Source: Candidatus Poribacteria bacterium
GTDB lineage: Bacteria > Poribacteria > WGA-4E > UBA9662
NCBI GenBank assembly: GCA_036339735.1
Contig: JAYZAL010000001.1
Coordinates: 42,540-106,539 of the forward strand
Direction: 5' to 3'
DNA length: 64,000 nucleotides
Numbering within the stretch: the first letter of the stretch is position 1; every line of letters starts with the position of its first letter. This document shows, in pieces, positions 1 to 64,000 of the stretch. The position numbers and the translations under genes were made by a program. Under the pieces are notes generated by a model, which worked only from the letters and a program-made list of their open reading frames with translations, had not been told where the DNA came from and did no database searches.

Positions 1-1
1 T

Positions 2-523
2 GCCATACCTTTTGGTTTAATGTGTTCTGCGAATTTATCTCCTGTTTGGTTATCCCAACCAGTGAGGCGTATGATGGACTTGCTTCGCTCTGTAAACGAA
101 ATGGTTTTTGCCATGTTATTTATTGCAGCTGTTGGTTTAGGACCATTCGCAGGTGTTTTGGCGTTAACTCTGCACACTCTTGGTTCATTGAGCAAGCTAT
201 TCTCTGAGGTCGTTGAAGCGATTGACCCCCAACCCGTTGAAGGTATTCGAGCGACAGGAGCAACCTCGATCGAGGAAATCATTTATGGAGTTCTCCCGCA
301 AGTTTTTCCGCTTTGGATTTCTTATTCCTTGTACCGGTTCGAAGCTAATGTACGCTCAGCTAGCGTAATTGGTATGGTTGGTGCTGGTGGTATCGGAATG
401 TTATTATGGGATGCTATTCGTGGCTTTGACTATAGCAAAACAGCAGCCATTATCTTGATAATTGTAGTCGTCGTTAGCTTCCTCGACTTCACTTCAGCCC
501 GTATCCGACGTATCTACATCTAA
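2..523 (+). CDS. phnE: Phosphonate ABC transporter permease PhnE (5'-truncated by window edge)
   Basis: Frame is open to the window start; motifs [27 protein letters not shown] and [22 protein letters not shown] are typical of PhnE. Confidence 0.9.
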
Positions 524-560
524 CCTAATCGATAATGACAATCACCGATAAAGTTCTCAA

Positions 561-932
561 TTAGGCCAGCATATCGATTGGATCATAGCTAACGCTCAGG
601 TTTCGACTGGAAAACTGTTCGTAACTGGGTGTAGGTTGGGGAGTAGTTGGTGGTTGTGTACGATCCTGTGACGTCGGTGGCATAGTACGTTGAACGGTCA
701 TCCGTTGACTAACCAGAGAAAACTGTCTTTGCTGTGGTCTCTGGTTTTGAGCTTCTTCCTCCGCAGCCTGATTGTCAGCTTCAGCTTCCTGTAACGAGCC
801 GAGCTCAGCTTGTTGCGTCTCTAAACGCTCAAGACGTTTGCGAGCTTCATCAGCCGAATTCTTAAACTTATCTTGGTCGAACGTGAGTTTTCGATAAAAA
901 AGCGGGGATTGTAAATCTGTAGTAATTGCCAT
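561..932 (-). CDS. Hypothetical protein, coiled-coil plus Q/P/T-rich low-complexity region
   Basis: 123-aa ORF with protein-like composition; strong promoter about 220 nt upstream. Confidence 0.65.
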   Translation of the reverse strand: MAITTDLQSPLFYRKLTFDQDKFKNSADEARKRLERLETQQAELGSLQEAEADNQAAEEEAQNQRPQQRQFSLVSQRMTVQRTMPPTSQDRTQPPTTPQPTPSYEQFSSRNLSVSYDPIDMLA

Positions 933-1149
933 TCGAGAATTCTAGTTATTAATGAGCAAATCTTGCTTGGTTTTTTAAGGCCAACGGGAAAGATCTACAG
1001 ATCTTTATATTCTGACAGAGGACACAGTTACCCTCTTTTATACATCACACCCTAGTTACCATTCAAATGCAGCCCCGTTGAACAACAACCTGACTCTAGA
1101 TAGTGTGTAGTCAACAAGACAATAAAATAGGATAACCTAAACACAGGCG

Positions 1150-1178
1150 ATTATATCATTGAGGACAAATTAGGTCAA
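1150..1178 (-). promoter_or_regulatory. Sigma70-type promoter TTGACC-17-TATAAT with extended -10 TG
   Basis: Minus strand reads TTGACC taatttgtcctcaatga TATAAT. Confidence 0.7.
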
Positions 1179-1445
1179 AGAAAATGTTGTCTCGCAGTTA
1201 GCCTTAATGGTTTCAGAAAATTCACCCAGAAACAGTCGTGGTACAATAGCGCTCATTTTACGTGTTTATTCAATTTTATTCAATCAATCGATAATACACC
1301 CGTAGGCAATTATATTTTTCTCCCTTCAAAATTAACGGCTTTCATATTAACTAAGGCCTAACTGTCAATCTAGCGCTTATAGATGATTTACTAGGGTTAA
1401 GACCGTACAGGTGCCCCAAATTGCTATCGAAAAAGTGGAAAAATC

Positions 1446-1467
1446 AGACGAAAGGACCCTTTCGTCT
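1446..1467 (-). terminator. Intrinsic terminator after tsaC
   Basis: Perfect inverted repeat AGACGAAAG-gacc-CTTTCGTCT at the tsaC stop, followed on minus strand by GATTTTTCCACTTTTT. Confidence 0.7.
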
Positions 1468-2045
1468 TAATCCAACGACAAATCAACTGAGCCTTGGCGC
1501 CTGATTTTGGGAGGTCGAGTTGTTAAATCTAAAACAGTAGAGGAAACTTGAATTTTTGTTGGTCCACCATCCAAGATTAATAATTCATCACCTAGCTGTT
1601 GGCAAACTTGAAGAGCAGTAGTCGCAGGTGGGTAGTCAGAGCGATTCGCACTAGTCGTAGCAATGGGGCTGCCAAATTCTTGGATTAACTGACATGCTAA
1701 TCTATTAGCAGGTACGCGGATACCAATTGTCGACTGGCCAGCGGTCACCACTTTGGGTAGCTCTGGTTTTGCTTTCAAAATCATGGTTAACGCTCCAGGC
1801 CAATACTTCTCAGCAAGTTCAAAAAACAGAGGGGGAACTTCTTTAACTACTAGTGTTGCTTGTTCAATCGATGAAATCAACAAAGGTATGGGTTTATTAC
1901 TGGGTCGCCCCTTGTAGATAAATAGTTTTTGAACAGCTTCTGAGTTGAAAGGGTCAGCTCCAAGTCCGTATACTGTATCTGTTGGAAAAGCAATAACTTC
2001 ACCAATTTGTAGTATGCGAACAGCTTGTTGAATCTTTTCTATCAT
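1467..2045 (-). CDS. tsaC: L-threonylcarbamoyladenylate synthase (TsaC/YrdC/Sua5 family)
   Basis: Motifs FPTDTVYGL, KGRPSNKP, WPGALT, TSANRS. Confidence 0.93.
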   Translation of the reverse strand: MIEKIQQAVRILQIGEVIAFPTDTVYGLGADPFNSEAVQKLFIYKGRPSNKPIPLLISSIEQATLVVKEVPPLFFELAEKYWPGALTMILKAKPELPKVVTAGQSTIGIRVPANRLACQLIQEFGSPIATTSANRSDYPPATTALQVCQQLGDELLILDGGPTKIQVSSTVLDLTTRPPKIRRQGSVDLSLD

Positions 2046-2057
2046 TATGTCTTTGGG

Positions 2058-3098
2058 TTATACAATTTCGGATCTGGCTGAAGCATTAAGGTCGAAATCG
2101 TCCCTTTGGCCTTGACAATATTTATGGTAAGCTAATCCCGCAATCATTGCCGCGTTATCAGTACAAAGACGTATGGAAGGATAAAAAACCTTTGCTCCAA
2201 TTTCCTCACCAGCAATTTCCATTTCCTTCCTCAAAAGACTATTAGCTGCTACTCCACCCGTCAACGTAATTGTTCGATATCCTTTTTCTCTGGTTGCTCG
2301 TATAGTTTTTGCTACCAAAACCTCAACTGCAGCGGATTGAAAGCTCGCTGCAATATCTTCAACAGATGGAAGTTCTTGATTTTTCTTGGCTTTCTCGACA
2401 AAGTTTCGGACTGATGTTTTAATTCCGCTATAGCTAAATTGGTAATTTCCACTATTCAACATGGGACGTGGAAATGCAATGGCTGTTTCGTCTCCCATCT
2501 TAGCAAGATCATCAATAATTTTGCCCCCTGGAAATCCTAATCCTAGGTATTTTGCTACTTTATCGTATGCTTCTCCCGCAGCATCATCTTGAGTACTACC
2601 TAATACATGATAGTTTTCCCATCCTTCTAGCACTTCTACTAGTAAAGTATGTCCACCAGAAACAGTCAAACATAAGTGTGGAAATGTAAGTTGATCATGT
2701 TCCATAAATGGTGCATAAATATGTCCTTCAATGTGGTTAATACCAAGTAGAGGAAGTTGACAGCAATATGCCAAACTTTTCGCTGCGGAGACACCGACCA
2801 GTAAAGCCCCAATCAAGCCTGGCCGGTTGGTTACAGCAATAGCAGAAAGATCAGTCAGATTGACATCAGCTTTTTGTAATGCTTCCTCAATAATGTAATT
2901 TATTAATTCTACATGCTGGCGAGAAGCTAATTCAGGAACGATTCCACCATACTCTTTATGAAGTTCAATTTGGGAAGAAATAATATTTGACTGAATTGAC
3001 CTGCCACCTTCAACTACTGCAACTGAAGTGTCATCACAAGAAGTATCAATGCCTAAAATCTTCATTCCTTCACCTAAAACCTCTTTCTCTTTTGTCAT
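2058..3098 (-). CDS. tsaD: tRNA N6-adenosine threonylcarbamoyltransferase TsaD
   Basis: GIDTSCDDT, GGIVPELASRQH, HIEGH metal motif, DDAAGEAYDKVA, CTDNAAMI. Confidence 0.96.
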   Translation of the reverse strand: MTKEKEVLGEGMKILGIDTSCDDTSVAVVEGGRSIQSNIISSQIELHKEYGGIVPELASRQHVELINYIIEEALQKADVNLTDLSAIAVTNRPGLIGALLVGVSAAKSLAYCCQLPLLGINHIEGHIYAPFMEHDQLTFPHLCLTVSGGHTLLVEVLEGWENYHVLGSTQDDAAGEAYDKVAKYLGLGFPGGKIIDDLAKMGDETAIAFPRPMLNSGNYQFSYSGIKTSVRNFVEKAKKNQELPSVEDIAASFQSAAVEVLVAKTIRATREKGYRTITLTGGVAANSLLRKEMEIAGEEIGAKVFYPSIRLCTDNAAMIAGLAYHKYCQGQRDDFDLNASARSEIV

Positions 3099-3111
3099 TT
3101 ATCATTTTGAT

Positions 3112-4983
3112 CTACATTCTACCTTGCATTTGTCCCATCGCCATGATCATACCGTACAATTGTTGCAACTCTATGACTGAGGTAAATAATTTTATTTCTA
3201 AACCATCTTTTTTGGGAGCCACTCCCATAGCAATGCTATAGGTTTGTGGAATTCCAGCTAATAATGCTGCAACCATTCCAATGTTAGGATCAGACTGAGC
3301 AACCACATTCAAAATTTGGTTAATCATGGTCATGGGAGAGATCCCCATGACCATGTAGCCCGATGAATCTAGTTCATCAAATAAGCGATCATAGCCGGCG
3401 CTTTGATCAAACCCATTATCCAAACCAAGACATGTATCTACAACTGACTTGATAGCTTGTGGGGTCTCAGCAGTTGAAACAACTAGAAATTGTTCAAAGA
3501 TAGCATAGTAAAGATGTAATTCGCTGGGCATCATAACACCTAGCTGTGAGTCATCAAATAAATCCAAGTTACCAATTCCCTGATTTGGTAGAATATAGTT
3601 TTTAATTTCGACTCCCTCATAAATCTCAGTTGAGCCGGCCTCGACCGGTGAATCTGATTCGTTGAGCCCCATTGCTTGGTAAATGAGAGAGTTAGAACCA
3701 TACATTAACTGGAAATATCCATTATCAATGAGTTGCTCGAGCTTTTTCTGATCGGTAATTTTGTAAATCTGAGTTAAGTCAGGAATAACAGAACTAGAAA
3801 TATTATTAAATCCTGCCGATTGAGGACCAACAGACTTATAGAATTCGGAAGCCAAAGCTGCAATCTTAGTACTCAATTCCTCGGCATTATCAGGAATTTT
3901 CTCTTCACCTGATAATTTCAACATTTTGACCCCCATATCCATTGACCAAATTGCAATCTCAGCAATTTTGTTAGGATCAAGATTCATCCCGTACGCCATT
4001 CCACTACCTTCGGGGATATATTTCAAAAGTGGGAAATTTTCGGGACCGGTTCTAGAAGTAATATTTTTAGCAAAAGGCTCAAGGTAGTTACTAATCTGAC
4101 TATCGGAAATCATCTGTATAAACGGAGTTAATACAATTTCTCCCTTATCGTGCTGCAATGTTAAACTCAGAGAGTGTATCTGAGATAACCACTGAGATAT
4201 AGTCTTTAAGATTTCAGTCTGCCCTGTTTCTTGTGAAACTCGTCCAAAAAATTCAGTTACCATTGCTTGGTTATTTTCAACTAATCTCTGGATAGAAAAA
4301 TATGCTGCTATATCATTAGTAGAAGAATTAAGTAGTAAATCAGAAAAACTAGTGGATTTTGTAATGGGTTTAGCTTCCTTAAGATAAGTTTCAATTACTT
4401 GGTGGCAAATTGATCTACTACTTGTAAATACCATGACATTATCTAAAAATAGAAATGACTCCGAATTAGTTGATTCTCCTTTCTCTCCATTTCTCGGTTT
4501 GGTCAGATAAGTAATACTACGGTGTTTTTGCTCTACTAAATCACCTTCTTCCTGACTCAGCATTTGTCGGACATCCTCTTGGTTTTCGACATGAACAACA
4601 GCCGAAACCGCTACCGGATTCCCCACATTACTCTCATTTGTATGCATAAAAATAGCAAAGCCACGTGAAAAGTCAAAACCAATTTCTTCTAATTCATTGA
4701 GACTCTCAAAACCTGCTGAAAACATATTGGCTAGTATAGCCACTAGCACATCAGTATCTGGATCTGAGGTCGGATCCATTTGTGCCATCAAATCACCAAC
4801 CTCTTGATTGAAGCCTTTTAGATTGCCGACATGAACTAAACCAACAGCCGAGCTTGGTATAACTTCCAGCACTGAATCGATTTTTGCACTAGCACTAATC
4901 GTTAGTAAAATCAAAACAAAACCGAATAAACGTGTTTCCCAACGGGTAAACATTTGGAACTCCTGTGGCCAGGTTTTGGCCAT
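3112..4983 (-). CDS. Hypothetical exported protein (DUF3352-like architecture)
   Basis: 623-aa ORF with signal-peptide-like N-terminus (LILLTISASA) and two 'L..IP...' repeat halves; family call tentative. Confidence 0.6.
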   Translation of the reverse strand: MAKTWPQEFQMFTRWETRLFGFVLILLTISASAKIDSVLEVIPSSAVGLVHVGNLKGFNQEVGDLMAQMDPTSDPDTDVLVAILANMFSAGFESLNELEEIGFDFSRGFAIFMHTNESNVGNPVAVSAVVHVENQEDVRQMLSQEEGDLVEQKHRSITYLTKPRNGEKGESTNSESFLFLDNVMVFTSSRSICHQVIETYLKEAKPITKSTSFSDLLLNSSTNDIAAYFSIQRLVENNQAMVTEFFGRVSQETGQTEILKTISQWLSQIHSLSLTLQHDKGEIVLTPFIQMISDSQISNYLEPFAKNITSRTGPENFPLLKYIPEGSGMAYGMNLDPNKIAEIAIWSMDMGVKMLKLSGEEKIPDNAEELSTKIAALASEFYKSVGPQSAGFNNISSSVIPDLTQIYKITDQKKLEQLIDNGYFQLMYGSNSLIYQAMGLNESDSPVEAGSTEIYEGVEIKNYILPNQGIGNLDLFDDSQLGVMMPSELHLYYAIFEQFLVVSTAETPQAIKSVVDTCLGLDNGFDQSAGYDRLFDELDSSGYMVMGISPMTMINQILNVVAQSDPNIGMVAALLAGIPQTYSIAMGVAPKKDGLEIKLFTSVIELQQLYGMIMAMGQMQGRM

Positions 4984-5143
4984 TTTTATGATTGTTTATT
5001 AAACACTAAGACCGTACATACACCCAGATACTAACCGTATTCGCTACTTTTTGATTCAGTGGGCGCAAGCCGTTTTACTAAAAAACTTTATTTGTATTTA
5101 GAAATAATAAGAATCTTTGAACCTTCCATACTTGTAGACCGTA

Positions 5144-6331
5144 TCAAATTTTGATATCAGTACGAGTAGAAATTACTTCAACCAAGGACGCGACAAATTT
5201 ATCGATATCCTCATAACTATTGTATAGGTGAGTTGAAATTCGAAAAACAGGAATGCCTCCAGCATCTAGAGAAACTACTTGAATTTGATAATCTTGCCAC
5301 AGGTAGTTGACAACTTTACCATGATCGATACCAGGAATAGTAAAAGTGGTCAAAAAACCAGATTGGTCGCTGTCCCTTGGAATCGTCAGTTCAGCCTCTG
5401 AAATCTGATCTAAAATTTGGCTTTTTAAATAAGCAGCTAAACTAAGGCAATAGGGCCGAATACGGTCTTCCCAGCCGATCTCTATTTGAAAATCAATCGC
5501 TTTACCTAGGCCTGCAAAATGAGTAGAGTCTCTAGTACCTGCCACGTCAAAGCGGTGAGGGGGTTTTTGATTAAGGCCAAAACCCAAAGTTGCTGGACGC
5601 AAATCCAAAAAGGGTTCAGCCAAATAAGCCATGCCTACCCCTTTGGGAGCAAGCAACCACTTGTGACAGCTAGAGAGATAAAAGTCACAATTCGAAACGT
5701 CGATAGGAACCATTCCAACGGCATGGGCACCATCCACAACGGAAAATGCATCATATTCGCGCGCTAATTGACAAAGATCTTTAACTGGCGTAACCAATCC
5801 ACTGGTACAGTAGACATGGCTAAAGACTAAGACCTGTGTGTGATAGCTGATGCCCTCTGCAAAGGCCTCAACTATCTGTCTGGGATCCGATGGTTTAATT
5901 GGTAAAGAAATAGTACGAATTTTTAACCCTTTTTGCGCTGCTACATACTCCCAAATATTCTTGACTGCTCCATACTCTTGATCGCTCATTAGAACTTCAT
6001 TTCCTGATTCAAGAGGAAGGCCACATGCTGGAATATTCATTCCCATTGTTGTGTTGAGAACAAGCGAAATTTGATCCGGATTGGCACCAATGAACTTACC
6101 CAACTTCTGTCGACTTTCTTCTACCAAGGGGGCCAGTAATGAACCACCTCCGTTGTTAAGTGGGTCAGATTCTAGTTCCCGCAAGAGAGAAATGACATAT
6201 TCAGTAACTGGCCGAGGAGAAGGGCCAACCGTTCCTCCCTGCAGATAAGACACCTTATTACTTAGGTAAAATTGTCGACGAACTGACTGCCAGAAAGCCA
6301 TTTCTTTTTCTGCTAATACGTATTTTGACAT
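5144..6331 (-). CDS. Class V PLP-dependent aminotransferase (isopenicillin N epimerase / C-S lyase-like)
   Basis: VVDGAH, SSCHKWLLAPKG (PLP lysine), RISTHLYN. Confidence 0.85.
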   Translation of the reverse strand: MSKYVLAEKEMAFWQSVRRQFYLSNKVSYLQGGTVGPSPRPVTEYVISLLRELESDPLNNGGGSLLAPLVEESRQKLGKFIGANPDQISLVLNTTMGMNIPACGLPLESGNEVLMSDQEYGAVKNIWEYVAAQKGLKIRTISLPIKPSDPRQIVEAFAEGISYHTQVLVFSHVYCTSGLVTPVKDLCQLAREYDAFSVVDGAHAVGMVPIDVSNCDFYLSSCHKWLLAPKGVGMAYLAEPFLDLRPATLGFGLNQKPPHRFDVAGTRDSTHFAGLGKAIDFQIEIGWEDRIRPYCLSLAAYLKSQILDQISEAELTIPRDSDQSGFLTTFTIPGIDHGKVVNYLWQDYQIQVVSLDAGGIPVFRISTHLYNSYEDIDKFVASLVEVISTRTDIKI

Positions 6332-6424
6332 AATTTAACCGAAAAATTTGTCAGATAGACTTACCTACCGATTCAAGAATGAATAGCTTATCTTATTAAT
6401 CATCCAAATCAACAATACTATTTC

Positions 6425-7774
6425 TCAGTAGGATGAAATAACGGATGAAATGACATCAACAATCTGGTCAGCCTGTTTAAGTGTCAAGATAAGAGGCGGT
6501 GCTACGAATAAAATATTTTCCGGTTCTTCCAAAGCGTGGCTAATTTTACCAATAAGAATCCCTTTTTCCTTAATTTGATGAACAATCTGGGTTGTTTCTG
6601 CTGTTGGTAGGTTGAAGCCATTGGTATCCACTAACTCAATTGCAATCATTAAACCTTTACCTCTTACTTCTTTCACTATCGCGAAATCAGTTAAGTTTTG
6701 CAGTTTTTCCTCTATATAAGTTCCAACCTGACATGAATTTTTCCACAATTGCTCGCCCATCAAAATATCAATATTTGATAAAGCTGCCGCACAAGCAACT
6801 GGGTGGCCTCCATAAGTACAAACTTGCTCAAATTCTAACCTTTCCTCTCCATCACCTAGAAACTGATCAAAAACTTGGTCGGTTGCAACACAAGCACCAA
6901 GAGGTACATACCCACTTGTAATTCCTTTGGCTAGAGTAATAATATCTGGCTGAATATCCCAATGGTGACAAGCAAAAAGTTCTCCAGTTCGACCGAAACC
7001 AGTAATCACTTCGTCTATAATCAATAGTAACCCGTATTTGTCACAAATCTCTCGCAGACGAGGGAAATAATCATCAGGTGGGATAATTACACCTCCACCA
7101 CCGATAATTGGCTCTGCGATCACCGCCGCTACAGTCTGTGGTCCTTCCCATTGTATAACTTGCTCAATTTCTTCGACCTTTAGCGGGTCTACATGCTTAA
7201 AGCCTGGAGTTAAAGGTTCATATGGAATCCGGCGTCTAGCTTGGCCAGTAGCAGACATCGCTGCATAGGTAAAGCCATGATAACTACGATAGCGACTAAT
7301 AATTTTATACCGATTTTCTTTAGGAAATCTTTGTTTTCCATACTGGCGTGCCATCTTAATGGCAGTTTCGTTGGCTTCTGAACCACTATTGCAAAAGAAT
7401 GAGTAATTCAGATTCCCAGGGAGTAATTTTGCTAATTTATGGGCTAATAAAGACGCAGGCTTATTAATTTGAGATAAGGGGTAATAAGGTAATTTCTGTA
7501 TTTGCCTGTAAACGGCTTCAGCGATTTCTTGGCGACCGTAACCCACATTGACATTCCACAACCCCGAATACGCATCCAGATATTGACTCCCATCGTTATC
7601 AGTTAAAAAAACACCTTCGCCGTGCTCAAAAACCGTCAGTTCCGCATTTTTCAAATTCTTGTGTTGATAGAGTGGGTGCCAAATATGATCACGGTCAATA
7701 TGTTGATAATCTTGTGTTTGTAGGTTCAGAAAATCAGTTGTACTAGTTGTATTTGTTCTAAAACGCATATCCAT
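6425..7774 (-). CDS. Class III aminotransferase (omega-amino acid/taurine-pyruvate type)
   Basis: SGLWNVNVGYGR, NSGSEANE, DEVITGFGRTG, AKGITSGY. Confidence 0.9.
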   Translation of the reverse strand: MDMRFRTNTTSTTDFLNLQTQDYQHIDRDHIWHPLYQHKNLKNAELTVFEHGEGVFLTDNDGSQYLDAYSGLWNVNVGYGRQEIAEAVYRQIQKLPYYPLSQINKPASLLAHKLAKLLPGNLNYSFFCNSGSEANETAIKMARQYGKQRFPKENRYKIISRYRSYHGFTYAAMSATGQARRRIPYEPLTPGFKHVDPLKVEEIEQVIQWEGPQTVAAVIAEPIIGGGGVIIPPDDYFPRLREICDKYGLLLIIDEVITGFGRTGELFACHHWDIQPDIITLAKGITSGYVPLGACVATDQVFDQFLGDGEERLEFEQVCTYGGHPVACAAALSNIDILMGEQLWKNSCQVGTYIEEKLQNLTDFAIVKEVRGKGLMIAIELVDTNGFNLPTAETTQIVHQIKEKGILIGKISHALEEPENILFVAPPLILTLKQADQIVDVISSVISSY

Positions 7775-7839
7775 TTAACCTAATGACAGATGAGACGACT
7801 ACATCTTTGAAAATTTGACCAGTTTGTGGAATTCTATAT

Positions 7840-8913
7840 TTACGTATTCAAGGAATCTGACATTTCATCAATGTGGGTGTTATTTGTCAAAACACCAATT
7901 TCAACTTCGTAATGTCTTCTACCGCCAGGTTCTAAATACTCTATACTATCGTTAGCACGTTCAGTTGCTCTTCCACCTAAGCCACAATTAGCCGGTTCCA
8001 AACCGACACAGTAAACGGATTCACCTAACATTTTCCACTGAACAAATCGGGGAAACTGTGTTTTGTGATAGCGAACATAGAGTCCAATACCTTCTCCTGA
8101 ATTAAAATCTCTATTAGCTAGCGCAACGTGAACATGGTTACTTTCATCTGCCAACATATCGTGAAGAAAAACCTGCTCTTGGTAATCTGGTTGTGGTTGG
8201 CTAAATTGATCGTGTAACCCATTGGCTGATTGCTCATCTCTGGGAGAAACACGTTCAGAAGGTGCGATCAGTTCACTATTTGGCCCTAAAATTGGCCAAC
8301 CAACATTAATATGAAATAAAATCATTAGAGGTGATTGTTGCCAACCAATATTTTCTACGATGTCTTCGATCTTGACAGAATTACTCCCCAACTCAGTTGT
8401 AATTCGTCGAGTTCTTTCCAAGTTGGTTCCAAAAACTGAAGTTTCTCGAACTTTCCCTTGTACCCATATACAATAACGATCACCTTCCCATCGAGTGTCG
8501 GCCCAGACATTAGTTGCTGGAATGTTCGATACACGCCCATGCAAGCCTAATGGCTCGCCCTCATCTTTGTTGGCTGGACCAACGTTTGTCATTCCGCAAG
8601 TAGTTAGCAAGCCACCGTAAAAAGAGCGTAGCCAACCATTGCCAGATGGTTCATAAAAAGTAGGTGCAACATCACCAGTACTGGAACGCCAACAAAGGGG
8701 AATCCCACGATAGCTAGCAGTTGAGATATCGAGTCCACGGTCTGGCAAGACCGTAAAAGTGAAACCCGTACCAGTATAGAAATCGATAGATGAGACTCCC
8801 TTCTCGGTGCCATCAGTTCGATTTGAGGAACGTAAACCTGCGATTTGAGACATATCGCCGACTCTCTTCTGTAAGTCAGATCGAAGCAGGTTCTCACCAT
8901 AAAGATTCACCAT
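7840..8913 (-). CDS. Aldose 1-epimerase-family protein (DUF4432)
   Basis: VLPDRGLDI, FYGGLLTTCG, GLHGR, HINVGWP, GLEPAN. Confidence 0.8.
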   Translation of the reverse strand: MVNLYGENLLRSDLQKRVGDMSQIAGLRSSNRTDGTEKGVSSIDFYTGTGFTFTVLPDRGLDISTASYRGIPLCWRSSTGDVAPTFYEPSGNGWLRSFYGGLLTTCGMTNVGPANKDEGEPLGLHGRVSNIPATNVWADTRWEGDRYCIWVQGKVRETSVFGTNLERTRRITTELGSNSVKIEDIVENIGWQQSPLMILFHINVGWPILGPNSELIAPSERVSPRDEQSANGLHDQFSQPQPDYQEQVFLHDMLADESNHVHVALANRDFNSGEGIGLYVRYHKTQFPRFVQWKMLGESVYCVGLEPANCGLGGRATERANDSIEYLEPGGRRHYEVEIGVLTNNTHIDEMSDSLNT

Positions 8914-8951
8914 TAGTTCTCCCTTCCCATTTGTTATGCTCTTGACTGTTA

Positions 8952-10082
8952 CTAGTTAAGACGTTGCCCAGTCTCATTATCAAAAAAATGCAGGTATTGC
9001 TTCGCTGATTCTGTCTTATGAGATAATGGAAGAATCAAAGCAACGTAATCACCAATACTACACTTTTGGCCCGAGTCTACGCGACATACAACCGTTTGTT
9101 CAGTTGAGTTGATAGTGACATAGACTAGAATCTCTGATCCGGTTGGTTCAATTACGTCAACTTGACCACTAATACCATTATCCCCAAAATCCGAAATGCT
9201 TATTTCTAAATCCTCTGGTCGTATTCCAGCTGTCAGATTGCGTCCTTGATAGTGTGTTAACTGTTCTGACATACTACTAGGTGGAATAGCTAATTGAACA
9301 CCTTCTGCCGTAACAAAATTCAGTTCTGGTCCCATAGATTGGATTTGGCCGGAGAAAAAATTCATCGGTGGCATACCAATAAAACTAGCCACAAATTTAT
9401 TTTCAGGACGATCATAAAGTGTTATTGGGTCTGAGACTTGTTGGATTAGACCTTCATTCATCACTACAATTCTATCACCCATGGTCATGGCTTCAATTTG
9501 GTCATGAGTAACATATAACATTGTGGACTTTAATTGGCTGTGTAAACGTTTAATTTCGAACCTCATTTGAACTCTCAATTTAGCATCTAAGTTTGAGAGA
9601 GGTTCGTCAAATAAGAAAGCTGCTGGCTGGCGAACGATTGCCCGTCCTACTGCTACTCTTTGTCGTTGGCCACCAGAAAGTTGCTTCGGTTTCCTAGATA
9701 ATAGATCTTGCAAATCCAGCATTTGAGCAGTTTCGTGAATTCTTTGTTGGATTTCTGATTTACTAAATTTGCGCAATTTCAGACCAAAAGCCATGTTGTC
9801 GTAAACATTCATATGCGGGTACAGAGCATAGTTTTGAAAAACCATGGCAATATCCCGATCCTTAGGTGAAACCCAATTGATTAAACGATCATCAATGGTA
9901 ATATTACCAGTAGTGATCTCTTCTAAGCCTGCAATCATCCGTAGAGTGGTTGATTTTCCACAACCGGAAGGACCAACCAGAACTACAAATTCTCCATCGG
10001 CAACATCCAAATTAAAATCGGTTACCGCTGTTACGTCACCGGGATAGACTTTGCCAACACCTTCAAGTTTCACTTGTGCCAT
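8952..10082 (-). CDS. Sugar ABC transporter ATP-binding protein (MalK/UgpC family)
   Basis: Walker A GPSGCGKST, VFQNYALYPH, LSGGQRQR, DEPLSNLDAKLR. Confidence 0.95.
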   Translation of the reverse strand: MAQVKLEGVGKVYPGDVTAVTDFNLDVADGEFVVLVGPSGCGKSTTLRMIAGLEEITTGNITIDDRLINWVSPKDRDIAMVFQNYALYPHMNVYDNMAFGLKLRKFSKSEIQQRIHETAQMLDLQDLLSRKPKQLSGGQRQRVAVGRAIVRQPAAFLFDEPLSNLDAKLRVQMRFEIKRLHSQLKSTMLYVTHDQIEAMTMGDRIVVMNEGLIQQVSDPITLYDRPENKFVASFIGMPPMNFFSGQIQSMGPELNFVTAEGVQLAIPPSSMSEQLTHYQGRNLTAGIRPEDLEISISDFGDNGISGQVDVIEPTGSEILVYVTINSTEQTVVCRVDSGQKCSIGDYVALILPLSHKTESAKQYLHFFDNETGQRLN

Positions 10083-10126
10083 TTTTATTTCCTTTTTGAG
10101 CTATATAATTGATATCAATCAAACAG

Positions 10127-11089
10127 CTAGCCCTTAATCGCCCCACTGGTCAAACCGCTAATAAACTCTCGCTGCAAAGCAAAAAACAGGATGGCTGGTG
10201 GAATAATAGCGATCAGTGTTCCTGCCAAAAATATTCCATATTGTTGGCTATAAACACCTACAAATTGATTAAGAATCACCGGTAAGGTCAATTTAGCTTG
10301 GGTTTGAATATAAATATTGGGCGCAACAAAAGAGTTCCAATTCCCCAAAAAACTAACCAAACAAAAAGCACCTGTCATTGGTCGAACCAGAGGCATGACA
10401 ATATTTAGATAAATATTAAACTCGCTGCAGCCGTCGATTCGTGCAGCTTCCAACAGGCTATTTGGGACAGACAAACAAGCTTGACGAAACAAAAACATAC
10501 CGAAGGCACTACTTGCTCCTGGTACCAGAAGAGCCCAGTAAGTATCCATCCAACCAATTTTGTATATCAAGTTATACAAAGGTGCCAGTAATAACATCCC
10601 CGGGATCATCATTGTCGCCAACATAAAGTAGATAATTGGAGCCTTTCCCACAAAATCATATTTCGCCAAAGCAAAACCACCAAGAGAAGAGAAAAAAAGC
10701 GTAATCATAGTCGAGCTGCTAGCTAAAAAGAGAGAGTTCAACAAATATCGCCAAAAGTGGACTTCGCCTTTGATCGTTTTTTCGGCTTCAAATAGAGAAT
10801 CAAGTTCCTCTGTGCTTGGATTATAAAAGTTCTTTAAATTCAAAGTCTTGCTAGACCACTCGCTGGGTGGCGGCAAAAACGAATATTTCATTAACACATC
10901 AGAATCTTTGAAGACAGCACTAATTAGCCAAAAAAACGGTGATAAAATAAGTATAGCGATAAGAATCAGAATCATGTACCGCTGAAGGACCCTGATTTTC
11001 GGCCTATGGCGTGGTAACAGAAAATAAGCTATAAACGAGCCAAGGACTAGAAATATTAAAGTTATGTGAGAACTGTTAATTTTGTTCAT
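10127..11089 (-). CDS. Carbohydrate ABC transporter permease (MalG-like)
   Basis: EAA loop LLEAARIDG; multiple TM helices; ISGLTSGAIKG end. Confidence 0.92.
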   Translation of the reverse strand: MNKINSSHITLIFLVLGSFIAYFLLPRHRPKIRVLQRYMILILIAILILSPFFWLISAVFKDSDVLMKYSFLPPPSEWSSKTLNLKNFYNPSTEELDSLFEAEKTIKGEVHFWRYLLNSLFLASSSTMITLFFSSLGGFALAKYDFVGKAPIIYFMLATMMIPGMLLLAPLYNLIYKIGWMDTYWALLVPGASSAFGMFLFRQACLSVPNSLLEAARIDGCSEFNIYLNIVMPLVRPMTGAFCLVSFLGNWNSFVAPNIYIQTQAKLTLPVILNQFVGVYSQQYGIFLAGTLIAIIPPAILFFALQREFISGLTSGAIKG

Positions 11090-11091
11090 AC

Positions 11092-11970
11092 CTATTCAGT
11101 CTCAACACCACGAGCAATAGCCATTTGAGCCATACTAAAAACAAAAATAATTAAAGCCAAAATCCAGCCAATAGCAGCACCTGTTCCCAGGTCTCCTGTT
11201 TCAAAGGCTGTACGGTACAAATAACCAACGATTGTCAAGCCCGCATCCTTTGGGCCATAACCTTGCAACATGGAATATGGCATCTCAAAGAGTTGATATG
11301 AACCGATGGTACTCATAATTACCACGAAAATCGCAACTGGTTTAATGGCCGGTACCGTCACAGCCCAAAATCTCTGCCAAGAATTAGCACCATCGATTAA
11401 TGCGGCTTCAGTTAATTCCTGATCGACATTCTGCAATGCCGCCAGAAAGTAAATCATGTTAAAACCAACATACATCCACATGGAAACAATAATTAGAGCT
11501 GGCATCACTAAAGATGGATTTGACAACCATTCTTGGTCTAATCCCCAGAAAATCATCTTCTGCAGAAATCGGTTAAAAAGACCGTGTCGAGGCATAAATA
11601 ACAGAGAAAAAATGATACCAACAAAAACTTGACCAACTAAGTGTGGACTAAATAAAATCAGTCGAAAGACTTCCTTAAGCCGGTCTTTTTTAGAATTCAG
11701 CAACAGGGCCAGTCCGAGAGAGAGTGGAAGTTGTAGGCAAAGAGAAGCCAAGGCGTAGATCGTTGTATTCCAAAAAGCTGTGTGAAAATCGCTATCGCTT
11801 AATACAAAAGTAAAATTCTTCCAACCAACAAATATTTTACTTTTCGGACCATTGGTTTGGTGGAAAGCTAAAAAAATGGCATCAAGGAAAGGATAAATAA
11901 AAAAGAAAACTGTTAGTATCAGATATGGGCTTATGAAGAACCATGGGGCTCGGGAAGTCAATTTTTTCAT
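11092..11970 (-). CDS. Carbohydrate ABC transporter permease (MalF-like)
   Basis: EAALIDGANSWQRF EAA loop; TM helices. Confidence 0.92.
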   Translation of the reverse strand: MKKLTSRAPWFFISPYLILTVFFFIYPFLDAIFLAFHQTNGPKSKIFVGWKNFTFVLSDSDFHTAFWNTTIYALASLCLQLPLSLGLALLLNSKKDRLKEVFRLILFSPHLVGQVFVGIIFSLLFMPRHGLFNRFLQKMIFWGLDQEWLSNPSLVMPALIIVSMWMYVGFNMIYFLAALQNVDQELTEAALIDGANSWQRFWAVTVPAIKPVAIFVVIMSTIGSYQLFEMPYSMLQGYGPKDAGLTIVGYLYRTAFETGDLGTGAAIGWILALIIFVFSMAQMAIARGVETE

Positions 11971-11974
11971 TCAT

Positions 11975-13387
11975 TTAGTTTCGGCTGAGCAGGCCTAGCG
12001 ATTGCATGTCATAGGTGTAAAAGACGTTATGAGACATCACTTTTTTCACGTAATTAGACACTCGTCTGAGCTCAGTTTTGGTGTAACCCATCAACTCAGA
12101 TTCTCCCTCATTTTGGTAATACTGTGCGGCATTCATAAACGCTTCATTCATTTTAATACGGGCTAAATCGTAATAGGGACTACCATAATTAGGAGGAATA
12201 TTGGGAGCTTGAGAAGCATACAGTTGCCCAATTGCTTGATTAGAATACAACGGAATAGGAGTTTGAAAAATCGGCAATTCCCAAGCATCCTTGACTGGTG
12301 GCAAAATGTAGGAATCTATAAATCGCTCACCCAAATCCTCCTTTTTGAGATATAGTTTCTTGGCATAAGCCCAGGCCAAGTCTTTATTCTTACAAGCCTT
12401 AGTGATCGCCAACCCACTACCTCCCCAGGTACTGGTACGACGACCACCAGGTTCCCAAGCTGGTAGTGGCATCAACGCTAATTTCCCTTCTAAATGTGGG
12501 ACATCCGTTTCAAACTGCTTACTTCGCCAATCAGGACAATAGTAAAATAGGACTAACCCGTCGCTTATAGTTTTAGCTAGGCTTTGCCCCCAACCAGCAG
12601 AAAAAGCAATTCTATTTGGCCCATAGCATTGTTTGATATACCAAACTATAGTTTCAGCTACGCCATCGGTATCAATGGTTAATCTTCCGCTCTCATCAAA
12701 TAAGCCTTCACCTCTTTGCTGAAGCAGAGGTATGATAACGTCTCCTCCAGCTTTGTTAAGGTCAATCATAAATCGATCTGGGTTGCCATCCCCGTCAAAA
12801 TCTTGGGTGACTTGACGGCCTATGCGAGTAAAATCATCCCATGTTTGTATTTGATCGGCAGAAAACCCCAATTGATCCTCAAAAATATCCCTCCGATAGC
12901 AGAGCATCAACGGGTGAACATCGTGTGGTAACGCATAGATACGATTGTTACGAGATAGACGACTAAATCGAGATTCTACAAAACGGTCATATAGGGAAAC
13001 ACCATCGACTTTTTCTTGATGAAGGCGATCCGTCAAATCAATGAATCCAATATCTTCAACTGGACCTTGTGTAAAATACCCCATCGAATCAGCTAGGATC
13101 TCGACTAAATCTGGAACCTCGGCATCTGTCATCAAAGCACTTTGTAACCGATCCTTGACCGCTCGATCAGAAACTAACTGAAGGTGGATTTTAACCCCAT
13201 GTTCTTTCTCAAATTCTTCAGTTGCTTTCTGATATGCTTCCAAGTGGCTACGTGCAAACGTCACAAAAACCAAATCGTATTCGATTTGGTCAGAGAAATT
13301 AACAAAAACGAGAAGAAGCAGCCCAGTAGCCACCGCCAAAACTAGAATCCAAAAAGGAGCTTGGCCGTAGGGGAAGTTTTGCATCAA
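11975..13387 (-). CDS. Sugar ABC transporter solute-binding protein (family 1)
   Basis: N-terminal membrane anchor; IYALPHD, TWDDF, WGGSGLAI; adjacent to permeases. Confidence 0.88.
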   Translation of the reverse strand: MMQNFPYGQAPFWILVLAVATGLLLLVFVNFSDQIEYDLVFVTFARSHLEAYQKATEEFEKEHGVKIHLQLVSDRAVKDRLQSALMTDAEVPDLVEILADSMGYFTQGPVEDIGFIDLTDRLHQEKVDGVSLYDRFVESRFSRLSRNNRIYALPHDVHPLMLCYRRDIFEDQLGFSADQIQTWDDFTRIGRQVTQDFDGDGNPDRFMIDLNKAGGDVIIPLLQQRGEGLFDESGRLTIDTDGVAETIVWYIKQCYGPNRIAFSAGWGQSLAKTISDGLVLFYYCPDWRSKQFETDVPHLEGKLALMPLPAWEPGGRRTSTWGGSGLAITKACKNKDLAWAYAKKLYLKKEDLGERFIDSYILPPVKDAWELPIFQTPIPLYSNQAIGQLYASQAPNIPPNYGSPYYDLARIKMNEAFMNAAQYYQNEGESELMGYTKTELRRVSNYVKKVMSHNVFYTYDMQSLGLLSRN

Positions 13388-13414
13388 CGCATACCAATAT
13401 GTAAGTAAGTCGTC

Positions 13415-14179
13415 CTAGGTAACTTGGCAGAGAGAATCTGCTTGTCGAAGAGCCGCCTTCCAATCTCCTTTGGGCGTAAACTCGTGTCCTACAAAGCCGT
13501 CGTACCCGGTGTCGGCAATGGCTTGAAAAATTGGTGGATAGTAGATCTCTTGCTGATCATCCAAATCATTTCGACCGGGGTTACCTGCGGTATGGTAGTG
13601 GCCAATATATTGGTGATTATCCCTGATATTACGGATGATGTCTCCTTCCATAATCTGCATATGATAGATGTCATACAGCAGCTTGACATGAGATGAATTC
13701 ACACGCTGGCAAACTTCGACTCCCCAAGGAGTTTTGTCACACTGATAATCTGGATGGTTGACCTTACTGTTCAACAATTCTAATATTAGCATCACATCAG
13801 CCGATTCTGCAGCTTTGGTGACTCGTTCTAACCCACGTGCCGTGATATCTATTCCCTCAGCGTCAGTAATATCATCATAACGATTTCCAGAAAAACAAAT
13901 TAGGTTAACAATGCCAAACTCTTTTGCTAATTCGATATTTTTCGATAATTCGTCTTCGATACGACTATGATTCTCGGGTTTATTGAGGCCGTCAGTTAGC
14001 GATGCATGTCCCCCGTGGGTTGCAATAGTTAAACCTAAGTCATTTGCCATCGACCAGTATTTTTGATCAATCATTTCCACGCCTGGAATTCCAAGTTCGA
14101 CCAGGCCTTTCAAAAAAATCTCCGTCGTCACCTCTCCGCGCACAAAGCACCAACCCGGTGCAGCTTGTCTCAGTCCCAT
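13415..14179 (-). CDS. Hydroxypyruvate isomerase-family TIM-barrel protein
   Basis: ELLNSKVNHPDY, LLYDIYHMQIMEG, HYHTAGNPGR, GHEF. Confidence 0.88.
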   Translation of the reverse strand: MGLRQAAPGWCFVRGEVTTEIFLKGLVELGIPGVEMIDQKYWSMANDLGLTIATHGGHASLTDGLNKPENHSRIEDELSKNIELAKEFGIVNLICFSGNRYDDITDAEGIDITARGLERVTKAAESADVMLILELLNSKVNHPDYQCDKTPWGVEVCQRVNSSHVKLLYDIYHMQIMEGDIIRNIRDNHQYIGHYHTAGNPGRNDLDDQQEIYYPPIFQAIADTGYDGFVGHEFTPKGDWKAALRQADSLCQVT

Positions 14180-14266
14180 AAAAATTCCTTCTGATATGTG
14201 ATTAGTGATAGTTAATAAGGCTAACCGCCACAGTTTATCAATTTTGTTATTGATCTGTCAATCTTG

Positions 14267-15778
14267 TCACTGAGTAGAGAAAATTTGATTGCTAGCAACG
14301 ACGAACCGAGTGGAAATCTTCAATCTCTTTCTCACTTGTTGTGAGATACTATCAATAATAATATTAAGCGTAGCGGTGATAAGGATCAGCAAAATAGCTT
14401 TGTCAAGCTGATCTTCCGCAATAGCACTGTCAATATAAAAACCAAGCGTATATATGCCTAAAATACCTAGGATGGCAGACTCCCGCATAATAATTTCCCA
14501 TCGATAGAATAAAAAAGCCAAAAATTGGCCGTAGACTCGAGGTAAAACTAAATATGTATATCGGTCAAAATGTCGCTTGGGAGCATCTGATCGTAACTTT
14601 ATTAAATCGGCGTTGTTACTAGTCAAAAATGATAAAATTGCACCATTGTGTAATGTGATGGCCAAAATAGCCGGTAACATGGAAGGGCCATAGATCAGAA
14701 TAAAAACATAAGCCAAAATATACTCTGGCGTAGTTCGGCACACGATTAATAAGAATCGAGTAATTGGTTTTATCGGTCTGTAGCTCAAGTTTCGACAAGC
14801 GAAAGGAAAAGCTAGCAAGGTGAAAATTCCCGTTGTAGCTAATACAATTTGCGTTAGTAAAATCGTATTCCAGACTCCTTCTGCTCCAGCATCATGCCAA
14901 GTATTTATTAACCATGATAATATCTCAGTCACTGAAAAATTAATTTCCTGATTACCGGATATCGGATCCACTCTCCTCAGGGGCCAAGGCATAATATCAA
15001 CGGTCAGAAATCTGATCATGTTAGCCCAAGATATCGATATTTTTTGCGATAAAAATGTAAAGGAAATGACAATATAAGGGATTATTAACTTAGGCCTAGC
15101 CCAGTACTTAAGTGCGGCTATCAACAAATAAAAAGCGTAGAGTAATGCCCAAGCATGGTTATAAATACCCTCGCGAAAAGCGGTTTCCAGATGATAGCCA
15201 ATTGTTGGCAAACCAATAAAACCGAGAATTGTACTTGAACGTAGGGCACACTCGAACCGATAGCCCGTATAAAGCTTAGCATCAGTATAAACAACTGGTA
15301 AAACAGCGTAAATAAAGGAGCTAAAGCCATCAGCTCTCGGTGGTATACCTACTAATGGTCGGCGGTCGGATTCTTGAGCAATTTCCGCGTAAACTTTGGC
15401 GAAAATACCTGAATAAGGAATTGCAATAGATAAAACGCCACAGATGGGATTAAGACCGACGAGATTAAGGAAAATAAAAGCCCAAAAAATCTCATGAACT
15501 GATCGTATAAAAGCGCAGAGTAAACGGACTGGGGCCCAACCAAAACCTAAGGCTAGAACCCCCCCCCAAAAGGCCGCCAAAGACGTACCAGCGAATGCAA
15601 AAATTACCGTATTTAAAAAAGCCGACTTAAATTTCCAGAGAACAGAAAAGTCTGGTTGAACAGCTCCTAATGCGATTTCGCCCAATTCCGACCAAGCGGA
15701 TAAGGTTGTTACTTCCAAATCAGCAAACAGCAAGGCAAGCAACGCTAAAACGACTAAGATCAAACTGGATCTAAGCAT
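14267..15778 (-). CDS. Double-domain PhnE/PtxC-like ABC permease
   Basis: Two internal PhnE-like halves (YRFECALRSSTILGFIG; YRWEIIMRESAILGILG). Confidence 0.85.
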   Translation of the reverse strand: MLRSSLILVVLALLALLFADLEVTTLSAWSELGEIALGAVQPDFSVLWKFKSAFLNTVIFAFAGTSLAAFWGGVLALGFGWAPVRLLCAFIRSVHEIFWAFIFLNLVGLNPICGVLSIAIPYSGIFAKVYAEIAQESDRRPLVGIPPRADGFSSFIYAVLPVVYTDAKLYTGYRFECALRSSTILGFIGLPTIGYHLETAFREGIYNHAWALLYAFYLLIAALKYWARPKLIIPYIVISFTFLSQKISISWANMIRFLTVDIMPWPLRRVDPISGNQEINFSVTEILSWLINTWHDAGAEGVWNTILLTQIVLATTGIFTLLAFPFACRNLSYRPIKPITRFLLIVCRTTPEYILAYVFILIYGPSMLPAILAITLHNGAILSFLTSNNADLIKLRSDAPKRHFDRYTYLVLPRVYGQFLAFLFYRWEIIMRESAILGILGIYTLGFYIDSAIAEDQLDKAILLILITATLNIIIDSISQQVRKRLKISTRFVVASNQIFSTQ

Positions 15779-15806
15779 ACTGTTTTAGACCGACACAATA
15801 AGGCTA

Positions 15807-16484
15807 TTAACGATGGTAAAGTTTATTTAGCATATCATTGGTAACTTCTTCGGAAGGCGAGTCAAATAAAACTCTACCCTGTCGTAACCCTATAATGCGT
15901 TGAGCATACTGTCTAGCAAAGTTGACTGCATGCAGCGAAGCAATAACAGTTTTTGTACCTCCAAATATGAGGTTAAGCACAGTTTCAGCTTGCTGAATGT
16001 CGATAGACGCAACTGGCTCGTCTGCTAAGAAAAGATGCCCACCTCTATAGACCGCGCGTGCAATTGCTGTTCGTTGTTGCTGGCCACCAGATAGTGTGCC
16101 AACTCTTTGATTGATTTGTTCAACTAGATCTAGGTCTTTTAAAACTGATTCTATTTCGGCACGTACGTTTGATTGAGGCCGGATTAGATTTCTCAGGTTA
16201 GCCCCGACTGAATTGCGGTCCAACCGTCCTATGTAGACGTTGTGGAAAACCGATAGCTGTGGAACCAAAGCGTAATCTTGATGTACGAAAGCCGATTCGT
16301 CGTTTGGGTTCTGGATCTGATTCTTTTCGTGAAGGCAATATAATAAGGTCGTTTTCCCTGAGCCACTCGGTCCAATTAATGCAATTTTTTCACCGCGTTC
16401 AATCTTAAGTGTGATTTGTTGAAGGGCAATCTTAGCTTTGTAGGCTACCTTTTCATCTACCAAATTAAATAATTCACTAGCCAT
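15807..16484 (-). CDS. PhnC-like ABC ATP-binding protein
   Basis: GPSGSGKTT, LSGGQQQR, LADEPVASID. Confidence 0.88.
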   Translation of the reverse strand: MASELFNLVDEKVAYKAKIALQQITLKIERGEKIALIGPSGSGKTTLLYCLHEKNQIQNPNDESAFVHQDYALVPQLSVFHNVYIGRLDRNSVGANLRNLIRPQSNVRAEIESVLKDLDLVEQINQRVGTLSGGQQQRTAIARAVYRGGHLFLADEPVASIDIQQAETVLNLIFGGTKTVIASLHAVNFARQYAQRIIGLRQGRVLFDSPSEEVTNDMLNKLYHR

Positions 16485-16487
16485 CTC

Positions 16488-17393
16488 CTATTGTCGGATA
16501 ATACCAACGTCAACTGCCGTATCCAAAATTGTTTGGAACATAGAATTATCCGCGGGAATAAAACCAGCTCTTGGGAAAGAAGCAAGTATTTCAGGATCAG
16601 TTAATCCAATCAAGGCTTGTTGGACTTTTTGGCTAAAGCCATCACCATATGTTTGATCCACATCGCCCCGGATTGTCCAGTTGTAATCAGGGTAAGTCGG
16701 TGTTCGCCAAATAACTTGCACGCGCTTGGAATCGACTTTCCCATTTAAGACGGCTTTCTGCCAAACTTTGTAATTGATGGCTCCAATCTCATAACTTCCT
16801 GACTGGACAAGCTCTAATGTCTTTGTATGATCTCCACTGTAACCGACACGCTTAAAAATAAGACGTGGTTCCTTCTGAAGTGATTGGCGAATAAAATATT
16901 CTGGCATCAAACGACCAGAGGTAGAGCTTTTGGATCCAAAAGTGAACGTTTTTCCTACTATTCCAGTTGGAAAATTCTCGGTAAAAGACAGACCAGTAGC
17001 AGTGTTGGCGATAAAATAAGTCATAAAATTAGGGTCATCCTTACCCTGAGCTATTGCTCGAGAATTAGGAACAGCCAAACGAGCCTGTACTCCGGACAGC
17101 CCACCAAACCAAGCTAATTGAACCTGATTGTTTTTGAAGGCTTGTACCGATGCGCTATAAGATTTGACGGGTACATATTTGACGGACTGACCTAACTGTG
17201 AAGTTAGGTAATTAGCGATTTTGCTGAATCGCTCTTGTAAATCCACGGTATCTTGATCAGGAATGGCTGTAAAAGTAAAATCAATACTTTCAGCAGTAAC
17301 TTGCCCGGCAATTATAATGGCAATTGCCAGCGCAAAAAAACATTTCCGGTTGAGTCTAAACTTTTTCAATACTAAACACCTATAAAAATTCAA
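16488..17393 (-). CDS. PhnD-like substrate-binding protein ('putative selenate ABC transporter' family)
   Basis: FTAIPDQD, AWFGGLSGVQAR, FTFGSKSSTSGRLMP, TPTYPDYNW; true start may be a few codons downstream. Confidence 0.82.
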   Translation of the reverse strand: MNFYRCLVLKKFRLNRKCFFALAIAIIIAGQVTAESIDFTFTAIPDQDTVDLQERFSKIANYLTSQLGQSVKYVPVKSYSASVQAFKNNQVQLAWFGGLSGVQARLAVPNSRAIAQGKDDPNFMTYFIANTATGLSFTENFPTGIVGKTFTFGSKSSTSGRLMPEYFIRQSLQKEPRLIFKRVGYSGDHTKTLELVQSGSYEIGAINYKVWQKAVLNGKVDSKRVQVIWRTPTYPDYNWTIRGDVDQTYGDGFSQKVQQALIGLTDPEILASFPRAGFIPADNSMFQTILDTAVDVGIIRQ

Positions 17394-17524
17394 AATTTGA
17401 ACGTACGTCTACTGTTATCGAGCCAAGGCTCACCGATCACAACGAGAGGAAACTCATAGCCTATAACTTAAAGTAGAACATATCTGATTACTAGGGTAAT
17501 TAGTGATTTACACTCAACAGACAG

Positions 17525-17671
17525 GATAACCGAATTTAGGTGGGTTGTTTCGAATAGTAAGGCAGACTATCCATCAAGGGTGAAACACAAATACCCATAT
17601 TAAGAAGGCACAATCCTTGTACCAAATGGCTATTTCATCTTCAGTAATAGGTATAGTGATGTTTCATTCAT
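17525..17671 (-). pseudogene. Possible decayed N-terminus of a PhyH-family dioxygenase
   Basis: After RBS-like AGGGG: MNETSL / frameshift / PITEDEIAIWYKDCAFLIWVFVFHP*WIVCL; resemblance judged by eye. Confidence 0.35.
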
Positions 17672-17694
17672 TATCCCCTGATATAGCGACCCCT

Positions 17695-17723
17695 ATTATA
17701 CTAATAACCTAACGGAAAATCAA
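17695..17723 (-). promoter_or_regulatory. Sigma70-type promoter TTGATT-17-TATAAT
   Basis: Minus strand reads TTGATT ttccgttaggttattag TATAAT, pointing toward the PhnD-like transporter. Confidence 0.6.
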
Positions 17724-17735
17724 AAACTTCCCCCG

Positions 17736-18131
17736 TTAATCACCTAACGTTTTTTGGTAATCTTTTATGATATCTCGGGTTTGTCCCCAGATAATTACTA
17801 ACTGATCATACAATTTGCATTGTTGAGAAATGTAATTGATGTTGCTAGCATCATTAATTTCAGCGGCAATGTAAGCTGCACGATACAAACAACAGGTTCC
17901 GAGTACTCCCTTCATCCAGTGGCTGATTTTCTTAATAGATGACTGATCTTGATTGGAGATAGCAGTTTCCAAGAGTGGTAACCGGATTTCCATCGCTTGC
18001 ACTAGTTGATCAGTCATTTCATGTACAAAATTCTCATCTCCAATCTCTAATAAAGACTTGGGATCAAAAAGTGGCAAATTGGTGCTCGGTGGCGAGAACT
18101 TATGTGTGAGTAGGTTTTTGCTATCAGGCAT
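17736..18131 (-). CDS. Stand-alone Hpt (histidine phosphotransfer) domain protein
   Basis: IKKISHWMKGVLG matches the Hpt xHxxKG motif in a helical ~130-aa protein. Confidence 0.7.
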   Translation of the reverse strand: MPDSKNLLTHKFSPPSTNLPLFDPKSLLEIGDENFVHEMTDQLVQAMEIRLPLLETAISNQDQSSIKKISHWMKGVLGTCCLYRAAYIAAEINDASNINYISQQCKLYDQLVIIWGQTRDIIKDYQKTLGD

Positions 18132-18323
18132 CTATCTTTCTTTCTTGCTATCCATTGTTCAAAAGTAATGAATTACCGTAACATAAAGCCTTAGAATTCA
18201 TCAATTTCTATTTGTTTTTGTGACAAACAATGGTTGGCTAAATTCGTCCGAATATCCCCAAACTAATCGAGTAAATGGTATAATCGCGTCTTTTGTCCTA
18301 AATCCATTTCATTCAGAGTTTCA

Positions 18324-19631
18324 ATGACTATTCCTGATAATACTGATGATCGGGCTTTTACATTAGGGGTACTAAACGGTGCTTTATGGTCGGTAGTGAC
18401 TGCAGCTATTCACCCTGAACTAGTGTTAACTGCCTTTCTCTTACGACTCAATAATTCAGTTATTATGGCGACATTACCTGCGGCCATAATGCGGCTAGGA
18501 ATGATGGTTTCTAATATCCTGATTGCTAATGTGGCCGAAACTTGGAAGCGTAAGAAGCCTTTTTACATTGGCGGTGGTGTTTTTCGAGTGATTATGCTTA
18601 GCCTGATGGCTTTGGCCGCAAAAACAATGGGCTCAACTCAACCATTCCTACTAGCTTGGTTATTCCTAATTCTTCTGGGTTTATATTCAGCAGCCATTGG
18701 ATCTAGTAGTATTGGCTTTAACGAAATAATAGCCAAGACTATATCTATTAGACGACGTGGCCAATTAATGGGTTTGCGAGGATTTTTCGGAGGAATTGTT
18801 GGCATTGGTAGTGGATTTTACGTGCGCCAAATCCTGAGTGAAAGTGGACCAGATTTTCCAAACAACTATGCACTTCTTTTTGCTACGGCTTCCTTCTTTC
18901 TGGGGTGCTGTCTAGTGTGTTTTGGATTTGTTTATGAGCCTGCAGGGCACGCTCATTCTTCACGCACACCTTTGTTTAAGCATATTGCCCAAGGTATTAG
19001 TATTTTCAGGGAGAATGCCAACTTTCGTTTACTATTCGTAGCTAGTTGTGTCTGCTCCGCCACCATAGTTGGTCCTGTAGTTTATGTTCCTTATGCCATT
19101 AAAATCCTTCTTATTCCTACCAGTTTCATTGGTTATTTACTTGTATTATCTGCAGCTGTAACGCTACCTCTTAACTTTCTCTGGAGCTATATCGGTGATC
19201 GACATGGTAATCGCCTATTGGCGATCACCTCTATCAGTATGTTTCTACTATCACCAATCCTAGTATTATTTTCGCTATATTTTGTCAAACAAGTTGGTAT
19301 AGGATGGGAAACACCTATCGGTTACGTTACACCAGCCTTGATTTGCCTAATCTTGGCACAAGCCATTTTTACCACGAGTAGTGGTGGATTTATGATTAGC
19401 CGTATGAATTACCTACTAGAAATTGCCCCCGAAGAATATAGACCTTCCTACATTGCTTTCATGAACGTTATGTTGGCCCCCACCGCATTTTTCCCGATTC
19501 TGGGTGGGCTTATTGTCGAGAACTTCTCATTCCAAGCCAGTTTCTGCATGTCTTTTCTGCTAGGCTTATTCAGTTTGTATTACGCTTATAAACTGGGTGA
19601 ACCTCGTCAAAAGAACCTAGCTGAAAGTTGA
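18324..19631 (+). CDS. MFS transporter
   Basis: About 12 hydrophobic segments; RRGQLMG and IGDRHGNR loops; TGgTATAAT upstream at 18276. Confidence 0.85.
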
Positions 19632-19723
19632 ATCAATTCCTATTATCGGTTAAGATGTTAAAGTTTCAGGGAGGCAACGACTCAAACCAGTTTGGCCTCA
19701 AACTTATAACCAAAGGATCCACA

Positions 19724-21412
19724 ATGACGATTAAGAAACAGTTAAACGTCTTTAGCTCACGTATTACTCAAACTCGATCACAAGGGGCTAGTCAAGCCAT
19801 GTTGTATGCTACTGGATTGACGCGTCAAGACATGAATAAGCCTCAAATTGGTATTGCCAGTAACTGGTATGAGGGAAACTCGTGTAACATGCACCTCAAC
19901 GATTTAGCAATGAAGGTAAAAGAAGGGGTAGAGAATGCGGGGTTAGTCAGCATGAGGTTTAATACCATTGGTGTTAGCGACGGTATTTCTATGGGAACTG
20001 AGGGTATGAGTTATTCACTTCAGTCTAGAGACTTGATCGCTGATTCGATTGAGACGGTTATGGCTGCACAATGGTATGATGCTAATATCTCAATCCCTGG
20101 TTGCGATAAGAACATGCCTGGTTGTATGATGGCGATAGGTCGTCTCAATCGCCCAGCCCTGATTATCTATGGTGGAACCATTAAACCTGGTTGTAGCATC
20201 AATAATGAATCACTCGATATTGTTTCGGCTTTCCAAAGTTATGGCCAATATATTGCCGGTACAATTGATGATGATGAACGACAATCAATCGTCGAAAAAT
20301 CATGTCCCGGGGCTGGCGCATGTGGGGGAATGTATACAGCTAACACAATGGCTTCAGCCATTGAAGCTATGGGAATGAGTCTACCTTACAGTTCCTCGAT
20401 CCCAGCGGAAGATCCGAAAAAGCGCGAGGAATGTATTAAAGCTGGAGCAGCAATTTATCACTTGCTAGAACAGGGTATTAAGCCTCGTGATATCATGACT
20501 CGACAAGCTTTTGAAAATGCTATGGTTTTAATCATGGCTCTTGGTGGGTCAACTAATGCTGTTTTACACCTGATTGCAGTTGCTCGATCAGTGGACGTTA
20601 ATCTTACCATTGATGATTTTCAATCTGTTAGTGACCGAATTCCATTTATCGCAGACCTGAAGCCTAGCGGAAATTATGTCATGGAAGACTTACATCAAGT
20701 AGGTGGTACACCTGCCGTATTGAAATATCTGTGGGAAAATAACTTGATAGATGGTAGTTGCCTAACCGTGACAGGAAAAACTGTAGCCGAAAATTTAGAT
20801 GGGTTACCAGGCCTAGAGTCGGGTCAGAAGGTAATATTACCATTGAATAGACCAATCAAAGAAAGTGGTCATATACAAATCTTGAGAGGTAATTTAGCAC
20901 CAGAAGGTGCAGTAGCCAAAATTACTGGAAAAGAAGGTTTAGTATTTAAAGGTACAGCCAAAGTTTACGATTCAGAGGAAGAGATGCTATCGGCTTTAGA
21001 AAGAAATGAAATTACCAAAGGTTCAGTGGTCGTAATCCGTTACGAGGGACCAAAAGGTGGGCCTGGCATGCCAGAGATGTTAACACCAACCTCTGCAATT
21101 ATGGGAGCAGGTTTAGGTCAAGATGTGGCTTTGATGACTGATGGTCGTTTCTCTGGTGGCTCACATGGATTTATCATTGGTCATGTAACACCAGAAGCAC
21201 AAAGTGGTGGCCCAATTGCTCTAGTCGAAGAAGAAGATCAAATTACCATTGATGCAAAAATGAGAGAAATCACCTTGCATATTAGCAATGAGGAGATGGA
21301 ATATCGTCGACAAAAATGGATACAGCCAAATTATAAAGCGGAAAGAGGGACTCTCTATAAATACATAAAAAGCGTTAAATCAGCTTCCGAAGGCTGCGTA
21401 ACAGATGAGTAA
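19724..21412 (+). CDS. ilvD: Dihydroxy-acid dehydratase
   Basis: [39 protein letters not shown]; start moved to ATG 19724 (RBS AAGGA). Confidence 0.96.
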
Positions 21413-21432
21413 GGTGTGTGTCTTTCTTACTG

Positions 21433-21461
21433 ACGTTATTTTGTTAACTTCAGAATAATGT
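21433..21461 (+). terminator. Possible terminator hairpin after ilvD
   Basis: ACGTTATTTTG-7nt-CAGAATAATGT stem with two G-U pairs, followed by T-rich sequence. Confidence 0.35.
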
Positions 21462-21555
21462 AATTGTTATTTTGTTGCGAAGTCTGTTGTAAATAACAGA
21501 AAAACCTACTGGCCAACAAATCTGAAATGTGTCTAACAGTGTCACTGTGTGAGTT

Positions 21556-22779
21556 ATGGAATTACTAAGTTCGTCGGATAAAAAATTCTGGGATGAAAAT
21601 GGGTACGTCGTTATCCCTAATGTTGTCGCTCTAAGCAATTTAATAGCTGTTCTAGATGCCATCGCTGAATTCACGGGGAAAGATTTAGCTGACGAAGAAA
21701 GTTGGTACCAAGAGCCTATGGTTCATGGGGGAATGGTAAATATGAATCATAATCAAGCTCTATGGGATAATCGACAAAGCCCAAAAATCCATCAAGCATT
21801 CTCCGAAATTTGGGGGGACGAAAAACTTTGGGTAACCTACGACCGAGCCAATATGAACCCACCTGTATGCAAACATTGGAACCACCAAGGGATGATACAT
21901 TGGGACCTTGATATGTCGATACGCCCGATGGAACTTTGTGTGCAAGGTGTACTTTATTTAGCTGATACAGACGAAAATCAAGGTGGATTTCAGTGTGTGC
22001 CAAAATCCCATCACCGACTGATGGATTGGCTGAATAATAACAAAGACCAACGACCAACTGTCGAAAGTGTGGCAGGTAAGATGGAACCAGTTTCCATTCC
22101 TGGGAAAGCTGGGGATTTATTAATTTGGCATAGTGGTTTATTACATGGTAATGGACATAACACCTCCGATAGACCCCGCTATGCTCAATATATTGGTATG
22201 CAACCAGAATGGACTATACGTACGGCAGCTGGAGTAATTGAAGCCAACGAACAGATAAGACAAAGCCGTATTCGAGCTTGGCAAAATGCTCCATGTCAGC
22301 GAGCTGTAGCTGATGCGATTGGCGTTCCTGAAGGTATTATTGAACAATGGCTTCGACAAACCCATGAAAAAATGGACGCTCAAGTTATAGTCGATACTGT
22401 TATAAAACCACCGGAAAATGGGCTTGCTAAGGTAGTTATACAAGGCAGGCAGCAAGATTTATCCGTCGTCGAACAAATCGACAAAAACATCTTCCGATTG
22501 GATCGGAGTCAGGCACAAAAAATCAAGGTTCCTTATCAAAATTATTTCAACGAAAAAGCCGCAGAAAACATACGGCAGGTACCTCCCCCTCATTTTACTC
22601 CTCAATTAGAAGAAAAAGATCTGGATAAGTTACCTCATCTCTTAGTTGAGAACCAGATTTACGGGGTTGAAGAAATCACCGATCTAATATCCAGTGAATT
22701 TGGTCTTGACAATCGTATGTCTCCGGCTAAGCTAACTCAGTTAGGACGACGCCTAGTTGGCATAGATGCTTGGTCGTGA
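21556..22779 (+). CDS. Phytanoyl-CoA dioxygenase (PhyH) family Fe(II)/2OG oxygenase with C-terminal insertion
   Basis: HWD facial-triad motif, QGVLYLADT, GDLLIWHSGLLHG, R of the 2OG site (DRPRYAQY). Confidence 0.85.
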   Translation: MELLSSSDKKFWDENGYVVIPNVVALSNLIAVLDAIAEFTGKDLADEESWYQEPMVHGGMVNMNHNQALWDNRQSPKIHQAFSEIWGDEKLWVTYDRANMNPPVCKHWNHQGMIHWDLDMSIRPMELCVQGVLYLADTDENQGGFQCVPKSHHRLMDWLNNNKDQRPTVESVAGKMEPVSIPGKAGDLLIWHSGLLHGNGHNTSDRPRYAQYIGMQPEWTIRTAAGVIEANEQIRQSRIRAWQNAPCQRAVADAIGVPEGIIEQWLRQTHEKMDAQVIVDTVIKPPENGLAKVVIQGRQQDLSVVEQIDKNIFRLDRSQAQKIKVPYQNYFNEKAAENIRQVPPPHFTPQLEEKDLDKLPHLLVENQIYGVEEITDLISSEFGLDNRMSPAKLTQLGRRLVGIDAWS

Positions 22780-23051
22780 TTTGATGCTTTTTAAGTAGAT
22801 GCAGAAAATTGCATAGTCTATATCTTTTAATTAAGAATACTTTTCGATAAAGATTTACCATGTCAACGATGATACCATGTATCAATCACTTCTTAGGTTA
22901 GACCTATAACTGTACGTAACGGGGTAAGGAAACGTAGGTCAGTTACATCTGTCAGTAGATTCCAAAACATGTTTTCTGTTCAGCTGAGTTCAACAGTATC
23001 GACTGACCAAATATTAGTTGAATAAGAAACCGAGCTCCAGTTGCCTGAGTC

Positions 23052-24287
23052 CTAGGTAAATAATGGTAGTGGTTGTCCTCCCCAGCCAGGGAATAATATT
23101 TCATTGTCAGTTACGGACAAATGTTGTCCTGCGACTTCGGAAAATACAGAACGAAAATCAGTAGATACGGGCACATCGCGTTGATCTTCTAACATGTCAA
23201 CCGATAATTCTGGCACTGATCCGTGAACTTTTCCACCATCTACTCGACTCCCGAGGACAAAGAGGCAAGAGCCTCTTCCATGATCAGTTCCACCAGATCC
23301 ATTCTCATGTACTGTACGGCCAAACTCTGTCATTGTCATAATGACTACATTCTGATGGTGATCGGCGAGGTCATCCCACAAGGTCGCAATTGCATCCGAT
23401 AATACTTTAGCTTGCCGGGCAAATGGTCCTTCCATTGTTCCCTGTCGGCGATGCGTGTCCCAACCACCTACCTCGGTAAATGCAATTTCTAATCCAACGT
23501 TGGCCTTGATCAATTGTGCGATTTGACTTAGGTTTTGGCCCAGCTTAGATTTTGGGTAAGTAATACCTTTTCTAGGTCGGTATGAGGTTTTTTGGATAGA
23601 TGAAATCATTTTGGTTGCTGAAATACTTTTATCACCAGCTTCTCTTAATTGTTCCAATTTGGTTTGAGCATATAATGCTTGGTAAATAGGTTTAATCAAG
23701 GGTTGGTCAGTTGGCAAAGCAAAACGCCTCAGGTCAGGGATGACTAAAGTTGGTTGTTGTCCTCGCATGGAAAATGGCTGACTTTTTGTGATTGATACTC
23801 CCTGTAGTGGACTACTTTTTTCTTGATCTAGTAAACTTGCGGCCCTATTCAACCAACCAGAATTTGTGGATTTGAGACCTGGGGTTCCACTCTCCATATA
23901 ATTTTGGGCTTCGAAGTGCGAACGTGTTGAGTAAGGCAAACCAGTTCCGTGAACAATAGCCAACTTCCCCTGCTGGAATAGTGGGTACAATGAGCTAAAA
24001 GCTGGATGTAGGCCAAATGTTTCATCTAGATTAATTAAGGAACCTCGTGTTTTTCCCACAGACATGATGAGAGACGGTCTGGCTTTTGGCAAATGCTTAT
24101 CTCTGAAAGGAGAAACAGCCATCAGTCCGTCCATAGCCCCACGTTGAAAAATAACAACCAATGTTTTGGGAGGTCTATCTCGATTAGCAGCCATAGCAGT
24201 ACGATTTAAGAAAAGTGGAATGCCACTTGTGGCAATTGAGTATAGGCTGACGCCCATCGATTTTAGAAAAGCTTTTCTATTCAACAT
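23052..24287 (-). CDS. DUF1501 family protein (Tat-like signal)
   Basis: LVVIFQRGAMDGL, RSHFEAQ, GGWDTH, EFGRT, GGTDHG; start moved to MLNRKAFLK. Confidence 0.88.
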   Translation of the reverse strand: MLNRKAFLKSMGVSLYSIATSGIPLFLNRTAMAANRDRPPKTLVVIFQRGAMDGLMAVSPFRDKHLPKARPSLIMSVGKTRGSLINLDETFGLHPAFSSLYPLFQQGKLAIVHGTGLPYSTRSHFEAQNYMESGTPGLKSTNSGWLNRAASLLDQEKSSPLQGVSITKSQPFSMRGQQPTLVIPDLRRFALPTDQPLIKPIYQALYAQTKLEQLREAGDKSISATKMISSIQKTSYRPRKGITYPKSKLGQNLSQIAQLIKANVGLEIAFTEVGGWDTHRRQGTMEGPFARQAKVLSDAIATLWDDLADHHQNVVIMTMTEFGRTVHENGSGGTDHGRGSCLFVLGSRVDGGKVHGSVPELSVDMLEDQRDVPVSTDFRSVFSEVAGQHLSVTDNEILFPGWGGQPLPLFT

Positions 24288-24300
24288 ATTGTTAATACCT

Positions 24301-26088
24301 TTAATAAACCTGAAATTGTGGTGAACCAATAATCAAACCAGCAATCTGCATAATCTGCCATTCGTCAGTTTTTCTTCTCCAACGATTCCGGTGTTGTTTA
24401 TTTCGTTTTCTATTCGATTTTTTTTTGTTTAAGTCCGGTTTTTTAGCTAATATCAGCATAATTTCTTTGCTCATTAGATGTACTTCTTGAGTAGGTAGAA
24501 GTCTCGAGCAAAGTGTTTCTATTTGTGTGCTTGATGACTGTTGTAACAAGTCATCTCCAAGCTTGATCGTTAAGCCTCTAATTTGACCCGTCAAAAGATC
24601 AAGGCCAAAGTTAGTCCTGTGCAGAACTGAGGAAGCATTAATCCAATTATTACCAGTATCTAGGTAACCAGTTGGTGGTTGGCAAGCATATAGATCCTGC
24701 CCCATTCCTGCGATGCGATTAGCCAGTTGTATTGTTGAAATAATTTCGGCATTCATCGCACGCAATGTGCCGATAACCATACGAAAAGGAGATTTGGTAC
24801 GTTTATATTTTTTTGCTTCAGCCCAAAATTCTGTCGAGTAAGCTATAGCTATCATCATTTGAGTTAAATCCCCATTGCTCGCTAGAAATACTTGGGCTAA
24901 CGATTCGATATAGGCTTCAGTCGGTTTTTCCGTTACGAAACGAATTGCTAGTTTATTTGAAATATGCCGGGCCGTTGAGGAATGCTGAGCTACAATATCT
25001 AAAATTTCCTCTCCATCTTCAATCCCTCTATTTGGGGGTAAATAGTTGCCTAAAAACATCTTTGCTTTAATGTCATGATTTCTAGACACAAAAGTAAAAT
25101 AGGTATCGCTTGTCTGTTTTTTTGATCTGTTTGTTCTCGCATACTTAGTATTTACCTTCCAACCAGTCAAAGATCGAGCCACAGTCAATATGTCATCTTG
25201 CGTGTAATAATTACCGTCTAGTCCCAATGTATGAAGTTCTAGCAATTCACGGGCATAGTTCTCATTAATTCCCCATTTTTTTTTTCGATTAGCTTTTTTG
25301 GGTGTCAACAGACCTTTATCATCTGACGGCATCATCGATTTTTTCCCAATTAGTCTTCGTTTTCCTACGAATTGATTTTCTAATTTTGCGTTTGACTGAT
25401 GATTATCCAGATAATAAAGCATCGCGGGATGTTTAGATGTTGCCGACAAAATAGTTCGAAAATTTCTCAAAACGTTTGGTCTTATGACTTCTTCCTCATA
25501 GGAAGGCAACCAGACTCTAGCCTGACGATGAGTGGACGATACATTAAAATGATTAAACCAAAAATCGACAAGAACTTCAACTAGCTGTTGATCCGAATAA
25601 ACGGCCCGTAAAATTTTCCGAGCTTTAAGTTCTTTAATTAACTGTTTCTGAGTTCGGAAGCCTTTATTTCGTGAGAATTTTTGGAGTTGACTTTTGATTT
25701 CTTTCCAATTTGTTTTGGAATCTTCTTTAGGTATTAGCCCTTCTTGTCTAGCTAAAGCTCTGAGTTGACTACTGCTCGGATGCCGATTTAATATATCCCG
25801 AGTAGTCATATTAGTGATTGCCAAATGTGATAATTTGTTTTGTAATGTAACTGAGGATTTCTGAGGTTCCATTTGTTGATAAAACCATTGTTCCAACCCT
25901 AAGGCCATTACTTGTTCAATTTGATTCGGTTTAGGACCAAATGTGAATCGGTTGAGAAGATGAACAGAGGCCTCTCTTTTGGTTAACCCCTCTTCAGCAT
26001 ATGGAAACGGATTTGTTTTTGCATTTGACAAAGTTAGTGAAGTGAATACAGAAAGTAATAACAAAACTCGGCTAATATATTTAGACAT
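24301..26088 (-). CDS. DUF1800 family protein
   Basis: HLLNRFTFG, FWFNHFNV, HPAMLYYLDN, NENYARELLELHTLG; canonical partner of DUF1501. Confidence 0.9.
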   Translation of the reverse strand: MSKYISRVLLLLSVFTSLTLSNAKTNPFPYAEEGLTKREASVHLLNRFTFGPKPNQIEQVMALGLEQWFYQQMEPQKSSVTLQNKLSHLAITNMTTRDILNRHPSSSQLRALARQEGLIPKEDSKTNWKEIKSQLQKFSRNKGFRTQKQLIKELKARKILRAVYSDQQLVEVLVDFWFNHFNVSSTHRQARVWLPSYEEEVIRPNVLRNFRTILSATSKHPAMLYYLDNHQSNAKLENQFVGKRRLIGKKSMMPSDDKGLLTPKKANRKKKWGINENYARELLELHTLGLDGNYYTQDDILTVARSLTGWKVNTKYARTNRSKKQTSDTYFTFVSRNHDIKAKMFLGNYLPPNRGIEDGEEILDIVAQHSSTARHISNKLAIRFVTEKPTEAYIESLAQVFLASNGDLTQMMIAIAYSTEFWAEAKKYKRTKSPFRMVIGTLRAMNAEIISTIQLANRIAGMGQDLYACQPPTGYLDTGNNWINASSVLHRTNFGLDLLTGQIRGLTIKLGDDLLQQSSSTQIETLCSRLLPTQEVHLMSKEIMLILAKKPDLNKKKSNRKRNKQHRNRWRRKTDEWQIMQIAGLIIGSPQFQVY

Positions 26089-26207
26089 AAAAGAAAACCA
26101 TAGATGAATTTAGTTGTGCATCAATCCTTTTCTACTGAGTATTAGGTTGTAGTATAGACGATAAAGCGACTATTTATTTTATAGATAGATAACTTTCTTG
26201 CATTTAT

Positions 26208-26452
26208 TTAGTCGACTGTTTGTTTGATTTCCTCAGGTTCCGCTTCGGCTTCTTTCATTTGATTGACTTTACTTTTGATAGCTTTCCACCATTCGGCTGT
26301 CAGTTGGGAGAATTGTCACTTTTTGATGACACTTGGTTTTGGTTTCCTTATCGTGAGGGTACCCATCTCGATCTCTAGCTACAGCTAGGGGGGAAATAAA
26401 TAGTTATAATCACGGTCAATAAAGCGAGGGGAAAATTGAATTTACGCAACAT
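26208..26452 (-). pseudogene. Frameshifted remnant of a small secreted helical protein
   Basis: Three consecutive frames give MLRKFNFPLALLTVII / LFISPLAVA-RDRDGYPHDK / QFSQLTAEWWKAIKSKVNQMKEAEAEPEEIKQTVD. Confidence 0.5.
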
Positions 26453-26569
26453 AGTTGAGTTCGCCGATTGTGGCTTTTTATCTTTACTTGGCCTGTGTTA
26501 GATAAGACACTGAGTTAACTCGAAAGGTTCGGAAAATAATAAAAAAGAGAAAAAATACGGAGGACAAAG

Positions 26570-27373
26570 ATGATTAATAACATACCGCGGTCCATTCTAG
26601 GGCGAACCGAAATTGAAGTTACTCGATTAGGAATTGGTGGAGCCTATTGCCAAACAGTAGAAGGCTATCAAAAAGCCCTAGATTTTGGTGTTAACTATTT
26701 GGATACTGCTCGTAACTATCGAGATGGTGAAGATGAAAAGCTAATAGGGAAAGCGTTGCAAAATCGTAGAGATCAAGTTATTTTGGCTTCTAAAACTGAT
26801 AAGAGAACTGCTAACGAAGCTCGACTAGATTTGGAGGCTTCTCTAAGATTTTTGAAAACTGACTATATTGATATTTATCAACTACACCACCTTAATACTT
26901 CAATAGAGCGAGAACAGGCCTTTGCAAATAATGGCGTATACGGTGAAGTTTTGAAAGCCAAACAGCGTGGCTTGATTCGTTTTATCGGAGTTACAGGACA
27001 TGATTGGAAACAGGTCGGTTTAGCTGTAGCCACTGGTAATTTTGATACCGTTTTATGCTGGTATAACTGTGCAATGAAACAAGCAGAGACAGAAATCTTT
27101 CCCCATGCAGATGAACATAACGTCGGTATTGTAATTATGAATGCGAGTCGCAACGATAAATTATTGAGTTCATCAAACGTCCCAGCACCAGTTCAATTCT
27201 ACCGCTATGTCTTGAGTCAACCATCAGTTCACTTGACAATTATGGGGTTAAGAGATATTAAACGATTTGAGAAAATTTGTAGTCAGTTATGTATATCCGA
27301 TCATCTATCCTCAGATGACCAATTTTCACTTGAAGCCTATGGAAAAAAAATGCTGAAACAGGGAAAGCTATAA
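26570..27373 (+). CDS. Aldo/keto reductase
   Basis: GVNYLDTARNY, LASK, DYIDIYQLH, RFIGVTGH; RBS GGAGG. Confidence 0.9.
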   Translation: MINNIPRSILGRTEIEVTRLGIGGAYCQTVEGYQKALDFGVNYLDTARNYRDGEDEKLIGKALQNRRDQVILASKTDKRTANEARLDLEASLRFLKTDYIDIYQLHHLNTSIEREQAFANNGVYGEVLKAKQRGLIRFIGVTGHDWKQVGLAVATGNFDTVLCWYNCAMKQAETEIFPHADEHNVGIVIMNASRNDKLLSSSNVPAPVQFYRYVLSQPSVHLTIMGLRDIKRFEKICSQLCISDHLSSDDQFSLEAYGKKMLKQGKL

Positions 27374-27796
27374 TAAACACCATATCTGCAAAATGAAAAC
27401 TGAAGCAATAATGAAAAATACGAACGCGTGACATGTGCTCACAGATAAAAATGTTTTTCCACTATTTCTAGAGTTAGTTTTGTATATAACAAGGGATTTT
27501 AAAAATAGTTATACAAAGAATCTTCAGACCAAATTCAGTTATAGATACATTTGGCTGATGATATTTCACATATCTATCAGATGTGCTATAAATTAGGGCC
27601 GGATGACGTAATGCTTGAGTCAGTCATAGATGTAGAGAAAACAGAGAGGGAGAAGTCTCTTCACATAACTTGTGGTAGATTTACCTCAAGTTATATCTAC
27701 ATCAGAACTTTTCCCGTAGACTGAAAATGAAGGACATAAATGGTTAGGAAAACTTCCATTATACTTGTTAAGATTTAATTTGGCTAAATTTCTCAC

Positions 27797-27825
27797 TTGA
27801 ATCGTATAGTAATTTGTGATAGACT
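27797..27825 (+). promoter_or_regulatory. Sigma70-type promoter of the pyr operon
   Basis: TTGAAT-17-TAGACT with extended -10 TG. Confidence 0.65.
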
Positions 27826-27863
27826 GGCCGAGGTTGTCAGGTGGGGTCATCCATCGATCGAAA

Positions 27864-27898
27864 CCCTTTTAAACTAATCCGGTGAGGTTAGGAAAGGG
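27864..27898 (+). promoter_or_regulatory. PyrR-binding loop (anti-antiterminator)
   Basis: CCCTTTT-AAA-CTAATC-CGGTGA-GGTTAG-GAAAGGG; contains AATCCGGTGAGGTT matching consensus ARUCCNGNGAGGYU. Confidence 0.9.
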
Positions 27899-27971
27899 AG
27901 GCATGCTATAGCTACGATAGAGTTCAATTCTTTTCTGCGTTCGCTTCCCAAAGTTTGTTTTTTGATAGAAT

Positions 27972-27994
27972 CCTCCTATGGGAGGTTTTTTTTT
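27972..27994 (+). terminator. Attenuator terminator of the pyr leader
   Basis: CCTCC-TATG-GGAGG followed by T9; CCTCC can alternatively pair with GGAGG at 27897-27901. Confidence 0.8.
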
Positions 27995-28044
27995 GCCTGT
28001 TCAATCCATTTTTTTAGTCCAAAAGGACGATTGCAAGTACACAA

Positions 28045-30580
<2,536 letters not shown>

Positions 30581-30596
30581 AAGCTGAGGGTGAAAA

Positions 30597-31721
30597 ATGA
30601 GGGCTGTACTGGCCTTAGCAGATGGTACTTTTTTTGAGGGTGAACATTTTGGTGCAACTGGAGAAGCAGTAGGCGAAGTGGTGTTTAATACCAGCATGAC
30701 TGGTTACCAAGAGATTGTGACAGATCCTTCATATTATGGGCAAATCGTCACAATGACCTATCCGTTAATCGGTAATTATGGCGTCAATTCTTCTGACCAA
30801 GAATCAAATAGCCCAAAAGCCTCCGGTTTTGTGGTACGGGAATATAGCAGTTATCATAGTAACTGGCGTTCGCAAGGTAGTTTTGGGGACTACCTTAAAA
30901 AGAACAACATCATTGGTGTTCACGGAATTGACACTAGGGCGTTGACCAAACGATTACGTTTGCATGGCGTTATTGATGGTATCATCTCAACTCAAGAATT
31001 TGATGCTCAAACCCTAGTTGAGAAAGCTAAAACATTCGGAGGTATGACTGGTAAAGATTTTGTGCAAAAAGTGACCTGCGAGGACATATATGAAGCGGCC
31101 TTTGAGCCTAATTCCGATTTCTATCCTACTCACAGTCTGACCTCGTCCCCTACCGAACTTAAAAAAGTAGTAGCCATCGATTTTGGAATTAAAAACAATA
31201 TCTTACGCCAATTGATATCTCATGGGTGTGAAGTTACAGTCGTGCCTGCGAATACCTCTACGGATGACATTTTAGCTTTACAACCCGATGGTATCTTTTT
31301 ATCTAATGGCCCAGGAGACCCTGAACCAATAGAATACGCAGTAAAAACTATTCAGCAGTTACTAGGACAAAAGCCCATTTTTGGTATTTGCTTAGGACAT
31401 CAACTACTCTGCAGAGCGGTTGGTGCAAAAACTTTCAAGTTAAAGTTTGGTCATCGTGGAGGTAACCAGCCAGTTCAAAGATTATCAACCGGCCAAGTGG
31501 AAATAACAGCACAAAATCATGGATTTTGTGTCGATATTGACACTTTGCCTCAGAAAGTTGAGGTTACGCATATTAACCTAAATGACCAAACTTTAGAAGG
31601 TATAGATTTTATTGATTGTGACGCATTCTCAGTACAGTATCACCCAGAAGCATCTCCCGGTCCACACGACGCTAGTTATCTATTTAATCAATTTGTTGAC
31701 CGGATAGATGATTCTGGGTGA
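30597..31721 (+). CDS. carA: Carbamoyl-phosphate synthase small subunit
   Basis: [38 protein letters not shown]. Confidence 0.97.
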
Positions 31722-31922
31722 AGAAGTGTGAAGTTAATTTTGTATCATCCTTAGAAAAAAATTGTGTGTATAAATACTATTCATGAAGAAGTAAAATTTG
31801 TAATTTAATTATTTCAAAATGGGGATAGATCGTAAAAAATACTTGGGGGGGCCTCACTCTCTGTCAATTAAACTTCGAATTTTTCGTATTCTTATATTCG
31901 ATAAATTGTAATCTAAGAAAAT

Positions 31923-34900
31923 ATGCCAAAAAGAACAGATATTCAGAAGATTTTAATCATTGGTTCTGGGCCGATCATTATAGGCCAAGCGTGTGAATTT
32001 GACTACTCTGGTACTCAAGCTTGTAAAGCCTTAAGGGAAGAAGGTTACGAAATTACCTTGGTGAATAGTAATCCTGCGACTATTATGACCGACCCTGAAA
32101 TTGCCGATCAGACCTATGTAGAACCAATTTTTGCAGATACAGTGGCGAAAATAATTGAAAAAGAACGGCCTCAAGCTCTACTTCCAACCTTGGGCGGACA
32201 AACTGGACTGAATGTAGCGGTGGAATTAGCTGAAAAAGGGGTCTTAGACCAATTTCAAGTGGAACTAATCGGAGCGAAACTACCTGCCATAAGAATGGCA
32301 GAAGATCGAGAATTATTTAAGAATGCTATGCTCCAGATTGGTTTGGATGTACCAGAAAGTGGTATAGCTCGTTCCCTAGAATCCGCAATGGAGATTGTGA
32401 AGGACATAGGCTTCCCAGCGATCATTCGACCTGCATTTACTTTGGGTGGAACTGGTGGTGGTATTGCTTACAACATTGAAGAATATCGTGATATGATTCA
32501 GCAGGGTATAACACTTAGCCCTGTCAACGAAGTGTTAGTAGAAGAGTCGGTTATCGGATGGAAAGAATTTGAGCTGGAGGTGATGCGGGACAGAGTTGAT
32601 AACGTAGTTATAATCTGTTCAATCGAGAATTTTGATGCTATGGGGGTTCACACTGGGGACTCAATAACCGTTGCTCCTGCTCAAACCTTGAGTGATAAAG
32701 AATATCAGGTCATGCGAAATTCGGCTATTCAGATTATTCGGAAAATTGGTGTAGATACTGGTGGATCAAACATCCAATTTGCTGTGGATCCAGATAGTGG
32801 TCGGCAAACTGTCATTGAAATGAACCCACGTGTCTCTCGGAGTTCTGCCCTAGCATCCAAAGCAACTGGATTTCCTATTGCCAAAATCGCAGCTAAACTC
32901 GCTGTTGGTTACACGTTGGATGAAATCCCCAACGACATTACCAAAAAGACACCATCATCATTTGAGCCAACAATTGATTACGTGGTGGCAAAAATACCAC
33001 GCTGGGCGTTTGAGAAATTTCCGGGTACGGATGAAACGTTGACCACTCGTATGAAATCAGTAGGCGAAGCTATGTCTATTGGGAGAACATTCAAGGAGGC
33101 AATCCAAAAAGGATTACGTTCTTTGGAAAACGGATGGACTGGCCTAGACAATCATCTTTGGGGTAACTCATCTTTGTTTAGAAACTCGGATGAACTGATA
33201 AGTAAACTGAATATTCCTAATGTTGAGCGAATTTTTTATATTAAAAATGCCTTTCAATTTGGTATGACCATTGAGCAAATTCACAACCACACTAAGGTTG
33301 ATCCATTCTTTCTCCATAATATAAAGGAATTAGTCGATTTCGAGAATAAATTAAAATCCGAACAACCGGATTTTTCAAGTACAGGACAAATTCAAGTGTC
33401 TAATGAAATATCTTCTCTCTTGCTTCAAGCTAAGAGATTTGGATTTTCTGACCCTCAAATTGCTGAATTGTGGGAAACGGACGAAAGAGAGGTTAGGAAT
33501 GCGCGACAACTTCTGGGCATTGTCGCGACCTTTAAAACAGTTGATACCTGCGCAGCCGAATTCGAGGCAGAAACGCCCTACTACTATTCAACTTATGGAT
33601 CTGAAGACGAAGTCCGACCAAGTGAAAAAAAGAAAATTATGATCTTGGGTAGTGGACCCAACCGAATAGGTCAAGGTATTGAATTTGATTATTGTTGCGT
33701 ACATGCGGCAATGGCTATTAGAGCTGATGGTTATGAGACCATCATGGTTAACAGTAATCCCGAAACTGTTAGCACCGATTATGACACATCCGATCGACTT
33801 TATTTCGAACCATTGACATTCGAAGACGTAATGAACATTGTGGAGCGAGAAAAGATTGATGGAGCAATCGTTCAATTTGGTGGCCAAACACCGCTGAATT
33901 TGGCTATGCGGCTCAAACAAGCAGGGGTACCCATTATAGGTACGGATCCAAGTGACATTGAACGGGCTGAGGACCGCCAGTTATTCAAGTCAGTCTTAGA
34001 TCAAATAGGTGTCTCACAACCACCAAGTGACACTGCAACCTCTATAGAGACCGCTCGACCAATCGCAGAACGAATAGGTTATCCTGTTTTAGTTCGCCCA
34101 TCTTTTGTTCTCGGGGGGCGTGCCATGCAGATCGTTTACGATCGGGAGTCCCTAGACGCTTATATGAAGTTCGCCGTTCAAGTATCTAGTGACAGTGCTG
34201 AGAGTCCGCGCGAAACCATAAAACCAATCTTGATTGATAAATATTTAGAGGACGCTATAGAAGTCGACGTAGATGCCATTTCAGATGGTGAGTTAACGCT
34301 AGTTGGAGGCGTAATGGAGCATATTGAAGAAGCAGGAATACATTCAGGTGATAGTGATTGTGTTTTACCACCATATACTCTAGCCGAAGACCAAATTGAG
34401 CGCTTAAAACAGATCAGCTATGAATTAGCCAAGGGGTTAAATGTTATTGGTTTAATGAACATTCAGTTCGCTATAAAAAACGAAGAAGTTTATGTATTAG
34501 AAGTTAATCCTCGTGCTTCTCGGACAATACCCTTTGTGAGTAAATCAATCGGTATCCCTTTAGCGAAATTAGCAGCTCGTGTAATGGCAGGTAAAAAATT
34601 GTCTCAACTGGGTTTCAAAAGCGAAATTGAGCCTGAGTACTTCAGTGTCAAAGCTCCCGTTTTCCCTTTCAACCGATTCCCTGGTGCTAATTCTCAGTTG
34701 GGACCGGAAATGAAATCGACTGGTGAAGTCATGGGAATTGATCGAAATCTTGATTCGGCATTTGCAAAAGCACAAAAAGCTAGTGGTGCTATTTTACCAT
34801 TATCAGGCCAAGTTTTTATCAGCGTACGTAATAGGGACAAACGTTCGATCTTACTTATTGCTCGGAAGTTACACGAAATGGGCTTCAAGTTGGTGGCAAC

Positions 34901-35198
34901 ACATGGTACAGCAAAGGTCCTGAGACGAAGTGGCTTATCATCTGAATTGGTATATAGCATAGGTAAAGGACGACCAACTATTTACGATTTTATCAAAAAT
35001 AGTGAAATTGATATGATTATCAATACTCCAACTGGTTATGCTCACAGACCTAACGAACAACTAATCCGTCAAATGGCAATTGATCATGACATCCCAATCT
35101 TCACCACCATGCCTGGTGCTTCCGCCGCAGTGAATTCTATTTCAGTATTACGCAATCGAGATCTCGATGTAGTTCCGCTCCAAGAATACGCACGATAG
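31923..35198 (+). CDS. carB: Carbamoyl-phosphate synthase large subunit
   Basis: [35 protein letters not shown], duplicated ATP-grasp halves, MGS domain. Confidence 0.98.
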
Positions 35199-35211
35199 GA
35201 AATAGCCGTCT

Positions 35212-36057
35212 ATGTCAAACGAAATCATTGAACAAAATAGCCAAATGGTTCGAAGTCTTGATTTGGTGTTTGATTATCTTTCGGTCCACCAATCATTATT
35301 GAGCCGAAATACTAATCCTGATCACCCTGTACAGAACAACCGAGACTCAGTACAAATTATGCGGTTGGATGATGAGCGTGAAGTCGCAATAATTCAACAA
35401 AACACTTTCACTATCTCGCGTATATACACAGACGGTCGACCCGATGGAAAACGACCACAGAACTATGACTCGTATTTTGATTACTTTTGTCATAGACTAG
35501 AAAAATACAAGCAAGCATACAAAACTGACCAAGGATTCACGTTAACTGACCGTGAATGGAAACAATTACTCGATGAATCCTATGACCGATATATTCGTTA
35601 TCTTCTGTTCTCGAGTATTAAGAGGTGGAAAGATGTTCAGCGAGATACTGACACTAACTTGCAAGTGTTGGATCTTGTTCGTCGATATGCTGATGAAGAT
35701 ATATCTTGGCAGACCTATCAGTATAAAGGCTATATTCTAATGATGAACAGTATTGCCAGAGCCGAACTTGCGTTGACGGATGGAGCTAGTCTTGAAGCAT
35801 TGCAAATTATTGATTATGGGATTCAACAAATAGGAAAATTCTGTGCTGAATGTTTGAGAGAAGAACAGGGAGAAGCCGAAAATATAACTCGTGAACACTA
35901 TCTTGCCAACTTGATCGAGTATCGATCTGATCTAGAGTCCATAGAAAATGACTTGAATGATGATGGGGAAAAAATCGATTCTGCGGAACAGGAGGATGAT
36001 ACGATCATTCAAGAGTTGGAAGATTTGCTCCAAGAAATGGCCGGTAACCAACGGTAA
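35212..36057 (+). CDS. Conserved hypothetical protein resembling a PVC-group family often annotated 'UvrB/UvrC motif protein'
   Basis: DGRPDGKRP, RDTDTNL, QYKGYILMMN recalled motifs; acidic tail, no clear UVR motif. Confidence 0.55.
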   Translation: MSNEIIEQNSQMVRSLDLVFDYLSVHQSLLSRNTNPDHPVQNNRDSVQIMRLDDEREVAIIQQNTFTISRIYTDGRPDGKRPQNYDSYFDYFCHRLEKYKQAYKTDQGFTLTDREWKQLLDESYDRYIRYLLFSSIKRWKDVQRDTDTNLQVLDLVRRYADEDISWQTYQYKGYILMMNSIARAELALTDGASLEALQIIDYGIQQIGKFCAECLREEQGEAENITREHYLANLIEYRSDLESIENDLNDDGEKIDSAEQEDDTIIQELEDLLQEMAGNQR

Positions 36058-36066
36058 GTTTTTGTC

Positions 36067-37212
36067 TTGGTCAGCTCGGACTTAGCTAACAATCTATCAG
36101 CTACAGTGAGTTGGTCAACAAAACAAACTGGACGTCACAAACGACATCGAGCTAGATGGTCTTTTTTTCTATCGCTACTTTTACACACTATTTTTGCTTT
36201 AGTGATATCTTTTTCGGGAATGTTGTTTCATCAGCAAAATCGTCGACAAGACTTGCTTGACCAAATTGAGGTTGATATTTATCATCTACGTTTTCATATG
36301 TCTCGGCACCGACGGAACTCTCAACTACCAAATAGAAAGAAAAACATAAAAAAAAACAAAGAGCAGATACACGTCGATCCAAAGACTAAGGTTAAAGATT
36401 TTCCTATAATAAAGAATTATCAGGTAGGAAACCCCCTCACACCGAAAGTCTCCCCCCTAAGAACCGAGACGATATTGAATAATTCAGCTGACTCCATATT
36501 TGGAGATAATTTTTCAGATGGCCAGTTAAACAAAAATCTACTGCCTTACAAACACCTATCGAGTGCTCCAGTAGGCATTCAACGCCCCAAGTTGGCCCGT
36601 GGTTTCGCACGAGCAAACGCTGAAGCTTTACCTGACCGAGTCGAAAATGCAGAGGTAATGACAAGTAACCCCGAACAAATTGAGGAAGCTATGGTAAAAA
36701 TAGCTAAAAGTGTCGTAAATCAACAGTCTAGGCGACCAACTGATATTGTATTTTTGCTCGATGCCAGTGGTAGTATGAAAGATAACATCGTCGCTGTTGG
36801 CCAACACCTGGAAGATATGGTGTCCGTTTTTGAGGAGAAAACTATTGATTTTACGATGGGCGTTGTTACGTTCAAATATCAAGCCCTAATTTTCGATCAA
36901 ACTACTGACTATAAAAGATTCGAGCGACTACTGAGAAATATCGACTGTGGTGGATTAGAACGTCCTTATCATGCTATTGTTAAGTCAGTCAATCAAGTGA
37001 AATTCAGGCCTGAAGTCAACAAACGTTTCATATTGGTAACAGATGAACCAATCCAAGACTATAATCGGGCTGAAACTGAAGATTTACCTTCCGTTCTGAG
37101 GCATTGCTTGAATAACTCGGTGGTAGTAGATGTCATTGGTCTAAATGAAAAATACAGCAAATATCTAGCCGAAAAGACGGGTGGACTTTGGTTTCTTATT
37201 CCCAATAATTGA
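36067..37212 (+). CDS. Membrane-anchored VWA-domain protein
   Basis: TM segment SLLLHTIFAL; MIDAS DIVFLLDASGSM; ILVTDEP; LAEKTGG. Confidence 0.85.
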   Translation: MVSSDLANNLSATVSWSTKQTGRHKRHRARWSFFLSLLLHTIFALVISFSGMLFHQQNRRQDLLDQIEVDIYHLRFHMSRHRRNSQLPNRKKNIKKNKEQIHVDPKTKVKDFPIIKNYQVGNPLTPKVSPLRTETILNNSADSIFGDNFSDGQLNKNLLPYKHLSSAPVGIQRPKLARGFARANAEALPDRVENAEVMTSNPEQIEEAMVKIAKSVVNQQSRRPTDIVFLLDASGSMKDNIVAVGQHLEDMVSVFEEKTIDFTMGVVTFKYQALIFDQTTDYKRFERLLRNIDCGGLERPYHAIVKSVNQVKFRPEVNKRFILVTDEPIQDYNRAETEDLPSVLRHCLNNSVVVDVIGLNEKYSKYLAEKTGGLWFLIPNN

Positions 37213-37237
37213 TTTTGGCCAATTTTTCAAAAGGCGA

Positions 37238-38752
37238 CTAGTCAATTGTTGTTAGACTTCCCCACCAATCAGCGTTTGGTTGCCAATTAGGGTCTAGGTA
37301 CTGAGCGTGCTGGGATTCCAGCTGGGGCATGAGTTCATGTTCGAGTTGCGACAGACGGTCATTTTCCTTCTCGAATCTATATTCCGGATCAGATTCTGGT
37401 AGCTTTGCCCCGGTCAATCTGAGCCAGTCATTCAAAAGTTGACTCATTTGTGCTTTTTTATCAGTGCATAAATCAGCCATGTCGTTTTGCTCACCTTGGT
37501 CAACCGAAAGGTCATATAACTCGTCTCTATCGTCCTCATAATAGTGAATCAATTTCCAATTACGACTTCGAATTACTGACGAAGGTTCTCCTCCCTGGTT
37601 GCCATAATGTGGATAATGCCAAAATAGATCACGATTCTTCAATGACGGGGAATCTTCGCCTCTTAGTAAGGGTACCAAACTTTCTCCGTCGATTACTTGC
37701 TCGGTGGGTATTGGAATATCAGCTAACTCAAGCAAAGTAGGATAAAAATCAATTCCAGATACAGGTACATCGCAGTTTGAGCCAGCTTCTACTAAGCCTG
37801 GTACTTGGATATAGTAGGGAACTCTTAGGCCACCTTCCCATTGTCTACCCTTTCCACCTCTTAGTGGCAACATAGAAGAAGCAAAAGAATCACCTGAAGA
37901 AACACCACCATTATCCGAGGTAAAACAAACAATCGTATTATCAACGACCCCAGCTTTTTGAAGTGCGTCTAAAACTAAACCAATAGCTTCATCCATAGCC
38001 TCAATCATTCCAGCATAGATGGGACAGTCTTGTACCTGACGAACTGGTAAATTACGGTCGAAAATAAAGCGGCTATCTCGAATACCTTGAGCCAAGGCTT
38101 TCTGTCGAAATTTTTCCCATCGATTTTTACTGGTTTGTATTGGGCCATGAACGGAGTAAAAAGAAAGGTAAGCTAAAAATGGTTGATTTCTATTACATGT
38201 GATGAACTCCGAAGTTTCTTGAGCCAGCCGAATGGGAAGAGACTCCCCAACTGGACCAGGCTGAAGCTTTGGGTTCTGCCAAGGTGAAAAATATCCACCT
38301 ATGGGGGACCCAACCTTCCATCCTCCTTTGTTGATTTCAAAACCAAAATTCTCTGGGTCAAAACCTTGATCACCTAGATGCCATTTCCCAGCGAAAAAGG
38401 TTCGGTAGCCTTGGCTTTTTAGGACTTGAGAAAATGTCAATTCGTTTATATCTAGGTTGTGTTTGTATTCAGGTGGTAAAAGCTTATTAAACCGATTATT
38501 TTTACGCCATTCTTTTCCACTTGAAGCTCCAATCCAATCAGTTATACCATGCCTCGTTGGATATTTACCGGTTAGGATACTTGCTCTCGACGGACTGCAC
38601 ACCTGACAAGCGGCATAACCTTGTGAAAATCTCATTCCACCTTGACTGATTCGATCACAGTTAGGACTTTCGTAAAAGTTACTACCTTCCACTTGAAGAT
38701 CTCTCCAACCAAGGTCGTCAGCTAGGATAAATAAAATATTCGGTTGTTTCAT
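37238..38752 (-). CDS. Formylglycine-dependent sulfatase (S1)
   Basis: PNILFILADDLG, CSPSRASILTG, GKWHLG, SDNGG, ELYDL. Confidence 0.94.
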   Translation of the reverse strand: MKQPNILFILADDLGWRDLQVEGSNFYESPNCDRISQGGMRFSQGYAACQVCSPSRASILTGKYPTRHGITDWIGASSGKEWRKNNRFNKLLPPEYKHNLDINELTFSQVLKSQGYRTFFAGKWHLGDQGFDPENFGFEINKGGWKVGSPIGGYFSPWQNPKLQPGPVGESLPIRLAQETSEFITCNRNQPFLAYLSFYSVHGPIQTSKNRWEKFRQKALAQGIRDSRFIFDRNLPVRQVQDCPIYAGMIEAMDEAIGLVLDALQKAGVVDNTIVCFTSDNGGVSSGDSFASSMLPLRGGKGRQWEGGLRVPYYIQVPGLVEAGSNCDVPVSGIDFYPTLLELADIPIPTEQVIDGESLVPLLRGEDSPSLKNRDLFWHYPHYGNQGGEPSSVIRSRNWKLIHYYEDDRDELYDLSVDQGEQNDMADLCTDKKAQMSQLLNDWLRLTGAKLPESDPEYRFEKENDRLSQLEHELMPQLESQHAQYLDPNWQPNADWWGSLTTID

Positions 38753-38883
38753 TTTGCTCTCCGATCCTTAGAATACACTGCTTGATTCATTCATACTGGC
38801 TTGAATTGGCAAAAATCAGATTTAAAATAACTAAACTGGGTTGTTATGTTTCCTGATAATGAAGAATATATTGAGTTTAAGGC

Positions 38884-41800
38884 TCATTTTTGAATCCATA
38901 ATTTGATACTTTCAGAACGAATCAAAAACTGGTCATCAATGATAAAGTGCGCAAAGTAAATGCCATTAGAAACTATTTCCCCTAAATGAGTTTGTAAATC
39001 CCAGTTGTACTCCCAACCATTCTTACTACGTCGAAATTCGTTAATCATGGTGACAAATCGGCCATCAATGGTATAAATCTGTACTTTAGGTGGATTTACG
39101 GTCGAACATACTAGATGTAAAGTAGATTGTTGAAGTGGATTTGGATATGCCGAAATCTTCCCATTGTAAGAATATTGACTAAAATTGGGTGCAGTTGGCA
39201 GCGTGATAGCCACAGAGCGGCTATCAATCTTGGTACCACTTTCACTATCTCCTTCGAAGACATCGACTTGTAGCCGACTAATCGGCTCTACATTAGTACC
39301 TTGGTTAATTGAGTAAGATAAAGTCCAGATTTGCTTTCTTTCTGAATCAACAGCACTAATAACCTGCGGTTCCTCATTTACAACGATAGTCGGATCAAAT
39401 TCTAGTACACCTTCTGTAATTGCAATCGTGATGGTATAAAACTGACTTTGTAGTGGATTGGGCAAAGCATAGATATTACACTTGACCTTCTTTTTTGGTG
39501 CCGGCAAAATTTGTACTGTCAGGGTGCGAAAGGCTTTGTTTCCGTCTGGATCAGATACAATTACTAAAATTGTACTCTTAGTGGGTAAAACTGATGATTC
39601 GGTTTTCGGCAAAGATAAAATTAGACTATCGTTTTTGATTTCCGCTAAGATATTCTGATCAGGGATAGTGATCCAACTGAGGTTTTGATCATTAGTATCT
39701 ATATCATCAACATATGAATTTAGTTCATCAATAGTATCTTTGGGTTTGACATTGGATTGAAGGGTGACCGTTGGAAATGGTCTCACAAATCGTGGTGGCT
39801 TCGGTGTTGGTAGATTTGCCAACACCTGAATTTCGATTTTACCTATTAGAGACTGTCCACTGGGTTCTGTCTCTGTAACTTGCAAGGTTATTTCGTCATT
39901 GGTAGCTCCATTGATTGGGTCATAGTTTCCTAACTCAACAGTCAATTCTGAAGAATCGCCTGCTAACCTAGCACCGATGGTTGTTGGCATTTGGGAAATG
40001 CTCCAAGCAAGTTGTTTTTGATCAAATCGTGAAGTTACAAAACTATTCAAATCAATAATTTCTTCAGGTTGATCAATGCTTAAGGTGATTGTTTTAGGTA
40101 AATTCAAAGCCAAAGGAATTATTTTCTGTTTTATATTCACCTGAATTTCTGCTTTTTGGCTTGATTGTTGAAAATTATCGACCAGCCGAAAACTGAAAGT
40201 GCCGGAACCAACCTGATTCCCAGTTAGAGTAAGTTGACCTTCCTCGAAAGTTGGTATCACGAGTTGATTTTCTTCATTGTATTTAAATTCAACTTGGGCA
40301 TTTGGTGGATCAATCTCTAATACGATAGGTTTGCTGGTTTCTCCTTTCGTGAGTTCAATGGCTTCAAAGGTATTGTTGATCCTCGGTTTGGGTGGTTTTT
40401 CTACTTTTTCCTTGACCGTTACCGTAATTTTTTTTTCTACTGGAGCTATATCCCCAATTTGGGCAATTACTAGAAGGTTAACGGTACCTACAAAGTCAGT
40501 ATTTTTGGCTGAAAAAATTGCTTCTCCTGTTTTAAGAAAATCCACCTGAATTTCTTTATTCGGTACTATGTCCCATTCAATATCCGACTTAGGGTAATTT
40601 TGGCCAACAACAAATTGATTCAGATCGTAGGGATCTGATGTGTTTTCCTGTTCAAATTCGACTGCAGTTAAGTCTTTAATTTTCAGAGGAGGTATAGGTT
40701 GTTTGACTGTCACTGTTACTTTTTGCTGGCTGGTTTTCCCATCTAAGTCAGTTGCTTTAAAAATTAGAAATGTCTCACCATCGTTCCAAGTAGCCTTATT
40801 GATCAAGTCGACAGTTGAGTTATCTAATTCTACTATAATATTTTCATTATTATCAAAGGACCAAATAATCTGATCGACAGGTTCATCATCTGTTACATAC
40901 TCAATCAGATCAATGGTTTGGGTTTGCCCATCTATCAAAGAAATTGGTGGGATGTTCAAAGTTGGGGGTTTTTGTGTTTTCAGAACCAACACGTTAATTG
41001 AACCACTTCCAATATTTCCTTCTGGGTCAACGGCCTTAAAGTCAAGCTGATAATCACCAACAGGTGTGTTTCCTGAGCTTAGCTCAACAGTATGAGTATT
41101 TGGATTGATATTGGCCACCAATTGCACTTTTGAGTTGTTTTGCCTAACTTGGCTGCTCCATTCAATGTCTTCTGACTCTGTATCAGCATCAATGACATAA
41201 TTATCCAGATCAAGGTTGTTAACTATTTTTTTCTGACCTTGGTAGATAGCGAAGGTTGGGAATTCTTCTAGGCTGACTGTTGGTGGGAACATCGGTTGAA
41301 CAGTAACCTCGGTCGTACTTGTCAATTTAGCTTTGTTGGTAGCCGAAAAAATAACTGTTTCACTACCCGATTTCCAATTAGGTAACGCTATCAGCGTAAC
41401 AGACCTATCAGCCTCTATTTGTACTGCTAGTTTACTCCTATCATAGCCAGTGACCTGCCATACAATTAGTTCATCTGAGGTAGTTGGGTCTGTTACAAAG
41501 TCATCCAATTGCAGAATACTAGCAGTCTTTTCATTAGACTTGATACGAAGTTTTAAGGGGAAACCAGCTAAAAGGGGTTTTTCAGGAGATTTCACAGTAA
41601 TGATCACATCTTGTGTATCTTGTAGACCATTAGGATCAACGGCGAAAAACCGAACGGTTTCGGTTACTACTGATTCAGATTGTAAAGAAGCAAACCGTTC
41701 CTCGTCGATCTCAATTGTAATAAATTGTTGTCCTTCTACTACCCAATCAATCTGCTCAGGGTCGCTATCCAAATCGAAAATATGTTTATTTAAGTCTAAT

Positions 41801-43353
41801 ATCTTTTCTTTACCGAAATCGAGTTCAATTAACGGAATAGTTATGATTGATGGGGGAGCACTTTTTTCAATCAACTGTACTTGAGCTTCTCTTTGATCGG
41901 AGATCCCATTTGGGTTAATAACTTTAAAAGTAATAGTCTCCCTTCCAATCCAATTACGTAGATTTTCGAAGGATACATCTCGTGTTTCAGGATCAATGTT
42001 AACCGCAATATTTTCATTGCCAGAAGTCTCCCATTCCAATTCCGAGTTTTCAAAGTCGAAATCCCCAACTAGTTCATTTAGATTGAACCGAGAAGGATCC
42101 ATTCTTGAGCCATCGTTCGTAGAAACTACTTCTTGGGGAAATAGTGGATCTATCACAGGGCCATCAAATTCAGGAATAAAGAGAACCTTCAGTGTTTGTT
42201 GATCGGCGTTATCATCGGCATCGCTAACGGTAATTGGAATATCAAAAGTACCCAATCTAGTGCTTTCAACTTTTAAGTAACTACCAATCAAATTAACGAA
42301 GAGATTATCGGGGTCCGGATTTGTACCTACACTCCAATTTAAATCAGCTAAACCCGGATTGTCGAGGTCCTCCACCAAGCCGTTTAGGTTGAAATTTTTC
42401 CCACTATTGACCCGAATACGCTCCCCTTTATTCGGTATTTTTTCTGAAAAAAGTAATCGAGGAGGAGTAGTCACTTGAACATCAATATCATTAAATGCGG
42501 GATTACCTTCGGGATCAATGACTGTAAATCGAACTTTTTCTTGGCCGAACCAGTCTTTATTTGGTTTGAAGGATACTCGGCGGAAGTTTGGATCAATTTT
42601 AACGTCGATGCTCTGATAGTTAGAAGCCGTCCACTTGATTGATCGTTTCATTTCTTTCGGTGTTAGTTTTGGGTTATTAAATATAAGATAGTTATCCAAT
42701 ACCAGATCGGTATATTCGGTATTCATTGGAAATTTTATGCTTTGTGGGAACGAATCTTTAAAATCGACAGTTCCTCTCACCGTGATGGTAGCGGTTTCCA
42801 AATCGGAAAAATTACGACGAGGAAGTTGGTCTACAATCACACCTGTGATTCGACTAACACGCTCAATGAAATCGAATCGGATGGCAGTATCTTTGACAGG
42901 CTGCAAAGTTTTGAATTTTATCAGACCAACCACACTAGGCTCCTTTAAAACAGAAACATCATCACCAATAGCCATCAAGGCTGCTGCATAGTCAATCTGG
43001 AAGTTACGCAAAATATTCCCTGGGTCTCCGTGTGTGTCGTTATCCAGTGGCTGCCAACCAGTTGGGTAACCAGGTCCATTCTTAACCGGCTGTAGTCCCG
43101 TCAGTTTATCGGTAGCATCAAGGAGCTTTAAGTATTGATCGTCAAAAGAAAGGTAGATCTGAAAACCAGTGACCCGACTACCCTGTGGATCAATATATAC
43201 TTGAAGGTTGAATTCTTTTCCGCTACCTACGGAAAAGTTATTACGCTCAGTTTCTGCATCTCGTAGAGAAATTAAAACAGCTTTCGCATCCTTAATACAA
43301 AGAAAAACTAGCAAGAACAGAATGAAAATAAAATTAAAATACAGCTGCCGCAT
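38884..43353 (-). CDS. Large secreted protein: cohesin-like N-domain, tandem ~95-aa Ig/cadherin-like repeats, YPNP-type C-terminal sorting/FlgD-like domain
   Basis: Signal peptide; repeated 'LDL..YV.D.D....I.W...F.A.D..G' units; ISAYPNP...IYTIDGR...WD...G..VSNGIYF tail. Confidence 0.78.
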   Translation of the reverse strand: MRQLYFNFIFILFLLVFLCIKDAKAVLISLRDAETERNNFSVGSGKEFNLQVYIDPQGSRVTGFQIYLSFDDQYLKLLDATDKLTGLQPVKNGPGYPTGWQPLDNDTHGDPGNILRNFQIDYAAALMAIGDDVSVLKEPSVVGLIKFKTLQPVKDTAIRFDFIERVSRITGVIVDQLPRRNFSDLETATITVRGTVDFKDSFPQSIKFPMNTEYTDLVLDNYLIFNNPKLTPKEMKRSIKWTASNYQSIDVKIDPNFRRVSFKPNKDWFGQEKVRFTVIDPEGNPAFNDIDVQVTTPPRLLFSEKIPNKGERIRVNSGKNFNLNGLVEDLDNPGLADLNWSVGTNPDPDNLFVNLIGSYLKVESTRLGTFDIPITVSDADDNADQQTLKVLFIPEFDGPVIDPLFPQEVVSTNDGSRMDPSRFNLNELVGDFDFENSELEWETSGNENIAVNIDPETRDVSFENLRNWIGRETITFKVINPNGISDQREAQVQLIEKSAPPSIITIPLIELDFGKEKILDLNKHIFDLDSDPEQIDWVVEGQQFITIEIDEERFASLQSESVVTETVRFFAVDPNGLQDTQDVIITVKSPEKPLLAGFPLKLRIKSNEKTASILQLDDFVTDPTTSDELIVWQVTGYDRSKLAVQIEADRSVTLIALPNWKSGSETVIFSATNKAKLTSTTEVTVQPMFPPTVSLEEFPTFAIYQGQKKIVNNLDLDNYVIDADTESEDIEWSSQVRQNNSKVQLVANINPNTHTVELSSGNTPVGDYQLDFKAVDPEGNIGSGSINVLVLKTQKPPTLNIPPISLIDGQTQTIDLIEYVTDDEPVDQIIWSFDNNENIIVELDNSTVDLINKATWNDGETFLIFKATDLDGKTSQQKVTVTVKQPIPPLKIKDLTAVEFEQENTSDPYDLNQFVVGQNYPKSDIEWDIVPNKEIQVDFLKTGEAIFSAKNTDFVGTVNLLVIAQIGDIAPVEKKITVTVKEKVEKPPKPRINNTFEAIELTKGETSKPIVLEIDPPNAQVEFKYNEENQLVIPTFEEGQLTLTGNQVGSGTFSFRLVDNFQQSSQKAEIQVNIKQKIIPLALNLPKTITLSIDQPEEIIDLNSFVTSRFDQKQLAWSISQMPTTIGARLAGDSSELTVELGNYDPINGATNDEITLQVTETEPSGQSLIGKIEIQVLANLPTPKPPRFVRPFPTVTLQSNVKPKDTIDELNSYVDDIDTNDQNLSWITIPDQNILAEIKNDSLILSLPKTESSVLPTKSTILVIVSDPDGNKAFRTLTVQILPAPKKKVKCNIYALPNPLQSQFYTITIAITEGVLEFDPTIVVNEEPQVISAVDSERKQIWTLSYSINQGTNVEPISRLQVDVFEGDSESGTKIDSRSVAITLPTAPNFSQYSYNGKISAYPNPLQQSTLHLVCSTVNPPKVQIYTIDGRFVTMINEFRRSKNGWEYNWDLQTHLGEIVSNGIYFAHFIIDDQFLIRSESIKLWIQK

Positions 43354-43652
43354 ATTTATACAATCGTCTCACGATACGTGTAGCACGAAATATACCATCT
43401 ATTTACAAACGATATTTACTCCGTTAAACTATCTGCATAAAATACAAAAAGATTATTAGAGAGTTCATTGATCATTTACTATTTTAGTCAAGCATATGGA
43501 ACGTCATACCAGTATTCTTTATATAGGATACAATGGTAGTAATTAATTTTTGGGCCTTTTGATCAACATTGTTGCTTAGTCCGATCAGTGTTATAATGCT
43601 GCGCTAGCCAACAGACTCTCAACCGAAATCAAATCACAAAACTGAACCTTCA

Positions 43653-45614
43653 ATGGAGAATAATCAAGTGAGTCAAAAATCCTACTCGCCATCTAGTGGC
43701 AAATATCCTATAGAAAAAGCCCATATTAACAGTTTAGATCAGTACAAAGAGATTTATGACCGATCGATCCAAGACCCTGAAGCATTCTGGTCGGAAATAG
43801 CTGAACGCATCACCTGGTTTAAGAAATGGGATCAAATTTGCGAGTATGATTTTGTTAACGCAAGTGTCAAGTGGTTTGAGGGGGCAACTCTAAATGCTTG
43901 CTACAACTGTTTAGATCGACACATTGAAGACGGACATGGAGATGATACTGCTCTGATCTGGGAAGGTAATAATCCAAACGACGACAAGACTTACACATTC
44001 AACCAACTTTTGACAGAGGTTAAGAAATTTTCGAATGTACTAAAAGCACAAGGTATAAAAAAAGGCGACCGAGTTTGTCTTTACTTACAGATGATACCAG
44101 AGTTAGCTATTGCTGTTTTAGCTTGTGCTAGAATTGGAGCTGTACATTCGGTAGTATTTGGTGCTTTTTCTGCTGATGCGCTACGTGATCGTATTAATGA
44201 TTCTGAATGTAAGCTACTAATCACGCAAGATACAGCTGTTCGAGGCGCCAAGGGAGGTATCCCAATGAAAGCTAATGCTGATCAAGCATTAACTGAAACA
44301 CCTTCCATCCAAAAAGTCGTTGTCATACAAAGGACCGGAGACCATGTAGATTTTGATGAAAGCCGAGACGTTTGGTGGCATGAAGCAATGTTGACAGTTG
44401 ATGATGACTGTTCGCCTGAGGTAATGTTAGCCGAAGACCCCCTATTTATTCTATATACTTCAGGTTCGACAGGCCAACCCAAAGGAGTCCTGCATACAAC
44501 GGGTGGATACATGGTTTACACGTCATATTCGCACGAGATAATTTTTGATTACCACCCAGGAGATGTGTATTGGTGTACAGCAGATATTGGCTGGATTACT
44601 GGTCATTCGTACATAATTTATGGACCATTAGCTAACCGATCTATTACGGTAATGTTCGAAGGTGTGCCAAATTATCCTGATTTCGGCCGATTTTGGCAGG
44701 TAGTAGAAAAGCATCAGGTCAACCTATTTTACACGGCCCCAACAGCCCTCAGAGCACTGATGAAAGAAGGTGATAGCTGGGTGGAAAAATACGACAGATC
44801 TTCACTTCGTTTACTTGGTACAGTTGGTGAGACAATAAAAGAACCTGAATGGACTTGGTATTATAATATCGTCGGTAATCAGAATTGTCCGATCGTTGAT
44901 ACTTGGTGGCAGACCGAAACAGGAGGTATTCTGATTACACCACTACCTGCTATTTCTGATCTGAAGCCAGGTTCGGCTATGATTCCCTTCTTTGGTATTG
45001 AACCTGTTTTATTGGATGAAAATGGGAACGAAGTTGAGGGTAATCCTGCTAGTGGTTACTTGTGTATTAAGTCGCCTTGGCCAAGTTTAATGCGTACCGT
45101 TTATGGGGACCACGAACGTTTTCGTCAGACTTATTTCGACCGATTTCCTGGTTATTATATGGCTGGAGATGGCGCTATGCGTGATGCTGACGGACACTAT
45201 TGGATTACTGGTCGCGTCGACGATGTATTGAATGTTTCTGGACACCGGTTGGGAACCGCAGAAATTGAAGGGGCGATTGGTCAATATGAAACAGTAGCCG
45301 AAGCCGCAGTGGTCGGTTACCAGCATGATATCAAAGGGCAAGGGGTTTATGCATACGTGACCTTGATGACGGGTCAATCCCCATCTGAACAAACAATTAG
45401 TGGTATCAAGCAAAAGGTGCGAACATTAATTGGGCCACACGCTACTCCAGACAAAATTCAGTTTACTCCATCTCTTCCGAAAACTAGATCTGGTAAAATT
45501 ATGCGACGAATCCTACGTAAAATAGCCGAAGGTGATACTGAAAATTTGGGAGATACATCTACTCTAGCTGACCCAACCGTGGTAGATGATTTACTATCCG
45601 GTAGCGAGTTATAA
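43653..45614 (+). CDS. acs: Acetyl-CoA synthetase
   Basis: [43 protein letters not shown]; TGtTATAAT upstream near 43589. Confidence 0.96.
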
Positions 45615-45616
45615 CC

Positions 45617-47113
45617 TTGGAAACGGGAAGTAAATTGTGGGCTGGCCGTTTCACTAGTGAAATGGACAATCTAATGCTTGATTTCACTCATTCGACTGAG
45701 ACAGATTCACGCTTAATTCCCTACGATATTTGGGGTAGTCAAGTTCACGCTTTGATGTTATCCCACCAAAATATTATTAACCCCACTGATTTATCACCAA
45801 TTTTGATTTGGTTAGAGAAAGCATTAAGCGATTTTCACGAAGGTAAATTTGTGCTTGACCCAACTAAAGAAGATGTTCACATGAACGTTGAATCATATGT
45901 GATAGAAGGTGCTGGGGCAGAATTTGGGGGTAAACTACACACTGCTCGATCCAGAAATGATCAAGTTTTAACGGATACTCGCTTGTATAGTAGAGAACAA
46001 ATTTTGATTATTTGTTCTAACCTAGTTGTCTTATGTAAAGCATTTCTCAATATTGCAACCAAACATACGACAACAGTGATGCCTGGTTATACTCATACCC
46101 AGCACGCTCAGCCGATCAGTTTGGGCTTTTGGGCTACGGCTTATATCAGTATGTTTTTGAGAGATTTTAAGCGTTTATTTTCTGCTTTTGAAACAACTAA
46201 TACTAACCCGTTAGGAGCTGGTGCTTTAAGTGGTACTAATTTACCTATAGATCGATCTTTTACAACCGAATTACTAGGTTTCCAAAGTACACACCAACAC
46301 GCATTGGACGTGATCAGTTCTCGAGATTTTATTGCTGAAACCCTTTCAGCCTTAGCCATTTTAATGACTAATTTGTCTCGATTTAGTGAGGAGATTGTCT
46401 ACTGGACAACATATGAGTTTGGTTTAATCCAACTTGATGATAGTTTCGCTTCTGGTAGTTCGATCATGCCACAAAAAAAGAATGCTGATGTGGCTGAGCT
46501 AACAAGAGGGCGCTTTAGCCAAGTTCTAGGGGCACTGGTCGATTTATTGAGTAATCTGAAAAGTTTACCCTTGGGTTATAATAGGGATCTTCAGGAAGAT
46601 AAGCCACCACTTTGGCGATCATTTGATACAGTTACCGCGTGTCTGAAAATTCTGCCCAAAATGTCACAGACACTAACATTTAATACCGACCGAATGGCTC
46701 AGTTATGTCAAGCCAACTTTTCTACTGCCACAGAGTTAGCCAACTACCTAGTACAGGAAAAAGGTATACCATTTCGACAGTGCCACGATATAGTTGGTAA
46801 GGTCGTTGGCCAACTAGTAAAAAGTAATCACACTTTTGACAATTTAGATAGAACTGCAAGTCTGCTTGCAGAAATGTCAATCGAAATTTCTATATCAGAT
46901 TTAGCTTCCATTTTAGCACCGGGGGAAGCTCTAATTCGAAATAAAAGTACTGGAGGAACATCGCCTAAAGAGGTGAAAGCTATGATAAAAGAATTTGAAA
47001 ATCAGCTAGAAAACATCGAAACTAGTATACGGTCTCGAACTGAACAAATCGAGTTAGCCTACGAACGAACTCAGCAAATGATAAAAAGCAAAATACAGAA
47101 TCCATCTATATAA
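45617..47113 (+). CDS. argH: Argininosuccinate lyase
   Basis: LWAGRF, LHTARSRNDQV, MPGYTHTQHAQP, GSSIMPQKKN, YNRDLQEDK. Confidence 0.95.
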   Translation: METGSKLWAGRFTSEMDNLMLDFTHSTETDSRLIPYDIWGSQVHALMLSHQNIINPTDLSPILIWLEKALSDFHEGKFVLDPTKEDVHMNVESYVIEGAGAEFGGKLHTARSRNDQVLTDTRLYSREQILIICSNLVVLCKAFLNIATKHTTTVMPGYTHTQHAQPISLGFWATAYISMFLRDFKRLFSAFETTNTNPLGAGALSGTNLPIDRSFTTELLGFQSTHQHALDVISSRDFIAETLSALAILMTNLSRFSEEIVYWTTYEFGLIQLDDSFASGSSIMPQKKNADVAELTRGRFSQVLGALVDLLSNLKSLPLGYNRDLQEDKPPLWRSFDTVTACLKILPKMSQTLTFNTDRMAQLCQANFSTATELANYLVQEKGIPFRQCHDIVGKVVGQLVKSNHTFDNLDRTASLLAEMSIEISISDLASILAPGEALIRNKSTGGTSPKEVKAMIKEFENQLENIETSIRSRTEQIELAYERTQQMIKSKIQNPSI

Positions 47114-47119
47114 GTTTTT

Positions 47120-47453
47120 TCCTTTTTTGTGCGTTTTGGCCATACTGAATCATATTCTCTTAAAAAATACTTATTCTTTCATTTTCGTCCTGAAGTTCCA
47201 AGATATTTATTAAGAAGTGTAAATATTGAACGATCTTTATAAAAAGTAGCTAAAACATTGTTTAATTTTTAGCGTAATAATTTCTGGACTGGTGAAAATT
47301 ACTATTTGTTGCAAACCAAATGGAAAGCTTTTCAATGGTTCTTGAAGTGTATTTTTCAATTACTTCTGCAGTAATATAATCCCATTTCTTACATTCATCT
47401 CGTTTACGGTGCTATTTTTTAAATCAACCATTTTCATTTTTCCAAAAAATCAT
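47120..47453 (-). pseudogene. Possible AT-rich decayed ORF of unknown family
   Basis: Reads MIFWKNENG*FKK*HRKRDECKKWDYITAEVIEKYT... then in a shifted frame LNNVLATFYKDRSIFTLLNKYLG... Confidence 0.3.
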
Positions 47454-47682
47454 GTTATTCCGTAAACGGATCGCTTACCCTAAGCGGTTAAATAAACCAG
47501 AGTCAAGTATTATTAGGCAGTACTCTGACCATACTTGATGGCTAAATTCAGCCCTTAGTGATAATACTGAATTAATCACATGCTCTTCAAGATCAATCAA
47601 GCTACATGTATGCGTCCAAATATCAAACTTAGTAGAACATGGGATGGATCCATTCTGATTAGTAATATTCAGGAATCAACTT

Positions 47683-49536
47683 ATGCCACACAAAAAACGA
47701 ATCGCTCTTTGCTTAATTCTGTTTCAGTTGTTGGTTGCTGTACATAGCGAAAACTACCAAAAACAGAATATTTCTGTTTTGCCTTTTTCCGGTTGGAAAG
47801 GGAAAAATGCTGCTGGTTTTCAATCGGCATTAACTAATAAAATCATCCACCGAATAATCAATTCTCAACGGTTTAATGTTATTGATCGAGTGAACTTGGA
47901 ACGAATTATAGAAGAACAAAACCTTCAGTTATCTGGTGTTATCGACGAAAATACAGTAGTACAAGTTGGAAGATTAGCCGGTGTACAAAGGTGTATTATT
48001 GGTAATTTTACAGGTAACTCAGTTGAGTATTATCCGGCTAAAAAAAATGACCAAGGGAAAATTATACGACATAGCTACTACGAATCTAACGTTAGTGCCA
48101 CAATTCGTATGTTATCTGTCGAGAGTGGACATTACGATAAATCCGTGGAAACCTATGCTAGCGAACGGGGAGAAAATGCGGATGCGGCATTTTCAAAAGC
48201 ACTGGATAAGCTAGCTGAAGCAGTCGTTACAGAATTTGAGAGTCAATTCCCCATTCAGACTATTATCAAACGAATAGACCATTCAACTGTTACCATTGAA
48301 CGGGGTAAAGATTCGGGAATCAAAATTGGTATGGCATTCATAATCTATGGGTTCCAACCTTCACCAGACGAGATTTTCGACGAAATTATAATTAACGACG
48401 ACGTCCCCGAAGTTGGAATTATGAAAATTACTTCGATTGAAGCCCGGACAGCAAAGGGGCGTCTTTTTGGCGACTTCAGCGAAGTGATTGCAGGTAATCT
48501 AATTCGAGAAACTGATAGGCCAATCAAAATTGAAGCTAACATCTTAGAAAAGTCATTTGGTGGAATTACTATTAATGCTGGTGCTGATTTAGGGTTAACA
48601 AAAGGCACAACTTTCAAGGTTATGAAACGACAGAAAGATTTGATGGACCCGGAAACAGGCGAAGTCCATACTGATCAGTTTAAACCTGTTGGAACTGTAA
48701 TGATTACAGAGGTACACCAAACTTTTTCTCGCGGCCGAATTGCTAAAGGCCGGTACTTCATCCGTCGCGGGATGAAACTGGAACAAACAACTCCCTTTTA
48801 TGGCTGGTTGGGTTTAGCAGTTAGTTACGGTATGTTTAGCCTGCAAAGCGAAACAAACAATCGAGACAAAGAATATTTTAAAGTCGATAAATGGAACCAT
48901 ACTATCACACCAGTCTCATACACAGAGCGTGACTCATTAGTGAATAGAGGGTATGGACAGACAATTATATCAATGGATTATTCTAATAAGGATGATCTTC
49001 CACTAACTGGTTTTCTGCTTCAGGCATCGGCTTATTTAAGGAAACCAATTAGTCAAATCTCGATCGGAGCTGATTTTAATTATTATAACCTCGGTGAAGA
49101 ATCAGATTTAACATCATCAGGAATAGATTTGAAACTAAGTAAGCACTTTGGTCTTTTACCTGAAATCTTGTTTTTGAGCCCGATTATTGGTTTCGGTTTT
49201 GGGTATTGTGAACAGAAAGTTTCCGGCGACATTGTCCAATTACTTAGTCAGGGTAACGACAATAAAGTGACAGCAGAGTCCTACCATTTTATTGTTGGTC
49301 TTGATGCTAAGTTGAAATTAGGTAAGCTAGTAGCTTGGGGAAATGCTAGTTACAAAACTTTAAGTTTTACAAATTGGAAATACCAAGTAGATAGCGGCAA
49401 GAGATCTGATGATGGAAAAATCCTTACAGAGGATAAGTCAATTGATAAAAAATACGTGGTGTATCCGAGTATAAAGATACCTTATGTGGTGACTATTGGT
49501 ATAACTGGTGAATTTGACATTCACTTTTTCAACTAA
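47683..49536 (+). CDS. CsgG/HfaB-like domain protein with repeated beta domains and a probable C-terminal beta-barrel
   Basis: RFNVIDRVNLERIIEEQNLQLSG, VGRLAG; two 'I..G...G...G..F' repeats; DPETGE; amphipathic strands ending EFDIHFFN. Confidence 0.7.
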   Translation: MPHKKRIALCLILFQLLVAVHSENYQKQNISVLPFSGWKGKNAAGFQSALTNKIIHRIINSQRFNVIDRVNLERIIEEQNLQLSGVIDENTVVQVGRLAGVQRCIIGNFTGNSVEYYPAKKNDQGKIIRHSYYESNVSATIRMLSVESGHYDKSVETYASERGENADAAFSKALDKLAEAVVTEFESQFPIQTIIKRIDHSTVTIERGKDSGIKIGMAFIIYGFQPSPDEIFDEIIINDDVPEVGIMKITSIEARTAKGRLFGDFSEVIAGNLIRETDRPIKIEANILEKSFGGITINAGADLGLTKGTTFKVMKRQKDLMDPETGEVHTDQFKPVGTVMITEVHQTFSRGRIAKGRYFIRRGMKLEQTTPFYGWLGLAVSYGMFSLQSETNNRDKEYFKVDKWNHTITPVSYTERDSLVNRGYGQTIISMDYSNKDDLPLTGFLLQASAYLRKPISQISIGADFNYYNLGEESDLTSSGIDLKLSKHFGLLPEILFLSPIIGFGFGYCEQKVSGDIVQLLSQGNDNKVTAESYHFIVGLDAKLKLGKLVAWGNASYKTLSFTNWKYQVDSGKRSDDGKILTEDKSIDKKYVVYPSIKIPYVVTIGITGEFDIHFFN

Positions 49537-49551
49537 TTCTTTAAGGAATTA

Positions 49552-50988
49552 ATGATGAAAAGACTCAGTTTTTGGACATTTTTTTTTATCATTGCAATAG
49601 GTTGTAACAAAGCGAGTGTGAGAAAGACTTTTTCTGAAGATTTTGATTTGAAGCATCGATATAAAAGCCAAAATACAATGAACAAGTCAAAACGATCTGT
49701 GGTTGCGCCCGAATGGCTAATATTGAGGCCATCTAACGACCTCTATTATATTGGCATAGGTCAAGCTAATATAGATGATAATAATTATACGCAACGAGCT
49801 AAAAACCGAGCCTTAGCCCAGGTTGCTGAGGAAATTTCAGTTACGATTTCAAGTGAAATGATCAATACAGCAGTTGAAATCTCGGGCATGCTAGAAAGCG
49901 ATTTTCAAGAAGATATTCGTACTTCTACTCAGAAAGAATTAGAAGGAGTAGAAACAGTAGGTTTTTGGCAAGATCACCAATTTTATTGGGTCTACTGTAG
50001 ACTGAACAAAGCCAAATACAATGAACGACAAACTCAAAAAATCGATCAAGCCATACAAATATCATTCGACCTTTACCAAAAAGCCACAAGTCAACTCAAC
50101 GCCGGAGAATTGGCTAATGCCTTACCGTTATACTTACAAGCTCTTTTGCCTATTCAAAATTATTTGGCTCAATCGTTAACAGTTAAACAGAATCAGAATT
50201 CTACTATCCAACTACAAGACCAAATTTATCTCCGGATTCGGCAGATCTTAGGGCAAATAAGAATAAGTACTGATTCTCCCGAAATTTCCGTTAAACTAGG
50301 CCAACCCAGTTTCAGTCAGTTAAAAGTCATAGTTGAATCATCAAAACCACTAAGGCAAATACCAATTCGATTTAGCACCATCAGTCTTTCCACCGATCTT
50401 ATGTCCACTGTGTTAACTGATCGGAATGGAGTTGCTTCAATACGCATAAACCCCAAAGAATTCAATATAGAAGAGACCCAGATTGCGGAGGCAAAACTGG
50501 ATTTGTCTGCTTTAATCGGTTTTGGCCAAATTACATCGAAATATTTGGAAATGTTGATTGAGGATTTTCCAGTGCCGACTATCAAGCTTATCGTAAAGAT
50601 AATTAAACCATCAATCTGTATCAAGTCAGTCGAAACAAATATGGGCAAGTCTTCATCTGTATCATACGTAACGGAAAAAATAAAAGAAGTACTCGTAGAC
50701 AAAGGATTTACATTCAAGGAAAGTGTAGTTGAAGCCGATTTTGTAATTAATTTACATGCTAGAACAAGAGCGGGTAGCGAAGTCTTTGGCCAATTTGTAG
50801 CTTACGCCGATTTAACAATAGCCGTAACGAACACAATGACTGATCAGGAGATTTACCACCAGGGATTAGTAAACATCAAAGGTATACACACTAATTATTG
50901 GGAAGCAGGGCTAAAAGCGTTGGAAAAAGCTAGAAATCAGATAAACGTAGAAGTCACACCCAATTTACTTATAGCAATCCAAAAATAG
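49552..50988 (+). CDS. LPP20-family lipoprotein
   Basis: Lipobox IAIGC; PEW, YYIGIG, AKNRALAQVAEEISVTISS. Confidence 0.72.
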   Translation: MMKRLSFWTFFFIIAIGCNKASVRKTFSEDFDLKHRYKSQNTMNKSKRSVVAPEWLILRPSNDLYYIGIGQANIDDNNYTQRAKNRALAQVAEEISVTISSEMINTAVEISGMLESDFQEDIRTSTQKELEGVETVGFWQDHQFYWVYCRLNKAKYNERQTQKIDQAIQISFDLYQKATSQLNAGELANALPLYLQALLPIQNYLAQSLTVKQNQNSTIQLQDQIYLRIRQILGQIRISTDSPEISVKLGQPSFSQLKVIVESSKPLRQIPIRFSTISLSTDLMSTVLTDRNGVASIRINPKEFNIEETQIAEAKLDLSALIGFGQITSKYLEMLIEDFPVPTIKLIVKIIKPSICIKSVETNMGKSSSVSYVTEKIKEVLVDKGFTFKESVVEADFVINLHARTRAGSEVFGQFVAYADLTIAVTNTMTDQEIYHQGLVNIKGIHTNYWEAGLKALEKARNQINVEVTPNLLIAIQK

Positions 50989-51009
50989 TTGATTGATTAT
51001 CGATAAACG

Positions 51010-52539
51010 CTAACCATTTTCCCTGAAGTGGATAACTTTATTGATTGCGTTAATATATGCTTTTGCGCTAGCCTCTATAATATCAGTACTAGCTCCGTGT
51101 CCAACAAATGAACGCCCTTTTTCTTTTACTTTGACAGTTACTTCTCCAATCGCATCCATTCCTTCTGTTACAGAACGGATTTGATAATCTGATAATGTTG
51201 GAGAAAAACCTGTGACGCGTGAAATGGCCTTATAAGTTGCATCGACTGGGCCATCTCCTGTAGCTGCTTCAGTCACTGCTCCCTCTGCGGTTGTTATACC
51301 AACTGTAGCAGTTGAAGTAATCTGATTCCCGCTGAAAATCTGAATGTGATCAAATTGGTATCGAGATTCACTCACTAGAACAGTTTCTGATTCGTCTTGC
51401 ATAATTGCTTCAAGATCAGCATCATGTACTTCTTTCTTTTTGTCAGCCAAAGAGAGAAAACGTTCGTAGACCGAATCGAGTTGTTCTGTTTCAATTTCAT
51501 AACCTAGTACAGCTAGGCGATGACGCAATGCATTTCGGCCAGATCTTGGACTCAATATAATCTGGCTCTCTTGCAAACCAACCACTGTGGGGTTAATAAT
51601 CTCAAAAGTATCTCTCTGCTTAATCACTCCATCTTGATGAATGCCAGAACTATGGGCAAAGGCATTGGCTCCGACAATAGCTTTATTGGCTGCTACTGGC
51701 ATTCCCATAGTCCGACTTACCAGCCGGCTAATAGGTACAATCTCAGTAGTATCAACATCAGTATGAACATCTGCAAAATGATCACGCCGAGTACGAATGG
51801 CCATAACAATTTCTTCCATCGAGGTGTTACCAGCACGTTCACCTAGTCCATTCACTGTACATTCAACTTGTCGCGCCCCATTTTTGATAGCCGCTATACT
51901 ATTGGCAACGGCCAACCCCAAATCGTTATGACAATGAACACTAATAATAACTTGATTAATATTATTAACGTTCTGTTTTATCTTAGCAATCAACTTACCA
52001 AATTCTGAAGGTATAGCATATCCAACGGTATCAGGTATATTGATAATGCTAGCGCCTGCTTCAATAGTAGCTTCTATGATCTCAAAAAGATAAACGGGAT
52101 CAGTCCGAGCAGCGTCCATCGGCGAAAATTCGACTGTCGGGCACAAATCTCGTGCATACGCAACTGATTCAATCGACGACTTCAGAATAGTGTCTTCATC
52201 TGAACGCATTATTCCCTTGATGTGAATCTCTGATGTACCAACAAAAGTGTGTATTCTAGGTCGTTTGGCTTCCCTGATTGCCTCCCATGCATCAGTAATA
52301 TCCTTTTCAATAATTCTTGATAATGCACAGATTTCTGGGCCCTCAACTTCACTGGCAATTCGACTTACAGCTTCAAAGTCAGCAGGAGAAGAACGTGGGA
52401 AGCCCGCTTCTATAACATCCACATTCAGAGCGGATAGATGTTTTGCTATTGCAAGTTTCTCATTACCGTTTAGGGCTGCGCCAGGTGTTTGCTCTGCGTC
52501 CCGCAACGTTGTATCAAAGATCAATATTTTTTCAGACAT
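51010..52539 (-). CDS. leuA: 2-isopropylmalate synthase (LeuA family) with C-terminal regulatory domain
   Basis: [40 protein letters not shown]; start moved to MSEKILIF (RBS AGGGA). Confidence 0.88.
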
Positions 52540-52570
52540 CCGTCGATTCCCTATATGTTGCTGTTTCAAC

Positions 52571-53590
52571 TCAATCCATATCGCGACCGATAGCAGTAGC
52601 TAAATGTTTCAAATCATTCATCAAAATACTAAATTGGTCTGGAAAAAGAGACTGAACACCATCACCGGTCATCGAATTGTCTGGATCGTGGTGAACTTCT
52701 AAAATAAGGCCATCGGCACCGGCTGCAATCGAAGCTTTTGACATTGGAGCAACATAACTACGTATTCCTGTCCCATGACTTGGGTCTGAAATAATTGGTA
52801 AATGGCTGAGTTCTTTGATCGCAGGAATGGCATTAAGATCAAGTGTGTTTCGAGTATGCGTTTCAAAAGTACGAATTCCTCTTTCGCATAGGATAACGTT
52901 GGGGTTACCTTCAGATAGAATATATTCAGCTGCCAACAACCATTCTTCAATAGTTGAAGAGAAACCACGTTTTAGTATGACAGGCTTTTGTTGTTTCCCA
53001 ACTTCACGCAACAGATAGAAATTTTGCATGTTTCGTGTACCCAACTGAAAAATATCAGTATATTGGCCTACCAATTCGACTTCGTGTGGAGTCATTACTT
53101 CAGTTACAATACCAAGTCCTGTTTCATTTCTAGCACAAACTAGCATTTCAAGAGCAGACTTTCCAAACCCTTGAAAACTATATGGGCCTGTTCTTGGTTT
53201 AAAAGCCCCACCTCGGATAAAATTAGCACCTGACATCTTGATCTCTTGAGCAATTCGGACAATCTGTTCAGTGTTCTCCACAGCACATGGCCCTGCAATC
53301 ACGACCAATTGTCTGCTACCGATTTTGGTTCCGTTGGACTCTATAACTGTGGGTTCATCCCGAAATTGACGGCTTGCCAGTTTATACGGCGCTGAAATTG
53401 GCATAGTACGATCGACTCCTTTCATTGACTCGATAGGTTGATTGGCCAACTTGGATTTATCTCCAATAACGCCGATAAGCGTATGTTGTTCGCCTGTTGA
53501 TTTTTGGGCTTGCAACCCAGCGGACTCAATTCTCGAGACAACCTTGTCGATGTCCTCATGTGTTGCATTAGGCTTCATAATGACAACCAT
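52571..53590 (-). CDS. aroF: DAHP synthase type I-beta with N-terminal ferredoxin-like regulatory domain
   Basis: IAGPCAVE, GGAFKPRT, LKRG, LCERGIRTFE, DPSHGTG. Confidence 0.94.
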   Translation of the reverse strand: MVVIMKPNATHEDIDKVVSRIESAGLQAQKSTGEQHTLIGVIGDKSKLANQPIESMKGVDRTMPISAPYKLASRQFRDEPTVIESNGTKIGSRQLVVIAGPCAVENTEQIVRIAQEIKMSGANFIRGGAFKPRTGPYSFQGFGKSALEMLVCARNETGLGIVTEVMTPHEVELVGQYTDIFQLGTRNMQNFYLLREVGKQQKPVILKRGFSSTIEEWLLAAEYILSEGNPNVILCERGIRTFETHTRNTLDLNAIPAIKELSHLPIISDPSHGTGIRSYVAPMSKASIAAGADGLILEVHHDPDNSMTGDGVQSLFPDQFSILMNDLKHLATAIGRDMD

Positions 53591-53657
53591 TTTTATACCC
53601 CTCTTCTATTATTTCAGTTGTATTTTCTAAACTTATATCTTTAGTACAATTTTTCGT

Positions 53658-53705
53658 AAAACCGAAAACGCCCATCACCGATTAGTACCTCTTCGATGAT
53701 GGGCG
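53658..53705 (-). terminator. Attenuator terminator upstream of aroF
   Basis: Minus strand: CGCCCATCATCGA-11nt-TCGGTGATGGGCG (13 bp, one G-U) then TTTTCGGTTTT. Confidence 0.85.
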
Positions 53706-53731
53706 CTTATCCAAGTCTTTACTGTTTGTCT

Positions 53732-53854
53732 CTATGTTGTTCCCATAACCCACTTGCGCCCGCAGTCCGAGTAATAAAAGAAATACAAAAAAAATAAACC
53801 AAGGTTCCGAGCTGCGTCAGTATCCAAGATCAGATTAGATGCGATTTTTTTCAT
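53732..53854 (-). CDS. Attenuation leader peptide, 40 aa: MKKIASNLILDTDAARNLGLFFLYFFYYSDCGRKWVMGTT
   Basis: Translated by hand; Leu/Phe/Tyr codon run at 53771-53803, between promoter and terminator of aroF-leuA. Confidence 0.82.
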   Translation of the reverse strand: MKKIASNLILDTDAARNLGLFFLYFFYYSDCGRKWVMGTT

Positions 53855-53900
53855 AGGATATCATTGGCCCACAATTGACGTACGAAGGTCAAACTTCCCT

Positions 53901-53929
53901 ATTCTAGCGAAAAGTCTAATCTGTGTCAA
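53901..53929 (-). promoter_or_regulatory. Sigma70-type promoter TTGACA-17-TAGAAT of leader-aroF-leuA
   Basis: Minus strand reads TTGACA cagattagacttttcgc TAGAAT. Confidence 0.8.
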
Positions 53930-54021
53930 GTGTTTTTAAATCTTCCGTCCTGAACCAGCTAATACATGTTAATATTAAATAATTGAGGACAACGAATTTT
54001 TAAATGAGGAATAAATAAATT

Positions 54022-54417
54022 TTGCAAAAATTTCTTTTTCTGTTACCTGTTTGGATTCATTTACTAGCAATGGCAGGAACTTTTGGAGCAACCGTTACTT
54101 GCGCCTTCTTATCACGAAGGGATCCCGAGAACCAAGATGATATAGTATGGCGTATACCACAAATGTTTTTGGGGCTAACTTTTTTAACCGGTTTGGCACT
54201 AGTATACTTACGTTTTACATCAGCAATGAACACTGGAACAGAACTAGGTATACATTTTTGGGGTCTTACCAGTTGCAAGTTGGCTTTGCTGTTTATTTCT
54301 GGCGCACTTTCGGGAATTGCTAGTAAAAAATCCAAAGCAGGTCAGGCGTCGAGTTTCCTGTGGGTAGGAGCAGCATCTATGTTTGCTGCAGCATCTTTAC
54401 TTGGTTTAAGTGTTTGA
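54022..54417 (+). CDS. Four-TM membrane protein (CopD/DUF2269-like)
   Basis: WIHLLAM, LTGL, KLAL pattern; RBS GAGGA. Confidence 0.6.
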   Translation: MQKFLFLLPVWIHLLAMAGTFGATVTCAFLSRRDPENQDDIVWRIPQMFLGLTFLTGLALVYLRFTSAMNTGTELGIHFWGLTSCKLALLFISGALSGIASKKSKAGQASSFLWVGAASMFAAASLLGLSV

Positions 54418-54420
54418 TAA

Positions 54421-55032
54421 TCAATCTGTGTCGTTTAATAGCTGGACTATCTCTTTTTTAAGTTTTTTCATAGCATATTGATCATCAGAGTTATAATAAC
54501 CCCGTATACGTTGCTGGCTATCCGAAAGAATAAAGTACGGGCTATGATTAGCAAGTTCTGTTTTCGACCCAACTTTGAAACCTTCCCAAGCTAACCGGTG
54601 GATCTCTTTTTCGTCTCCGGTCAAGAAAAACCATTTTTTATTTTCTATACCGAAGGACTCAGCATATGTTTTCAATCTTTCAGGTGAATCATAAGCTGGG
54701 TTGACTGTAATTGAAAGTGATTGGAATTTTGGATTGTTTTGGTGCTGGCGAAAGACCCTAAGTTTCTTTTGTGTCATCATAGGGCATACACTTGGGCAAG
54801 TAGTAAAAATGAAGTCAGTTAATGTTACTTTGCCCTCCATTTTATCAACCGAAAAATAACTCGAGTGTTGATCAACGAGCTCAAATTTTGGAATACCACC
54901 GAGTATGGGCAAGGCCGCTTCCTCAGGATTATCTTGAGCACGACCGATTAAAATCTGGCGAGCTAAGGCAAGTGTGCCTAGTAAAAAAACCAAAAGAATA
55001 ACTACAAATCTGAGCTTATTTCGCATTTTCAT
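54421..55032 (-). CDS. SCO family copper chaperone
   Basis: FIFTTCPSVCP (CxxxC), WFFLTG, conserved His in NHS. Confidence 0.92.
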   Translation of the reverse strand: MKMRNKLRFVVILLVFLLGTLALARQILIGRAQDNPEEAALPILGGIPKFELVDQHSSYFSVDKMEGKVTLTDFIFTTCPSVCPMMTQKKLRVFRQHQNNPKFQSLSITVNPAYDSPERLKTYAESFGIENKKWFFLTGDEKEIHRLAWEGFKVGSKTELANHSPYFILSDSQQRIRGYYNSDDQYAMKKLKKEIVQLLNDTD

Positions 55033-55086
55033 CGAATGGCATTAGTTAGACAAACTTTCTTTGGTAGCTAAACTCATCCATTAACT

Positions 55087-55884
55087 CTACCAAGCATCTC
55101 CCTCTTCGATTGCTTTTTTTACTTGGTCTTTCTCCCAAGTTTTATATTCATCATGCTCTAACACAATTAATTGGCCAATCATCTTATAGTGCCCAGATCC
55201 ACACAGTTGAGCACAACCAATCTCCCATTTGTTATTTTTCGTTGGGTTCTTAGGTGAAGTCGCAGTTGGTGTAAAAGTAACGGGAATACTTGTACCAGGA
55301 ATGGCATCTTGTTTAACACGCATCACCGGTAAAAAGAAATTATGGATGACATCGTAGCTTCCAACGTGAACTAGAACCTTTTTATCGACTGGCACATACA
55401 ACCGACCAACACTAGCAAAATCATCTTTTGCATTTGGGTCAGAACGATCTAACCCAAGCACGTTACTACTGCCATCAATCAAGGTAGGGTCAGTTTTACC
55501 AAAAACACCATCTAACCCCGGATAGTGAATGTTCCACTGAAACTGCTGGCCTAGCGCACGGACTTCTACATCATAGTCGCTACCTTCTTCGGTTGCACTA
55601 GCAACTTCCTGAATCCAAAATGGTAACGAAAAAGCAATTAGCAGTACGGCTTCAATTAGTGCGACACCAATTTCAAGGTAGCTAGAGTAATGGCTTTTAA
55701 CACCGTGATAATCAGCTTTGGGGTTTCGGTTTTGGCTAAATCGAAATAATGTATACACAAAAAAGATTCCCCAACCGACGAACAGTACTAACATTAACCA
55801 ATGGACATAAACAATTAAGTTATCAACGCTATCGCCATGCGTAGAGGCATTAATAGGCATCCAAATTTGCAAAAATGATTTCAT
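55087..55884 (-). CDS. coxB: Cytochrome c oxidase subunit II
   Basis: Two TM helices, QFQW, DVIH, CuA motif CAQLCGSGHYKM. Confidence 0.92.
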   Translation of the reverse strand: MKSFLQIWMPINASTHGDSVDNLIVYVHWLMLVLFVGWGIFFVYTLFRFSQNRNPKADYHGVKSHYSSYLEIGVALIEAVLLIAFSLPFWIQEVASATEEGSDYDVEVRALGQQFQWNIHYPGLDGVFGKTDPTLIDGSSNVLGLDRSDPNAKDDFASVGRLYVPVDKKVLVHVGSYDVIHNFFLPVMRVKQDAIPGTSIPVTFTPTATSPKNPTKNNKWEIGCAQLCGSGHYKMIGQLIVLEHDEYKTWEKDQVKKAIEEGDAW

Positions 55885-56150
55885 TAATTATACCCTTCCC
55901 GTAGAGCTTCTATCTTCGCTGGTGGACTCGCTACTAATTGGCATTTTTTCGACCGCGACCTGAAATTTAGGAAAAAAACACCAAAACTCACAAGCAAAAA
56001 CCCAATGAATCCGAGTAGAACGAATATGGCACCATTCATGCCTTGCGTCATTTTTGAATTTGGATCTCCGAAGCAGACCGCACAGGCTATGACACTTTTG
56101 TTTTGTAAATTGAAGAGCAAAATCGAAAATAACAATGTCAGGCGTTTCAA
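55884..56150 (-). CDS. Small membrane protein with ACAVCFG (CxxC) motif, oxidase accessory
   Basis: Signal-like N-terminus, CxxC, one TM; overlaps both neighbours. Confidence 0.75.
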   Translation of the reverse strand: MKRLTLLFSILLFNLQNKSVIACAVCFGDPNSKMTQGMNGAIFVLLGFIGFLLVSFGVFFLNFRSRSKKCQLVASPPAKIEALREGYN

Positions 56151-56353
56151 AATGTATCTCCTGAATTAGGTAAATTTCGGACTTTCCTGATGAAGAGAAA
56201 CAAATAAACAGTTAGCCCAATACCTAAGATAAAAGATACAAAGGCTGAAATTAGTTGAGTAGCTCCGCCCTGTTTGATGCACCAAACACCGAAAAAGAAG
56301 GTTAGAGCTATGCTGATAAAAATGAAGAATGCGTGAAATGCTCTAAGAGACAC
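56147..56353 (-). CDS. Small two-TM protein in the subunit IV position (MSLRAFHAFFI...)
   Basis: GTG start after GGAGG, 68 aa; the longer called ORF overlaps coxC. Confidence 0.7.
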   Translation of the reverse strand: MSLRAFHAFFIFISIALTFFFGVWCIKQGGATQLISAFVSFILGIGLTVYLFLFIRKVRNLPNSGDTF

Positions 56354-56373
56354 AATGATACCTCCGTTGAGGT

Positions 56374-56973
56374 TTACAGCATAAGATAAAGGATTGGAAA
56401 TAAAAAGATCCAGACCAAATCCACAAAGTGCCAATATAGGCCTGAACATTCAATTCTGTTGGTGAAACGTTCAGGTTCTGTATACCACATTTTTGCGCCA
56501 GGCAATAGCAGATACAAGTTAACAACAACTCCGCCAACGATGTGTAATGCATGCAAGCCCGTCATAGTAAAATAGATAGCGTAGAAAGTGTTGGTCTTGG
56601 GAAAATACCCATGCGAAAACTTTTCTCCGTACTCAAATCCTTTAATTACCAAAAAACCAATGGAAAGAAGAATAGTCACCGCCATGAACACTTTATAACG
56701 CCCTAAGTTATTCATCTTTAAAGAAGCCCAAGACATGACGATTGTTACACTTGAGGTAATTAAAAGAATAGTGTTAAGAGTTGCAACTGGGACGTTAAGT
56801 TTTTTCACGCTGTTATGCCAGACGCCCTCAGGCGAACCGATATAAAGCAATATTAAAGTCGAAAAAAGAGCTCCAAATAGCATAACTTCAGAAGCCAAGA
56901 AGAGCCAAATTCCCATTTTCCCATTGTAAACTCCAGTATCGGGTCTAGGTTTTACGGTATATGGAATATCCAT
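56374..56973 (-). CDS. coxC: Cytochrome c oxidase subunit III (short form)
   Basis: WLFLASEVMLF, TGLHALH, LYWHFVDLVWIFLF. Confidence 0.94.
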   Translation of the reverse strand: MDIPYTVKPRPDTGVYNGKMGIWLFLASEVMLFGALFSTLILLYIGSPEGVWHNSVKKLNVPVATLNTILLITSSVTIVMSWASLKMNNLGRYKVFMAVTILLSIGFLVIKGFEYGEKFSHGYFPKTNTFYAIYFTMTGLHALHIVGGVVVNLYLLLPGAKMWYTEPERFTNRIECSGLYWHFVDLVWIFLFPILYLML

Positions 56974-56975
56974 TG

Positions 56976-58694
56976 CTACGCCTCCGTTTCTTTCAAAGTC
57001 TGTGGTAAGAAGTCAGTATTATGACCTGGAACACTATACTCATAAGGCCCACGATGAACTTCCGGAATTGTAGCGAAGTTCAAATGAGGGATAGGCGGTG
57101 ATGGAGCGGCGCACCACTCCAGCGTAGTTGCTTGCCATAGATTGTCATCAGCTTTTTCTTTTGAAAACAATGAACCAAAAAAATTGAAGATAAAGAACAA
57201 TTGGAAGAATGCTAACCCGATTGCACCATGAGTGCTAAAGGTATTAAGATGTAATACCTCTTGTGCATGCGCATAGCTAACTCCACCATCCCACAGCCTA
57301 CGCGAAACTCCGGCTAATCCCATACCAAACATAGGCATAAATACTAGGTTCATACAAACCATAGAGCCAAAGAAGTGAATTTTACCCAATGTTTCGTTCA
57401 TTCTTTTCCCTGTCACTTTTGGGTACCAGTAATATATACCTGCAAAAAGAGCAAAAATAGTACCTGGTGCGACCACGTAGTGGAAATGACCTATAACATA
57501 GTAAGTATCGTGCAAATGAATATCGCTAGTATTTAAGCCCAGAGGAAGACCTGTTAAGCCACCAATACCAAACATTGGTAGGAAACCAAGAGCAAATAGC
57601 ATCGGTGTGTTAAACCGAATCGCTCCTCCCCAAAGAGAAATGAAGAAAGCTGTCAAAATTATTACGGATGGAATGGAAATAATCATCGTTGTTGCTTGGA
57701 AGAAAGCACTGATGGCTGTTCCCATTCCGGTCATATACATGTGGTGCGCCCAAACCATAAAAGACATAAAACCCAAGAAAATCGAGGCATATACCATCGA
57801 TTTATACCCCCAAAGAGGCTTACGAGTATTGTTGGCTATTATTTCACCAACGATTCCCATGGCAGGAAGAATCAAAACGTATACTTCGGGGTGAGCTAAA
57901 AACCAGAATAGATGCTGCCACAATAATGGGCTACCACCAGAATAATTTTGTACGACATCGCTGACGACTAACCCACTAGGCATGAAGAAACTAGTTCCTG
58001 CCACTCGATCCATCAACTGCAAAATACCTGCGGCTTCCAGTGGAGGAAAAGCTAATAGTAATAAAAATGAGGTGACTAACTGAGTCCAGACAAAGAAAGG
58101 TAACCTCATAAAGGTTAATCCAGGTGCACGGAGTTGGAATATAGTGACAATGATATTAGCTGAGCCTAGTAGAGAAGAAGTAATGAGAAATACCATTCCC
58201 AGAAGCCACATAGTTTGGCCGTCCCAAAAAGCACTTCCACCCGCCAAAACCGAGAGTGGGGCATAAGAAGTCCAACCGGATTGCGCTGCTCCACCAGGTG
58301 TCAGAAAGCCAAGCATCATCACGATACCTCCGACGAAATAAACCCAGTAACTAGCCATATTAAGTCGAGGGAAAGCCATATCAGGCGCACCAACTTGTAT
58401 AGGAACCATATAATTACCAAAAGCACCAACAGCTAATGGTACTACTCCTAAAAAGACCATAATGGTGCCGTGCATTGCCCCTAGCATATTATATTGGTCT
58501 TGGGAGATGAAGGCTTTCTCAGGATAAGCCAATTGCCATCGCATCACCAACATAAAACAGAAACCAACCAAAAGGAAAAAGAGGCTGGTGATACCGTACT
58601 GAATACCAATAACTTTATGGTCGACGGAAAAAATATATTTCCGCCAGAACCCCTCATCGTGATGATGGTTATGGTCGTGATGATGTTCTGCCAT
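56976..58694 (-). CDS. coxA: Cytochrome c oxidase subunit I, A1-type
   Basis: DHKVIG, MHGTIM, DMAFPRLN, HPEVY, WAHH, HFHY; His-rich N-terminus. Confidence 0.96.
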   Translation of the reverse strand: MAEHHHDHNHHHDEGFWRKYIFSVDHKVIGIQYGITSLFFLLVGFCFMLVMRWQLAYPEKAFISQDQYNMLGAMHGTIMVFLGVVPLAVGAFGNYMVPIQVGAPDMAFPRLNMASYWVYFVGGIVMMLGFLTPGGAAQSGWTSYAPLSVLAGGSAFWDGQTMWLLGMVFLITSSLLGSANIIVTIFQLRAPGLTFMRLPFFVWTQLVTSFLLLLAFPPLEAAGILQLMDRVAGTSFFMPSGLVVSDVVQNYSGGSPLLWQHLFWFLAHPEVYVLILPAMGIVGEIIANNTRKPLWGYKSMVYASIFLGFMSFMVWAHHMYMTGMGTAISAFFQATTMIISIPSVIILTAFFISLWGGAIRFNTPMLFALGFLPMFGIGGLTGLPLGLNTSDIHLHDTYYVIGHFHYVVAPGTIFALFAGIYYWYPKVTGKRMNETLGKIHFFGSMVCMNLVFMPMFGMGLAGVSRRLWDGGVSYAHAQEVLHLNTFSTHGAIGLAFFQLFFIFNFFGSLFSKEKADDNLWQATTLEWCAAPSPPIPHLNFATIPEVHRGPYEYSVPGHNTDFLPQTLKETEA

Positions 58695-58752
58695 TTCTCG
58701 TTCCTCGTTTATTCTAGTCGTTCACTTGTATTCTGTATGTGTACTTTCTTGT

Positions 58753-59559
58753 TTAGGACTTCGACAGCGTGAAATCAAGCTTAGCTGATTGGCCATCTAC
58801 AATCTCAATTTCTTTTGTTTGCTCGCCCAATCGCTCGTGCCAAATCTCAACTGTGTACTTACCCGCGGGAAGATCTTTAATTTGGTATTTCCCGTCTTTT
58901 TGCGTAACATGAAAAAACGGATGGGAAATAACACTAACATAGCTTTTCATCCATGGGTGAATGTCACATTTAACAAAGAAGGTTTCTTCTGTATCATATG
59001 TCCATTCTAATTCACTGCCCTTGTTAACGGCTTTGTTAAAGGCTTTATTTTTTTCAGATAATGTGTGCACATTGTGTGGGACACTGTCTGAATTTTTAAA
59101 CTTAACCGTCTGGCCAGCCTGAACTCCGAGGACATGAGGAGTGTAAACACAACCCACTTGATCCATTTCAACAGGAGCAGTAGGCGGGTCGTATTTGGCA
59201 TTACTTGGTAGTCCGCTTTTAATTTTAACAACAACATTGCCAACGGTATTATTTTCACCCAAAACCAATGCTTCCGATATAACATCTGAACTGTGCTGTT
59301 CTTTACACTCAGCTACTGCCCCCATATCTACGGTCTTCAACTTTGGAACTGTGCCGGAGAAATTGATAATACCTGAGATAGAAGCCGTACCTGTAGTACT
59401 AGTTTCAACGGCTTTTGATTTAGTAGATGTGGTTGCTGCAGAGGGTCTTTTTGGGGGAGCGGGTTGGTCTCCACCACACCCGATGATATAGGTTGATATT
59501 AATAATAAAATAAGTACGTTGATCCAAATAAACCCCGTATGGTGGATGCGCTGATTCAT
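58753..59559 (-). CDS. Lipoprotein with cupredoxin-like and carboxypeptidase-regulatory-like domains
   Basis: Lipobox IIGC; DQVGCVYTPH, HNVH, KCDIHPWM, GKYTVEIWHE. Confidence 0.8.
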   Translation of the reverse strand: MNQRIHHTGFIWINVLILLLISTYIIGCGGDQPAPPKRPSAATTSTKSKAVETSTTGTASISGIINFSGTVPKLKTVDMGAVAECKEQHSSDVISEALVLGENNTVGNVVVKIKSGLPSNAKYDPPTAPVEMDQVGCVYTPHVLGVQAGQTVKFKNSDSVPHNVHTLSEKNKAFNKAVNKGSELEWTYDTEETFFVKCDIHPWMKSYVSVISHPFFHVTQKDGKYQIKDLPAGKYTVEIWHERLGEQTKEIEIVDGQSAKLDFTLSKS

Positions 59560-59566
59560 TTAATTT

Positions 59567-60016
59567 TTAATTCTCCTTCTCAAACCTTTCAGCTAGAAAG
59601 TGTTCAAATTGTTCAATTTTAGGAGGGATGTCGAACCCCCGGAATTCACATCGGCAATCATAACAAATAGCTATGTCTGCTACGTGTCTGTATAGCAGGA
59701 TATCAAAAGCGGTGAAAACGGATAAACTACAAATCGTAATAATTAGGAAATAACGATAACCGATCACATAACCGATGATTGCTGGCACTACAAACCCGCC
59801 TAAAATAACAATACCACAACCAAGTAGGTGATTGAAATCTTTTTGCCGGTAAAAATATCTACAACCACAAAAGGTACAACTTTCCAACGGAATTCCCTTG
59901 GAGGACCAATTTACACCACATTGATCACAGCAGCCAATGCTTGATGATGGCTTACTTTTATATTTAACAGCAAATGGTTCATCGCAGTTGGGACATTCAC
60001 CTGATATTGTCCGCAT
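59567..60016 (-). CDS. Cys-rich (Zn-ribbon-like) membrane protein
   Basis: CPNC, CDQC, CTFC, CYDC; FYRQKDFN; two TM helices. Confidence 0.75.
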   Translation of the reverse strand: MRTISGECPNCDEPFAVKYKSKPSSSIGCCDQCGVNWSSKGIPLESCTFCGCRYFYRQKDFNHLLGCGIVILGGFVVPAIIGYVIGYRYFLIITICSLSVFTAFDILLYRHVADIAICYDCRCEFRGFDIPPKIEQFEHFLAERFEKEN

Positions 60017-60822
60017 TATAGAACTAATCCATACTCTAATAAATAATACTTATAGGCTAGTTCACCCATTAAGATTGAGGTCACGACTACATATAAAATT
60101 CCTGTTGCTGATTGGGTCGATTGAACTTTTATGGTTTCATAAACCATATATGTCAGGATCAAGGGGAAAATTATTCCAAAGAACCAACCGACACCAAGCA
60201 GTAAACCATCTATCGTTTGCAAAAATTGCAACATTGATATCAGTTTACCTCTGTGGTCAATTTGCAAAGTTAAGGCTGCAAGACCACTCCATAACAGCCG
60301 TATGCCGAGCAAACCCCATAGCAGTTTGGTCGCTTTATCTAGCAGCGCGATGGGCAGATCCGTAACGTTTAAATACCAATGACCGAGAACACCAGCAAAA
60401 ATTGCCGCACACAGAACCAGACTGCCCAAAAATGAGAGTAAGGTTTCGAATTCCCAATTGGGTGAAGCTATTATGCTACGACCAACTACTTGGAACAAAA
60501 CCATCACACCTAATATTGAAGGAAGAGCAACAATTCTTACCCGAATTTGGCTTCGATTCCAAAACAAAACAGTAACAGTAAGTAAAGCAACAGACCACAG
60601 AATGGCCAAGCACCGAATCAGCAATAAATACTGGGCACCAATTAATTCAACTAGATTGGGTAGCCACAAGCAAGCCAATCCGGTTAGTACAGATAAACAA
60701 CTGAAGCCAAGGTTAAATCTGTAGAAGCCAGTGTTAATTAACTTACTATCATTGACCCAAAAAAATAAAGGGTAGAAGCAGGCAAAATTGAAAGCTGTCG
60801 TAATTAAGAGTTGAGACAACAT
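60016..60822 (-). CDS. Polytopic membrane protein with GHWYL and QSATGILY motifs
   Basis: About 8 TM segments; coupled to neighbours in the respiratory cluster. Confidence 0.75.
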   Translation of the reverse strand: MLSQLLITTAFNFACFYPLFFWVNDSKLINTGFYRFNLGFSCLSVLTGLACLWLPNLVELIGAQYLLLIRCLAILWSVALLTVTVLFWNRSQIRVRIVALPSILGVMVLFQVVGRSIIASPNWEFETLLSFLGSLVLCAAIFAGVLGHWYLNVTDLPIALLDKATKLLWGLLGIRLLWSGLAALTLQIDHRGKLISMLQFLQTIDGLLLGVGWFFGIIFPLILTYMVYETIKVQSTQSATGILYVVVTSILMGELAYKYYLLEYGLVL

Positions 60823-60847
60823 CAGTAGCCGACTCGATGAACTATAT

Positions 60848-63800
60848 TTATTCGGTGTTCAGAACGTACTTCTTAATTGCTTGGGTTTCTGCATCTGGCA
60901 ATTGCTGAACAACTTGATTGGCACTAAAGTTCAAAACATAATCTCTGAGTGCACGAACTTGGGCGCCATCATCTCCACCTAATATTTCAGGGAATGCGGT
61001 ACTATGTGTATACCCTTCAGAATCTTTCATTAGATCCTTATATCCTTCATAATAGGCAGGCATCTTGGTACCAGACATCAGGCCTGGTGCATTAGCGATC
61101 CAGTATGCCAACCACTCTGGTTTCAGTCGTTGGCTGGCTAAACTCCAGTTTGGTGCTTGATCTTTAGGTAACTTATTCTGGGGTTCTTTATTTCCCATCC
61201 AGTGGCACTGACCACAATTGTGTCCATCTTTAGAAACTAGCTTTTCTGCCTCAACATATTCCTTATTAGATAGGCTGATTTGATGTGGGTCGCGAAATAC
61301 GTTGTTTTGCCAAGAATCGACATCTACCCATTCGAAGTGTTCTCCTTTTGGCTGTAAATAATTGAAGTACTTGATAAGAATGTTGATCTCTTCCTCAGTA
61401 AAACTATAAGTTGGCATCCTGATCTGAACCGCCGGTCTAACCATTTCAGGAGCTCGCAAGAAATGATACAACCAATCTGGTTGAACTTTTTGCCCTTCAC
61501 CAATCAGGTTTGGCGGAATAAAACTCACCAAATCGGCTTTAGCTTCCATTCGAGATAAATCTTCGTAATCAGGTTGATCCATCATCCAGTCAAATAACGC
61601 AGTCTTGATCGCGTGCCCGCGGCCTTCGATTAAATGACAGCCTTGACAATTCTTCTCAGCAATAATGCTTTGTCCTTTTTCGTAGAAAACATTTTTTGCT
61701 GTTCTAGGCATAATCTTGGAAGCCTCGGCATCTTGCTTAACAAATCCCATTAGAGCTGTAACGATGGCTTCAATTTCCATGTCAGTGAAACCATAGTTAG
61801 GCATCCTATATTTGTCTTGGAAGGGTTTGAACTCGTTAACAACATGTACATTATCTAAGTTTGTTAGCTTCTCTGTATCTAAATCCACGATTGCATTAGT
61901 TCCCCAAATTCTGGGATTTTTCAGTTTCTGTGTAAACCAAGCGGAGTTAGTGTGTGGTAGATGATCCTTGTATTTTTTCTTGCCTTTTTCATCTACATAT
62001 TCTGATTGTACTAAACCGAAGTCAAACTTTTTGACCATTTTACTTCCATGATACGTTAACTCGGCTCCGATAGGTTTCGCATCCTCAAATCCTGAAATTT
62101 CATGGCATCCATAGCAACCATAATGACTAATCAGTTTTTTGCCGGCGTAACTAAGCTTATCTTCCTCATTCCAACTAGCTAATTGACTGGTTATCTCATC
62201 CTTAGTATAAGATCCTTGTAAAAACTCACCAGCAATTGTGTCAAGCATCGTCGTGTTATAGTCAGCTACCGTAGTTTGATCAAACCCTTTTTGATTTAAT
62301 GAAAGCAAATATTCAGTCAAATCGGCAGCCTCTTGGTTTGTTAACCTCAAATTTGGCATCATAGTATTCGGGTTGTACTCTTGTGGATTTTTGATCCAAC
62401 TATATATCCACTCAGCTGACGCTTTAGCACCAATACCTATTAGATTGGGTCCATATTCTTTACGGATCTGGTTTCTTTTATCAGCAAGATCTTCTGCTTC
62501 CTTGGTAGAATCAGGTGCTACTTGATGACACCCTTGACAACCAAGTGCTCCAAATAGGTTTTTCCCATTCTTTCTATTCCCTACTTTAGGAATTTCACCT
62601 AATTCAAAGTCATGGCTTTGCTCGAATATATAGTGGGTCATTGCCTGTATTTCAGTATCATTTCGGATGCCAGATTCAACTTGTTTTTCGTCGTTTTGAT
62701 AACGGTGATTTAAAAGGAGACCGACACTATCTGTTGGGTCACTATCACCCGAACCATAAAAGGATGGCATCCAAGTGTTATGACGAAAATCTCTTGGGTT
62801 TTTGATCCATTTTTTCGCCCAATCTCGATCCTTCAGTTTTGAGGCAACCTTACGTAAAGATGGACCAATATTTTTCTTTTCCATTCTTGGTCTATATTTT
62901 TCTATAGCGTGACAGCCGTAGCAGCCTGATTTTTCGATCAAAGCCAAACCTAAGTTTAGCTTGTCTGCACCTTCTAGATTAGTTGCTTCAGAATGACATT
63001 TAAAACAACCCGCCTCCGTGTACTTTTTGGGATACATGGGTCTTGGCCAATGATGCATTTGGTGCCAATCCTTCTCTTTCACATCTCCGGAGCCTATCTC
63101 ACCATGGTGCCACTTCAACTCCTGTTGGTGTGTTGAAGGCATGTGAACGGTAGACACAAAACTGGTACCTCTCCCCCGTCCTGCATGACAACTAGTACAT
63201 CCAAATGAATCATACGCATGGGGCGAGTTACTACTGACAAACAAGTCTAGGTTAGGATGCGCATTATAAGGGGGGGATTCATCCGCAAATTCCGGGCGGT
63301 CCATTCCTTGGTGGCAACTGACACAACGGTCAACTTTTGGTACTTTGACAAAGTTCATGTCTTCGGTTACGTCATTGACAACGACCTGTTGTATGCGATA
63401 GTAGGGGTTAGTCAAATCTAGAATTGGTAAGTCTCTGATAGCATCAGCAATTTTGTTAGCAGTACTCATACGGGTCACTTCCACTTTTGCATGCTGTCTA
63501 GCTAATAGGACTTTCTCCTTGCCGAAATTTTCTTCAAATCTTTTGTCTACATCTTTCTCCTTCGCTCTTAATTCTTGCAGACGTTTTTCTTGCTTTCGGA
63601 CTCTGACATCGAGTTTTTCTTGTTCTAATTTCTTTTGCCTAACTTTTTCTGTGTCCGCAGCCAGCTTTTTCCTTAATTCATCTGCATTTCCACCATGCCC
63701 AACTTGAGCCTCTTTGTATTCATAAGTTAATTTATTGAGCTCAGCTTTAGCAAATTTATAATCCTGATCTACAACATAAAACGCGTCATTGGCAGCTTTT

Positions 63801-64000
63801 AAATCCTCTTTTGCTTCATTGTATTCTTCAGCAGCGCGGATTTTCTCTTTCTCTAAATAAGCATCATATAGGCCGGAATCGTATTCGTCACTATCATATC
63901 CGACAGCAAGTTTTTCGGACTGTATCTTTCTGAAGTTTCTCTGATAATGTTTCCAAGACCTTTCGTAGTCATCAGCAAACATCCACACTAGTGAAACAAG
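60848..64000 (-). CDS. Membrane-anchored octaheme c-type cytochrome (5'-truncated by window edge)
   Basis: Eight CxxCH motifs (CVSCH, CTSCH, CFKCH, CYGCH, CQGCH, CYGCH, CQGCH, CGQCH); N-terminal coiled coil; frame open to the window end. Confidence 0.92.
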   Translation of the reverse strand, partial: LVSLVWMFADDYERSWKHYQRNFRKIQSEKLAVGYDSDEYDSGLYDAYLEKEKIRAAEEYNEAKEDLKAANDAFYVVDQDYKFAKAELNKLTYEYKEAQVGHGGNADELRKKLAADTEKVRQKKLEQEKLDVRVRKQEKRLQELRAKEKDVDKRFEENFGKEKVLLARQHAKVEVTRMSTANKIADAIRDLPILDLTNPYYRIQQVVVNDVTEDMNFVKVPKVDRCVSCHQGMDRPEFADESPPYNAHPNLDLFVSSNSPHAYDSFGCTSCHAGRGRGTSFVSTVHMPSTHQQELKWHHGEIGSGDVKEKDWHQMHHWPRPMYPKKYTEAGCFKCHSEATNLEGADKLNLGLALIEKSGCYGCHAIEKYRPRMEKKNIGPSLRKVASKLKDRDWAKKWIKNPRDFRHNTWMPSFYGSGDSDPTDSVGLLLNHRYQNDEKQVESGIRNDTEIQAMTHYIFEQSHDFELGEIPKVGNRKNGKNLFGALGCQGCHQVAPDSTKEAEDLADKRNQIRKEYGPNLIGIGAKASAEWIYSWIKNPQEYNPNTMMPNLRLTNQEAADLTEYLLSLNQKGFDQTTVADYNTTMLDTIAGEFLQGSYTKDEITSQLASWNEEDKLSYAGKKLISHYGCYGCHEISGFEDAKPIGAELTYHGSKMVKKFDFGLVQSEYVDEKGKKKYKDHLPHTNSAWFTQKLKNPRIWGTNAIVDLDTEKLTNLDNVHVVNEFKPFQDKYRMPNYGFTDMEIEAIVTALMGFVKQDAEASKIMPRTAKNVFYEKGQSIIAEKNCQGCHLIEGRGHAIKTALFDWMMDQPDYEDLSRMEAKADLVSFIPPNLIGEGQKVQPDWLYHFLRAPEMVRPAVQIRMPTYSFTEEEINILIKYFNYLQPKGEHFEWVDVDSWQNNVFRDPHQISLSNKEYVEAEKLVSKDGHNCGQCHWMGNKEPQNKLPKDQAPNWSLASQRLKPEWLAYWIANAPGLMSGTKMPAYYEGYKDLMKDSEGYTHSTAFPEILGGDDGAQVRALRDYVLNFSANQVVQQLPDAETQAIKKYVLNTE

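Follow-up and report, generated by a model that had tools for sequence, protein, structure and literature searches.

The stretch of DNA analyzed here, 64,000 nucleotides long and referred to below as the window, carries on its minus strand an aroF gene followed directly by leuA. Upstream of aroF lie a promoter-like sequence, a short leader open reading frame (ORF) with a run of Leu, Phe and Tyr codons, and a hairpin followed by a U-tract. In the direction of transcription, the features are as follows:

53924..53929, - strand: -35 hexamer TTGACA (promoter score 11/12)
53901..53906, - strand: -10 hexamer TAGAAT, separated from TTGACA by a 17-nt spacer
53732..53854, - strand: leader ORF of 40 codons plus a stop codon, encoding MKKIASNLILDTDAARNLGLFFLYFFYYSDCGRKWVMGTT
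53771..53803, - strand: control codons L18-G-L-F-F-L-Y-F-F-Y-Y28
53756..53770, - strand: putative antiterminator strand (region 2) TCGG-ACTGC-GGGCGC, homologous in position to the strong region 2 of relatives
53709..53755, - strand: spacer with the 3' end of the ORF, its stop codon and a small hairpin (CAAGU...ACUUG); the spacer sequence is conserved in part within the genus
53666..53708, - strand: intrinsic terminator hairpin (5' arm 53708-53693, 3' arm 53681-53666)
53657..53668, - strand: U-tract TTTTCGGTTTTT
52571..53590, - strand: aroF, 3-deoxy-D-arabino-heptulosonate 7-phosphate (DAHP) synthase with an N-terminal FXD regulatory domain (PF00793, 2e-71; PF18152, 2.9e-24)
51010..52539, - strand: leuA, 2-isopropylmalate synthase with a LeuA allosteric domain (LeuA_dimer)

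The aroF product, with domain DAHP_synth_1, matches NF006421 at 484 bits against a cut-off of 335. The leuA start lies 31 nt beyond the aroF stop codon. LeuA passes two NCBIfam equivalog cut-offs (NF002086, 748.5 versus 532 bits; TIGR00973, 688.9 versus 598.7 bits) and is the sole full-length LeuA match in its own genome, G000; on these two grounds, a benzylmalate-type enzyme of aromatic metabolism was ruled out. The leuC gene of the same genome is located elsewhere, alone, and has no visible leader.

Among the 10 promoter-like sites detected when positions 50500-55500 were scanned, TTGACA-17-TAGAAT ranks first, with 11 of 12 matches, and TTGACA-17-TAnAAT is also retained in the relatives L002, L003 and L004. 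The terminator is a 43-nt hairpin with 16 pairs, including two G-U pairs, and an 11-nt loop (-26.2 kcal/mol); a simple terminator scan missed it because the loop limit of that scan was 8 nt. From the end of the U-tract to the aroF ATG (53590), the distance is 66 nt, and a promoter scan of the interval between the terminator and aroF returned no promoter-like sites. The first-pass annotation of this DNA had described this promoter, a 40-codon ORF with the run L-G-L-F-F-L-Y-F-F-Y-Y, a weak Shine-Dalgarno sequence and a terminator with a U-tract about 70 nt before aroF. All four descriptions hold: the promoter is the best-scoring site of the region, the ORF and the hairpin are present at the positions listed above, and the Shine-Dalgarno sequence is weak in the window and is weak, far from the start codon or oddly spaced in all lineages compared below.

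Taken alone, the window is statistically unstriking. The fold of the whole leader is unremarkable (z = -0.39), and the antiterminator duplex described below is equalled or bettered by 39 of 100 dinucleotide shuffles. An Rfam scan gave no matches at gathering score in the 64-kb window or in the loci of seven relatives, and Rfam leader families and T-box gave none in 52000-55500 even at E values up to 10. The feature stands out from chance because it is conserved in relatives, as described in the next section.

The closest named records carrying this aroF, at 78% identity, are metagenome-assembled genomes labelled Candidatus Poribacteria. The stretch is present in marine and seawater metagenome runs and parts of it in six metatranscriptome runs, four of which were analyzed as contigs. 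Contigs of three of these runs, from different studies, span 53119-53831, 53237-53865 and 53170-53877, reaching from inside the leader across the terminator to aroF, and the aroF-leuA junction is bridged by contigs in two runs. Positions 53896-54100, upstream of the -10 box, are uncovered in all four RNA runs, though covered in DNA runs, and together with the contig ends at 53831, 53865 and 53877 this suggests, if weakly, that transcription starts shortly after the -10 hexamer. The coverage is consistent with a transcript initiating at the predicted promoter and able to continue past the terminator, with the limits that contigs carry no 3'-end information and that DNA carry-over in RNA libraries is possible; a contig of run X18 that starts at 53655 and the uncovered parts of the stretch count neither way.

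The same contigs bear on the idea that the ORF is an independent gene, encoding a small hydrophobic peptide and ending at a terminator of its own, and that aroF-leuA is transcribed from a separate promoter. The peptide is hydrophobic and the terminator is strong, as that idea would have it. The RNA contigs of three runs nevertheless cross the terminator into aroF, the 66 nt preceding aroF contain no promoter-like site, conservation between families does not extend to the N-terminal two thirds of the peptide, and a conserved antiterminator that overlaps the ORF would be purposeless in such a gene. We regard this arrangement as the least credible of those considered here, with hardly any probability left to it.

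Conservation of the leader, the terminator and the gene pair

In a whole-genome search, families f1, f2 and f3 yielded aroF orthologues with 73-97% identity. Across the phylum, aroF was found in 6/6 genomes of f1, 11/11 of f3 and 111/112 of f2, as well as in four genera of f4; more distant copies are present in f7 (69% identity), f5 (62-64%) and f11 (60%). Matches at E values up to 1e-90 occur in 151 of the 176 genomes of the phylum. Leaders were compared in 57 distinct loci with aroF identity of at least 69%, which represent 12 lineages belonging to the order and class of the window. Left out before counting were L112 (the contig ends 128 nt upstream), L031-L033 (duplicate genomes), L121-L129 (distant aroF paralogues at 53-55% identity, with neither a leader nor leuA) and L139-L142 (outgroups that have aroF-leuA but lack the leader).

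A homologous terminator is located 5' of aroF in all 57 loci: 56 were counted by the pattern CCCnnnnTCGA...TCGATGnTGGG for the terminator core, and L150 has a variant altered on both arms. Over the 56 loci, 11 core positions of the stem are 95-100% paired. The leader frame is intact in 56 of the 57 loci, starting with ATG in 55 (including L150) and with GTG in one (L023); the exception, L120, is a second copy in one metagenome-assembled genome and has an in-frame TGA at codon 5. Wherever an ATG-started ORF was found by script (54 loci), the longest ORF just 5' of the terminator was the aromatic-rich one. The first-pass annotation had pointed to the regions upstream of aroF in relatives as the place to look for a conserved ORF with its codon run and for covariation in the stem, and both are seen there: the open frame is accompanied by an enrichment of Tyr, Leu and Phe codons (see below), and changes on both sides occur at 4 of the 11 core pairs.

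When read from the first ATG, the leader peptides range from 33 to 79 amino acids, and different families have unrelated N-terminal parts; despite indels, all retain the frame and the register of the C-terminal part. Retention of the frame amid such changes of length and N-terminal sequence fits a translated leader rather than an element that acts as RNA only. An attenuator in which a protein or small ligand selects the hairpin and the ORF is incidental could draw on the weak Shine-Dalgarno sequence and on the fact that translation of the leader is deduced. However, the frame has stayed open in all but one locus through many indels and substitutions, the Leu, Tyr and Phe codons show synonymous variety, the part 5' of region 2 is the most variable and holds no conserved aptamer-like structure, and Rfam has no match for the window (at E values up to 10 in 52000-55500) or for the seven relatives' loci. 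We consider ribosome-independent control very unlikely. Leaders of Corynebacterium glutamicum are described as functioning without a ribosome-binding site (PMC11802643), which bears on the weak Shine-Dalgarno sequence here.

The gene pair downstream is conserved as well. In loci where aroF is at least 73% identical, leuA follows aroF in 44 of 45 cases, and the exception runs into a contig end. Within f4, leuA lies on the same strand further downstream, behind inserted genes in G078 and G080 and behind an insert of ~450 nt in G081, while G079 has no canonical leuA match and instead carries a divergent LeuA-family gene behind aroF. Neither a Leu leader nor a terminator was seen between aroF and leuA in 23 loci. 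In the outgroups f5 and f11, aroF and leuA are adjacent and no leader precedes them, which implies that the gene pair is older than the leader and that the leader, from its origin on, has served the two together. The placement of an attenuator before a conserved aroF-leuA pair, as originally proposed, is thus upheld by linkage in relatives and by the RNA contigs that bridge leader and aroF and aroF and leuA.

Antiterminator, protector and proposed switch

Region 2 and the 5' arm of the terminator can form 6-bp and 4-bp helices flanking an internal loop. The best duplex between the ORF region and the terminator 5' arm in the window is TCGG..GGGCGC with GCGCCC..TCGA (-16.3 kcal/mol), and when the nascent RNA is folded without the 3' arm, GGGCGC (53761-53756) and GCGCCC (53706-53701) are paired in the minimum-energy structure. 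Pairing of region 2 with region 3 appears in the nascent-RNA folds of every lineage tried, the window included, and in all lineages the 5' end of the antiterminator follows the last control codon at once or within a few codons.

How far this duplex exceeds expectation depends on the lineage; in most relatives it is much stronger than in shuffled sequence. Against 100 dinucleotide shuffles, z scores range from -2.8 to -6.1 in genus g7 of f3, are mostly below -3 in f2 and range from -2.5 to -5.5 in g2. In the window's own genus, the antiterminator is no better than shuffled sequence: 39 of 100 shuffles equal or better the duplex of the window (L001, z = -0.21), and the values for L002 and L003 are +1.3 and -0.76. 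The closest relative, L002, lacks GGGCGC, though it keeps the same F/Y run. To judge from these scores, the antiterminator pairing is eroded in the window's genus. The GGGCGC/GCGCCC antiterminator of the first-pass annotation therefore survives in part: it forms in the nascent fold, but it is missing from L002 and is matched by many shuffles in the window. Its proposed protector around the control codons is not supported. The candidate strand CGCAGCTCGG (53816-53807) pairs with TCGGACTGCG (53770-53761) in the fold of the whole leader, but no conserved protector (1:2) stem was found, and the version in the window is not kept in the nearest relative, L002; the protector was therefore not adopted.

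The geometry of the ORF relative to region 2 bears on the mechanism. In g1, f3 and f2, the last conserved Tyr codon is 9-10 nt before region 2, and therefore a ribosome stalled a few codons earlier would leave region 2 free. In f2 leaders, the stop codon is located inside region 2 (GGUGGUGA), so that a terminating ribosome would mask region 2, the textbook arrangement. The window is less tidy than f2: its leader stop codon is 22 nt beyond region 2, and a ribosome waiting at the stop codon would not cover GGGCGC.

We think it probable that the locus holds a classical leader-peptide transcription attenuator, placed before the two-gene operon aroF-leuA and responding to Tyr, Phe and probably Leu. 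In this model, transcription would start ~7 nt after TAGAAT, and a ribosome would translate the 40-codon leader. When charged Tyr-, Phe- or (probably) Leu-tRNA is scarce, the ribosome would stall within L18-Y28 and leave region 2 (53770-53756) free to pair with the emerging 5' arm of the terminator; the terminator would then be blocked, and RNA polymerase would continue into aroF and leuA. With a good supply, the ribosome would cover region 2, the 16-bp terminator would form, and transcription would stop near 53660. What the sequences and contigs show directly is the set of parts, their conservation, the mutual exclusion of the two pairings, the linkage in an operon and RNA that spans the parts; that the ORF is translated, that ribosomes stall on it, that each amino acid has its effect and that Leu is a true input is what we infer. 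The reading of the locus as a ribosome-mediated attenuator, the core of the first-pass annotation, gains from the conservation of the leader ORF, the antiterminator and the terminator across 12 lineages. Both enzymes keep their allosteric domains, FXD and LeuA_dimer, and each flux could thus still be trimmed separately, which would make joint transcriptional control tolerable.

Amino acids represented by the control codons

The first-pass annotation had proposed that the control codons mirror both genes, Phe and Tyr for DAHP synthase and Leu for 2-isopropylmalate synthase. We determined codon content in the 16 codons 5' of region 2, a control window set by the RNA duplex search alone, and averaged it over 10 lineages; fold values are relative to the long ORFs of the 64-kb window, and off-frame readings of the same DNA served as the control. 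The values, given as fraction in the control window, fold value, fraction in frame +1 and fraction in frame +2, were as follows:

Leu: 0.25; 2.7x; 0.09; 0.20
Tyr: 0.21; 6.2x; 0.04; 0.04
Phe: 0.12; 2.7x; 0.10; 0.11
Trp: 0.02; 1.6x; 0.011; 0.008
Ile: 0.02; 0.2x; 0.127; 0.036
Val: 0.03; 0.4x; 0.032; 0.151
Met: 0.00; 0.1x; 0.020; 0.003

Only the enrichment of Tyr is unambiguously tied to the reading frame; for Phe, the three frames give similar fractions. An attenuator that senses Tyr, together with Phe and perhaps Trp, could account for this, with Leu as an inherited filler or one that reflects U-rich composition and with leuA carried along. Tyr alone is clearly frame specific (0.21 versus 0.04 and 0.04), and the 12 most aromatic codons hold little Leu in f3 (0.09) and f7 (0.00). 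Against a purely aromatic input, Leu makes up 25% of the codons beside the antiterminator, versus 0-3% for Ile, Val and Met. All six Leu codons are in use across the lineages, which indicates that the amino acid is kept and not the letters. A Leu-Tyr pair is found just 5' of region 2 in nearly every lineage, with differing Leu codons, and genus g9, examined at eight loci, has strictly alternating (Leu-Tyr)4-5 repeats, e.g., LYLYLYLYLY, in runs such as GLYLYLYLYLYSNDRW.

Leaders of aroF genes outside the phylum offer a contrast. Among 73 usable aroF loci from other phyla (48-58% identity), all lacking leuA in the locus, a terminator-like hairpin was found no more than 200 nt away in 32, and 19 of these have an aromatic leader ORF with Y/F runs. 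In the 12 most aromatic codons of these 19 leaders, Leu averages 3.1% and is absent from 13; in the 11 lineages of the aroF-leuA leader family, it averages 18.8% (Mann-Whitney p ~5e-5, a value that overstates the difference because these lineages share one origin). The contrast may thus reflect inheritance rather than function.

The terminator scaffold also precedes other genes in relatives, namely tyrS, leuS and a LeuA paralogue, and these copies argue in both directions. The f3 tyrS leaders on this scaffold have 2-3 Tyr codons, typically in a Y-L-Y core, and 0-4 Leu codons; tyrS is unlinked to leucine, yet its leader has Leu, and hence the Leu codons may be scaffold baggage, as a purely aromatic input would have it. 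In G079, the leader before the LeuA paralogue has many Leu codons and no aromatic ones in the stretch 5' of region 2, where it reads LLTLGLRLDLALLRLRRL, and the leader before leuS in G078 reads L-S-L-A-G-L-C-L 5' of region 2. In these two copies, codon content tracks the regulated gene, and the Leu-rich, aromatic-free leader of G079 in particular speaks against Leu as mere filler. The window's own genome has one copy of the terminator scaffold only. In five f2 genomes, the f2-type scaffold pattern detected the aroF copy only; no leader was seen before f2 tyrS, and G037 retains a remnant of the terminator there. A crude scan of the window's own genome for leader attenuators returned 37 candidates, of which, judged as a list, the aroF leader alone was recognized as convincing; the top candidate of that scan, an LLLLL mini-ORF on C15, is contained in a longer frame and was therefore discarded.

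The mirroring of both genes by the control codons is thus partly substantiated: the Leu content of 25%, the use of all six codons and the g9 repeats favor it, while the presence of Leu in tyrS leaders and the 20% Leu in frame +2 weigh against it. A leader of the aroF attenuator in C. glutamicum, aroR, reads F-Y-F (PMC11802643, PMC4046766), in keeping with an aromatic input. Overall, we put the chance that Leu is sensed as a second input beside Tyr and Phe at a little over one half and consider an attenuator that senses aromatic amino acids only to be the less likely reading, albeit one with appreciable weight.

The broader proposal has several parts: one leader would read the tRNA charging of two unrelated pathways (Tyr/Phe and Leu) and co-control their first committed enzymes; it would be conserved in several Poribacteria-like families, with a strict (Leu-Tyr)n form in one genus; and it would belong to a small, home-grown set of attenuators that combine one shared terminator scaffold with different control codons (before tyrS, leuS and the LeuA paralogue). 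Taken together, this proposal seems to us evenly balanced between right and wrong.

Related leaders and implications for Poribacteria

Attenuators with several inputs are familiar from enterobacteria, where ilvL, the leader of ilvGMEDA, combines control codons for Leu, Val and Ile and thrL combines those for Thr and Ile. The leader described here resembles them in holding putative control codons for several amino acids. It differs in that the amino acids of ilvL and thrL belong to one branched pathway encoded by the operon, whereas aromatic amino acids and Leu are products of unrelated pathways whose entry enzymes share an operon. Reuse of one scaffold also has a counterpart: the Lactococcus leu/phe leader motif (Rfam), reportedly described by Weinberg et al. 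in 2010, is said to be one RNA scaffold reused with exchanged control codons. The likeness lies in the reuse of a scaffold before different genes, here tyrS, leuS and a LeuA paralogue; there is no sequence match, and each Lactococcus copy senses one amino acid.

The closest functional parallel is found in C. glutamicum, where a 2013 prediction placed a leader peptide with F-Y-F upstream of aroF and a separate LLLL leader upstream of leuA (PMC4046766). Under the name aroR, the leader of aroF was subsequently reported to react when Phe is limiting (Neshat et al. 2014, J Biotechnol 190:55, as cited in PMC11802643). In both cases, a Phe/Tyr leader peptide and an attenuator precede a DAHP synthase gene, and the likeness is functional only: C. 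glutamicum belongs to another phylum, aroR is a short F-Y-F leader without Leu codons, and leuA of C. glutamicum has its own leader, whereas here a single leader serves aroF and leuA. The E. coli pheL-pheA and pheM-pheST systems share the aromatic-codon ORF, the choice between terminator and antiterminator and, in the model proposed here, the sensing of charged tRNA; the 14-15 codons of pheL and pheM hold runs of a single amino acid, while the leader studied here has 40 codons with mixed Tyr, Phe and Leu and precedes other genes (PMC11802643, PMC3082878). Genes for leucine and for aromatic amino acids are also controlled jointly by LtbR of C. glutamicum, a repressor common to leuCD and the trp operon (PMC11802643) and in that respect a precedent, but LtbR is a protein repressor and not a switch based on RNA and ribosomes.

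The mechanism is textbook; the pairing of the aromatic and leucine pathways is unusual. The first-pass annotation had suspected that the combination was undescribed, which needs qualification with respect to its aromatic half, a Phe/Tyr leader before aroF having been published for C. glutamicum. For the joint aromatic and Leu leader, or for a family of aroF-leuA leaders, a literature search that had most subscription journals outside its scope returned no account. Rfam may have a gap here: Tyr/Phe leaders precede aroF in 19 of the 73 loci from other phyla, and our Rfam scans covered the window and the loci of seven relatives.

If Leu is a true input, attenuation would couple two unrelated pathways through a shared operon of their entry enzymes, and the enzymes' own feedback domains would undo the cross-talk, a design outside the textbook set. 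If Leu is not sensed, the leader would be one more Tyr/Phe attenuator of aroF. The leader also adds a case of control at the RNA level for Poribacteria, an uncultured candidate phylum of marine and sponge-associated bacteria.

Surroundings of the leader in the window

The genes on either side of the aroF-leuA operon, which lie upstream of the aroF leader promoter in one case and convergent with leuA in the other, have no apparent link to the attenuator. At the extreme 5' end of the predicted transcript is a small hairpin, which is also present in L002, the locus of the closest relative.

54421-55884, - strand: genes for SCO1/SenC and for a protein with a COX2 domain, located 5' of the aroF leader promoter
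53884-53899, - strand: small hairpin GAAG..CUUC
47683-50988, + strand: a CsgG/LpoB-like gene and an LPP20 gene, both lipoprotein-like and transcribed towards leuA

Variation at aroF loci of relatives and other phyla

In genera g9 and g17, one to three copies of a short palindromic repeat, GCAGCTTGCAA...TTGCTATT, are found between the terminator and aroF (loci L143, L145, L146, L149 and L153). The same repeat also occurs in frame within several leader ORFs, where it adds AQLAS..LLLK-like residues, and it resembles a small mobile repeat tolerated by the leader. Locus L120 (G006, contig C134), the second aroF copy of its MAG, has an in-frame TGA at leader codon 5; the copy may be decaying, or the TGA may reflect strain variation or an error of assembly. 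The aroF leader of locus L136 (G080) also covers a putative second DAHP synthase gene, assigned by eye to the AroG/F/H type, that is inserted between aroF and leuA.

Among the 73 aroF loci from other phyla, 19 (within L035-L101) have an upstream Phe/Tyr-rich leader ORF followed by a terminator; Leu is nearly absent from these leaders. By record title, they come from Bacillota, Chloroflexota, Planctomycetota/Brocadiaceae, Calditrichota, Rokubacteria, Methylomirabilota and others.

Scaffold copies before other genes

The terminator scaffold of the aroF leader is also found before other genes of the relatives, at the following two loci among others.

L135:1159-1538, - strand of the locus (genome G079): second attenuator with the same scaffold, immediately 3' of aroF
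L163, G078 contig C9, ~103105-103133, - strand: scaffold copy before a putative leucyl-tRNA synthetase gene

The G079 attenuator has a promoter-like site of its own, a 37-codon ORF with 12 Leu codons and no aromatic run, TTGATGGGC as region 2 (the antiterminator strand), and the terminator AGCCCATCATC...GATGATGGGCT followed by a T-run. The gene downstream is a divergent LeuA-family member that scores under every NCBIfam cut-off, and canonical leuA had no match in this genome. The L163 copy, 58 nt upstream of a gene called by eye from its N-terminal motif, is preceded by a 49-codon ORF in which the codons 5' of region 2 read L-S-L-A-G-L-C-L.

The tyrS gene of family f3 is preceded by a separate leader-peptide attenuator, which shares the scaffold and typically carries a Y-L-Y core (upstream regions L174 and L176-L183). 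No leader was seen in the f2 tyrS upstream regions. Since tyrS lies directly upstream of the aroF leader in most f3 genomes, as in many of f2, the two attenuators stand in tandem in f3.
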